Assembly (NCBI GenBank): GCA_964036045.1
Contig: OZ038379.1
Span: 19,592,001-19,656,000 of the forward strand
Reading direction: 5' to 3'
Length of the DNA stretch: 64,000 nt
From: Eutreptiella sp. 'Long Island Sound 2002'
Lineage: Eukaryota; Protista; Euglenida
A model generated the notes under the pieces. The model worked only from the letters and a program-made list of their open reading frames with translations. It ran no database searches and was not told where the DNA came from. Positions 1 to 64,000 of this stretch are shown here, in pieces. Position 1 is the stretch's first letter. Every line of letters starts with the position of its first letter. A program made the position numbers and the translations under genes.

Positions 1-127
1 CAGCCCCGATGGGTTCATGGAGCGGGACTGCAGTTGGCATGCTCGCTGATTCGCTGGCCATCAGAGTCAGGAACCATTGCCAGAGATCTTGCAGGTGGGA
101 AACTTTGTAGTCTCTGAGGGCTCAGCT

Positions 128-425
128 GAAATCTAAGTACTCTGCCTATTTCAATCACCCTGATTGCAAAAGGCGAAAATCTAGGTACTCCGCCTATTTC
201 AATCAACCTGATCGAAAAAGGCGAAAATCTAGGTATTCCGCCTATTTCAATCACCCCAATTGAAAAAGGGAAAAATCGAGGTACTCCGCCTGTTTCAATC
301 CCCCCGGCTGAAAACGCCGGAAATCTATTTCAATCACCCAGATTGAAATTGGCAAAAATCTACGTACTTCTTGTATTTCAATCACCCCGATTGAAAAAGG
401 CGAAAATCTAGGTACTCCGCCTACT
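128..425. repeat. 48-bp minisatellite, ~6 diverged copies
   Basis: Unit ~AAAATCTAGGTACTCCGCCTATTTCAATCACCCTGATTGAAAAAGGCG; CTAGGTA recurs at 181 and 229 (period 48). Confidence 0.9.
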
Positions 426-816
426 TCACTTGCAAGGGCGCCAGCTCTTGGGAACTGTTACTTATAGCGAGGTTCCTGTCTGCTGATGCGCCCACAGTGC
501 AGCAACCACCAAACCAGGATCAATAGGCACAGCCACGCCATCCTGAACGAAAAAGGCTATGAACCAAAGAGAATGTTAACCCCCCTTCCACTTGCGCAAC
601 CATGAGTACACATGGTGCCGACCCCTATGGGGCAGTTGCCTACAACGTGCGCACAGCGCCACTCGTTTACGTGACTTTACCGGGACTAACCGCAAAACCA
701 CTGACCACCAAAATACAGCATGCACAGGTTAAAACTTGGGGGTTGACTGTACACGCAAACATGTTGCAATGTACTGAGGCTATGTGCAAAGTCTTGGTGT
801 CGCCAATTGATAACAA

Positions 817-1741
817 TGAGGGAGATAAATGCACCGCGCGCACCGCGTGGTGCACCGCGCGCGCACCGCGCTTTGGTTTCTACCAACCCTTTCCTGCATT
901 TTTCACATTTTTTCAGGGTGGCAAGGACGCGGTGGCCTAAGGGGTAAGCACACAACAACGGAGGCCTCCACTCCATCCTCCTCACCAATGGTGGTTGTGG
1001 CCGCCCACACCCCCTGCCAGGGGAGGGCCGTAGGAAGAGGAAGAAGAGGATGTAGAACTCTCCGGTACGGCCGCTCGACCGAAGAGCCTAGTGCCCCACA
1101 GGGTGCCCAAGCCTGTGGGGCCGTTTCGAACGTTTCGCGTTTCGCTGTGCTCAATGCACTCGTTTCGCGTTTCGGAGTGTTACTTCTTGGGGTGCCCAAG
1201 CCCAGGAAGTAACCGTATCGGTGCGTTTCGCGTTTCAATGATCACGGTGTCACCTACGAGGAAGCCTCCTCTTCCTCCTCATCAGCAGACGTAAGTGACG
1301 AGCCTGAGGATGATGAATCCGAATCCGAGTCCGAATTGGAATCGGAATCTGAACCACGACGTCTGGTGGCCTTTGGCTGCCCGAAAATGCCACTTGGGAA
1401 GTGGTCCCAAGGGCCGTACGGCTCATAGCGCACGTTGAGAAATCGCTACGAAAAACACGCGTACTTCAGCAGAAGACGTTTTGTGCCTCTGATTTTTCAT
1501 TTGTTCTCTATAGAGGGAGGGGCGAGGCACCCGTGGCAATTGTCCGCCATCGCGACAGCCATCGCAACCTGGCTTGGCGCCCTATCCCGCAGCCACGGCA
1601 CACGGGCTCACCACAAGGGAGGGGCAAATAGTGGTGAGGTGCAGAAAACAGCACAAGGGGAAAGAAAAGGTTGTACGCGCACGTGGAAAACCAATGCACC
1701 GCGCGCGCACCGCGTGGTGCACCGCGCTTTTATCTCCCTCA
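817..1741. mobile_element. Putative non-autonomous TIR element (~925 bp)
   Basis: TGAGGGAGATAAA (817-829) is the exact reverse complement of TTTATCTCCCTCA (1729-1741). Each end adjoins a GCACCGCG-repeat core and an inner TTGGTTT/AAACCAA inverted pair. Confidence 0.55.
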
Positions 1742-4150
1742 ATAATGATCACTTGCAGAATGTGCATCCCCATGTGCTAAAAAAACATGAACTTTTTGGC
1801 CAAAGCATCGCCTGGGTGGGGAGGCTTGATGCACGAAGGCAAGCAGGCCATCCACACCCTCAGATGAACCCAAGTGAGGTTGTTCATCCTCTTCGTCATG
1901 TTTGTCATCACTGTTGTCAAGAAGGTCAGGAAGCTCTAACTCAACCGCATCATTGGGAGGGTTGTTCCCACCATAAATCTTAATGGGGGTCCCAAAAGGT
2001 TGCATAATTGTTTTGGCCTTCAAAGCCCATTGTTCAAACAACTGGGATTGCAACATCAATTGCAGTGCCTGCAGCAACACTTCAGCACCCCAACGGGCCC
2101 AGTTTCTCAACACGTTCGCAAATCCACATTGTCTATGTTGCACTCCTCTGTGGTACCAAGGTTAATATTGTCCCCATGCGTGCCCCTCTTGCTACTTTGG
2201 GCCTTCCACTCCGGATGCTTGGCATAGACATGTGCCACCCCTACAGTACCGCGTGCTCGGGGTAGGATGGTGTCTATGGAGGCATACAAAAGGTTCCGTT
2301 CCACAGAGCATCTGGTGCAACCTTGGGTACGAGACACTGTAGTACATGTAGTACACTGGGACAGCCCCACACAGAACATGGGTGAGTGCTCACACAACGA
2401 TTCGATCTTGAATTTGTGGTTACATCTCCCCTACTGTCTAGGGGTCACACTAAAAGGGGGCTTGGGTTGTGGCTACATGTCCCCTACCTTGAAGTGCACC
2501 AATTGTAGTAAGCAACTGGAAAGTGGCATTTTTCTGTAGAGGAGTCAGGTGCAGTGGAGCCCCCCCCCCCCCCCGCCCCTGTCTACTCACATCATCTCCC
2601 CACCCCTTGTTTTCCCCAAATTTGATCTCGGCAGTGGCCTTCGGTTCAACTACACAGTGACCGACCAGACACCGACCCTCCTTACAAGGACAGGGATTCT
2701 TTGAGGTGGGCCACCACCTGCTGCCACCAAGAAAGGGTCAGGGGCAGGGCAAGGGCAATGGCAGGGCAAGCCACCCCTCCCCCAGCAAGGGATGGCCAGC
2801 AAGACGCCACCACAAGCTCTGGTCAGGCAGGGGGCCTTGAGCTTGGGCAGCTTACCATCCATGGTATTTTCCGGCGCGGCACCTGGCATACAGAGGCCAG
2901 CCCCACTGTGCCATCAGCATTTGCTGATTAGGAACGGGGGAACCGGGCACCATGCAGCCCCCTGATGTGTGGACACTATTGCTGCAATCAACACGAAAAA
3001 AAGCCCTTGATTCTGGTGTCTGCAGCTTTGAGATAGGGAGTGTGAACATTGCAAAACTCCACTTGGCTCAAAAACAACAGAAAATCAGGGGCGTCGAAGG
3101 CGTGGAAGAAAATCTTGTTACAGATTCTTCGAGAAGCTATGGAGGGGGGAAAGGGGCAGGGTCACTTGGTGAGGGTATATTTGCCCAGAGCACTGCTTTT
3201 GGGCGAGTGTCGTAAGCCATAGTCCCGAATTTACCATCTCTTCGAGAAACCCAGAAGCAGACCAGAATATTGTCACGCTACCAGCTAGATCAAGCGCAAC
3301 ACCATCCCTATAGAGCTCACAAATACCACACCAATCTGCCACTTCCAATTGGACAAAAAATGTTGCACCAGAGCTTGATCCTGGCCTCATGCCAAACTCA
3401 CTCAGTTCGACTCAATTCTGTTGTCCTTTGCTCTCAAATTGTTTTGCGTAGCTGCTCTCGTAGTGCAAACCAGACCAACACCGAATGTTGCCTTGAGGTC
3501 ACCGCACTGGCGCGGCTATCGAATGTTTCTTGGACTGCCTGGGTGAGCTCTTCCTCCTCCCATAGCACCAGTTACGCCCCTACCATACCATGGTTAATGC
3601 TCGCTACCGAGACCCTAGGCTCAAAGTCATAAGGATAGGACATATAGCTCAAGAGATGCGCGTCAATCCATTTTGACCCAAAAAAAACCTCTGTGGAAAA
3701 GCTAGGTACCTCTCAAGCTGCGCTGCTTGTGGCGGAAGCTGCAAGTTGGCTAACTGCTGGATGGCCGTACGGTATGTCGGTTGCCATGTGGGTGCAATTT
3801 GTTGAAATAGTGAATCATCCTTGAGCAGACCGCCCACTGTGAGGATGCCTCCTCTAATGAGCCATGGGCAAAAATACATCTCTTTATGTTCACTACGGAA
3901 GGCATGGTGATGCCAAAGTGGGGTGTCGTAGGCAATCATTGTGAGTGGTGCTTGTGGGAAGTCGTGTTTGAGGCATGAGAATGTGCGGGCTGACCAGGGT
4001 AAGTAGGGCATGGAGTTCCATACAACATACTACCCATTTTGAAAGCTAAAATGGAACATGTACCAAAAATGATGCCTTGCTTGGCCTGGAAGTGTTCAAA
4101 AGCACGAAGCAGACATGCTGGCCATATCAAGAGGCTTTCCATGACTCCCT
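1740..4150 (-). mobile_element. Degraded non-LTR retrotransposon (L1/Tx1-like ORF2 C-terminal region) remnants
   Basis: Broken minus-strand frames include PLWHHHAFRSEHKEMYFCPWLIRGGILTVGGLL (post-RT region) and a zinc-knuckle-like PCSVWGCPSVLHVLQC near 2330-2380. Many stops and frameshifts. Confidence 0.55.
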
Positions 4151-4194
4151 GCAGCCCCTCAAGCTGGGATCAATGCTGCATCAGTATCACAGGG

Positions 4195-4492
4195 GGCTTT
4201 TTTGCACAGTGCGGGCACAGCGCAGGCACCGCGCCCGCACAGCGCCCGGGAGCACCCCTGAAAACCACCCCTCGACAGAAGCGTGCATGATCAATTCAAA
4301 ACAGCATCGGGGTACAGAATTCAGGACCCTGGGACCCGTGGCAAGCATCAGACTAAAACAAAAAAATCCCTGGTGTACCAGCAAGGGGGTGGTAGGGTGC
4401 AGAATTCAGGACGCTGGGACCCGCGGCCACCGGTGGTGGAAAACAGCCGACTTTTCGCACAGCAGGCGCACAGCGCACGGTGCGCCCCCACA
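4195..4492. repeat. ~290-bp dispersed element, copy 1
   Basis: Near-identical to 34298-34603 (GGGAGCACCCCTGAAAACCACCC...GCACAGCGCACGGTGCGCCCC), with GCACAGCGC clusters at both ends. Confidence 0.85.
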
Positions 4493-4949
4493 GTACCTCA
4501 TTGTCCGGCTGTTTTGTCTCGGGGAGAGAACCGCTGCATACTACGATACACATTGTTAATGCATGTGCACTGTTCCGCACTGTGGCGCCCCAGATGGGGC
4601 CAGCTCAGTCATGGGCTACCGCCAGTGGTGCGAGTGCTGTGCATGGGACATGGGTAGCTGCCTCTCAGTGGTCTGGGGCCTCAATCGTCAGGTTGCAATG
4701 TCCGCATTAGGCTCTGGCCGTGCCTGCCCCACGGCTGTCATCGCCTTCTGTCCATCCCGCCGTTGTGCGGCGCTTTCACAGTACGAAGTGTGCCGCCAAG
4801 TTCAGCCCTCGTCCCTGGGTCCGCTCTGTATATTGGCGCTCTGCGCTCTACAGGGTTATGCGTACATCCTGGTCAAGGGTCACTGCCTCCCGTGCTGCTG
4901 CGATTGCTGGCCCCACTCGGCCACACCAGGTTGGGCTAAGGCGGGTCCT

Positions 4950-6150
4950 TAGGTTGAAAAACCAAGTGGGTACAGGCATGGTTAGAATCAAAGAAACATT
5001 CAACATTCAACATCCCTTTTTGGGTATGTCATGCAAGGCTTTTTCATTTTTGCAGACAAAGGCCCCAGGGGCGACGCCCAGCGACGAACTGCTGGCAGAC
5101 ATGGCGCTGTGGCATTTGGTCTGGCTCCGTGACATGCATGCCAGCACGTATTTTCCCCCGGCTTTGATCTGACAGGGCGTTTTGACTGTGGTGCAGCTGG
5201 AGGCACGGGAGGGAGGGCGGGGGAATCTGCACCGCACGCGGGCGCCAGTTTACCAGGCGGGCGTGCACCTGCTGAGAGCTCACCCCAAGCCACGCCCGTC
5301 GACCCCAGATGAGTCTAAACCCACGTTCTGGCTGCAATGGAACTGTCGTGTAATGCTGCGGTACCTAATGGGGCTCACACCAGTAGAACCACACCAGAAG
5401 CCGGGGGTGTGGCAAGCGTGGACAAAGCTAACCCCCCCCCCCCCCCCCGGATATCCATTTCATACAGATGGCGTTGTGGCAAAAACTGACGGTTGGCGTT
5501 CTTTTGGCCAACTGGCAGCCACATGGCACCGCGTGCCCGATCTGTAATCAACAGGAAACTTCCCAGCATGCGGTGTCAGGTTGCAAATATCTCCCGGTGG
5601 CAGCCCACATTGCTGCCCAGTGCATGGGACCAGCCATGACTGAGAATGGACCAGAGACCCCCCAGTAATACTCTGGGAACAACCTGAGCTGTCACTCTGG
5701 GTGTCACCCTGTGGTCAGCAGTTAGGGCGGCATGGTACCAGAGGTGCATGCACAAGCTGCACAGTTACATGGGAGCCCCCAAGTGGGATCAGTTTCTGGC
5801 GCTATGGGTTGAGGGGGTGGAGGAGCACCCCACCCTCACGCTGCCGCGCGATGAAATCACGCTGATGATACATGCCCTGCAATCCATGCGTGACACTACA
5901 GTCCTGCAACACCCGAGGGTAGCAGTGGCACCCTCCCGGTCCCCACCCAAACTGTATGTGCCTGCGCGCAAGCGCCACATGAAATTCGAAAATGCGGAGG
6001 AGCTGGACGAAAAATATGGCGGATGTGGGGCGACGCAAGTCACCCCTCCTGTTTGGGCGCATATCAATCCCCCCCCCCTCCCGCCACAGAGGAACAGGAG
6101 CTGCTTATGCAAGACGAAGAATCGCTATGGGGGTGGGAGGAAACGGAACT
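4950..6150 (+). mobile_element. Degraded LINE ORF2 C-terminus with zf-RVT-like zinc finger
   Basis: CPICNQQETSQHAVSGCKYL (5468-5668 frame) fits the CxxC-E(T)-H-C zinc finger found after the RT in L1/Tx1 elements. Flanking frames are disrupted. Confidence 0.7.
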
Positions 6151-6829
6151 GACGCAGCCACACTTGCCTGCCCTTGCACCTCAGACAGGACTGGGGATTG
6201 ACACACCACCAGCCATGCCGTTGCGCATGCCGGCAAAGTCACCGCCCCCGCCGCCCTCCCCCCTGTGGGATATCGAAATCTGCACACTGGTGCGGACTGG
6301 GAGAAAACCGCGCGCGTCCACACTAGCCAGCACCCCACGTTGGTTGGCAATGGCACCAGTGCGTGCTAGGGACGTAGAATGCACCCCACCCGCGGGCGAT
6401 GGAGCCAAGGCGCCGTACCGAGTTGGGACGGCACATACCACTGTCCGCACACCACACCCTTTGTCCCCCCTATCTCCGCAGATGTCCTTGCAGTTGCTGG
6501 CATCGCTGGAGCTGGTGGCAATGGAGGGCGATGCACCCCCCTCGCCCCGACAAACGCTACTTTTTGAGGCATCGTCACAGGGTTCCCCCGCTTGGACACG
6601 CCCGCACCGGACCCCCCCTCCGCGGCTTCGACGGTGTCATGCAGCACGGAAGGATCGCGCTGCTTCACCCCTGCATGTTGGGTGGTCTGGGGGTGTGGGA
6701 TGGGGAGAAGACGGCTGTGGTGGGAGGGAGCCATAGGCCCAGCCTCGACGTTGCAAACACACGTTCAGTTGACTGCATACGTGTGTACGTGTACGTGTAC
6801 GTGCACGGTGACCGGTAAAGAAGAAGAAA

Positions 6830-7425
6830 AACGCTGGGACCCAGGATGAATTATTCACGAACCGCACAAAACATCGTAGAAAATCTGCCATTGCAAAAAG
6901 GTCTTGGGAGCGGCCAGGGCATAGCCCTTGTTCTTTTGGAAATGAGAGGATTCGCTGTGTGACACCCCAGGAGCCCGTTTTGAGGGCAACACTGTAGATG
7001 AGAGTGTGAAGCAAACATTTTTATCAGCCAAAACAGCCCTGGCTGGATGGACCAGAAGCGGTAGGATCCAGAGCTTGAGAAGCTCTGCATGTTCGGGGAG
7101 GGTGAGCTCCCATGAGCGCATGGCATATGCGCGTGAGAGCGCTTTGTTAAGAGCTAGGGGAAAAAACTGCTCTGCGGTGACATGCCCAAGCAAAATGCCC
7201 AGGTATTTGATGGATGTTTGGATCGGCATGCCCAGTTTTGAGAGTAATGCCCGTGATTGGGGTAGCCAGTCACCTTTCAACAAGATGGCCGATTTGCCTT
7301 TGTTGACATGCAAGCCCGTGTGTAAAGAAAAAGCTTTCATTTCTGCCATGATGTGCAGTAGGACTTGAGCGGCCTCTGCCAGTGGCAATGAAATGATGAC
7401 AAGGAGGTCATCTGCGTACAAAAGA
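6830..7425 (-). mobile_element. Non-LTR retrotransposon reverse transcriptase fragment
   Basis: YADDLLVII catalytic motif, then GLHVNKGKS, IKYLGILL and a frameshifted PKEQG(GLG)-like motif, the usual order of non-LTR RT C-terminal motifs. Confidence 0.85.
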
Positions 7426-7596
7426 ATGGTGACAGCCTGTGAAGCTATTCAACATGAATGTTGCCATTGAATGGGACATTTCTTGACTGATTTATACATG
7501 AACGTCCCCCATCTGGGAATATGCGGGCAGTTGTACTATCCAGGCCCCCGTCAGTGCTGCCGGGGCCTGTGTCCCACTGTTACCCACAGAATTCCG

Positions 7597-9717
7597 CTAA
7601 AGATCGAGGGTCAGTGTACGCAGTGAGGGGGCCTCCTTCAGCGCTGTAAGGGCCTGGGACCCACTGTCTCCTACAGAGTTGCGCCCAAGGCTGAGGGTTA
7701 GTGTATGTAGCGAGGGGGCCTCCACCAGTGCTGCAAGGGCCTGTGCCCCACTGTCCCCCACACTGTTGGACGTGAGGTCCAAAATCAAGGTGTGCAGTGC
7801 AGGTGCGTGCTTCAGCCCTGAAAGACCTTGTGCGCCAATATCTCCCACATTGTTGGACGTAAGATCCAAAACCAGGGTGTTCAGTGCAAGTGCATCCTTC
7901 AGCCCTGAAAGACCTTGTGCCCCACTCGCCCCCACGTTGTTGTCCGAAAGATACAACTTTAGGTTGCCTAATGCAGGTGCCTCCTTCAGCCCTGAAAGAC
8001 CATGCGCCCCAATGTCTCCGACGTTGTTGTCCTCAACATCCACAGTCAGGGTGTGCAGTGCAGGTGTCTCCTTCAGTTCTGAAAGCCCTTGTGCACCAAT
8101 GTCTCCCACATTGTTACACGCAAGATCCAAACTCAAGGTGTGCAGTGCAGGCGCCTCCTTCAGCCCTGCAAGGGCTTGTGCGCCAATGTGTCCCACGTTG
8201 TTACACGCAAGAGACAAAGTCAGGGTGTGCAGTGCAGTTGCCTCCTTCAGCCCCACAAGGGCTTGGGCACCAATGTCTCCAACATTGTTCTCTGTGAAAT
8301 CCAAAGTCAGGTCGTGCAGTGCAGGTGCCTCCTTCAATCCTGCAAGCGCTTGCACGCCAATGTCTCCCGCATTATTGCCCGTGAGATACAAAGCCAGGGT
8401 GTTCAGCACAGGTGCCTCCTTGAGCCCTGAAAGGCCTTGTGCACCAGTGGCTCCCACGTTGTTGGCACACAGATTCAAATCCAGGGTGTGTAGTGCAGGT
8501 GCCTCCCCCAGCGCTCCAAGCGCTTGCGCCCCAATGTTTCCCACATTGTTGTGTGAAAGATGCAAATCCAGGTTGTGTAGTCCTGTCGCCTCCTTAAGCC
8601 CAGCAAGAGCTTGTGCACCAATGTCTCCAACGTTGTTACGCGCAAAATCCAAAGCCAGGCTGCAAAGTGCAGGTGCCTCCTTGAGCCCTGCAAGGGCCTG
8701 TGCACCAATGTCCCCCACGTTGTTATTTGCAACAACCAAGCTCATGGCGCGCAGTGCAGGTGCTTCCTTCAGCGCTGCCAGCGCTTGGGCACCATTGTTT
8801 CCCACATTGTTTTCTGCGAGATACAAAGTCAGGGTGTGCAGTGCAGGTGCCTCCTTCAGCCCTGCAAGGGCTTGCGCACCAGCATCCCCAACGTTGTTGC
8901 CCCAGATATACAAACTCAGAGTGTTCAGTGCAGTTGCCTCCTTCAGCCCTACAAGGGCTTGTGCACCAATGACTCCCATGTTATTGGCCCCAAGATTCAA
9001 AGTCAGGGTGCGGAGTGCAGGTGCCTCCTTCAGCCCTGCAAGGGCTTGCGCACCACTGGCTCCGATGTTGTTATGTGCAAGAGACAAAGTCAAATTGCGT
9101 AGTGCAGGTGCCTCCTTCAGCCCTGCAAGGGCTTGCGCACCACTGGCTCCGATGTTGTTATGTGCAAGAGACAAAGTCAAATTGCGTAGTGCACGTGCCT
9201 CTTTCAGCCCTGCAAGGGCTTGTGCACCAATGTGCCCCACGTTGTTGTGCATGAGGTCTAAAGTCAGGGTGTGCAGTGCATGTGCTTCCTTCAGGCCTGC
9301 AAGGGCTTGTGCACCAATGTATCCCACGTTGTTGTGCATGAGGTCTAAAATCAGGGTGTGCAGTACAGGTGCCTGCTTCAGCCCTGCAAGGGCTTGCGCA
9401 CCAGTCTCTCCCACATTGTTGGACATCAGCTGCAATCTCAGGGTGTGCAGTGCAGGTGCCTGCTTCAGCGCTGCAAGGGCTTGTGCACCAATGTATCCCA
9501 GTGTGTTGCCCCTGAAATCCAGGTACACGGTGCGCAATGCGTGCATGGATAAAGTGCCGATCATTTGCTGGGTGTCATGCTCATGTGGAATGAAGTAACG
9601 TAAATGTCGGTGCTGCAACCCATTCCACATTCGGCTGCACACATGGCTGCATACAGCCGTCCCTGAGAAGTCAGAAATGCAGCACAATACATCCAGAGGC
9701 AACTTGTACAACTTCAT
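7597..9717 (-). CDS. F-box-like domain + 22 tandem 29-aa leucine-rich repeats (RI-like), 706 aa, intronless
   Basis: The first ATG is at 9717 (the track's 9750 start is TTG). N-terminus YKLPLDVLCCISDFSGTAVCSHVCSRMW resembles an F-box. It is followed by 22 in-register LxxLxLxLxxNNVGxxGAQALAGLKEAPA repeats plus a partial 23rd. Confidence 0.92.
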   Translation of the reverse strand: MKLYKLPLDVLCCISDFSGTAVCSHVCSRMWNGLQHRHLRYFIPHEHDTQQMIGTLSMHALRTVYLDFRGNTLGYIGAQALAALKQAPALHTLRLQLMSNNVGETGAQALAGLKQAPVLHTLILDLMHNNVGYIGAQALAGLKEAHALHTLTLDLMHNNVGHIGAQALAGLKEARALRNLTLSLAHNNIGASGAQALAGLKEAPALRNLTLSLAHNNIGASGAQALAGLKEAPALRTLTLNLGANNMGVIGAQALVGLKEATALNTLSLYIWGNNVGDAGAQALAGLKEAPALHTLTLYLAENNVGNNGAQALAALKEAPALRAMSLVVANNNVGDIGAQALAGLKEAPALCSLALDFARNNVGDIGAQALAGLKEATGLHNLDLHLSHNNVGNIGAQALGALGEAPALHTLDLNLCANNVGATGAQGLSGLKEAPVLNTLALYLTGNNAGDIGVQALAGLKEAPALHDLTLDFTENNVGDIGAQALVGLKEATALHTLTLSLACNNVGHIGAQALAGLKEAPALHTLSLDLACNNVGDIGAQGLSELKETPALHTLTVDVEDNNVGDIGAHGLSGLKEAPALGNLKLYLSDNNVGASGAQGLSGLKDALALNTLVLDLTSNNVGDIGAQGLSGLKHAPALHTLILDLTSNSVGDSGAQALAALVEAPSLHTLTLSLGRNSVGDSGSQALTALKEAPSLRTLTLDL

Positions 9718-9752
9718 CTTTGCACAGAAATAAGTGGTCTGCAAATACAAAG
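9718..9752 (-). promoter_or_regulatory. Putative trans-splice acceptor of the F-box/LRR gene
   Basis: TTTGTATTTGCAG ends at 9739, 21 nt upstream of the ATG. Confidence 0.5.
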
Positions 9753-10719
9753 CCTATCGCAACTACATGCCCCAATTCAATCGCAGGACAGCAGCACCGT
9801 CAACGCCTCTCAAAGTCCACATACCAAGAGGAAGAGCACTGTCTCTTATCAATGGATGTAAAAGCAATGCCCCTCACCTACATAACAGCCCCACTGACAT
9901 GCATCAACGCCTGTAGCCTGGCCCCGACTGCCCCCAAAAAGAGTACCAGCTTCGACTCGCCAGGACTCAGATCCCTTTTTGTTTTGCTAAAAACCCAAAC
10001 CATAGCCTTCCAGCACATGAGGAAAACTGAAAGCACAGTGTGCAAAGTGGTGGACAGTTATAACGCAATATCAAGAGCATATCGAGGAGGTGGCAGGGGA
10101 TGGTCACCAAATGACGCCCCTCCCTCCCGGGGACAGCATTTTCTTTGGCGCCCCTGGTGTTGTATTGTTTTGCCCGCGTGGGGGGGGGGGGGGTACAAAC
10201 CCCTTTAAATGCCCGCCGCATCTGACGAAGGTTTTAATGGCTGCAATCCAAGCAGGTTGTCAAGGGTCCTTCTAATATTCACCAATCCATGCTTCATCCG
10301 TGCCCAAACTCCCAACCCAGACCCCTTTAGACAAAATCAAAATGCGGTAGGTTGTGGACGTCAGTTTTTTTTTAGATGCAACTGACTCAAGGCGCCCCCC
10401 CCCCCCCCCCGCCCAGGGCTGTCCTTAACGCAAAAAAAAAAAAAATCCCGTCCGGTACGGGGTAATTTCAAAAGAGCCCGCGGACAGTACATGTCTTCAC
10501 CCCGGTGTTCCCAATTGTTCAACCATGAGTCCCTAGCCCCAAATTGGTCTCAGCACATAACCATATGATCCTTGCCCCACATGTGTTGCATGACCCTACC
10601 TCACACCCTGCACAATTCAACATGAAGAAGAGCAATACTTTTTTTGAATCAAATATAGTGATGCAGCGTTCGACCACCCGAATGTTCCATCGCCGGTGGC
10701 ACAGCTGGAAACAAACTCC

Positions 10720-11527
10720 CTACTGCTGGTACAACCTATGGAAGTGCACCCTGACACGCTCCATAAGCTCCCTTCCCCCCTCTCACACTCAAACCATGCT
10801 TCCTACAAATGGCCTGAAACTCAACCTTAGTCCACTCATGCAACCTCCCCCTCTCCATTGCACTCAACACCGCCTCATCCACATCATACCGAAACACCAA
10901 CTGCGTGCCAGGGTTAGAAGAGGTGGAGGGGACAGCTGAGGGGTTAGGAAGGTCAGAAGAGGAGCTACTGGCAAATGCATCTGCCTGCTCCATATCCTCG
11001 TCCTCACTGTCTTCGTCCTCACCCTCCAACTCAACCCCATACACATCGCCAATGTCGGCGTCACGTGTCGCCCTCTTGGGGACAACCCACAAATCTCGAA
11101 TGTCCAACGGAACCTCCGCCTCACCATCCTCTTCCAAAGAAACTGCCAAATCCTTGAAAGCCGCAAACCCAAGCAAACCACCATCTTCCACCTCAACCGC
11201 ATGCCCTTGCTTCCGTTTGCGCGGGCGGAAAGGGGCCTTCCGAAGGTCCTCAAAAACCTCAAAGGGCCCCCAATCCTCTGGTGCCTCCCCATTGCACCTT
11301 ACCCACAGCGTCTCACACATGCGCTCCGTGGTTTGGCCAAAGTCCGTAGCCGTCACGTAGCTAAAAACTCTCTCACATGAACACGAGCTTGCCTCAACCC
11401 AATCCTCCAGGTTAGCACTGCCATCCCACTCAGCTCGCTTGAATCGTGCTTGTACGTCCTCAATCAAACTACGAAGAAACTTCATCCGGCTACCCTTGAT
11501 GACGCTACTCCCTACGTCAACACCCAA
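10720..11527 (-). pseudogene. hAT-family transposase C-terminal remnant with SAP-like tail
   Basis: EASSCSCERVFS...TERMCETLWVRCN matches the hAT SxxxERxFS dimerisation/catalytic-Glu region. An acidic linker follows, then LHEWTKVEFQAICRKHGLSVRGGK/ELMERVRVHF (SAP-like, frameshifted near 10770). No N-terminal part is present. Confidence 0.7.
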
Positions 11528-11553
11528 CGATTCCTCCCACCCCCGTGGAATGA

Positions 11554-11966
11554 CAAATTGGCTACCTCACCCGTGCCGTATCGGGGAGCCCCACCGCCTC
11601 AGAGCGGGGGGCAAAATCAGAAGTGGCCCACAAGTGGGCAAATTGGCTACCTCACCCCTGCCGTATCGGGGAGCCCCACCGCCTCAGAGCGGGGGGCAAA
11701 ATCAGAAGTGGCCCACAAGTGGGCAAATTGGCTACCTCACCCGTGCCGTATCGGGGAGCCCCACCGCTTCAGAGCGGGGGGCAAAATCAGAAGTGGCCCA
11801 CAAGTGGGCAAATTGGCTACCTCACCCGTGCCGTATCGGGGAGCCCCACCGCCTCAGAGCGGGGGGCAAAATCAGAAGTGGCCCACAAGTGGGCAAATTG
11901 GCTACCTCACCCCTGCCGTATCGGGGAGCCCCACCGCCTCAGAGCGGGGGGCAAAATCAGAAGTGG
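11554..11966. repeat. 85-bp tandem repeat, ~5 copies
   Basis: GCAAAATCAGAAGTGG recurs at 11611 and 11696. Copies are nearly identical and have no unique spacers. Confidence 0.95.
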
Positions 11967-12073
11967 TGCCCAAAAGAGGGCGGCGGGGGGGGGTAGACAT
12001 GGCCCGCGTTCGGCCGGGGGAAAAAGGCCTCTAGGGGCTGTCCTTAACAAAAAAAAAAAATCTCGTCCCTTAA

Positions 12074-13655
12074 GGACAGCCTTGCCCCCGCCCGTTTATT
12101 GTTTTTGCCTATGTTGCCCAAAAGGATTCTTTGTGGTGTTGCATGGCACGTTGCATGTTGTGTTCCTATTTTTTTTTGTGGTTAGTGTTGCACAACATCC
12201 AAACAAAAGGTCAACAGACATGGCCACAAAAAACAAGAGAACTTGTGTAGGATGGGGATTGATTTTCATCTGTGCACACGAGGGACATGACAGCATGTGC
12301 CCTTCTGGTCAGGGGCCTATTCAACATGAACGCCATTGAATGGGACATTTGTTGGCAAATTTGTACATATCATTGGGAACCCGTGAAGGCCCCTGACACC
12401 GGGAACAGATGGTGTGGCCTCATTTGGGTGATGCAGGTTTTGTGATGCTTCCATGCAAGTCCACACGTTTCCTTGGGGGCGCCGATGCCCTTTTGCGGCA
12501 CAGCCACCCCAGTCAAGACACCAGAATCCAGGGGTCAGAATCATTGGTCTAGAGGGAAATGGGGGCAGCTTCAAGTTTCATCACCAGTACCAGCACCCTT
12601 TCGTAGGTCATCACCCGTAAAGCCCAGGGACGTGTTTCCACGGCTCAGGGCAGATGGGCGGGTCTTTGGCATTGCCCTCTGCTTGTCCTTGATTTTTTTT
12701 GTTTCACCTTGAAGCCAATGACCTAAAACCCTCATTACCATCAAGCTCCAACCCACAACAAAACAAGGATGTTTCAGACAGAGAAGTAGGCACAAATGTT
12801 GGATGTGTGCAGCAACTTTGTCTCAAGCTCCATGTTCTCCGTTGATTGTCTACTCTCTTGTGCACCCAAGATACACAATACTACTGATTTGTGCCGCAAA
12901 ATCCTCCTGATGGTCACAATACAGTGTATTGGGCAAGCACTTAGTGTAATTCACGTGGAAGATGGCCATCAAGATCATCAGTATTGCAAGATACACTTTC
13001 GGAACAGTCCCCAACTTGCGGTGTTCTGGACCAACGTACGAATGACTAGTTCAGCACTGCCTTTCTCCAAACCAATTTAGCAACAGTAGCACAAAGGCAT
13101 GTGCTTCCAAGACAGCTAGCGGATTTTGTTTGTCTTTTGGATTGACAAGATACATACAACTTATATTGTTGGCCGTGCACGCGGGCCGTTGCAAACCCTG
13201 GTACGAGATTAGACCACATCCAACCAAAACACCCCACTTCCCCATGTAGTTGCGCATCTGCTTATCAGTGTACATGCATGCGGTCACGTGTGCTGGTACA
13301 ACGTCCCACCTTTGTGACAAAGTGGTTGAATACATCTAACATCGGACCATCGTCAAAATGGTGTTCCGCAAGCAGGTCAAAGGTACGGGTTCGCTTAGGC
13401 ATCGGCATGCACGGTGTGAATGGGCCCGTGCAATGGGTCAAAACCCTCCATCCATAAATCAAGTACTTCAATGATTATTTTTGGGGCGGCACTTTTGGCT
13501 GTGATGCATTTGGGCTCAAAACTCCAAGGAATGAAATGATAACCCATCCGATCCTGCATGGCAACACCGACAATCTTACATCGTGTGGCAAGAGGCCACC
13601 GGCCACTGACCAACGCCAGCATTGGCCCCCGGAAAAGTGCCGTCAAGGGCGGTCC
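12074..13655. mobile_element. Putative TTAA-flanked DNA transposon relic (Kolobok-like ends)
   Basis: TTAA (12070-12073) then GGACAGCCTTG...; at the other end ...CAAGGGCGGTCC then TTAA (13656-13659). The ends are imperfect inverted repeats and the interior is decayed coding-like sequence. Confidence 0.45.
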
Positions 13656-14184
13656 TTAAGGGTGGTCTTAACAAAAAACAGAGTCCCTAAGGACCCCCCC
13701 TGAAACCTCCTCATGATATCTAGTTGAATTCACCACAAAAAGCTGAGCATTGTCGAGTATAGACACATGGGGTAAACAATGTTACCGACCCCTTCCGATG
13801 GGCCAAAATTTTTTTCTAGCACCGGCCAATTCCCCCATATTGGCACACAGTATGGTCAGGGCCTTCCAAACATTTTGGCCACCTTGAGGAGGGTTGGTTG
13901 GTTGGTTGGTTGGTCTCAAGGGCTGCAACCGGGCGCCCCCCCGTGTGTGTGCGCATGCCTTTTTGGCCCACCCTTTGTTGATGCAGTGCCATGGGACTCA
14001 GGGAGGTGGTGGTTGTGTGCTGAAATGTGTATTGGTCCAGGCTTGGGGCGGTGTGTGCACCGTAAAACGGGGACACAAACCACTGCACTAACAGCGCAAG
14101 TCATAGCGCCCTTCTATCGGTCTGCATGACCCAATGCTTTCAAACCAGTTGCCGCGACTTGAGGGTCATGGTTAGGGATGCAGA

Positions 14185-14340
14185 TTTGCATCGAATTTGA
14201 ATTCGAGCGAATTCGTACCGAATTCGAAATCGTGCAAATTCGGGCAAATTCGACTTCAATGGACTCATAATGAGAGTTGGTAAATTTTCCTCCGAATTCG
14301 AGCGAATTCGTAACGAATTGGAATTCGTGCGAATTCGAAC
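14185..14340. repeat. Cluster of (C)GAATTC(G) palindromic motifs
   Basis: Many GAATTC/CGAATT words in ~155 bp, arranged in two blocks. Confidence 0.8.
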
Positions 14341-17305
14341 CCCCACCCCTAGTCATGGTCAAGGCAAACAATGAAATGTGGAATCCAGACCATGCCAAAA
14401 GCCGCAAACAAGGCCCCCCACGAAACCCGTGCCATGTGTGGGGAGGACTTTGTGACGGGGGAGGCAACACTCAAGAGTGGGACATAGGTGAGTTATGCAC
14501 AATTTTTAGGCCTGTGAAGCAAGCGGGGTAGTTTTGGCTCTGCTGCCACTTTTTGAAGAAGAGTCCTAAAATAAGAGATACTTTTTCTTTGTACGGATTT
14601 GGGTCTGAAAAAATTGCCAAAAACAGGTTGTTTGGCCCTCTTTCCAACGTACCCGAGAGGCCTGGCCGTAGCGTCGCTCAGACTTTTGTGTGGAAGTTTG
14701 CTTCCCTGGAGCGTCCTTTGCCAGTAGCCCTATCTGTCCCAGGTTAGGATAGGTGGACACCCGTACCATGGGTGGTAAAGAATTTGTGTTGTAATGGGAG
14801 AGAGAGAGAGAGTGTGTGTGTGTCTTTTGTATGCGTATGTAATGTACCGCGGCACCACGTGTCTCTTTCGTGCATGTCTCCATTGTTTTATGGAATTACT
14901 ATTATTTCCTAGTTGGCTTTGGATGGTTACTATATTTCATGGGGGGCTTTGAATGGTTGTTGTTAGTTCCTGGTGGGCTCTGGATGGTTTGTATTGCTAT
15001 CTTCTATGCATAGCATGCACAACATTCATGATTGTCCGCCCACTACCACAACACTACGAATTCCAACAGCCAAACCACTCTCGGGGACGGAAATGGCATG
15101 TCATGCGCTTGCAACACAAATTGTGCCAGTGGCATCGTAGTTGGTCAGCCGCAGCCTGCCACATTGTAGAACAGCTCCAAGCAGTGTTGTGGCAGAGATA
15201 TAGCCAACGCAGGCCTCACGACGTCAAGGTCCCCTATGGCCAGATTGCGCAGAAAGCCACTGCGGTGAAACACCCTCCACTCCCTGTGTAATGCAAAATC
15301 CGCAGCACCATGTGGGACTGCATGACCAAGCCTTTCGAGGTCACAGGCACCCCTCCCCCCTTGCATAAGCATGGCTGAAGCAAGCGGCCAAGCCGTGCTT
15401 CTGCGTAAGCCACAAGCCAAGCGGTTTGAGGGAAATCACACAAAAACAAGTAGTGCAGTCACAAGCAGATGTCGTTTGCACAAAGAGCACGAACGACTCT
15501 TCGCAGGCATAACTCTTTCCTACTCCTTTCCCAACCGTCCTTTCCATGGTTCTAAAGAGTGGCACACACAGCACCTCGTGCTGCTTGGACGGGCGCTGCT
15601 CCCAAAAGGGAGCCGGAGGGGGGGGGGTCTGAAATCTGCAGCATCACCCAAAAAACATTGTATGAAGAAACCTTCCGTGTTGCATGCGGCATACTGCACC
15701 TGCACACTGCATACACCCCCGCTTGATCAGTGTCACTGATTGCGCAGACCCCCACAGCTGTCGCCCTTTGCGCCAACTCCATGCTCATAAAAATGATACC
15801 ACAAAGGCACACACGATATGTAATGGAAAGAGGGTGAAACGCAGGACAAGGCCACAAATGCATCAGAGGCAGTCATGTGACAAATGGCGGCCGCCCCCCC
15901 CCAAACGCACACAAATGGATTGACGCCACGCTGCATGACTCCGTGGCTGAGGGTCAATGGCAGGGACAGAGGCAAAAGGACATTGTTGCGGGTTATGGTC
16001 GGACAGAATTGCGGATGATTGGCAATTGGCATCGGGGTACCCTCACGTCAAGACCCCGATCCAGGTACCAACCCAAAACGGCCCCAGATGTGGGAAGTCA
16101 CGCATTGGGCCCAAGGAAGGCAGGCGGATTGGATCGGGAGGCACACAACCGTGGCTTCAGGAAGATCTTTCTGTGAAAGGTTCACGTTGATCGTGGTCCA
16201 CAAGTCCACAAATGTCCGATCGGTACGTGTGGTACAGCACCCTTCCCAAGGGGGAGTACCCCGTGTGAATGTGGACATCCAACAGTGTGCGAGAACTTTG
16301 GGAGGTCCGGAGGGGGGGGGGGGGTGTGGGTTCTGAACGAGGGTGCTCCCCTTGACCCCACCTTCCGTTCCAAACACCCCCAATGAAATGCAAGGAAGCG
16401 GCACTCCGAACCATGGGAAACCGACATCTCAGCCACGCAATGCCTGTCAGGGGGTGCTCACCATTTTGTTTTCATGGATACCACGCAACTACCACATGCC
16501 GTCCTAGGCAACGTCACGTTTCCTGACTGCCTCCGCCCAGAGCCCCAGCCCCGTGTGACCGAGAAATACCCAATTGTGAAGCAGAGGCAAGTGGCACCCT
16601 CGGGACCTGCACTCCTCAGGGCATGCCTCCGTGCAGCATGAGGCCATTGGGACATGGTAGAGGAGAGGCAAAAGGCGTCCACTGATGATCCAGAGCCGTG
16701 GCTCATGTTGCCTTCGTGCTCATGCGTGTGGCGCATGCCTGTGGCTGGCGTTCCCACCTGCCCAGAGGTTGCGGGGCTGGACAGCAGCCGGCAGGGGGGT
16801 GAACCAGGTGAAAGAACACACCAGCAAACCCGTCGGAGTGTCTTGTGAGGGTCGAGGTACGCTCCAGATGGAGGTCTAACAAAGCTTTTGGATTCGATGA
16901 ATGGGTCGAGACCATTGCGGGAGCTTATACTGCGGCTGGGTACCGCCTTGAGGAAATGCAACATGCCAGTCGACATGGTGGAGATGCAGGCACAGTTTCA
17001 CGGCCCCTTCCCATCGCCGTGACGCCTACAACACCAATGCCTGCTGCTTCTTTGACACCCATGCCAATGGAGGGTTTCGTCTGCGCAAAAGAAGCTCCCA
17101 ATGGCTGCAACCGTGGCGAGGCGCAGGGCGGGCCAGTGAAACGAATACCTCTGGTCTTTGTGGTCTCTAGACTGGCCGTCCATCGATGGTGGTTCGCGGT
17201 TATGAGCGGGGCAATGGACACCGATGTGGAACCCCTGCCGTCCCTGTAGCAAGCTACATAGGGCGGGATAGATGTATGTACTCTAGTAGTGGAGGGTATT
17301 TGGAG

Positions 17306-17384
17306 GGTACGTCAGATTCGACCTCACATCCCTCATCCAAAGCATTCCTGACTCTCAGGTGGCTAACCGCTGAGCTACCCGGCC
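17306..17384 (-). other. tRNA-derived SINE-like head
   Basis: Minus strand reads GGCCGGGTAGCTCAGCGGTTAG (A-box-like) ... GAGGTCGAATCT (B-box-like). The cloverleaf is not intact. Confidence 0.45.
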
Positions 17385-18871
17385 CCGGTGGTGAGGTTGG
17401 GCCGCCCTTCCGGATTCAAGCACGATCCTTCTCAGGACCTCCTCCACACGTCACTCAGTGGGGCAGGCAAATAATCGAACCTGTGGCGAGATGCCCTTGA
17501 GTTCATGCCTCTGATCATTGGGCAACGGGAGTGCCCCGGGCGGTTGGCGGTCAACCGACGGCCGTCGGCCGTTAACCGCCGTAGTTGGCAGTGAACCGAT
17601 GGCTTTTTCCCGGACAGTGCACGGCGGGTTCGATGAGGGCTGGTTGGGTACCGTGTAGTTCAATGCGTGTCCAGTGCCTTGTATTGTATCTTGTCTGCTT
17701 CTGTGGAACGTGGTTGTTGGTGTGGATCGGGGGTTCTACACATTGCAGTTCTGTGGGTGTGAGGGGAATGGTCGTCCCAGTGCTCCCCATCGCAGCAGCA
17801 CTGCCCCCCCTCGCTGCCGCCGGCTTCACATGCAGTCATTCCCAAGGCTGTAAGGTTTGGGGGGTGCACACCACCACAAACAATGTGGGAGGGTGTGACA
17901 CAGGGCCCGGGGGGTTTCGGATCACCGAGTGCTACCCCTACCCGTCGGTGGTGCGCTGCACTTCCAGACATTTCACCTGTGGAGCTGTTGCCTGGGCTGC
18001 CAATGGAACCTTGTCTGCATGAGGCTCCGGCCGTGCCTGCCATCTCACCAACGACCTGCACTGCCTTCTGTCGAAATCGATATTTCAGACTGCCCGGTGT
18101 TTGCCCCTCGTCCCCCTGCTCCAGCTCGTCCCCCCCCCCCCCCAAGTGGAGTAGGCCAGCATAAGGTGTTTTGCCCCCCTGCCAAGGGCTTAGTAGGCGT
18201 GCATACAGGTTGGTGGTTGGTGCGGGAGGCGGCGGATTGGCACCGGGGGGGGGGGGGGTTGGCACAAGGCCTCGGTATCAGGTTGTTTGCCTTTGGCGGC
18301 GCCTGTTGGCCTCTCGCCACTGATCATTCTGACCCTCTGTGGGTCCGAACGTTTTTCGGTTGTGTCAACCGGGGGGGGGGGGGGTTGGGAGTGGTTGGGG
18401 TCCTCCAGATCCCCCCCCCCCCCCCCGCCCCCACACATACCCATCAGCGGGGCTCCGCGACGGCAGTCCAAAAGCCGGCCCTGGAGGGGTGCCGTAGGGG
18501 CTCAGTAAGTGTGCCTGTTGGTACCTCCGGGGGTTGGCACTGGTTTGGGGAATGCGCACATTGTTCGTCCCCAAAAGTGGGGAACCGTGACCTTTGATGG
18601 CTGAGAATGGGACACTTGTCCCCCTGCTCACAGGTGCTGCTTGTGCCCCATGGCGTCCCTCCCACGCTGCCGCCGGCACTGCTTCACACGAAGGCTTTCC
18701 CATGACGGTGGAGTTTGCAGGGCGCTCACCACCACCACTGATGTGGGTCGAGGGGCGGGAAAGGGGGGGAGGGGTCTGGGTCCCCGTACGTACATACACA
18801 CACACACACACATACCAAGGCTTCCATTCGAATCATGCTCAAACTGCGAGGTTCAACATTCCTACACTCCT

Positions 18872-18925
<54 letters not shown>

Positions 18926-19078
18926 CTCAAAAGGATCCCCCACGACGCACTCATCGTGTTGCGGCCCGGTTTCTTCGAGTACCCCCCTGTCGAAGAGCCC
19001 CCGGGCAGACCTCTTTCCGCACCCCCTTTGGGGTGGGTGGGGGGTGTCCGGGTCGCACGTCAGCCACCCGTCCTTGGT

Positions 19079-19444
19079 CTAGTAGAAGCCTCTGCCTCCA
19101 GCGCGCCCGCCATCGTCCACATCGCCTCGCGCACCAAATCGCCTTCCGAACGACTCAACGGGCTCCTGCTCTTTCGACTTCTTCGGCTCCCATCGGATCG
19201 GCCGCCCCTTCCCCTTCCCCTTCGCCTTCCCATTCTCGTCCCGGAACACCACCTGCTGCCGCTTCCAGTCATAGTAGAGGGGCTGGCGCATGCCCGGGCG
19301 GCGGTGCGGCATCCAGCTCCGGCCTTGCGTCTCCGCCCACGGCGGCAGCTGATTGAGTCGGGTGACGTAGCCTCCGCCGTGGCTCCGGACGTTGAACGCA
19401 GCGTAGTTGCCGGGCTCTGGACCCTCGGCAATGTCCATCTCCAC
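19079..19444 (-). CDS. Plastid-targeted cold-shock-domain protein, exon 4 (last)
   Basis: Acceptor TTTTCTCAG|GTG. Splicing gives EGER|VEMDIAEGPEPGNYAAFNV, which completes the CSD barrel. Basic/RGG-like tail ends at TAG 19079. Confidence 0.88.
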   Translation of the reverse strand: MEMDIAEGPEPGNYAAFNVRSHGGGYVTRLNQLPPWAETQGRSWMPHRRPGMRQPLYYDWKRQQVVFRDENGKAKGKGKGRPIRWEPKKSKEQEPVESFGRRFGARGDVDDGGRAGGRGFY

Positions 19445-21572
19445 CTGAGAAAACCAGAGGGGCCTTGGGGGTCGGGGATGGGGCGCCGTAATTGTGTGTT
19501 GTGGAGGCGGTGCCTCCAGATGGCGTGTGGTTGTAGGGCAGCGTGTACGTGAGGAGGGGGTATTGCGCGCACGCGTGTGTGTGTTGGGAGGGGCGTGCCA
19601 TAGAGGCGGCGGAAACGTGCCCCGGGGTACTCCCAAGTGCACGCACAGGCTTGAGTCTTCAGGAGGAATTTGTCCACATTGCTTTGCCCAAGCCATTGGG
19701 GGAAAAGTGTTAATGGTACGCGAGTGTGGGACACTTTTCCCGCTACTCACGGGTGCTGCTTCTGCCCCTCAGCGTCCCTCCCGCGCTGACGCCGGCAATG
19801 CTCCACGTGCAGTCATTCTCATGACGATGAGGTTGGAGGGTGCTCAGCACATCTGATGCGGGGCATTACCACCACCAGCCCCAGGGGGTTCCGGGTCGCC
19901 AAGTGTTATCCAACAGGGGTGCGCTGCATTGCCATCGGCTTTCTCTCCCCGTTCTTGCGGTGTGCCGACGGCGTGTGGCGTGGCGGGGGGGGGGTGACCT
20001 CATTAAAAAACAGACAAATGCAAACCAGAGGTAATGCACTCCACAGTCAGGCATGAGTGCATCGTGGCCGGGGGGGGGGGGGGGATGCAGTATTATTATT
20101 ATCATTTTGTTCATCCGCCAGTCCCGAGTGCAGCCCCTATCGGGGAGCGGAATCATGGCCACGCCACGGTCCGTAATGGTGTTACTTGCTGGTCTGCCTG
20201 GGGTGTGTGTGGGGGGGGGGGGGGGGGGTACAGTACTATGGGAGAGAGTCTGTCCGAGATTGCAGCTACGGCCCTCGTGGCGCCCGCCCCCTGCCGGCGC
20301 TGGCAGGCCAGTCGCTCCCAAACCGCCGAAAGTGGGAGGGTGCTCTCCACCACAAATGATGTGGGTCAGCGCGGCAGAGGGCCAGGGGCGTTTGGGGCCC
20401 CAGGCGCTGCGCATCAGCGGTGCGCTGCAGTTGCAGGCCTTTTGCCTGCGTCGTCTGTGTGCCTCGTGCTGGCGCTTGGGAGGGACGTCTCGTGGGGCGA
20501 CCGCGTTCGTGAGGAGGGGGTCCAGCAGCAGTCCCTCGGCCCCAGCCCCCCAGGCCCTGCAACACCGGCCGCGCACGCGGACTGACCGCGAAACGCAATG
20601 CGGTTTCACTACAGAGACCAGATGGCACACCCCCACACGAGGGCCCAGTGATCCAGAGCAGTGAACGTGCGGCGAGGGCGCCCTGTGGCCCTGCCAGTGG
20701 GCCCATGGCAGCCGATTCATTGCGCCGGTCTCGGCCATCGAGTGCGCCGTCGGGGGTCCGCTGGACGGCGCTTGAGGGGGGGCGCCAAAGACTGAAGACC
20801 GGTAGGTCTAGGCCGTCCGCCCCCGGTGTGCGTCGCATGGCCCAGGGTCGTCTGGTGGGGGGGTGGGGGGGGTAGCGCCCCAGTGGACCCACTGTAATCC
20901 GTGCACAAACAGCACCACGTGTGATGGGGAGTGGCCGGCAGGAGACTGAGCAAATCCGACTGTTTTGCGCAATACTGCCCCCCCTTCTCTGCCCTCATCC
21001 CTCCGGCTGTTGGCATTGCCCCCCCCCCCCCTCCCCTCGAGGGATGGATATCCCCCCCCCTCCCCAGCACCCCTTCCCCTTCGGTTACGAGTTTCGAGAT
21101 TTAGCGCACCAACAACAGGCCCCAAAGGGGGTCGGGTGAAGGGGGTCCCTGATACCTCAACATAGACCCTCAAAATGATACCCACGACCCGCTGATCATT
21201 TTGAGGTACGTGCCCTTGGGCACATTCGTTTAAGGCGTTTCCCTTGCGGCCGCTTTGCGGCCCAATACAGAAGCCACCGGGCCTCAGACTGCCCTTTTCT
21301 GAGGACTCCTGCGGGCGTTCGGCGGCCCCGCCCCCAACAGAGCCCCCCCAGCCCCGCCCAAATACTGATGCCCCTATCATCTGCATCCCCGCCCCCCTCT
21401 CTGCCCTCCCCCCTCCTGCGGTAGGCATTGCCCGTCCCTCGCTGCCCCAAACGACGAAGGGGCCCACCAGCTGTAGGCTCTAGGCCCTTCCAGAGACGTC
21501 CTTCGGGGCTCCAAAGGGCCATCCCCCCCCCCCCCCTCAGAGGCAGGGCCAAGGGCGGCAGCGGGCACACAC

Positions 21573-22675
21573 CCGCTCCCCCTCCGTCATGTTCTGACTC
21601 CCATCGTCCGGCTTGTTCGTGACCTCTGACACGTGCAGATACACTTCCTCGAGGCCGTCGTCCGTCGTCACGTACCCCTCCTTCTTCCGGAAGTCCCACC
21701 AGCTGACGTTCCCCCGCGTGCGGCCCAGCAGCCGCATACCCTTCCGCTCCCACGCCACCAGCGCCCCCGCGCCCCCCTCTGCCTCGCGCACCGCCACGTC
21801 CGTCCCGGCGTCCGGGTTCGCCTCCATCGTCTCCCCCGCCTCCGCGGCCGCCGCCGCGGCCGCCTCGTCAAACGGGACGTCGCCGTCCCGCGTCCTGTAC
21901 ACAAAGAGGCCGCCCTCCAGCCGCGCCCCCTTCCCGCCGTCGTGCACGTTCAGGACCCGGCCCTCGGCCAGCGCCTCCCGCAGCCCCTCCTCGTCCTCCT
22001 CCACCGCGCGGCTGTACCGCGACTGGAGCAGCGGCCCCAAGGCCCGGGCCTCGAACGGGTGTGTGAAGTGCAGGCCGTCCGCCTCGAGCGCCACGACGAA
22101 GGGCTCGCTCGCGTACACGTCCCCCGGCGGCGGCGGCGGCTCCAGCGCAGCGCTGGCAGGGGCCGCGTCGTGGGCCGCGTGCGCAGCGGAAGGGGGCGCC
22201 AGGTCCGATTTTGACGCAGGGCTCGGCTGCCAGTCCCGGGGCGGCCAATGGCTGGCCACAGCGGCCGGTCCAGCAGCTGCGCCAGGGCGCCCCGCGGGCT
22301 CCTGATGCGCTGCCTGCGGATCCAGCGGCCCACCCCGGACCACCGGGGCCTGCTCATTCAAGCCCTGGCCCCCGCCGGGGGCGTCCGGGGCCGGGTCTGG
22401 CGCTCCCCCCATGACCCGGCCCCGGCCGCCCCAGCCCCGCCCCCAAGAGTTATACCCGAATCCTTCGCGACCCGTGCGGGCCCTCCCGCCCGGATTCCAG
22501 CCCCGCCTGCCCTCCCACGCCTCGGGCCCCGCTGCGCTGCCTTGCGCTGCCGCCCGGCGGGCCTCGGCCCAAGGGTCTGGGCCTGGCTCTGGATCGGGCT
22601 CTGGCTCTGGGTCTGGCTCGTGGGAGTCTGCAACGTCCGCTTCCACGTCCACAAAGTCGTCGTCAGGGCGCTGGC
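21573..22675 (-). CDS. Plastid-targeted cold-shock-domain protein, exon 3
   Basis: Acceptor ATCTCAG (phase 1), donor CGG|GTGTGT (phase 0). Encodes an acidic/EP region, a GRGW-rich segment and the CSD start RGNVSWWDFRKKEGYV...DDGLEEVYLHVS. GC3-rich. Confidence 0.88.
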
Positions 22676-23235
22676 CTGAGATTGTAGAAGGGGGTAAGGG
22701 CAGAGGAGAGGGGGGATGGGGGGTTCCACTAGTAGGAGAGGTGAGGGGCAGAGGGTGGGGACTACAGGGGGTGACACACTGAGGGGGGGGGGGATACTTG
22801 CGCCGCGTGCGCCATGCGCGCACCTTTTGAGCGCTAACGGATTAACCCACCGGAGGCCACTAATATGTCCCAATATTATTTCCAGAGCGGTCCCGAAGAG
22901 CAAAAAAACAGAAACACGATGGCGTCCGTGGGTAATCGATAGCGGTTGGATGTGACGGACGGCGGTTGGAGGGTAACCGGCGTTTGGAGGGTTTTTGACG
23001 GTAAATCGAGCGATCCCGGGGGGTGGTCCCTTGATTCAACAAAAAAACAAAAAAACAAAAGAGCGTCCTTCAGGACCGCCCTGATCCCCCCCCCATCATT
23101 TCACACTGTCCACTGTGCACTTTGCACTTCTGCTGGGTTGCCCCCAGTTGCCCTAATGGCTGCGCGACGCGGTGCCGCGACGCCGCCAGTGCTCCCCCGG
23201 ACACCGCCCGCCTGCAAGCAACGCATACACAGCAC

Positions 23236-23395
23236 CTGCAGCGGCCAAGAGGGCCACTCGCGACGGCGGCTGTGAGACTGCCGCGCCACGGTGCATGAGG
23301 AGGAAGCCCCTGTTGTGCAGCGCCCAGATCAGGGCCAACGCAGAGGAGATGGTCAGGAGGGCGGGATCAAGGATTGCCCGGAAGCGGGCGTGCAC
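23236..23395 (-). CDS. Plastid-targeted cold-shock-domain protein, exon 2 (second hydrophobic segment of presequence)
   Basis: CTGCAG|GTG acceptor and GCAG|GTGCTG donor. 160 nt, phase 0 to 1, compatible with both neighbours. Encodes ILDPALLTISSALALIWAL. Confidence 0.7.
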
Positions 23396-24326
23396 CTGCA
23401 GAATGGCCCATGGGGCAAGTGAAGCGATGGCACCAGCGGACCTGCCCCCGTCGTTCACCACAGGCCCCGTTAGACGTCCACTAGCGCCCTGCACGGACAG
23501 GGGGTCTCAATAGGACCCAGCTTCTTCCCGTGTGCCACCTTGTAATACCCGCCCGTGTCACATTCACGGCTATTAAGAGACGGCCCCGTCCAGTGCATGT
23601 GTGACTCAGTAGGACTCGCCTCTTCCTGCCCATGTGTGAGGGAGCGCACGCTGGTGTCGTGCATGGTCCTTGGACACATCCACTGCTACACACGCACACA
23701 CACACACACACACATACCGAGAACCCAACGCCATGGAAGCCCATGGTGCATGGCCCTGGTCCTCGGACAAGCCTGTGCTTAGCCACAGGGAGAGTGCTTG
23801 GCTGGCGCGCGCCCGGCGCGCTACTGGTGTATTAACAATCCCAGATTTATCCCTATATTTACCCCCCGAGAGAAGCCCCCAAATAGACCAGAGTGGACTG
23901 CAAATGCCGGACATGGTCCCATGGTCCATAACGAGGCCCTATACCACCCATGTACACCATTGTGCAACTGCTGCCAGGCCATCAAAGTTCCATTCGTTCT
24001 TCTTATGAATGGCACAGTGACATGCATTCGGCCTTTATAAACACAATTTGTGGATTGTGAGTCCATATCCCCAACTCAAGGGGCCACTCAAGTTGTGGAT
24101 TGTTTGGTGTGGATACAGGGTGAGGCAAAGCAGGAAGGCGGTCGAAAATGGTCATGGGTGGGACATGGGCCCAAAAAGAAACCCAGCGCGCGCACTAATG
24201 CTCCCCCATAAGCACGACCACAGCCACCAACCAGGCTACAAAATTGCAAAGCCTGGCACATTGGTCCGAATGGCACCACAGGCACCCCCAAGTGCACTGC
24301 AACGAAGCACAGTACACTCTCCGACG

Positions 24327-24985
24327 CTACACTACACTACACTACACTACACTACACTACACTACACTACACTACACTACACTACACTACACTGCACTGC
24401 ACTACACTACACTACACTACACTACACTACACTACACTACACTACACTATACTACACTACACTACACTACACTACACTACACTACACTACACTACACTAC
24501 ACTACGCTACGCTACACCTCACCTCACCTCACCAACAAGCGGAGCGGTAAGGGGTCCCGAGGGCGGCCTTGAACTAGGACGGTCAGATGCTGGGGCACAC
24601 CTGGCCGCCGCACAGGTGCGTAACAAAGCGCGCGCACACGCACACACCCCTGCCCGTTTTGCTATGCCAGTAAGCAAGACATCCCGGCCTTTGCCTTCTG
24701 GTAACAGCGCCTTCGGCATACCACACCACACTACACTACACTACACCACACCACACCTCACCTCACCTCATCACACCACACCACATCACACCCCACCACT
24801 GTGGGAGGTCCGAGAAAATGACTACCCCAACCAAATGGTGAACGTTAACGTCTTCAATAGCCCTACGGCGTGGCAAGGTAGTGCAGTGCAGTGCAGTGCA
24901 GCGAGGTGTAGTGCTGTATAGTGCATAGTTGTATAGTGTGGCGCAATGTCGTGTGGTGCGGTGCGGTGCAGTGCAGTGCGATGTA
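24327..24985. repeat. Pentamer arrays: (CACTA)n and CACCA/CACCT, then oppositely oriented (GTGCA)-type
   Basis: (CACTA)n at 24327-24515, mixed CACNN at 24720-24790, GTGCA/GTGCG-type at 24878-24985. Confidence 0.9.
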
Positions 24986-26425
24986 GCGTACCAGTACCCA
25001 AAAAAAACATACGCACCCTCCCCACCCAAAGCCCTTGACGGGATCTAAGGCTTGGCAGGTTTTGGTCGTAAACATGGGAACCCCGTATTTCGGTACCAAA
25101 AACCACGTGGCCCACAAATTGGCCCTGCGCTGCACAAGATCTTGTGTGACAATCTTCACTGAATTGGCACACAGCACAATATACCATCCCATGGATCGAT
25201 GCAGCGCCGCTTATGCGTCGAGGTTGAACTGCCTCAGTGTCGTGCAGCGTCACCTGCAGCGGAGGAACGTATGCCAGGGGCCTTGATTGGCGACCCTCGG
25301 ACGAAATCCCAGAACCTCTTGCTGCATGAAGGGGGAGTGTCTGGGATGTCGTTCAAAAACGTGTGAGTGGCTCCAAGCCACCTCCCTTATCACAATGCGT
25401 GTGATGTGATTATGGCCACAACTTGTGGAGGTCGTAAGGCTGTGTGCGGCAGGAGCTCCCTCCATCTTCTATGACATATAATGTATACGCCAAGCAGCCA
25501 CGGAAGAATGGTGGACGGAGAGGTGTGGCAGGGGAATGTCAAATGCCAGATGGCCCCATTGGTGGGCTGTGTTGCTGTGTGGGCATTTGGTCCAGGCATT
25601 CGGCACCCGAAAATGCACGCCAGGACACGTGACAACACATGCCGACTCATGAGAGGTGCACGAAGGGCCGTACAATGAACTGCCGCAGGAAAGGCAAGCC
25701 GACAGGGATAACCATCTGGCACTCGAGATTCTACTGTAATCGTAAGCATCAGACTCCGGAACTTTCCAAAACCTTTTGGCTCAGGCTGTTTTGTGACAAT
25801 TGAGAGTACAGAGGGGAAGACTCCGGATGTACAGTCCAGAACCTTCTTCATAGTGCCTTGTTGCAACATACCACTGGTTTACATGGGCGCACACGGTGTG
25901 TATATTGGGGGGCTGTGATGTGTGGCAGTTATGATGCAGGAAAAGCCCGCCCAACAAAAAAAGCCGTCCCCCAAATCCAGGAAAACCACAGTTCACTCAC
26001 TGCACAGTCTCATAGGGTCGCAATAACGGACTCCAGCAGCGCAAGGGACGGCATTTTGAGGGTCTCTGAAGGCAGACCATTGGCCGGCCCTTAGCCCAAA
26101 ACACTGTACGATGCACACACGGTGCAAGCCCTCTCTCAGAGGGGGATGACTTGTGCCGTGCAGTCCTGTTGCTCTGGGAAGGCCGGATCATTTCTCCCCT
26201 CCACAAAAACACGCAGCCTGCCTCCAATAGCCCCAGTAGTGGCGCCCCGCACGCTGCATCAAGTGCTCCCCAAAAAGCACACAACCACAGAGCGGAGTGG
26301 GAAGGAGGCGGAAGACAAATCAAAACGCAAGCGGAACACACAGCAGGAGCCAGGACCACAATCAGACGAATCACAAATACTCATGCAAACGTGGCAGGGA
26401 GGAAGAGAGGGGCGGGGTACCGCAC

Positions 26426-26698
26426 TTGCAAGTTTTTATGGGCTGCTCCCCCGTCCGTCGCACCCAATGTACTGAGGCGATGCAGACCCAGTTGTGCCAT
26501 CTGCGAAGGTGCTGTTCGGCTGACGGCAAACAGTTCCATGGCATCGAGGGCTGTGCTGGACACTACGGCAGCGCACATGAGCAGCCCAACAGAGGCTACG
26601 ACAGCCCAGCGCTGTCTGCTGGCGTTGCAGCGGCGTGAAAGGCGTGTGGGCGGGATGGTACGGGGGACAGTGCAGTACTGGACATAGGGCGCTGCCAT
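26426..26698 (-). CDS. Plastid-targeted cold-shock-domain protein, exon 1 (signal peptide + transit peptide)
   Basis: ATG at 26698; hydrophobic WAVVASVGLLMCAAVVSSTAL followed by an S/T/A/R-rich stretch; donor CAA|GTGCGG in phase 0. Confidence 0.75.
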
Positions 26699-26725
26699 GA
26701 CGCCCACAGGCTGCCAAAAGACGAC
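26699..26725 (-). promoter_or_regulatory. Putative trans-splice acceptor of the CSD gene
   Basis: CGTCCGTCGTCTTTTGGCAG ends at 26711, 12 nt upstream of the ATG. Confidence 0.55.
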
Positions 26726-29626
26726 GGACGGCGATGCAAGAAAGGGGTACGATGACTGATGACTGCCTGTAGAGTGCACTTGCACGGCAGTTTGACGACC
26801 ATGGGCTCCTTGGAGAGGCACTTGCACCGCACACCACACATGAAACTTTAGACTATTTCACCGCGAAACAGCCCCGTTCCCCCAATGTATGAGAAGAACC
26901 CCGCACGCAGGCAAACAGCAAAACACAAAGACAGAGTGCCCAGCATTGACGGTCAGCGCTTCGTAATGTGTTCATGCAACTACTCCCGAGTTGTACACAC
27001 CCAAAAGGGGCTCCCACTCCCACAGGGCCCGCTGGTGACCCAAGTAACAGATACATGCAAATCTGTGGCCAAAACCCCTGGAAACCAGTGGCTGTCTGGG
27101 ATGCACCGTGCTTTCATCTCCCCGCCGCACGCGCCTAGTGCTCCCCTTATGGCTCGAGTTTGACCATCATTACAAACCGGAGGGTATGCAGTTGCAATGC
27201 TATGCTCGACCACAGCGGGCTTGAAGGGGGTTGCAGACAAGCCGACAGGGGTTGAAAGGTAGGTTGTTTTGCTGGAGCCTTCCACCCGCCCACCAGTGTG
27301 TGGGTTATCCCAAATCAAAGTCCTGACATGTGAGGGTATCTTCACGTCTGGCTGTTCGCCATGAACAATGCTGAGGCTGTGAACAAAAAAACACTTTTTG
27401 TTGGCTGCGAGCTGTGGACAGAGATGAGTATGTGCTTTTGGCTTGTATTTGTGTTTCTGGTGGACAGAAGTGGTTGGGAACTGATCAACATTTGGCAGAG
27501 GGCGACGCACTGTGCAAAGGGCAGGAAAACAAAAAGTCTGACACGCATTCAGGCAAGCACATGGTGTCCCGGGCAGGCATGGGGTCCGGCTAGGCTAGTG
27601 TCCCAAGGAACCGCGACGGAACTTTCTTTCAGCCATTGGCACCAGAAGGTGGTCGCTGGAGGGGACCAACTGACAAACAGCTGTCACGGTTGAAACGCGA
27701 CACCGATGCCAACTTTTTTGTTTTTAGGTCAAGGGTGTGGGTTAAATGGCAGAATATTCCGCAGCAAACTTTTGCAGTCAATGCTGGTTTGCGTTACATT
27801 GACAGACGCAGAGCAATGCAGCGGCAAGGCACACAAAGAAGATGGCAAAATACGGAGGTTCAACCACAATTGGCCACAGGAATGTGCCATTCGACTCGCA
27901 TGTGCCACTCCTGCACCGCTGTGTACAACAGTGTGAAGTGTTTGGAGCGTGATATATAGGACTGGAGACTAGGCTCCCAAATGCTGTGGAGTGTTGTGCC
28001 CCATCATGTCGGACATCCAGACGGGTTAAGAGGGGGGCATTCATGAACGCAGGCGGTCCTTGAAGCAGATCAGGCACAGTTTAGATGTCCAACTCACAAA
28101 GTTTGGAGGTACAAAGAACAGTGCTGGGACCACTGGCAAGCATGGCCACAGGTGTTTAACACCGGGGCTGACCCGCCACCACGATGTGGTGACACGAGAA
28201 GATGCAAGAGCCATGACCCTTGAGGCTGTGGAAGACCCTGCAGAGCGCCTGCAGAGCCCCAGTGGAACGCCTACATCAGCAAACTCTTAACCATTCGATA
28301 ACCCAACGACCGTTGCGGGGACACATTGTGTACACAGTAACAAGCACAGCAAACCAAACGGCTCGCCGCACCGAATATTGGGGGCTGTCTCAGACGACGC
28401 CATGTTGAGACGGGGAGACTTCGGATCGGGTGCCCTGCATTTCCAGGCATCTGACCCTCGGTGTTAGCTGCGATGGACGAAGGCCACTTGCAAGCCTGCC
28501 ACTGCAGCCATGCAAGAGGGCCGGTTCCTGCGGTGTGCGTGGTCATCCCCCCCCCCACTGCACGGGGCATTCTGCATAAGCACAGGGAATGCAGGACACA
28601 AAGGGGCATGATAATGTGCGCACAGCCAAACGCAACTCAACCGATCTCACTGGCGAAGTGGTTGAAGATTGGGGTGCAGCACCGGGGCCTACCAATCACC
28701 GTCGGTTGGCCATCGATGGCCATCACACAACCGCCTCCCCCTCACACCCTCTGGCAAAAGGGGAAAATGTCAAAGAAAACCAGCCCCTGAAGGACCGTGC
28801 TGACCGGAAAGGGAAACAGGCGGCCGTCGGACGGCCCGACCCTCGTGACCACTGTCTAGCCCGCAGCACAAACCTGACAGGAAATCCAGGGAATTAGGCC
28901 GGCGATGCAGTGGAGGGTCACTGCCATGCCAGGCACTGCAGCACCGGGGGCACAGACCGCAGACGCGCAGCACGTACCCCTCTCCCGACCGACCTCTGCC
29001 CCTACCCGCCCATGTCATGCAGATCCAAAACAGAGGTCCATAATACACAACGCCACTGCGTGACATGTTGTCCTGTCGGTGCACCGCGGGGGCCCTTGTC
29101 GCTGTCTTCGTCTTTCCGGACGCCATCAGGTCCACTTCGCCCTTGTCTGCGTGTTCTCCCTCTCACCGGGCCGCCTTCTCGGGCCAGACCAGCCCCCGTC
29201 ACCCTCCGTCCATCCGAGTGTAGCCCCGGCTCCGGTCTCCGCGTTGGTGGGACCAGGTGTGGTGTCCCGGAGTTTCCGCGCAGCGCCCATTATTGGGGTA
29301 ACTTCACGGGACCCAACCTCACAAGCGCCACACACCCCAAAGCTGCTCATAAACGTCACGAAGTAGCACACCATCGCTGTGCACACTGTCTTTGAGCATA
29401 GCCCTTGGGAGCACAGCCCTTGGGCTGACGACGTTTCAAACCCAAGGACCCCCGGCGGTCCGTACCCCTGTGCGGCCCCATTTGCCACCCCCCCCCCCCC
29501 TGACTCGATTGGAGGTGTTCCCTCAGACCTCGGCCACCTACAACCCTCAGACCGCCCGTTGTGAGAAGAACAAAAGAGACAGGCCAGACACAAACATGGG
29601 CACGGCCCAAGGGGACGCACGGCCCA

Positions 29627-29908
29627 TCAATAGACTTGCTCGTGCCACTTGCCGCTGCCCTTCAGGCCCTTCTGCACCTCCTCCCACTGCAGGCCCTGCT
29701 TGGCCGCCGCCTCCTGCAGCATCTCCGTGATGCCGGGCATCATGAACTTGGACCCGGAGCAGTACATGTGCGCGCCGTCCTGCAGGAGGGCAAAGATCTC
29801 ATCCGCGTCCTGCCGCATCTTGTCCTGCACGAACATCTTCTCCCCCGCCGGCGTCTGCTCCTCCTCGGAATACGCGGTGACCACCCGGAACTGGTCGGGG
29901 TACGTGGC
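29627..29908 (-). CDS. petH: Ferredoxin-NADP+ reductase-like protein, exon 2
   Basis: Acceptor TTGCGCAG|GCC. ATYPDQFR...KMFVQDK...AHMYCSGSKFMMPG...WHEQVY* aligns with the C-terminus of plant/algal FNR, including the terminal Tyr. Confidence 0.93.
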   Translation of the reverse strand, partial: ATYPDQFRVVTAYSEEEQTPAGEKMFVQDKMRQDADEIFALLQDGAHMYCSGSKFMMPGITEMLQEAAAKQGLQWEEVQKGLKGSGKWHEQVY

Positions 29909-31484
29909 CTGCGCAATGAAATCCCGAATGAGAAGGACCCCCTCCCCCTGTGCGCAAGCACGGCGGGACACGGGGTGAATGCCGCCACGGACCCACAGCA
30001 GCCACATCGAAGTACCGTCGACATACCACAGGTACTGAGAGGGCAGATGCTTTGGTGGAGGAAGGATGGATAAGTTCGAGCATTGGACATGTGTTGCCTT
30101 CCACTCCCACCCCCTCAACGAGCTCCAGCTCTGGTGATACCCCGCCCAGATAACCTCCCGCTATCGCCGCCTGCGGCCTCCGCCATTCCGGTCAGAAGAC
30201 TTTTGAGCCCCGGCCAAGCACAGGGAGACCTTCCTGGGCCCGCCTGTACACCCGCACAAGTCAATTCTGTTGAGTCACTTGCGGACATCGATCAGTCATC
30301 TAATTCACCTCCATCTCCCAGTGAGTATGAGCCAGGGCACAAAGTGGCGATATCTGCCCAGGACGCCTGGGTTTGTTTGTTGTTACGCCCACCCCACCAC
30401 GTGTGCGCAGACGTATCGACACGGCGAGTGCCGAAGTCAGTTCGCCAATGGGTTTTTCTGGGGGGGAGGGGGGGTGAAGGTCAATTCCATTTCAATCCCG
30501 CCCGCCCCCGATTCCCCTCTAACCGTTGTTGCATCCGCCAGAACTTGCCATGCAATCGCTTTTGCAGCGGCTGGTGTCCACTTTCAACGGCACTTTCATC
30601 TGTTGAGGACCCCCTTCAGCGGCTCTTCCCCTCAGGCGCACCCCTGCACCAGAGATCAAGAGGAACGCGCCAAAATGGTCATGAAGGGTATTCGATCCAC
30701 AGCACACTTCTGCCCCGCAGGGCGGCCAGCCTCAGACATGGCCACCGCCTCTTGCCTTAAGACAGCCCAAGGCATGGCGGTCTGACGGGGATCCCACGGT
30801 TGGAGAAGGCTACGCGGCCATAAAGCAATGCAGTCACAGCACAAACAGCGGAATTTAGGGCGGAAGAGTCGGCGCCTGTTGTTTCAAAGCGGCATTCCTC
30901 GGCCGCAGAGCAAGACAGTTCACTTGGCTTGCGCTGCAGTTCAGTTGAATTCCACAGACCGAGGAAGGCGAAGGGGGAGGGGAGAGGGGGGGTACTTTGT
31001 GAGGGGAGTGGGGGAAAGAAACATCACTTCTTGACTTTGACGGACGGCACTTTAGTGAAACGAACCACCGTAGAAAGGCATTGGGTGCCTCCAGTCGTGC
31101 TTCCTGAAAGACGCAGCATCTCCGGTGGTTCAACGCCCTTGGGCTTGGGGGTTGAACTTGATGGTGGATGTGTCTGATATGACCCGGCCCCCGGGTTTCA
31201 CCGCGGGGTCAACTTCCCAGAGGTCACTGCATTGTCCTCCCCTGAACACGGGGCGCCGCACAGGGCACTGCGCACAGGCCTCGGGCACTGCTGTCGGGTT
31301 GTGGTGCTGTGGTGCTTGGGGCCAGGCGTGCTTTGGGAGGGTTGGGGGGCTGTTGAGCTGCGGTGCCGTGGTTCTGTGAGGCTGCGTGCCCGGGCTTTCA
31401 AGCCGTGGGGCTCTGGGACTCCGATTCGCTGATGCACAGATGACCCAAGTCCCCCTGTTGGTGCGGGGCTTGTGGCCTACGCAC

Positions 31485-32603
31485 CTGCAAATCCGCCAGC
31501 TCTTGCGCGTAGAGCAATCCGTCGGCGTTGCCGTCCCCGAAATACAGCAGCACCCGGCCCTTGAACTGGTACCCCGGCACGTTCTCGTAGAACATGCGCC
31601 GCCAGAACGCCCGGTAAGGCGCGATGCCGGTGCCGGTGGCGACGCAGATGTGCACGGCGTCGGGGTCCTCGTCCAGTAGCATCGCCTTGCCAGCGGGCCC
31701 GGTCATCGTCAGGGTGGTGCCGGGCGTGGCCTCGCACAGGAAGTGCGAGCACAGCTCCTTCTTCATGCCCCCGATGGACGGGTCCCACCACGCGATCTTC
31801 TTGACGCACAGGCTCGTGGTCTGCCCGTCGCAGGTGTCCCCGTACCGCGAGGCCGCCACGGTGTACAGCCGGGCGTAGTGCGGCTTCTCGTTGCCGTCCT
31901 TGTCGACGTCCACCCCCGGGGGGATGACCCCGTAGCAGTGGCCCTCGCGGCACTGGACCTGCCCGGCGGTGTCCACGACGATGTGGTAGGTCTCCCCGAG
32001 GGCGTCGGGGCCCGTGATCTTCTCCACCGACCGCACGACCCCCTCGAAGGGCGTGTCTTTGGTGTAGGCGTTGAGCGGGGCCTCGCCCTCCTCCTGATCC
32101 AGGGGCACGTCCTCGCGCGTGATCTCCGTCCCGGTCACGGCGGCCATGCACAACGCCGATGGCGCCGCCGCGGACGCGCCGGTGGGGGCCCTCGTGGAGG
32201 GCTGCAGGTACCGCAGCCCCATCATCAGTACCCCCATGATCCCAAACATCGCGAGCGTGGGGCGGTAGACAGCGTGCGCCAAGGGGGTCTGGAAGATCCC
32301 GTTCCCAACTCTCAGCCTCGGGGCCTGTGCCGCCCCTGGGCCCTCGGTCCATTGATCGACGTACGCTTCTGTTCGCCTCTGGGCCGTCGCACCCCGCTGC
32401 CAGGGAGCGGGAGTGGCCACCGATGGCTTGGTGACGGTGGTGGCAGAGACGGCTGTGTACAGCGCGCTTGGACTGGCAGAGACCATGGACAACGACAGGA
32501 TGGCCGCAGCCGTCAGGCAGGCCGCACCCAGCACGGCCCACGGGCGAGGGTCAGGGCGTGCAGGGGGAGGCTGGGGGGCACCCAAAGTGTTGTACGAGGC
32601 CAT
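31485..32603 (-). CDS. petH: Ferredoxin-NADP+ reductase-like protein, exon 1 (with two-TM plastid presequence); divergent paralogue, 466 aa total
   Basis: PLN..SVEKITG..GETYHIV..YGVIPPG..RLY..SRYGD..SLCV..MTGPAG..CVATGTGIAPYR match plant-type FNR. Donor CAG|GTGCGT in phase 0. The presequence has two hydrophobic segments. Confidence 0.95.
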
Positions 32604-32632
32604 GGCTCACGGCAGGACTGAGCACACAACAA
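32604..32632 (-). promoter_or_regulatory. Putative trans-splice acceptor of the FNR-like gene
   Basis: TTGTTGTGTGCTCAG ends at 32618, 14 nt upstream of the ATG. Confidence 0.5.
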
Positions 32633-32934
32633 TGCACACGCATACACACAACAAAAAGGGAGTGTGCGTGTGCATATTTAGGAGCGTAGCCCTTGGCTTG
32701 AAGGGCACTTAGTCCCACCCCGTCCTTCCCCGAGGGTCGCGCGGCAGGTTGCCTTCGGCGCCGACAGAACAAGAGGCTCCACCGAGGGGGGCGGCCTGTT
32801 CGAATTCTATACCCCAACCGGGTGCGAAAACTTTTGGGGGTCTGGAGGGGGGGAAGGGGAGGGGGGGCGGGGGTAGGTGGGTCGGCCGGTCAGCCGCCAT
32901 GGTCCCTAGAAGGGGGGGGGTCAGTGGGTACCCC

Positions 32935-33310
32935 AACATACATACCTCAAAATGATCCCCATGACACGCTGATCATTTTGAACATACACAAATGGGGTAA
33001 AAAAAATTTTCAGAAAACATTTGCCCATTAGCTCAGGCTCCCATCAGCCAAGGTCAGACCCGGAGGTCAGGTCAGGGGTAAAAAATTTTCTGTGTTTTTC
33101 AAACATTTTTGAATCCTCCACAAAATTCTGAGTATTTTGAGTATAGACACGTAGGGTGAAAAACAAAAATACCCCCTCAGGAAGGGCAAAAAAAAAAAAT
33201 TCAGCGCCTTCGGCACCAACCCTTTCCCCCAAAATCTCAAATTGGAGAAAGACGGGTTCGAAAATTTTTGGGGGATCTGGAGGGGGGGGGGGGTCAGGAA
33301 TTCGAACAGG
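32935..33310. repeat. Dispersed repeat (MITE-like)
   Basis: The CTCAAAATGAT...ATCATTTTGA hairpin is shared with ~21165-21205. The CACAAAA..CTGAG...GTATAGACAC block is shared with ~13715-13830. Confidence 0.65.
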
Positions 33311-34297
33311 CCCCTTGGGCTCCACGGCTGACTCGGGTCATGTTTGCTCAGTGGTAGCCTGGCCATGCCCCGTGCGTTCACGTGGCTGCTGCCGGTTGGG
33401 TGCACACGCATGCACCCTCGTGTATGCACAGCTGTGGGGGGCGGGGGTTGAGGGAGACTCTTCATATGGGATCACAGGTCATGCAGTGTCTGGCAGCACA
33501 GCCGCCAGAGGGTGCAGGTCCCTGGATGTGGCCTCCGTCCCTGCATGTCCCTGATGCGCCTCTGCCCCCCCCGATGTGGTCATCCTCCGTTTCCGCCTGA
33601 GCAGTTGCTCAGGCCATTCCAGGCCCGCCTCTGATGCAGTACACTTCTGTCCACTTCTGAGTGCCTCCTGAGGTCCTGCTGCGGCGAAGGCCCACGTCTG
33701 CTGCGCTTGGCTGCCAGTGTGTGCCGGTGCGTCCTTCGGCTAGCCAGCCGGGGGCGCATCTTGATGTGCATTATGAGGGTCGCTTATGCATGGCCGGTGT
33801 GGGCCCTTGAGCAGCAGTGCCCGACTCCCCACCCCACTGCTGCGCATCATGCTGAAGGGGTGCACAAAGCGCCATGGGCGGGGGGATGCTTGTGGGCTTA
33901 CAATGGGGCTTGTGTTTATTCTCTGCCTCCACGTAGTACAAATGGTGTAGCAAAATTTTAGCAGGCATCTATAACCACACCTTATGATTCAACCAACAGC
34001 TGCCGACAAGGAAACTTTTTTGCCCTGCCCATTGGCTCTCGGCCATAAGCCAGGCTACAAGCCTTTGGAAATTACCAAATACAGCTGAAGCCTCCATGCT
34101 CCATTGCACCACCATAATCTGGACTGCCATCAGGATACAATTGTAGCATTTGTGCTCATATGCTATGAGGAAACGCATCAGGCCAGCCAAGTTTTGTCTA
34201 CCTCCCTGGCCTGCCGGTGGGGGGGAATATTCTGTGGCTAGGAAAATCTGAACCTTCAAATTCTGGCGTGAGAAAACCCATGCCATTTGTTAACAAT

Positions 34298-34603
34298 GGG
34301 AGCGTTTTCGCACAGCGCGCGCGCAGCGCCAATTATTACGTTGTTTATCCCGGGAGCACCCCTGAAAACCACCCACCTACAGGAGCGTGCATGATCCATT
34401 CAAAACAGCATCGGGGGTGCAGAATTCAGGACCCTGGGACCCGTGGCAAGCATCAGACTAAAACAAAAAATCCCTGGTGTACCAGCAGGGCTGTAGGGTG
34501 CAGAATTCAGGACGCTGGAACCCGCGGCCACCGGTGGTGCAAAACAGCCGACTTTTCGCACAGCGCGGGCACAGTGCGTGCACAGCGCACGGTGCGCCCC
34601 CCA
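34298..34603. repeat. ~290-bp dispersed element, copy 2
   Basis: Near-identical to 4195-4492. Confidence 0.85.
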
Positions 34604-37600
34604 TGAAAGCGAACAAATTACACAGCGTTGGCAAAAGCTGCTTATGAGAAACAGTGGACGGTTGCTGTTATGTCCTGGTGGACTCTGGATGGTTGCTGTT
34701 ATTTCCTTTTGTGCTGCAGCATGCGCAACAAGAGCAGCATGAGCAGCCTTCAAATTAGTTTGTATAAGGCACAGCTGAAGGAGGACATACGCTCCCAAAA
34801 ACACAAAACACACTGCTCATGATGATCAGACGAACAGCAGCCATGTGTGGACAGCACAAGGAGCATGCAGACATCAGTACCCCACCACCCACCCACCCAC
34901 CCAACGTTGTCCAAACAACAGTTCGGGCCCAAAAAGTTGCAGAAACAATGCCTCACGTTGTTCAGACAAGGGGGATTATTTATAAAAGGCAAAGAAGGAC
35001 ATGGTTCCAAAAGTTGCGGGAACAACACCTCACATTGTTTGGACAATGGCGTTGTTTGGCCAAACAATACCTGAAAAGACGCACTGTGAGCGAACGGTGC
35101 GTGCGCGGTTCAAGCAACTCCCCCTTATGGGACGCTGCTGCATGATATCTGCAACACTGGGAAGAAGTGATACGAGTGGATCACGAAAGAACCCTGCTGG
35201 AGGTGCATCGAAGGCATGGAAGGAAAAAATTGGCCCAAACGAAAAAAGGTTCCCAGAACCCTGATTCTTTCGTGATTTAGAGCAATGGGGGAGCGGGGGA
35301 GGGGGTCCAGGGGCCATGAAGCAATGGGTACTCAGCTACTAAACGCCCCCGTGTCACAACGGGTCCAGGAAAGGGGGGGGGCGGCGAAATGAAAACTAAA
35401 GCAACACCCTGGGAAGGGGACCTGAGAATTTATGTAGCATTGTGGCATGGCATCCACATTGAAAATTCATGTGTTTTGCGTGGTTCAACTTCACCAATCT
35501 AGCATCACACTCCTTGTCTCGTAAGGCAGTCACCCAATCTTCCGGAACATTCTTTGGCCTCCTCTTTCCTGGCTGCACGTTGTTGTTTTTTTTTACCATC
35601 CTCATACCTGTGCCAGCAGCTACCCATGGGCAGCACACTTTTTGTCATGGCCAGCCCACGTAGCATACACTATGATGTGTGTCATCCAAGTTGTGCCCAC
35701 CAGGCAGCACAAAAGAACCCAATTGCTCCCGTACAGTCAATATTTCCCATACAGTGCAGCCATCCATCATGATGGGTTTCACTAATTTGGGTTTCTTGAA
35801 TTTAAGGCTAGCAGGAGGAGCACTCAAAAGTTGTAGGCCCACAACAAATGAAAAAAAGTGTGACCATCATCGGGATTCATTGGAGGAACATCTTATTCAT
35901 GCCTAATGGATGAGGGGATATGTCCCCTGGTCTGTAAGGCTGATAGACCTTTTGCCTACGTGTGTGAAACGTAAAAGCAAGTGATGCTCAACAAGACAGA
36001 TGGCAAATGATCCTACTTGCGAACATGCGTGCAAGAAGATTACGCTCTCCTAGCGTGCACCATTGTACAGAACGTCTGCACAGCGCGCCATGCTGCCCCT
36101 CCCCCCCCCCCGAAGTCTCCATGCACAATTCATCACAAAACGCGAAATCGTTGCTTTGTATTGAGCAGCAAAAAAAATCAATGGCCTAAGCAGCAGCAAC
36201 TGCCAACACGCACAAAGACATCTTGGAAAAAACAACGGCCGTTCATCTGCGCGGTGCTCGGATTAGTGGTTTGGCGGCAAAAATACACAATACCATCAGA
36301 TACCTGCAGACCATCGCGAAGGGGTGGTCCACCTGTGTATCTACACATTGTCTGCTTTGGAATCCATGATTTGTGCCTGTTTTGCTTTTTGCGTCTGGTA
36401 CGTGCTGTGTCTCGGCAAGATTTCGCATCAGAAGTCAGGAGAGACAGTGCGGGACAGTAGCAGGAGACTCACCGCACATGTACAATATCCGACATCTTTT
36501 TTGTAAAAAAACATCAGGCCTGTGCTGAGTAGTAGTAAAGCGCTCGGGCTGACTGCCCGGTCTCTACACTAGTGCTGCAGGGCACAGTGCAGTCAAATGA
36601 TTAATCGTGTGCCCTGTGGGGAGAACTTGGATCTGTGCCTGCAGGTTACTCTGGTGCATGGTAGTGCAGTGGGTGCATGGTAGTGCACATGTACAATATC
36701 CGACATCTGCCTGTGCATTTATCTGAGTACCCCCGTTGAACAATCCCCCCAGAGCGTATGACGGTGTTCCCCACACCACGGGTACCTGGCACCAAATGAC
36801 AGTTTACCGCCCCCCCCAGGTGGGTGAGGCACCGTACGCCAGGACCCACCTGATCTTCCACTACAACTACATTGTAACAAGAGGAACTTTCTCTTCGACC
36901 CATGAACTTTGGGGCAGTTCCAGGGGTTGAGGGGTGGGGGTAATGGACAATCGAAAAATATCACTTCCAATCAGGCAGGAACAGCAAAATTGATTGGAAG
37001 TGCAAATCATGGCACAAGTGAGACTCAGGGACGCCCCTACTTTGCAAGTTGAAGAGGGAGGTACGGATAAAGGCGCAGTGACTGCGGAAAGATGCAATCG
37101 CTCGCCTAGGTTTAATCAACAGGCGGGCGACACCCAAAAAAACCCACCAAGCCACACGAGTTGACACAACACTGCACAACCACAGCTGCACGCAACCGTA
37201 CCCAACCACACATAGGGATCCCCCCCCTCGCTCACTCCCTCGCTCACTCCCTCACTCACCCACTCGCTCAGTCACTCACTGACTCACTCACTGACTCGCT
37301 CGCTCGATCACTCACAAACACAGGCATGTCAGTCAGCTGGCTTGAGTTACCAAATCAGTACCTCCAACCGGAATGGCCCAGTGGGACCGTACAGGGCAAC
37401 AGCAAAAGAAGTCCAGGGACAAGGGCCGCCCCACGATCTAGGCTCTAGGACTAGCCCCAGCCCATGGCAGGGGTCAAAGACAGTATGGGACCACATAGGT
37501 TCACAGGGGGCAGCTGGGTAGGGACTGGACAACCGTCCAACGCCAGCACAATACCCATAGGCTTCAGAAGGGCAATACCGCCCCACCGTTCTTTATGAGG

Positions 37601-38152
37601 CCAACCCGACTTCCCCTCAAGAGGGGGGAGGTAGGCACGACCGGCACCCAAGCAGTGTGGAAAGAGGAAAGTTCGTGCCATTCGCATGTCCTTCCTACGC
37701 CTTGTATGCAAGGGGAATGGCCTAGGGTACTAGATCATGGAGTGCTTTGCTAATCCGCCTTGCATGGCCTAGGGGGAATGTTTGCCCGGCGCGCGCCCGG
37801 CGCGCTACTTTTCTATTAAGTATCCCGACTTCAGCCCCATATGTACCCTCTCATGGAGAAGCCCCCCAAGTAGACCATATTGCACTGCACACCTTCCCTA
37901 CAAAGCATGTTGCATAATAAAGCAATATCTGTGAATTCAGCAACTCCAACCGTCATTTGTGTTGTACTTAACAAACAACATTGGTCCCACAAGTGTGGGT
38001 GTCAATACACTCCGTACAATAGTGCTCCTTACACTCATCACAAACTGCGACGGTGGAGCGCCTTTGGCAACACAACACACACACTTCTGCCCCATCCTCT
38101 GCCTCATCTTGCGTGGCGGCCGAGTTGCTTTGGTCAGTCCAAACATGAGGCG

Positions 38153-38476
38153 GATTGTCCCGGTTTCCTCAATAGCACCGGAAGGTTGGGGCCCAAAAGA
38201 GGGTGGAAATGCTACGTCACCCCTGCATTCTCGGGGTTCCCCAACAAAGGGGACAAAATCAGAAGTCAAAACCTACGCTAGGGTTCACCATGATGCTCCT
38301 AGTATCAAAGCGTGGATTCAAAGATTGTCCCGGTTTCCTCAATAGCACCGGAAGGTTGGGGCCCAAAAGAGGGCGGAAATGCTACGTCACCCCTGCATTC
38401 TCGGGGGTCCCCAACAAAGGGGACAAAATCAGAAGTCAAAACCTACGCCGGGGGTCACCATGATGCTCCTAGTATC
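38153..38476. repeat. 170-bp tandem duplication related to the 85-bp repeat
   Basis: GATTGTCCCGG recurs at 38153 and 38323. Contains CCCCAAC..GGGGACAAAATCAGAAGT, also found in the 85-bp family. Confidence 0.85.
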
Positions 38477-39084
38477 TCAAAGTGTGGGTCTCTAGTACAG
38501 CTAGACACCCAAATAGCTGCACTGCGCTAAGCGCGCCCCCTTAGTGCACCCCCTAAAAGGCCACTGGTGGGGCACGGGTCCAAAAAGATGCCCGGCGCGC
38601 TAACGTTCCCCCCTAACCCAACATCCAAGGACTCGCTTGATGGAAATGGGCTCCGAACGGGCTGTACACAGGCAATTAGACAGGCGGTTACTGTTGAACG
38701 GTAGAGGCCGTTGTGGCGGTTCATGCACCTGCGCCTCATGGCACCGTTACGCCGAATGAAATGGGGTGCATATGGTCCCTACGCCTTGTATTGCAGCTTG
38801 AACAAGGCATAGCTTGGCCATAACAACAACTATAGTGTTTTCCTTATCATATTGTCATGGAGCCACTGTGGGCGGTACGTTATCCAAAGGGGAGAGAGAA
38901 CTGATCGACTCATTTTTACAACCGTCAAGGTGTGCTCTCGAGAAAAACTCAGCATTTGTCGGGTTGTTGTGCGCCCTGTATTAGAAGACTTCATACAAAC
39001 GGTCGGAATGAAACATCTGGTAGCCCTTGAGCCTACCCAGTGTCCTCACACAAGGCTTGGATAACTTCTACTATGGTCCATGCC

Positions 39085-39730
39085 GCTCCCCGAGTGGGTG
39101 ATAGGGACAGCCGGTGGCGAACTTCTCCACCTATGCCCAGCGCCGGATACCCTCAAGTCCCTCCGAGTGGGGGATAGGGGTGGCCCGAGGCGGAGTTCTC
39201 TCCACATACCTAGCACCGGATACCCCCTCGGAGGGACTCGGGGGTATCCAGCGCTGGGCATGGGGAGGGAACTCCGCCTCAAGGGATCCCTATCCCCCAC
39301 ATGGAAGGACTTGGGTATCCCCTGCTAGAGGGTCATACCTTCACCATACCCCCACGGAGCTTCCCTATCCCCACACGGCCCTTCCATGGCTGAGGGGATT
39401 CGGGTGTATCAGCCGCTGGAGGACTGTGGCATACCCTCACCATACCCCGACGGCATCCCTATCCCCACAGGCCCTTGCATACACGAGGGGACTCTGGTGT
39501 ATGTGCCGCTTGGGGGCCTACCCTCACAATACCCCCATAGGGTGTCCCTGTCCCCACACGGCCCTTCCGCCCGAGGGGACTCGGGTGTATCCGCCGCTTC
39601 GGTTATGGCATACCCTCACCGTACCCCCACGGGGCATCCCTATCCCCACACAGCCCTTCCATGCCCGAGGGGACTCGAGTGTATCCGCTGCTGGGGAGCC
39701 GTGGCAATACCCTCACTGTACCCCCATGGG
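39085..39730. repeat. Foldback/tandem repeat complex
   Basis: Inverted arms 39145-39227 and 39240-39320, followed by ~5 direct units of ~90 bp containing CCCTCACCATACCCC...CCCTATCCCCAC. Confidence 0.8.
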
Positions 39731-41736
39731 GCGACCCGCCCTGGCCCATCGTGGCTCCCCCACAGTGGGTGGTGTGGGGCACGCAACCTCACAGCAACGC
39801 CACCCCTGACGTTGCATGCTAGTTTCTGGTTTCACCCCCACACCACGGTGAGGTCCCGCGCCCCTGGGCAGCTGTGGGGGTGACATGTACATTGACAAAA
39901 CAAGCGGCCCCATCCAGTAATAGCAAAAAGACAATAGTGTGCAGGCGCACATCCACGTACGCATACACGCATGCACGCGCACACACACAAACCCCCAATA
40001 CTATCTTCGTCTTATTATCGTGTATACCATGCATAACCACGCCCCTTAGGCATATCATCTGGCGCCACTGTTCACACACGTGTGCCCCCTTCAGTCTGGG
40101 TCCAAGCAGTGGAATCCATGTTCGCCCCAGGTGGCACCAATGTTCGTACCAGATGACAGTTATTTGTTGTGTACCATGCAACATCCTGAGCCACAGTGCA
40201 CGCGGAACCAGCTTTAAGGGCGCGTGCTACACAGTTATGCAACTCAGATCACTCGTTCTGCACTGGAGTGTGCCCTCTGTGGTGTCCACGGTGGTGAGGC
40301 CTGTGTTGGGTTGACTGCGGCGTGTGTAGAGTGCAGTATGCCCGGAGAGGTGAGCCGCGCGGTCTCGGTCACGGGCAAGCAAGTAAAAAAAATAATCAGG
40401 TGGCTTGCAATGTGTGCCTTGGACACCACAAAATACAGAGGACAATCGCACAGCAACAGCAACAGTGCACAGAGTGTGCACAGTATGTGCCAAACACTCA
40501 CGAGCAGCGAGCGCGTTTGTGCTTGGTAGACTTTCCTTTTGCATGGGTAGAAATCAATGGTAAAAAGACATATAAAGCGCAGTGGGTGAGCGTACGTTGT
40601 TTTGCACCGGACCTTACGCATGATAAAATTGAGCTCTTTGTCCAGGTCAATCAGCAACGTTGACACAGATCTTGTTTTTCCAGCAGCAACGGCGCACTGC
40701 GTGGCTTTTGTCGGGCACTCGGGAAACAGCTCCCAAACTCTACATCAGCGGCAGTTCCTCAACCCTCTCTGCACATGGAAGACCATGCCCAGGGGGTTGG
40801 GGATAACTCCAGGATCTGATGCATGGGATTGCAGCGAGAGCTCACTTCCACGGACTTGGCATGTCGGAACTGGTTCCTGTGCAATGCCGATGCCCATGCT
40901 GGCAGGTGTCTGCACACACGGGTCTGGTGTGGCGACCCGTTGAAAGGGGGGACTGCGGACAGATGTACTGCTCTTTGACCAGCAACTGGGCCAAAGCTGC
41001 CCTGAGTGCACAAACGTGGCCAGAGCGCTGGGGCTGCGATGGAACAGGGTCTGAGGCATGTCACTCACGCATCAGCAACAGTTCTGGTACGTGCAAACGG
41101 GGGGCGGAAGGTGGACGCAACTGTGCGAAGCACCCCCGTGATGTTGCACATAACACCAGGAGCCAGGAAAAGGGAGGGTCATAGCAGGTCATGCGGGCAG
41201 CTTTCTTTGGGCCACAGATGGGACTGAGTCGGGTTGAACCCTGTTGGACATGGGATTACTACACTGGTACAGGGCTCGCAGAGGTGAAAGGGGCGGGCGA
41301 CGTAGCTGGTGAAATGGACAGGACCCTCTGGCCGTCCTGCATGAAGCAACAAGAGAAACATCAACAGAACCGCAGGGGCATGCGCCGCGCGTCGAGGGCG
41401 CACCACAGTGTGACCCGCGGACCGACACGGATTACCGCAGGCAGCGCGCGCGCGCTCGTTGCCGCACACATGAAGTTTGACCCGCTGGCATTAAAGAGAA
41501 TGTCACCCGCGGGCCGGGACCGTGTGCTGAGACCTGGAAGCAGCGTGGCGGTCTAGTTGGCTGCCGCACTATGCGGCAGTTTGGTTGCCAAGTGGATGGC
41601 AAACGCAAGCACCATACAGACTGGATCACTACGGACATCCTCCAGACCCTCCAGCAACCAGAGCTTTTTTAACAGACCTCCCATCAACATTTGGATCTGA
41701 TGTGAGTTGGTCGCAGCATGGCTGTCTGGTTGGTAA

Positions 41737-41783
41737 GGCAGGGCAGGGCAGGGCAGGGCAGGGCAGGGCAGGGCAGGGCAGGG
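41737..41783. repeat. (GGGCA)n pentamer, ~9 copies
   Basis: Read directly from the sequence; G-quadruplex-capable. Confidence 0.95.
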
Positions 41784-43152
41784 TTGTCAGGTCATGGATT
41801 CAGTGGGAGCAGGGTGAGGCTTAAAACGGGAGGTCTAACCCCTGGTGGAGGTGGGAGGTGGGAAGTGGGGGATCCACATGGGTATGAAAGAAAATCCGCA
41901 TGTACACACGGCTCGAACACAAACGCAGTTGTCATGGCAGGTCAGACTGCATCAGGCCAGCAGGAGGACGGGATGGATGGAGCCTCCAGCAGGCTGCCCC
42001 CTGTTTAACAGATTCTGATTGGCATCAATTCACTCGGAGGCACCCCACTGTCATGTGGTTCCCCGGTCGGCATTCTCCGTCCTGTACACGAAGGGGAATG
42101 ACCACAAAGGCCCTCATCCTGTTGACCCCCGCCCCCCCCTCCCACACACACATCCGAATAGGGGTGTATGCATTTTCTCGAAGCATGGGAAAATTAGGAT
42201 GTTTGAGGCTAAATAAAAAAGCGGCAGAAAATATCAACGGTCATCAACATTTTCAAAAACTACACGCAATTAAACAAACTCAGGCGAATTTCTTTCTTCC
42301 AACAGGAATTTTATAAGCTGCAATTTTCATTGTAAATCGAGCAACACATTCTGGGACTCCTCATATTTCAAAACCGCACCCTGTCAAGCGCCATCGTCCG
42401 ATGGCAGTGGGGGGGCGGGCAGGGAAGGGGCTGACCGCACCCCCCCCCTCTGAGGGTCTGCAAAGTTTTTCTCAAGGGTGTACTGTACACCTGAACATCC
42501 CCATACCCAAAGGCATATCATGGGTTTCGTCGCAGCACGTGTGGTGTAGAGTTGCGCATCAGCCAGGCAGCACCAGGGGCTGTTTCGGTACCTGTTTCCT
42601 CGTTGCTGTCGTCCATGCAGAGGGGAGGGGGTGATAACAAAAGCTTCGCCTTCTACGAGGTGTGGCAGGTTGCTCTGCCCTGAATCATATGAGCGCTGTT
42701 TCAGAGTTTTAGAGAGGCTGTGGGTTGGGTGTAGAGGTGAGGGCGCATTGAGACTCAAGGCCACAAATGCTGTGTCACACATCAGAATTCAGACTGTCAC
42801 ATGGGTCGCCTCACAGCTCATACCTCACCTCACAGGCGGCTGTACAACCAAACATTGCCTTGAATTACCTGACAGAATGTTGAAGGCGCTGTTACCAAAA
42901 GGGACTGGCTGGGATGTCGCGCCAACGGGAAAAGGCAGACAGGTGGGCCCTGAACCGAACCCTGAGCTGGGCCTTAATCCCTGCGGTGGGGACTGGTGAC
43001 GGTGGGCCTGTGGCTGCGGTCAGTCAAGGGCGGCCCAAGGCAACCCATGTCGCTTCACCTGCTGGTGGAGTCGCAGCTCCTGGAGGGCCCTCACTATAGT
43101 GCCCTGGGGCCCGCCCGGGCGTTGAGGGGCGTGGCGTGTGCCTGCGTGTGGG

Positions 43153-43205
<53 letters not shown>

Positions 43206-43618
43206 CCAAGGGGGTTTCACCATTTTTACCAGGTCTCCCGGTTGAGCCTGTATGGCCACACTGGCGTCCTCGGGTCAGGTCGCTCCCCATTATAGCAGGC
43301 CCATGGTGCAGGCCAGGGGTGCGCCCCTGTATTGCCCCTCAACCAGTGTGATATGCACTTAGGCCAGAACCTGGCTCGCTGCCCCAGGACCACCCTGGAA
43401 GTGGGGTGGTAGCTCCATGGCTTCCGCCGGGCCAGCTCCACGGTAGTAGTTCAGCGAGCCCGTCATCGCCATGTTGCCCCGTGTGTTGTGTGTGTATTGG
43501 GGCTTTCACAGCTGTGGTGCTCGCGGCAGCGAGGCGACCTCCAAGGCCTACTCAATTTGGCGATTTCCCCAGAAAGGATGCCCTTGACGCACGGCTGCCA
43601 CCGCCCGCCACCAGACAT

Positions 43619-43695
43619 GCCCAATCCGGGGATTGATCCCACAACCTTTCGGTTGTGAGACCTTCGCTTAGCCCGGTTGAGTTAGCCAGGGATCC
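43619..43695 (-). other. tRNA-derived SINE-like head
   Basis: Minus strand reads TGGCTAACTCAACCGG...GGTCTCACAACCGAAAGGTTGTGGGATCAATCCCCGG, with A-box-like, anticodon-loop-like (CTCACAA) and T-loop-like segments. Stems are imperfect. Confidence 0.5.

Positions 43696-43696
<1 letters not shown>

Positions 43697-43786
<90 letters not shown>
43697..43786. repeat. (TG)45 microsatellite
   Basis: Read directly from the sequence. Confidence 0.97.
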
Positions 43787-43787
<1 letters not shown>

Positions 43788-44544
43788 CAAGGTATCAATG
43801 CCAATCATGCCCAAACTGCGAGGTTCAACCTTCCTATATTCCTACTGAACTGCAGAACCATCAGTTCATAGTTTATGTGGGCCCTGCAGAAGCCCCTAGC
43901 ACACTGATCCACAGCTTCCTCACCATAAGATCACTAGCCTTCCCTGCACCGTCGCTCCGCTTGGTTTATTTGTTCAGCATTGACAGGCCAGCAGTTGGTT
44001 GCTTCTCGGTGACGTCAGAGGTCAGAGATCCCTGCCCCCTGTAGCAAACCCACAAACCAGTTCAGCACGGAAACGCCGCAATGAACAAACCAGACAGCCG
44101 CAGTGTAGAGCTACAGTATCAGAGGGGTCATGTGTGTGTGTATGTGTGTGTGTGGCTGTGTGTGGGTGTGTGTGGGTGGGTGTTTGCGTTTTGTTTCACC
44201 CACTATTTGAGGTACGTCACGACACATCTGTGGATCTGCAGTCGATACGATCGGCATGCACCTGAAGATGGGCCCACGCTTTCCCAATCGATCTCGCGAG
44301 TCTGAGTTGTGATCGTCAGTGCCCCTTGCACCCACACCCCTGACCCGAGTAGCCTCGCTTTAGGCATTCCACCGTCACCAAAGCCCAGCCCAAACTGCAC
44401 CTCACTGCCCCCGAGGCAGAGGTCACAGCCTATTGCTGCAGCTCCACTAAATGCCAACGGACCCCAAACTGTCAAAAAATTGGGCATAGACCGCAGTTCG
44501 TCAACTGATGGCCCAATTGTCAGCCTAAGAAAGGTGGCTGACGG

Positions 44545-44911
44545 TTAAGCGTTGCGTTCCTTGCGCCTGCTGCTCCGTCCCTGGTTTTGAAAGACCACGT
44601 CGTTGGAGGTATCGACTGGGCTTCGGGGAGGCGGCGTCACGTTTTGGGGGAGCTTGAGGGGGCCCCTCGAGCTAGTGGAGCTGGTGGGCGAGGTAGGGCC
44701 GGGATCCAAGGAGATGCCATTTTGCTGGGCGATGTCTTTGGCGATCAGCGACAGGACGCACGGAAACATCCCGAGCACCAGCTTGGGCCGCGTCATCATG
44801 AACTCCTTGAACTCTGCAAAGTCGATTGTGCCGCCCGCCTCGGATTTGCAGAGCTCTGTGACGGCGCTGATCATGCTGGTGGTGATGCCCATGCGCACGA
44901 GCGTCTTTTCA
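44545..44911 (-). CDS. WD40 + EF-hand protein, last exon
   Basis: Acceptor CCCACACAG|T in phase 2 joins the upstream GG to give Gly. Encodes a degenerate EF-hand (GGTIDFAEFKEF) and an S/P-rich tail to TAA. Confidence 0.85.
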
Positions 44912-45162
44912 CTGTGTGGGTGTGGCAAGGGGGAGGTTGGGGACTGGGTTAGGAAGGCCCGTGGCGTGAATTGGGCCAAATGGGGAGCGAAGGATGTACG
45001 GATGTAGCGGCGTGTTGCAACACATGGCGAACGTGACATGGCATTATGTGAGGTGACAGGACGTGACCTAGCATCACGTTGCATTACATTAAATTGCATC
45101 ACATCACATTGCAATGCATTATATTGCAGTACATTACACGACACCACATTACGCATCCCACC

Positions 45163-46432
45163 ACATTACATTACATTACATTACATTACATTACATTACA
45201 TTACATTACATTACATTACATTACATTACATTACATTACATTACATTACATTACATTACATTACATTACATTACATTACATTACATTACATTACATTACA
45301 TTACATTGCTTTAGGTCAAGTTGCGTTATGTTACATTACATTACGTTACATTACATTATGTTACGTGACGTTATGTCACGTACAGTACAGTACAGTACAG
45401 TACAGTACAGTACAGTACAGTACAGTACAGTACAGTACTGTACAGTGCAAGTGCAGTACAGTACAGTACTGTACAGTGCACTGCACTACACTACACTATA
45501 CTACATTCCACATCAACATCCACATCCACCTTGCATCACATCACATCACACCATATCACATCAAATCACATCACATCACATCACACCATATCACATCAAA
45601 TCACATCACATCACATCACATCACATCACATCACATCACATCACATCACACCACATCACACCACATCACATCACATCACATCACATCACATCACATCACA
45701 TCACATCACATCACATCACATCACATCACATCACATCACATCACATCACATCACATCACATCACATCACATCACATCACATCACATCACATCACATCACA
45801 TCACATCACACCACATCACACCACATCACACCACATCACATCACATCACATCACATCACATCACATCACATCACATCACACCACATCACACCACATCACA
45901 CCACATCACATCACATCACATCACATCACATCACATCACATCACATCACATCACATCACATCACACCACATCACATCACATCACATCACATCACATCACA
46001 TCACATCACATCACATCACATCACATCACATCACATCACATCACATCACATCACACCACATCACATCACATCACATCACATCACATCACATCACATCACA
46101 TCACATCACATCACATCACATCACACCACATCACACCACATCACACCACATCACATCACATCACATCACATCACATCACATCACATCACATCACATCACA
46201 TCACATCACATCACATCACATCACATCACATCACATCACATCACATCACATCACATCACATCACATCACACCACATCACATCACATCACATCACACCACA
46301 TCACATCACATCACACCACATCACATCACATCACATCACATCACATCACATCACATCACATCACATCACATCACATCACATCACATCACATCACATCACA
46401 TCACATCACATCACATCACATCACATCACATC
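45163..46432. repeat. Compound pentamer satellite: (CATTA)n, (AGTAC)n, (CACAT)n
   Basis: 45163-45306, 45380-45437 and 45534-46432 respectively. Confidence 0.97.
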
Positions 46433-49400
46433 ACCCTAGAGGAAGGCGTACGGGCGGCATAACATCCAGGTGAAGTCCGCGTGCGGCTCCTCCCTTGCGG
46501 CGTCCACTCGCACGTTGATGGCCATTATCCAGTGCGAGGGTGTGACTAGTATGTTTAACGCAGCCCGCGGGGCGAGGTGTTCCGCTCCCAGGGTATGCAC
46601 ATACTAGTGATGTATGCCATTCCCGCAATGCCCGCCTTCCTGGTAGGTGTGTAGGGCGCCTACAGCGGATTTGGAGGGCACTACCCAGTCGACGCCCTCC
46701 TGCTGCAGCCGGCGGACGCAGAGCAGAGAGCAGCAGGGTCATGACCTCCCCCTCTTGGGAGGTCCCCACTCGTGAGGCCGCCTTGGTACAGTCCTCCCCT
46801 AGCATGCTCTCGTACGTTAGCGCCATGACCATCCCTGCCGGGGTGGCGTTGGCATCGGTCGCCACGGTGGCCCCACAGATGGTCGCTAGCGGCGGCAACT
46901 CATGGAACCATATGCTTGGTTCTGTCCAGGGTTGCATATATCAGGGCGTCGCCGTGGGGGCCTTGTGGGGGTGCAGTGTTGCGTTCCCCCCAAAATGCTC
47001 TCGCGGGTGCGTCTGCAGGGCCGGGCTCAACTCCGACAACAGCGCATGTAGGGGGTGGAGGGCCATGTGAATTGGTCCCTTTGGTTGCCCCGGGCACTAG
47101 TCTAGGCCAGGGTACCTAAAGAGTGCCACCGCTCTTGCTTGGAGCTCTATCCACAGCTCCAGCAGCTTGGTGGGCGCAACGGTAAGCACCGTGTGCCTCG
47201 CCCAAGACACCCACTCCCAATACCTGTCCCCTGGCGGCGTTCGGTGCCACACCATGGTGGGGCCCTTGTGCCACCAGCCTGGAGCTATCGCACGTGGCCG
47301 CATGTTGCCACCCACAAGTGCTCCTGGAGGCACACATGCAGGGAGGGCTCCACGTGCACATGGATGTCTAGTAGGCTCACCGGCAACCTATGCAGGTGGG
47401 TGCCACTGGGAAGGTCGTTGTTGGGTTGCTCGCACACCGGAAGCGCCGTGCAGCCCTAGGCAGCCATCCTTCCAAGGCCCCCACAGCACTTCCGTGTGGG
47501 CATGGCGGGAAGTGCCCATGATATGTTTCCGGCATCATACGAGCAGTGCGTCATTAGCATGCTGGAATGTAGCCGTGGGGCGGCACACGCTGGCTGCACT
47601 GTAAACACAACGCGCGTACCCTAGTGGCACACAATTTGCGCCATCCCAGATTGGCACCACCAACATCGAGGGTGCGCCCTCTGCTGGATATGCCGCCCCC
47701 CCCCCGCTGGCAAAAAGCCCCCACGATTTGGAAGCCGGGCCCGATAGGCCCCTGCCAGTCCGAGGCGGTCATTGGTGGCTGGGAGGCCAATACCACTCGG
47801 GAGCGGGTCGTCTACCAATGAGGCCACATGGTCCATCTCACCATGGCCATGGAGGATGTCCTAGCCATGCTGGGGTGGAGCAGTCATGGCAGGTGGCAGT
47901 GACCAGAGAGTGGGTCCGGCAAGGCGCATGGGCCAAGGACCACTTTAGGCAAGCTTAGCGAACCTACAAGGTGGAACACCATGCCCTCAAGGGGGGCTAC
48001 CCCAAGTTTCGTGGGGACCTTGGCCTTGAGGACCATCATTGCCGCATCCGGGGCCATACGTTGGGGCCACATTTGCGACCATAACTCTGCCCTGATGGCC
48101 GAGACGTAGCGGGGGGACATGGGCTACCCTTGGAGATAGATATTGGTCCCCGTGTATCAAAGACCGTGGGCCGTCAGGAGCTCAATTGAGTGCTATAGAG
48201 CTCTCTCCCATTCTTCTAGGGAATCGGTCACCCGGGAGCGCCCCACATGCACGTCAACCGCATTGGGGGCTGGGGACTGCAGGGCGCGGAGGTCCCCTAT
48301 GAAACCGTGCTGGACTTTCTTGTCCCGTGACTTGCAGCACCCCCTAGAAATAGGTGCGGTGGTCCACCAAGACTCCTTGGATGGGCCTGTCTTCACCGCG
48401 CGTGAGGATGGTGATGGTGGCATCCACCCATATCATCATGGGATGGGTCATACAGGCGGCTGAGTACACCCTGTAGACCATGTCCATGCACTTGATGAAG
48501 GGGGCGGTTGTTGTGACCCCCACATGTACGCCCTGGATGGTGCCGTGGGGGAGGCCTAGCAACTGATTCAGTTGCCTGCTCTGCAAGGGCCCCAGCGGCA
48601 TCGTGTATGCGCACCCCTCCGCGTGGGCGAAGAGGTGGTCCCTTGTGCCGAGCCCTATGTGGCTAGCCGCGAGGTCGGTGATGAGCACGTCCACTACTTG
48701 CCCGCAGAGCGTGCCATATCCCACGTCATGTGGACGGTGTGCACAACCTCATGAAGGGATATGCCCTTCATTCCCCCGACGAGGTAAGGTCCTCCCAAGG
48801 CCCGTTGATACATCTTGGAGACCTCCGTGTAAAACGCTACGGGCTCCAGCTTGGAGATGTGCGGGGAAACGGTTGTCCCCCGGAGGTTGGCCTCCTCAAC
48901 TTGTGGGCGGGGTCTTTGAGGAGGAGTGTGACCCTACCCCTCTTGCCTTCCCGCTTGCACACGCAGGGGTCCCTCATGACCTGGCATAGGGTGTGTTGGT
49001 CATCCTCGCCGAGGTGGCAGTACCACATGATGTCTATGCAGGCGTCCCTGTGTGGGAGGGCCAAGTCCGGCCCTCGCGCCTTGCCCGACTGCACTTAGAG
49101 CAAGTGCCGGGGCTGCACATAATCCCTCGGCTCCTGGGGCGGGCCTCTGGGCACTAGGTGCAGATAGGTCTAGAACGCCTGCCACCGCATCGGGTCATCT
49201 TGGATGCGGTAGCGGTGCCCCTAGAGGCGCTTGCGGTTGTTCCTGAGAGAGACCGGCGTCTCCCTAGGGTTCAACAGCAGCCTGTTGGCCACAGGCACCT
49301 CATTGATGTACCTCGGACGGCCTTGGCTTCACCGCTGGACCTCACGCCACTGCTCCATAATGTGGTGGAGGTTTCGTGCGGTGTGGGCGTGCCGGCGGCC

Positions 49401-52400
49401 TCGCACCCTGAGATCCCAAAGGTATTGTCTTTTTTGGGCCTTCCCTAGGGCCACGAGGGACCGTTAGAACACCTCCACCTCCTGCTGGCCCCCCCTCCAA
49501 TGGCGTGCGCATGGCGGAGGAACTTGCGTACAGGCAGCAACATTGTTTGGGCTGGGTAGGCTAGCCGTGGGGCTATCGTGGGGTGGGCCCTTTCCAAAGG
49601 GTGTTGCCGGAGGTAGTACAACCTGTAGTTGTGGGCGTGACATGGTTGTGCGCCCAATCGTACATGGTTCTCCATAGGCGCCGCAGCCATTCAATCGGCT
49701 AGTCCCCCAAGGGGGGGTGGGGGGGCTACAAGCGTGCACGGTGCGCCGGCAATCCACCTCGTCCTCCAGGGTCACGGTTACCGGGCGCATATGGAGCTCC
49801 GGGGTTCAAGCCACTGCATCCGGGTGGGGCTTTTCGTCTCGCGCCACTGGGTGGGTGACAACCACTAGGAGGACCAATTCGGCGGCACGTCCGGAGGACT
49901 GCAATAGGCATTGAGGAGAGGACGTTGGCTGCCGCGTCTTCCTCCAAGCCTTCAACCTCCAAGACCTCGTCGACATGCATACTGTCCCCACACGCACTTA
50001 GTCTTTCTTCCAAGGGGGTGGCGGCCACATCAACACGGTGGCGGCCATGCCAACTCCCCGCTCGCAGTGGCCTCTTACCACTACTAGGTCAGCACCCTAT
50101 GCTCCAACCACCATCTCCCCGCAGGCGTTGTCGCCCACGGTTGGCCATGTTGGCACCATTGTGGGACAAGGCCGCGACCTTTCTACAGCAGTTCATCTAT
50201 ACCCGAGCACGGGTGCACCCAAGTAAAGGATTATCCTTTGCCACATGTTCGTATTGTACACGGTGGCCTTGGCATCGGCATTTCTTCTCGCCGCCTTGGC
50301 CTGATGACGCACTTGGTTACTGGGATACCACTAGGGGCAACCATGCACAAGGTTTGCGAGTTGATGGACTCCTGTTTGTTGCTCCCACACATCGGAACCT
50401 TTTTTGGTTGTCTACAGTGCGAATATGGGATGCATCCGTGTCGGGTGTTTGCGTCTGTCGACGACCAGACGGCCTGCTAGGCAACACTCGCTACTTCCAG
50501 TACTTCCAGTAGTAGGACGGATGTGGGGTCCACCACTTGGGTGACCTAACACCACATATCCGCCCACCACTGAGGTAGACATCTTGGCTCACGTGCAACT
50601 GCTAGCACATGATGCTAGGCTCACAACGTGAGGACCTCCATGAGCAGGGCATTTCTGTTGCCTCGGTCCCAGAGGAGGGTGGCCCCAGTGGCGATGCCCT
50701 CACAGACCGATGTCCATGCCCGCACGTCCCATGCCTACATGCACGTGGCGGGTGTATACGTCAAAGGGGGGTTCTTCCTCCCCACGGCGTGATTGGCTCT
50801 CCGCCAAGACCATGATGTGTGGGCATCGGGGTGGCATGTGTAGGGCCTGGGCTAGAAGCCGTTGGCGCAAATTCCGCCCCTGGATGTTGAGCCACAGGTT
50901 TCCGACAACATGGGTGCTGCTCGCGCCTACGGGGCGCTGTGGGGAGACCTCAATTTAGATGCTTGGCCTCCGCACCTTGGGCTATTGTTCCGGGGCCTAG
51001 CGCCGTCTTTTGGGCGGCTAGGCTATCTCGGATGGCCCCAAACACTTGAAGTATGCTTTGGGTTCCAGTCGGCTTGTCGCCAGCCATCCTCGGCCGGAGC
51101 CAACCCTTCAGGGCCTCAACGGGCATGCCCCGGAGTTTGAAGGAAGTTGCTGGGTATACGCACACCAAGATGCGCCCCAGCCCTCACACTCCACCCTCAC
51201 ACTGTGTCGCGGATCACCTAGGCTCCTTGGGCATTGTGGGTAATGGTGTAGTGGCCACCCAGAGTGCTTGTAGACTCCTCCCACACGGCCTTGGTTATCA
51301 TTTTAGGGGCGATGGTCAGCCCCGTTGTCCCCATGGGTTGGAGGACCCAGCGCTCATCCTCCTGTTAGCCATGGCTACGACTCCGAAGCAGTTGCTTTCT
51401 TTGACGAGGATGGACATGGGGCATACTTCCGGCCGGGGTTGTGGGCAAGGGGGCATGAGCAGGTGGCGGATGAACAGCAAGAGAGCCCATGTCTCCGGGT
51501 GGACCTACCGCAAGGGCCGCGGGGCGCTTTAGGCATAGGTATAGGCCATGGCCAGGAGCCACCAGCCTATGTGCTCACCCCCCGCGAGCTTTAGCTGTAC
51601 CCCCGGCCCTCCATGACAAAGACAGGCGTGAAACCCAAGCCCAGGGGGATGGGGTCTTCGATGGCATCTCCTTCCCGGCTACGGAGTTCGTAGCTGGGAA
51701 CCCCTACCGGAAGTCGGTGAGGTGCACCTAGTGGCGAATACGCCGGGCGCATGCGGCCATTGCTTGGCCGAGCTTCTCCCTGTCGGGGAGTGAGGTCCCA
51801 AGACGGGGGTCGTCATGGCCCCCACTTCCCGCATTTGGCAACACACACAGCCACCAAGCGCAGGGTGTCAATGTAGGGTACCATATATCGTGTGCAGCAC
51901 AGGTCCACCTCATCCACAACTTCGTCCGCTAGCATGCTTGCTAGCCCTGTCTCATCCAAGAGGATGTCTGGATGAGGGTCAACAGTGGGTGGTTCATCCC
52001 CATTGTCGGGCCTCCTGTTGGGACAGTGTCTCCAATTCCCGCGGGAGTTGGGGAGGAAAATTGACCACCCCTCACTGTCCTCCGCCTGCGGGGAAGAGCC
52101 TGCGTCGGAGGCCCGGGCACAAGGGGCCCCGGGATGGGTGGGGGCAAGATGCTCCGCCTCAGCATCGCCTTGGGCTAGGTGGGCTTGCCGTGTCGCCATG
52201 CCCGGGTCATCAAGGGGTGGGGCCCGCCAGGTCATCGTCCTCCCAGTCTTGGTCCACATCTCCTTGGGAGGCATGCCCCATAAGGTCCAATGCCTAGCTT
52301 AGGGAACAGGGCTCCAGGTTTCATGTCGGTGCCACCTCAAGGGCCGTTGTGACCAAGCCCTGCACCCTATTGCAACCGGGGAGTTGGGCGGTGGTCCTCG

Positions 52401-53972
52401 CGCCCGTCCTAGCCTTGTGTTGGCGCCGCTAGTACAGCGGGTGCCGGCGGAGCATCCCCACATCCCCGTGTGCGCCCGGCCGCCCGCGGCTAGGCCATTG
52501 CCGGCAAGGGTGCTCCAGGCCCCTGCCTGGTGGTCCGTGGTCGGGGGCACCGCCAGCGCACGGAGGTGGGTCGGAGGGCCACTAGTAGCCGTTGGGGGCA
52601 CGGCATCTCCACGAGCGGGGCCTTGTGCTGGCTCCGGGGCGGCTTGCTCGTGTCGTGGGGCTGCTTCCGGCACAGGTCGACGGGTGGTGTGCAATGATGC
52701 TCTGGATGTCATCCTCGGTAAGCGGGGATGGTCCAGCTGTCAGGGACGGGGCCTAAGTTACCCCAGCCTCTGGGCGCTATCCAAGGGGGGCACCATTGTG
52801 GCCGCAAACCGTTACAAAGTGCACAGGTGAGTGGTGGACGCAATGGACAACCGCCGGCAGCTACCCAGGCCGGGGGGCGATAGTCCCCGAGGCTACACTC
52901 ACCACAGCACACGCGGCCACCGCCTAGCGGTGGGTCAGGAACGTGAGGTAGCCGTGCACCTCACCCGCAGAGTGGGCCTCTGCCACGCCCACCACTCCCT
53001 CTAGCCACAAGAAGCGGTCAGCAATGTGCTGACGTGTCCAACCCGCAGGGAGCCGTTGCACATGGAGGACGGTATGCGCCTCCGCTTGTGGCCTCCCTGG
53101 GGTATCGTTGCACTTTGTGGCGCCCCCCACATAGGCCTTACGGGGAGTGTGTGCCTATGTTCCCAACTGGGACTCCGGTCCATGCTAGTAGCGGGCCATT
53201 AGGCGTGGGCTTGTCTGGGTGCTGTCTCCCGGGCGAGCCCTCGTGGGCTTGCGGACCAGAACTCCCCGTTGCACCTACGCCCTGCTAGGCTGGGGCAGGC
53301 CGAGGGTTTTTCTGCCCACTGCGCCTGGTACATTTGCTCAGTGGGCGGGACTCCTCTGGCAGTTGGTAAGGTGGCTGGTGGTGCACGGTTGTACATGGCT
53401 CCCATCCGGCCGTCGCCGGGGGTTCCTGGGCATCAAAATGGAGGCGCCAGGCTGGGTCCAGGCTCGGGGAGCGGCGCCGCCGCTTACCAACCTCACATCG
53501 CCGGGGAGGGCTGTCGTGGCGTGGTTCGTGGTCAGGGGGGTCGTTGCGGCGGGCGCTGGCATGGTCATCGCTATGGAGGCGATGGCCATGGCCTTGGCTG
53601 CCATACCTCGCTGGCGGTGGGCTAGCATAGCGTGCCGGGCTGCAATGACGGTACCGGTCGCCCGCGCATTCCCGGTGGTCGGGTTCGTCACGCGCCCACA
53701 CTCGCTGATCCCGGTGACTGTCCCCAAGGGGGCAGGGATCTGCGGTGGTCACTCACCGGGCGTGCCGCAGCCGCCCCATCGGGTTGGGCGGCGGGACTCC
53801 CGCGGCTCTGCCACGGGCAGGGGTGCAGCCAGAGCGCCCTGGCTTCAGGGCTTTCTACCGCCGCGACGTGGTCGTGTTGAAGGGGTTGTTGGGACGGCTG
53901 CATGGCAGCCTAGGGCAGCATGGGGTGCTCCACTGCGGGGCAGCGGTCCAGACCGGCCAGTTGACCCCGCAG
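46433..53972 (-). mobile_element. Apparently full-length decayed LINE: ORF1 (RRM-like) + APE + RT + RNase H, in the last intron of the WD40/EF gene
   Basis: RRM-like TVLHVQRLPAGWTRQHIADRF..HGYLTF (~53100). APE motifs WLNIQG, HIMVLAESQ, STDANTRHG, SGIDELL (50100-50900). RT motifs GKARGPD, NLRGTTVSPHISKL, LGLPHGTIQG, IWVDA (48400-49100). RNase H-like VATDAN...GTSQEGEVMTLL (46700-46870). Many stops and frameshifts. Confidence 0.8.
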
Positions 53973-54300
53973 GTAGTGTAGTGTAGTGCAGTGCAGTGCA
54001 GCACAGCGCAGTGCAGCGCAGTGCAATGTAGTACAGTGGAGTGGAGTGGAGTGGAGTGGAGTGGAGTGGAGTGGAGTGGAGTGGAGTGGAGTGGAGTGGA
54101 GTGGAGTGGAGTGGAGTGGAGTGGAGTGGAGTGGAGTGGAGTGGAGTGTAGTGTAGTGTAGTGTAGTGTAGTGTAGTGTAGTGTAGTGTAGTGTAGTGTA
54201 GTGTAGTGTAGTGTAGTGTAGTGTAGTGTAGTGTAGTGTAGTGTAGTGTAGTGTAGTGTAGTGTGGTGTGGTGTGGTGCAACGTAGTGTGGTGTCGTGCA
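53973..54300. repeat. Compound pentamer satellite: GTGCA-type, (GTGGA)n, (GTGTA)n
   Basis: Read directly from the sequence; abuts the 5' end of the LINE. Confidence 0.97.
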
Positions 54301-54380
54301 GTGTTATGTCAAGGGGTACAGCAGACTGTACTACACTTGCAATGACATTGCGCATTTCGTGTCAGCAGAAGCAGAGATAC

Positions 54381-54565
54381 CCTCGATGCTGCAGCAGCTG
54401 CAATTCCACAGTGCCAATATCCCCACTGCGATTCTCATCAAACAAATTGAAACACTGCTTGAGGGTACGCTCTTTGTGCTGCAGGAAATAGATCTCCATG
54501 AACATTATCACTTCGGCTAATCCCACAGTCTCATCTCCATTCTCATCGAAGCGCTTGAACAGGAT
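54381..54565 (-). CDS. WD40 + EF-hand protein, EF-hand exon
   Basis: CACCTCAG|ATC acceptor and GG|GTATC donor. ILFKRFDENGDETVGLAE...LKQCFNLFDENRSGDIGTVEL contains two EF-hand loops. Phase 0 to 2 fits both neighbours. Confidence 0.9.
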
Positions 54566-57500
54566 CTGAGGTGAGTAGGAAAATGACAGGAGGAGGTAGC
54601 GGCATCAAACATGGTCCATAAATGTAAAACTTGTTTGGCAAAACAGATAAGAAGACAGCATACAAAATTCTGTGCAGAGGGAAAGAGATCATCCGGGTGC
54701 CCCAAATGCGTCGACACCTGCCCCAATTTGGGGCTCGTCAGCCTGCTTCAGCACACCAATGCTTCCTTCATGGATGGAAAAAATGCCATTTTGCAAGTCT
54801 TGCACGCCTCCTACAAACCCTCCCACACCTCAAGTTTCTCTGAAACTTGATAGTGGGAAAATATGTGGTCCGCCATCTACACAACCTGGCAACAGAAGTC
54901 AAACCTCTCCCCTCCATGTGCATCAGACTTCGCCATCGGTAAACCAGTGGACCAATGCATGTCTAACACATCTATACATTTCTCCGTGAACCTCTCCGTC
55001 ATGGCCATCAAGCAGGACAAGTAGGCACAGCTCATTTTGCATCGTTTCCCAACACAGCGGTACCCCACATAGTTGACAGCAACTGTGAGCTAGTGACTCG
55101 TTCGTTCTTAAATAAATTTGTTTTTTTTGGGGGGGGGGGTTAGCTGACTCAAAATTGCACAAGGCAGAGTACTCAAAACAGTTCTTGGGAAGTGGGCAGC
55201 GGACTCACATGATACTTTTGATGCCTAGCAAGACCGGGGCACAAAACACTGACCAATAGCTCACATGGTGCACATCATGGTGCTCTCTCCTTTGGTAGGC
55301 GGCTGCCGTGCCAAAGGCTGCCAAATCAGTAAAAACAAAAGCTAATATCAGCGTTGGTGCTTCCCCAGATGAAGTGCATAGAGGTAGTGATTATGCAACT
55401 TACTCGTTGTCAATAAGACTGCAACGTGCACCTTCTACACTCATGAGAAACTCCGTCCTCTTCTGCTGTTTGTGCGCACCAAAAGTGCAATGGTGGTACA
55501 CAGTCATCAGTCATCAGGTTTCTAGGTTAGGACTCCAAAGGCACCAACAATTTTGAATTTGTCAGAGGTGAACTTTAATCCTTAGGAGCCTACACCTCCT
55601 CAATCCATCCACAATGGCTGTGGGAATGGGAAGAATTCAAAACCTCCACTGCACCAAACAGTATTGCCACCAAGCACCAAGCTTTCCTGCGAACATGCCA
55701 AGGTCCACGAAACCTGTGCACTCCTCAAGGAGTGCCACAAGGGCCTATTCACCAACAACCTTTGTGAGCATCCCCCCATTCTCTAGCCTAGTATTAGCCT
55801 CCATAAGCACCTCAATCCGCCTTCCATCCATCCAATCTTGTCTCTTCTTTGGAACAATACCCCCCCTCCCCTTTGTAAGTGGGCTAAGCGAAATGCCATT
55901 CAAAAAGTCCATATATACAGCATGGTACCGTGCCCTTTTGCATGTGACATGTGTGAAATCCATTAGAGCTTGTGGGTGTCCCATAAGCTTATCTTTTTTC
56001 AACTCTCAAATTGTCTAGCATATGCTCCTTGTTGCTTAATGAAAGCACTAATCCTGTTGTGCCTTGCATGAGGCACCTCGTTGCGCATTCGTGCAATAAT
56101 TTTGACCAAACGAAATCAGTGTCATGTGGTGTGAACTCCAAGTGGGTGGTAACCCACTATGCCAGTGTAGTTGGTGCTGAATTTTGTGCTATATAGTGAG
56201 ACATGACCTAAAGTCGACACAAAGTATTGCAAGGCCATTGGCAAGTCCGAGACTTCCATATTTGAAGTGTGATATTGCACGGGATCGTTAGAGCCGTTGA
56301 GTGCGCAATCCGCACCGGAACAAAGCGATGATGCAGCACCCACACTTCCGCAGTGGTCCGGTGCAAACATTGAGGTGATTGGTAGCCCTAATGATGATGA
56401 TGTTGTGCATGCCGCTCTGGCCCAAGTAGCAAATGTGGATGAGCATGCAGTAACCCGGTTTTTTAAGAGTAAGGGTTTGGAGTTGGAACTCTTGGACTCT
56501 TTGACTCTTGAACAACTTGGTGGCTGAGGCATGCAGCCTGCCCCATGGATGTGGCAGGAGCCCCAGGTGATGCTGCACAACAGAGTGTTTGTGGATGATG
56601 GTGATGCCCTTTTTGTTCACCATGGTGTGTTCTCGCGAAAACGGGCCAACAGCAAGCCCATCCGCGACTACCCCCCCATTGGGGTTGCTGAGGTTACCCG
56701 GTGGAAGGAGACTTTCTCCGCCATCAATGAAGGCCGTTGTGTCATGTGGATGTAGTTCTTATCCTTGCTCCGCATTCACCGTGTCACGGCACAGTTTTGC
56801 ACGTGTGCCATGTACTCCAGCCTTGGAATTTGTGACGGCATTTTGCTATGGCTCCTTGTTAAGGAGCCATAGCAAGGCTTTACGGTGCCTTTGTAGTACT
56901 CATGGAAGTATGTTGGTGTCCGACCCTTTAGGTACGGCCGTGTGAGGCGGACAGTCGCCTCCCGAGTTGAGCTGCAAGATGTGCGTGAGTTCAAGTCGCA
57001 AGCAAGCCCCTCCAAAAAAGGTGGCATTGTGATGGGGAGCCTCTTTCTCTTGCCGAAGACAAGAAGCGTGAGTTGGCCCGCGGGAATGCCTCGTGGTATT
57101 CAATGCGCTTGTACCGTCCACCATTTACGTGCGGTCAATGCAATAGGCTATATATTTGTGGTTTATCTACTGCGGTGGGTGCATTCAGGGGGTTTGAGGG
57201 TGGCTTGTGGCGTGAGACCCACTAATGAGCTGAACTCGCATGTGATTGCGTTGTCCATATTTGGAAAACACACTTATTTGGTGCTGGTGATCATTGGGCC
57301 GAGACCAGGGGTATGGGGGAGATCCCACGTTGTTTGCCTTGGAGCATCGCGACTCCACAGTGATGGGGATTCCCAGGCATCCCCGGTCATCAATTTTTTC
57401 TTTCCCCCCCCTATCTGGCTGGAATATTGAAATTGCAGACACACTCGCCGGTTGGAGGTGGAGGCAAATGCATAGGTATGGCCATAGCAACTTGAGGTGG

Positions 57501-58154
57501 TGGCGCCGGACAACAAAGTGCCAAGCTACAAGCACCTCTCCCCACACCACACATTCAACGCACAAGCTTAACCCCAAACCGGCATTGTTGCATTGCAATG
57601 GAGACACATGAGCCATAGCTCAGCCAAAAAAAGGATTTTGTTGTGTTACCAGGTGGCGGGTGGTGTGTCCTCACACTCACACCCAAAATTTGTCTTGTTC
57701 GAAAAATTGCCACCCATACCCCCCCCCCCTCAATCAACTTGGGGGTATGTCACAGGGGGTGGCCAATATAGGGATAGGGCAAAAATGCCAAGCCGGAGGT
57801 GTATTGTAACCCCCGAAATATCCAATGAGCATTGCAAACATGAATGTAATTTGATGTTTATAAGGTGTCTCATGATTCAATGCACTTTGATTGTTGGTCC
57901 CCCACATGCACTGCATGTGCCTGTGACTCTTTACCCATGAATGATGAGGAAGCTCATTCATCGGCTCAAGGGTAGAGATTCACAAACAGCCAAGCAATAG
58001 TACACTACATGCGTATTCCAAGGGTATCATCCGTACCCACCGGACTCATTGTGGCCAATATCTTCGTGCATACCTAGGTGCCATCCACGGAGCATCATTG
58101 TTGGAGGACACTTTTGCAAACACGAATAGCAAAAGGAAAAAACGGGGGGCACCG

Positions 58155-59310
58155 TCAGAAGTGGGCGGATTGGCTACATAACCCCTGCCATTTGGAAGGT
58201 CCCCAACGCTTCAAAGCGGGGGACGGAATCAGAAGTGGGCATAACCCCTGCCGTTTGGGGGGTCCCCAACGCCTTAGAGTGGGAGACAAAACCAGAAGTG
58301 GCCCACAAGTGGGCGAATTGGCTACATAACCCCTGCTGTTTTGGAGGTCCCCAACGCCTCAAAGCGGGGGACAAAGCCAAAAGTGGCCCACAAGTGGGCG
58401 GATTGGCTACATAACCCCTGATGTTTGGGAGGTCCCCAACGACTCAAAGCGGGGGACAAAACCAGAAGTGGCCCACAAGGGGGCGGATTGGCTACATAAC
58501 CCCTGATGTTTGGGAGGTCCCTGACACTTCAGAGCGGTGGACAAAACCGGAAGTGGCCCACAAGGGGGCGGATTGACTACATAACCCCTGATGTTTGGGA
58601 GGTCCCCAACGCCTCACCGCAGGGGACAAAACCAAAAGTGTCCCACAAGTGGGCGGATTGGCTACATAACCCCTGCCGTCTGGGTGGTCCCCAACGCCTC
58701 AAAGCGGGGGACAAAACCAAAAGTGTCCCACAAGTGGGCGGATTGGCTGCATAACCCTTGCCGTCTGGGGGGTCCCCAACGCCTCAAAGCGGGGGACAAA
58801 ACCAAAAGTGTCCCACAAGTGGGCGGATTGGCTGCATAACCCTTGCCGTCTGGGGGGTCCCCAACGCCTCAAAGCGGGGGACAAAACCAAAAGTGTCCCA
58901 CAAGTAGGTGAATTCGCTGCATAACCCCTGCCGTCTGGGGGGTCACCAACGCTTTAGAGCGGGGGGGGGGGGGGGGATCAAGTGGCCCACAAAAGGGTGG
59001 ATTGGCGACATAACCCCAACTATCCGGGAGGTCCCCAACACCTCAGAGCAAGGGACACACTCAGAAGTGGCGCACAAGGGGGCGATTGGCTACATAACCG
59101 GGTCACCAACGCTTCACAACGTGGGACAAAACCAGAATGGGCCAAAAGTGGGCGGATTGGCTACATAAACCCTGCCATCTGGGGGGTCCCCAACGCTTTA
59201 GAGCGGGGCACAAATTCAGAAGCGGCCCACAAGCGGGTGGATTGGCTGCATAATCCCTGCCGTCTGGAGGGTCCCCAACGCTTCAGAGCGGGGGACACAA
59301 TCAACAGTGG
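58155..59310. repeat. 85-bp tandem repeat, ~13 copies (same family as 11554-11966)
   Basis: GTGGGCGRATTGGCTAC recurs at 58310 and 58395. Shares CAAAA.CAGAAGTGGCCCACAAGTGGGC with the 11.6-kb array. Confidence 0.95.
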
Positions 59311-59859
59311 CAGTTAGAAGTGGAAAAAACTTTTTTTTTTGTAATTTTTTGCTTGGTAAAAGAATAAAAAAAATCGACTAAGTAAATTACTTAGTAGAAA
59401 AAACAAATTTTACCAAGTAAATTACTTAGTAAAAACCCACCTGCACAGGAAAAGCTTAGTAACTAAATGTTTTTTTACTAAGATTTGAAACTTAGCAAAA
59501 AAAATTTTACTAAGTGTTACCACAGACCCAGTCGACCAATGTGTAACCGGATGCTGAAATTGGGGGCTGGGGGGGACACAAGCAGAATTGCGCTACAACC
59601 AGAATGCAGAATGGGGTGTACATTCGTCATGCGAGCTTCCGTGTTTGTTTGCTTTGTCACAGTGCAATTACTGACGACGCCTTGTTGGATTCACTGGGTC
59701 AGCTTGATAACCGCCAAAATGGTGCATATAGCTCTGAATCCTATGGCACGGCAGGCAAAGGGTGCAACACAGCCTTGTTGAATGCATTTCGGGAATAGGA
59801 GGCTTGCGCTATGGCAACAATGCTGCGGGGTCAGGAGCAGATGCAGGACAAAACCATAC

Positions 59860-60138
59860 GTCTACGACAGGAGGATCTGTGCAATCCATGGCCTTGAGGG
59901 CCGAGCGCCACATCTGTGGAGTCATGACCTTGTGCCCGTGCTCATCCGTGGCCTTCGCATGCTTCTTGAACACGGCCTTGACGAGAGTCAGGCACGCCAA
60001 GCGTTCGTTGTTGTCGTCAAATTGCCCTCCGCCACCGGACAGCCCATGCTTCGCTCTTTCCCAGACGGGCCATACATACACAGACCGGTCCATCGATGCA
60101 ACAGTGACCTTGTCCTGGCCAGCACCGACTGAAATAGC
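59860..60138 (-). CDS. WD40 + EF-hand protein, internal exon
   Basis: GTTCCAG|GCT acceptor and GAC|GTATGG donor, 279 nt, phase 0/0. Splicing completes a WD repeat: GLSDGVK|AISVGAGQDKVTVASMDRSVYVW. Confidence 0.88.
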
Positions 60139-60484
60139 CTGGAACCAGTGAGGGAGGTGAGCCGTACTGCCTGAACTGGCAGTGCGTGTTTGCCGATTTG
60201 GCTGCTCTGTTGAAATCGGGCCAGGGTCCAAAAAACGTCGTGGATGGTTGACGAGGGTGAAAATGATGGTGAGGGGGGGTGAGAATGGTTCAGTGAGAGA
60301 ACATCAAACAATGATTGGGCTTCGAATGTTTGGTTGTTGTGCATCATCTCAACCAAGTCAAACATCACTCATCCCATCATAACCCACAAATCATGTGCAC
60401 GAAATCCTTGGCCAAGGCGAAGAATTGGACCAATAGACTTTGGATGGCAACAGCTGCCATATGCACGATTGGCGTGGCAAAGAA

Positions 60485-60553
<69 letters not shown>

Positions 60554-60674
60554 CAAAAGACTCCCAACACAAACACCCCGGGTGCAAACAGGGCAATGCA
60601 CTGGACAGTCAAGAACAGCTCGTCAGGCCGACATGGAGTGTGTGAAACAGGCCATGCGGCTAAGCACCTTTCGG

Positions 60675-60699
60675 GAAAAAAAAATAGACACTCAGAAAT
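60675..60699 (-). other. Genomic copy of the euglenid spliced-leader exon (relic)
   Basis: Minus strand ATTTCTGAGTGTCTATTTTTTTTTC versus Euglena SL ACTTTCTGAGTGTCTATTTTTTTTCG. Not followed by a GT donor. Confidence 0.8.
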
Positions 60700-62831
60700 G
60701 GACACACACACACACACATGTACACATACACACACACACACACACATGCAAACACACACTCTTGCAGAATACCATCAGCATATGCAGCACAATACAAACA
60801 GTGGGTATACACTTGGAGTAATTGCCTGAGCAATGTACAGGTCATGCAGCGCAGACTGCAGCACAAATTAGGACCAGACACCAACACACGCAAAATGCCA
60901 AAATTTCTCAGAATTTGGCCAGGCTTGCCAGATCAAGTTTCGCACACTGATGATATCAAGCAGACGAGGTTTGTCTGATGCCAGCACTTCTGCTTCTACA
61001 ACCAACTAGTTGATTACTCCTTGACCGAATCCAGGGCACTGTTGTTGAACTATTTTTTTTTTAGCTTTTTCGGTTTCTTTACACTTGCCTTCAGTCAGAG
61101 TTCGGGCTCTCTTGCACAGATGAATTTGAGCCACTTTGACAAAAAACAAGTAAACTTGAAATTGTGTGAGACATCATCTTGCAGCATCTGCAGCAAGCAT
61201 GTCATAGCCCGCAATGAGACATGGAATTGCTTATGGTGCAGCAGGGGCTTGTGAGGAGGCAGAAATTCCCCTGAACATGCATTTACTCGCGAACAGCGAT
61301 TTTGCCTGGGCTAACACATACAAGATCGGGGCTGCGGTAGAGCTGCATACATTGCACTGCTCTCCTAATGGAAAGATACACACCCGCGAGCGCAAACACT
61401 TACGCACTGTATGGCGAAAATATCTCATCATCGCCATGGCCCATTCAAATTTCACCTTGCAAGGGGAGGGGGGGATGTTCAGGTGGGCAAATTTTAGCAC
61501 CCAAAATTTTGGTGCCTTGTAAACAGTTGTGGGAAATTTCGGCCCACCCTCAGCAGGCTTTGTTGCCCACCGGGACACTCATCACCCCATTTTCCATGAT
61601 TTTAAGCCGGCATGCACGAACTGCAAGGCTGCCTCCTCTTTTTCCAGCAAAGACCAGTTGTGCCAAAGTCTTTTGCCTGTGCCTTTGCTTTCGGGGGCAA
61701 CAGATTTCCAATGGTCACCAAGAATAGCAACATGTTGTGTGGGTTTGCCAACACGTGTCACAAACCGATCCATGGAACTGCAATACGACAACACACTGTG
61801 CACACACCATAGTCCTGCCAATACATCCTCACATGCAATACACGGGCACCAGTACCTCCCCACAGGAAAAACATTGTTAGGCGCCGACCAAGGGAGCAAG
61901 AAATGGCCCAGATTGCGCAAAAAAAAATTGGGGGAAATTTCGCACTAATCAAAAAACGAAATTTTCCTCACAAAAATTTCCCCTGCCAACCCCCCCCCCC
62001 CCTGTGACGTTCCGTCTGGTTGTTGTTTCATTACGGGGCCCTGGACAGTCACCCGTTCTTACCTTCACATGTTGCGTCGGGCAGCGGCTGACAAAAAGCA
62101 GCTCTTGCTGGTGTCGTTTCCGCGTTCGCGGAGCCCAATGGTTGCCCCCCCCCCCCCCCCTTGTATGCCTGAATCCCATCCTGGAACCCTCAATTGCCTC
62201 CTCATAATCTTTCTGTCAGAAGGTTCGACTTGTGGGGCGGCTGAAATGCCATGCCGTCGCGTCACAACTTCATTGCATGTGTAACCTACCGCGGTGTGTT
62301 GAGGTGATGAGCATGCAAGAGCGCCACCAGAGTAAGTCACTCGCTTCTGCAAGCTGAGCGGGCCACCCCTTCAAGAAACGACTCCTTGATGCTGAATGCG
62401 CGAAACGGGCGGGGGCTTTCGCACAAGGCCTCGGTATGAGGTTGTTTGCCTTTGGCGGTGCCTATTGGGGGGGCGTGGCATACATTTTGGTGCACTCGCC
62501 ACACTATGCACTCCTGCCAAAAGGCACCTTGCAAGGAGACTGTTGCCAGGGGGGGGGGGGGGTACATTACATCGTATCATATGCAACACCACGACAGCCG
62601 CCACCCTCGATGACCCCGGGTCCCAGGAGATTGACACTTGCTGGGCCCCAACCATACAAACCGATCAATCCCAAATGCTGTGCAGCCCTGCATGGATCCA
62701 AAAATAAGACCAAATCACTGAACTGAATACAATTGAACACACTGAACTGAATACAATTGTTTGGTTGTTGATGTTGGAAGTATTGACATGGAGACAATGA
62801 GTTTTACAAACCTTTCCATTTCACACACACG

Positions 62832-62873
<42 letters not shown>

Positions 62874-63104
62874 TGCATGCACGCACGCCTGTTTGTGCAG
62901 ATGGCAAACTTGGAAGAGAAAAGGATCAATGGTACTTCTGCGCTTTTTTGAAGGTTATCGGCCATCAGTCCATGCCCTTGTGGACATGTGGCACGCAAGG
63001 GCACAAAGGTGCGCTTTGTGCCCGCATGTGGGCATGCACTCAAGATTACTGCACTGATCCTGTGGCCGCGAAGGACCCGATCTTCTGTGGTCCCCGGATC
63101 AATT

Positions 63105-63286
63105 CGTATCCTATCGTATCCTATCGTATCCTATCGTATCCTATCGTATCCTATCGTATCCTATCGTATCCTATCGTATCCTATCGTATCCTATCGTATC
63201 CTATCGTATCCTATCGCATCCTATCGTATCCTATCGTATCCTATCGTATCCTATCGTATCCTATCGTATCCTATCGTATCCTATCG
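63105..63286. repeat. (CGTATCCTAT)n decamer (two alternating pentamers), ~18 copies
   Basis: Read directly from the sequence. Confidence 0.97.
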
Positions 63287-63732
63287 GTATCGTGTCGCAT
63301 CACATCGTCCCCGGGTCGTACCACAGCGTGCACGGAATCGTATCTCCGTTCGTGGTCTTCATCCTCTCCAGTCCACGAACAACAGGGATTCGGGCGTTGT
63401 TGAACGGAAAAAAAACCCCTCCCGGCCTCCAGTACCTTGATACAGATGAGTGGCAGTCCGCTAACTGCCAAACGCTGTGAGTCGACCACCAACCGACGTC
63501 AATGGACAACCAACTGCCATTGGCTGAGCGCCACCTGCCCATACTTAGCGAATCGTGAACTGCAGTCCGCCAACCGTCAACCATCGTGGGTTGCCCGACG
63601 CCCGACGGGGTTGCTCCCAAGCAAATGAAGGAGTCTAAAACCACAAAAAAGGCCGGCGAAAACTTGGACGCCCGGCCAGGGACAGGAGCGGGACACGGAT
63701 CTCCTGAGAAGGGAGGGGCAGTGGGGCTGTAC

Positions 63733-64000
63733 CTTGACGCCGTCACTCAACCCTGTGTACACATGCTCCTGGCGATTTTCACGCAAATCCCACTGGCGCA
63801 CTGTGCAATCATCTCCACCGGTCCAGACTTTGGAATCCCGCCCCTGAATGCAGAGAATGGCGTCCTGATGCCCCTTATACGTCATCACGCAGCGCGACGT
63901 CCGGATGTCGTACACGAATAAGTCGCCGCTGGAGCTCCCGGCGAGCAGCATCGACTGCTGCCCTTCGCTGCAATCCACGCCGCCAGATCCCAAACACCGC
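63733..64000 (-). CDS. WD40 + EF-hand protein, upstream WD40 exon (5' boundary uncertain or outside the window)
   Basis: LLAGSSSGDLFVYDI..YKGHQDAILCI..VWTGGDDCTVRQWDL are WD40 repeats. Donor AAG|GTACAG; the frame stays open to the window edge. Confidence 0.88.

Follow-up and report, generated by a model that had tools for sequence, protein, structure and literature searches.

A second plastid-type FNR of Eutreptiella with altered active-site and 2'-phosphate-pocket residues

Gene structure and expression

The window, by which we mean the whole 64,000-nt stretch of contig OZ038379.1 analyzed here, comes from the marine alga Eutreptiella and encodes a 466-aa plastid-targeted ferredoxin:NADP+ reductase (FNR) on the minus strand in two exons (32603-31485 and 29908-29627). 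The exon 1 CDS (31485..32603), which RNA contigs matched with no mismatches, covers aa 1-373 and contains a bipartite plastid presequence, the FAD-binding domain, and the N-terminal half of the NAD(P)-binding domain. The exon 2 CDS (29627..29908), delimited by RNA contigs and alignments, covers aa 374-466 plus the stop codon and supplies the C-terminal half of the NAD(P)-binding domain, and the Pfam NAD_binding_1 match spans the exon junction unbroken. The sole intron (29909..31484, minus strand, GT-AG, 1576 nt) was skipped exactly in contigs of the RNA runs X1, X2, and X4, all of which carried both exons with no other letters. A 3339-nt contig of the DNA run X8 included the intron and agreed with the window sequence. 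The presequence occupies approximately aa 1-150 (32154..32603, minus strand), and alignment to PDB sequences starts near aa 167. It contains a strong hydrophobic segment at ~aa 21-45 in the hydropathy scan and a weaker one at ~aa 116-135, which lies under the 1.5 hydropathy threshold and was read from the sequence.

The ends of the mature mRNA were defined by transcript L009, which is trans-spliced to a spliced leader (SL), has the intron removed, and is nucleotide-identical to the window gene across the CDS. Its 5' end consists of the SL tail TTTTTTTTCG followed by 14 genome-matching nt, which places the AG acceptor for spliced-leader trans-splicing at 32618..32619 and a 14-nt 5' UTR, identical in L009 and the window, at 32604..32617 (both minus strand). 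The 129-nt 3' UTR (29498..29626, minus strand) matched the 3' end of L009 at 129/129 positions, and contig 1 of X1 also stops at 29498. A transcript of Eutreptiella gymnastica NIES-381 from MMETSP0809 (P0191) encodes the same protein, with 466/466 residues identical. Rfam and tRNA scans of a high-copy repeat upstream of the gene gave no meaningful match.

The window FNR gene is therefore real, expressed, and correctly spliced, with its transcript recovered from MMETSP mRNA as well as from three RNA runs. The initial annotation, made from the letters of the genome and a list of open reading frames, had described an uninterrupted and properly spliced reading frame that retains a presequence, a terminal Tyr, and a high GC3; these features all held, with transcripts and RNA contigs equal to the genome without mismatches, hydrophobic segments in the presequence, and a GC3 of 0.90.

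A canonical paralogue and a euglenophyte clade

The assembly that contains the window gene (ERZ25074135) also encodes a canonical FNR, P0007 (L011 4500-7073), which keeps the motifs RLYSIAS, ALSREQ...KMY, YFCGLKGM, and WHVEVY. P0007 is expressed and was found in the same two transcriptome assemblies as the window gene. The two proteins share their fold, ~55% identity, and a long, plastid-presequence-like N-terminal extension before the FNR domain, but P0007 is encoded by five exons rather than two, has a GC3 of 0.68 rather than 0.90, and scored 360 bits against the PetH model compared with 283 for the window protein. Both MMETSP assemblies contain the window gene at full length and the canonical copy as fragments only, a weak hint that the window gene is the more highly expressed of the two. 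With a copy carrying all of the standard residues in the same assembly, the window FNR is a true second FNR paralogue, the status that it had been given at the outset.

Phylogenetic analysis resolved the window FNR as a member of a monophyletic, euglenophyte-only, and fast-evolving clade of four known lineages (the window protein, P0002, P0003, and P0180) with 100% support. The E. gracilis member, EG_transcript_13435, shares 68% identity with the window FNR and groups with it at 100% support. This protein is listed in the plastid proteome under 'photosynthesis' and is marked as lacking an E. longa orthologue, and no E. longa sequence occurred among the clade matches. Its presence in the plastid proteome and its lack of an E. 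longa orthologue tie the clade to photosynthetic plastids. Metagenome contigs scanned with the clade alignment yielded no relative.

The clade is known from the literature. Füssy et al. 2020 (mSphere, PMC7580956) described it as a second euglenophyte FNR form that is presumed to be photosynthetic. That work lists GDJR01020733 as an E. gracilis form without an E. longa counterpart; here, monophyly of the window FNR with an E. gracilis form lacking an E. longa orthologue was established through EG_transcript_13435. The two hydrophobic segments at the window N-terminus resemble the two TMDs of the E. gracilis form without an E. longa counterpart. In the portion of that paper drawn on here, the clade is treated as an ordinary photosynthetic FNR, and changes at the active site or the 2'-phosphate site are not mentioned.

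The origin of the clade was examined with free and constrained trees. A free quick-search tree left the position of the clade relative to the canonical euglenophyte FNRs open. Constraining the two to form a joint clade, with long branches involved, raised the log-likelihood by 23.5 units over the free search (p-AU 0.91), and a duplication within euglenophytes is thus not rejected. Identity within the clade is 62-72%, compared with 82-89% within the canonical clade, and this faster evolution could mean relaxed constraint. Clade dN/dS values are 0.13-0.35, well below 1, and the clade is under purifying selection.

These data also bear on the reading that the window gene is an artefact, a decaying or unexpressed duplicate, or the sole FNR of the organism. 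Only the unusual residues themselves speak for artefact or decay. A sequencing or assembly artefact is excluded by base-for-base agreement of the DNA contigs with each of three independent RNA data sets, an unexpressed pseudogene by the spliced and SL trans-spliced transcript, the RNA contigs, and dN/dS < 0.4, and a role as the organism's only FNR by the canonical copy that is encoded in the same assembly and expressed. Orthologues in three further lineages likewise speak against decay. We consider this reading already refuted and give it next to no credence.

Active site and coenzyme pocket

Fold and profile. The window protein has the two-domain fold of plant-type FNR, a FAD beta-barrel followed by an NAD(P)-binding alpha/beta domain. 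Its cofactor-free AF2 model had a pLDDT of 90.6 and a TM score of 0.91 to maize root FNR, and the best sequence and structure matches, at TM 0.91 and 46% identity, were plant root- and leaf-type enzymes, for example maize root FNR (5H59/3LO8) and spinach FNR (1FNB). PetH-type FNRs were the top profiles at 283 bits, and NADH-dependent family models scored < 45 bits. Neither these profile scores nor the position of the protein in the tree, among plastid FNRs, indicated membership in the cytochrome b5 reductase type. The window FNR shares its FAD motifs, its pyrophosphate motif, and its terminal Tyr with plant root- and leaf-type FNRs, from which it differs by replacement of Ser96/Cys272/Glu312 and of Arg235/Tyr246.

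Catalytic residues. Plastid FNRs have a near-absolute preference for NADP(H) and an invariant Ser/Cys/Glu active site. PDB alignments placed Thr248, Ser424, and Gln464 of the window FNR at the positions of spinach Ser96, Cys272, and Glu312, which are the Ser in RLYSIAS, the Cys in YFCGLKGM, and the Glu in WHVEVY, so the catalytic set of plant-type FNR is absent from this protein. Thr248 (Ser80 in Anabaena numbering) is encoded by ACC at 31860..31862, Ser424 by TCC at 29756-29758 within the Cys423-Ser424 codons (29756..29761), and Gln464 by CAA at 29636-29638 within the Glu463-Gln464 codons (29636..29641), all on the minus strand. The triple replacement had been reported by the initial annotation, whose coordinates for the first two codons proved exact, and RNA runs X1, X2, and X4 and DNA run X8 match the genome base for base. 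The three columns are 100% S, 99% C, and 98% E in 173 other plastid-type FNRs; the window changes are therefore far from chance variation.

The distribution of these changes over the clade was uneven. Position 272 is non-Cys in 4/4 lineages, with Ser in three and Ala in one, and the Cys directly preceding it is present in every clade member. Thr replaces Ser96 in 3/4 lineages, the remaining one having kept Ser. Gln at position 312 is exclusive to this Eutreptiella, as is the Glu directly preceding it; the other members keep Glu312, so this change is specific to NIES-381 within the clade of Füssy et al. Orthologues exist in three other lineages, and Gln is absent from all three of them. The proposal that the three changes were selected together did not hold, because only two are common to orthologues and the third is specific to this species; co-selection of a triple substitution is ruled out by this uneven spread over the four lineages. 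Two further replacements near position 272, Ser426 (from Leu) and Phe/Leu428 (from Gly), are found in 4/4 lineages.

The pair formed by Ser96 and Glu312 tunes how tightly NADP+ is bound, how stable the semiquinone is, and how fast electrons are transferred (PMC9687028). Our literature search returned no open paper with kinetic data on S96, C272, or E312 mutants. Several FNR mutants of the E312Q, S96V, and C266M type retain partial activity.

2'-phosphate pocket. In Anabaena FNR, Ser223, Arg224, Arg233, and Tyr235 recognize the 2'-P-AMP moiety (PMC8944804). At the corresponding Ser387-Glu388 codons of the window gene (29864..29869, minus strand), Glu replaces the 2'-phosphate-binding Arg (spinach Arg235/Anabaena Arg224). 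At the Glu396-Lys397-Met398-Phe399 codons (29831..29842, minus strand), Glu replaces Gly and Phe replaces the Tyr (spinach Tyr246/Anabaena Tyr235) of the 2'-phosphate/adenine pocket. The Ser-Arg ... Lys/Arg-x-Tyr pattern by which plant-type FNRs recognize the 2'-phosphate is thus not found in the window FNR. Glu or Asp at 388 and Phe at 399 occur in 4/4 clade lineages and the Glu beside the Lys (position 396) in 3/4, and Lys397 is kept, along with Ser387 in 3/4 lineages. Among the 173 other FNRs, conservation is 99% at the 2'-phosphate Arg and Tyr columns and 97-99% over the columns of positions 388, 399, 424, 426, and 428. As read from these alignments, the remodeling of the 2'-phosphate pocket is a stronger clade-wide signal than the changes in catalytic residues. 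The replacements of Arg by Glu/Asp and of Tyr by Phe had not featured in the initial annotation.

Retained cofactor sites. The FAD motifs R-x-Y (R245, Y247), LCVKK, and LCSHFLC, which conform to the plant-type R-x-Y-(S/T), LCV(K/R)(K/R), and CS-x-FLC patterns, are invariant in the clade, as are the K-M-F-x-Q-D segment and the C-terminal, flavin-stacking Tyr466 (29630..29632, minus strand). The dinucleotide pyrophosphate motif TGTGIAP is present, with T, G, T, G, A, and P invariant in 58/58 aligned sequences including the clade and the Ile position occupied by Val in the E. gracilis clade member.

Candidate functions

Possible ordinary photosynthetic enzyme. The window FNR might be the ordinary photosynthetic ferredoxin:NADP+ reductase of euglenophytes, with normal NADP+ reduction and tolerated conservative changes, in which case the 'non-photosynthetic' NADPH-to-ferredoxin form that E. 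longa has kept would correspond to the canonical copy. Such a division of labor, with this clade as the photosynthetic form, was proposed by Füssy et al. 2020 (PMC7580956), where it is argued by analogy with plants. The restriction of the clade to photosynthetic species, the E. gracilis member in the plastid proteome under 'photosynthesis', and the weak hint of higher expression from full-length versus fragmentary transcripts are all in keeping with it. Thr, Ser, and Gln are also chemically conservative replacements, and crystal structures of E312Q, S96V, and C266M mutants in the PDB attest to mutagenesis work on these sites. However, the 2'-phosphate Arg is Glu/Asp and the Tyr is Phe in 4/4 lineages, with the extra Glu beside the Lys in 3/4, at residues reported to recognize 2'-P-AMP. 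A main photosynthetic FNR would moreover be expected to be conserved at least as well as the housekeeping copy, and the clade is much more divergent. We regard this as a minor possibility.

Possible loss of pyridine nucleotide use. An alternative is a protein that would no longer use a pyridine nucleotide: a pseudoenzyme, a scaffold, or a flavoprotein that oxidizes ferredoxin and passes the electrons to, for example, the quinone pool or cytochrome b6f in cyclic flow. In line with this are the replacement of all three classical catalytic residues in Eutreptiella, the acidified 2'-phosphate pocket, the accelerated evolution, and the loss of the clade with photosynthesis in E. longa. On the other hand, the clade retains TGTG-AP, K-M-F-x-Q-D, and the C-terminal Tyr without variation, for which a protein that binds no dinucleotide would have no obvious need; Glu312 is still present in the other clade members, as is Ser96 in one of them; and dN/dS is well below 1. 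The pseudoenzyme, scaffold, or tether raised as one option at the outset is disfavored because the FAD, dinucleotide, and K-M-F-x-Q-D motifs and the terminal Tyr are clade-invariant; binding motifs were not lost along with the catalytic residues. We judge the absence of pyridine nucleotide use improbable.

Probable altered coenzyme preference. The window FNR probably uses a different nucleotide, or works differently, from the ordinary copy, judging by the residues at its active site and coenzyme pocket. The explanation we prefer, with confidence evenly balanced between yes and no, is an active flavoenzyme of relaxed or switched coenzyme preference that acts beside the canonical FNR in photosynthetic plastids. 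An enzyme with a new or altered reaction had been the other option raised initially, and it fits a protein that kept its FAD and dinucleotide motifs while the pocket was remodeled. Under this explanation, a canonical FNR would have been duplicated to give a euglenophyte-specific clade of plastid-imported flavoproteins of the plant-type FNR fold, which most likely still bind FAD. Conservation of the FAD site, the dinucleotide-pyrophosphate site, and the gating C-terminal Tyr leads us to expect that a pyridine dinucleotide is still bound and hydride still transferred.

The pocket that selects NADP(H) in ordinary FNR has been acidified (Arg to Glu/Asp, Tyr to Phe, and Gly to Glu in 3/4 lineages). 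The nicotinamide side would have been re-tuned by Ser to Thr, by Cys to Ser/Ala with its preceding Cys, by Leu to Ser, by Gly to Phe/Leu, and, in Eutreptiella, by Glu to Gln, and the kinetics of flavin redox and proton transfer may be altered as a result. The predicted product is a ferredoxin-linked oxidoreductase that uses NAD(H) or binds NADP(H) weakly. Retention of Lys397, and of Ser387 in 3/4 lineages, means that NADP(H) binding could still occur.

Similar features occur elsewhere. Cytochrome b5 reductase and the nitrate reductase flavin domain, which are NADH-dependent members of the FNR superfamily, have RxYT, with Thr in place of Ser, and their residue at the ribose 2' site is acidic, but the window FNR is phylogenetically plastid-type. 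PDB titles name the Anabaena FNR coenzyme-specificity mutants T155G/A160T and L263P. Studies of the engineered Anabaena enzyme (Medina 2001, Tejero 2003) examined the elements on which the natural substitutions fall, namely the 2'-P residues along with the 261-268 loop; those proteins are laboratory mutants, whereas the set in the window is a natural and conserved combination.

A bolder version, which we offer tentatively and as a minority view, is that a plastid-type FNR has exchanged NADP(H) for NAD(H) as its coenzyme, or abandoned pyridine nucleotides and oxidizes ferredoxin for another acceptor. If so, photosynthetic euglenophytes would possess a light-driven plastid electron route that bypasses NADPH, and a switch would be the first natural one of coenzyme within the plastidic FNR family.

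A conserved, expressed, and photosynthesis-linked clade thus breaks the rules of the NADP(H) site and of the Ser/Cys/Glu set with its cofactor sites kept. For enzymologists, it constitutes a natural experiment on the tuning of hydride transfer and the choice of coenzyme. For euglenophytes, it reopens the question of which FNR produces NADPH under illumination and where the other sends its ferredoxin electrons; supplying stromal NADH, feeding cyclic flow, or acting as a safety valve are candidate uses.

Structure and expression of two FNR paralogues in Eutreptiella

The divergent FNR gene (minus strand, 32603–29627) encoded a 466-aa product in two exons (32603..31485 and 29908..29627) separated by a single GT-AG intron of 1576 nt (29909–31484). 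The Pfam NAD_binding_1 domain was unbroken over the exon junction, with profile positions 2–49 in exon 1 and 52–107 in exon 2. A Eutreptiella gymnastica NIES-381 transcript (MMETSP0809; 'E. braarudii' in EukProt; taxid 73025) encoded a protein, P0191, matching the model at 466/466 residues. The mRNA contig L009 had complete nucleotide identity to the CDS. At its 5' end it carried the spliced-leader tail known from euglenids, then 14 nt that directly follow an AG at 32619–32618, so that the mature transcript has its first ATG at 32603; the 3' UTR was 129 nt, extending to 29498. Contigs of two RNA runs (one organism label) and an estuary metatranscriptome had the exact 1576-nt skip with zero differing letters across both exons, and a DNA run covered the full locus, including the intron, with no differences. 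The substitutions noted in the initial annotation are therefore real in both DNA and RNA, and an artefact or decaying gene is very improbable. The intron was 60% GC.

The window ORF was located on ctg9130 of ENA assembly ERZ25074135, and ctg10494 of the same assembly, with similar stated coverage, carried an ORF of 167 aa that matches the C-terminal end of P0007, the canonical FNR, exactly. This ORF was also found on partial transcripts in two JGI copies of MMETSP assemblies with P0191. The full P0007 mRNA mapped to ctg10494 in five exons at 99.6–100% identity, and P0007 had the motifs RLYSIAS, ALSREQ...GGKMY, YFCGLKGM, and WHVEVY. Eutreptiella therefore has a standard FNR beside the divergent one, which is a paralogue, as first proposed, and not the sole FNR. 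The two genes differed in GC3 (0.68 for the canonical gene at 4500–7073 of ctg10494 vs 0.90 at 29627–32603) and in architecture, with introns of 72–170 nt in the canonical gene vs the one long 1576-nt intron in the two-exon divergent gene.

Upstream of the gene on its minus-strand side was a dispersed, high-copy short element (32725–32850), where the depth of DNA run X8, summed over contigs, rose from ~46 to 1,150–27,000. Many DNA contigs diverged within it at 32782/32783, and a partial copy occurred at 21141–21204 (83% over 66 nt). The element had no tRNA or Rfam match.

A fast-evolving euglenophyte clade

Among 5.8 billion proteins in 90%-identity clusters, only three other clusters were close to the window protein (67–68% identity), with everything else at 58% or less: P0002/P0178 from two ENA transcriptome assemblies, P0003 (E. 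gracilis EG_transcript_13435), and P0004/P0180-182 from JGI and Logan contigs. Together with the window protein these formed one clade of four lineages, with 100% support and a long stem. The likelihood was better by 23.5 for a tree uniting it with the canonical euglenophyte clade than for the free quick tree (p-AU 0.91), so the data are compatible with a duplication inside the euglenophyte lineage. Internal identity was 62–72% in the divergent clade vs 82–89% in the canonical one.

Füssy et al. 2020 (PMC7580956) distinguished two related clades of euglenophyte FNR, one common with non-photosynthetic E. longa and the other restricted to photosynthetic species, for which a photosynthetic role was suggested by analogy with plants. 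The window clade matches the latter. In their data set, E. gracilis transcripts 8143 and 13435 were both in the plastid proteome and an E. longa orthologue existed for 8143 only. In E. gracilis the orthologue of the window gene is therefore established as a plastid protein, and its loss went together with that of photosynthesis. Both the clade and its confinement to photosynthetic euglenophytes are already published; in the literature text consulted, neither its active site nor its 2'-phosphate pocket was described as non-canonical.

The E. longa FNR (P0109/P0121 and cluster members, GGOE010069xx) had many transcript isoforms, one with an extra segment of ~17 aa within the FAD domain and another in which ~65 aa of that domain, the R-x-Y-S motif among them, were missing. 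Intron retention or mis-splicing may account for them. In L001 (1665–2339), a transcript contig of the P0002 orthologue, the stop codon was followed by a 678-nt tail; its 225-aa open frame matched nothing in Pfam, and the tail is most simply taken as a probable long 3' UTR.

Catalytic positions and selection

HMMER alignment to solved FNRs placed Thr248, Ser424, and Gln464 at the Ser of RLYSIAS, the Cys of YFCGLKGM, and the Glu of WHVEVY, columns conserved at 100%, 99%, and 98% in 173 other plastid-type FNRs. Together with the DNA and RNA, this bears out the three replacements in an intact FNR, and the codon coordinates first given are exact. Titles of mutant structures in the PDB (spinach S96V and E312A/L/Q; pea C266M; Anabaena S80A and E301A) confirm Ser96, Cys272, and Glu312 (spinach numbering) as classically studied sites. 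Residual activity of single mutants at these sites varies widely, and conservative replacements are the mildest. [quoted passage not shown]

No lineage had Cys at position 272 (Ser, Ala, Ser, Ser), and the residue just before it was an invariant Cys. Ser96Thr occurred in three of the four, P0002 retaining Ser, and Glu312Gln with Val311Glu was found in the window species alone. The three changes were acquired stepwise, not as the single selected set envisaged in the initial annotation.

Pairwise dN/dS of the mature domain was 0.13–0.15 against the GC3-0.68 lineage and ~0.35 against the GC3-0.92 lineage, the latter probably an overestimate because shared codon bias depresses dS. The range of 0.13–0.35 indicates purifying selection and is not near 1. 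The AF2 model had a mean pLDDT of 90.6 over residues 150–466 and a TM of 0.91 to maize root FNR, and the PetH profile scored 283 bits vs 360 for the canonical paralogue.

Nucleotide pocket and predicted function

The clade departed at ~55 positions that are 93–100% conserved elsewhere, many in or adjoining nucleotide-binding segments. The Arg of ALSREQ was Glu, Glu, Glu, and Asp across the four lineages, the Tyr of KMYIQD was Phe in 4/4, the Gly preceding its Lys was Glu in 3/4, and in CGLKGM Leu was replaced by Ser and Gly by Phe/Leu. By index arithmetic from Anabaena alignments, the changed Arg, Tyr, and Leu correspond to Arg224, Tyr235, and Leu263. Anabaena FNR recognises the 2'-P-AMP moiety through Ser223, Arg224, Arg233, and Tyr235, and its loops 155–160 and 261–268 hold the pyrophosphate (PMC8944804). 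R-x-Y, LCVKK, LCSHFLC, K-M-F-x-Q-D, and the terminal Tyr were invariant in the clade, as was TGTG-x-AP (Ile or Val at x). In NADH-dependent relatives, e.g. cytochrome b5 reductase, the motif is RxYT and the ribose 2' site has an acidic residue; the changes in the clade would go in this direction.

The published proposal of an ordinary photosynthetic NADP+ reductase is doubtful, as the acidic residue that replaces the 2'-phosphate Arg in every lineage would have NADP(H) handled unlike in ordinary FNR. A nucleotide-independent or non-catalytic role is slightly less probable still. The scaffold role suggested by the initial annotation is unlikely in a cofactor-less form, since purifying selection has kept all motifs that contact FAD as well as the dinucleotide motif and gating Tyr; handling of NADP(H) like an ordinary FNR is equally unlikely. 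With these motifs kept and the 2'-phosphate Arg replaced by an acidic residue, we favour, with a probability of about one half, an active ferredoxin-linked flavoenzyme whose preference among nucleotides is predicted from sequence to be relaxed or switched and whose transfer of hydride and protons would be re-tuned.
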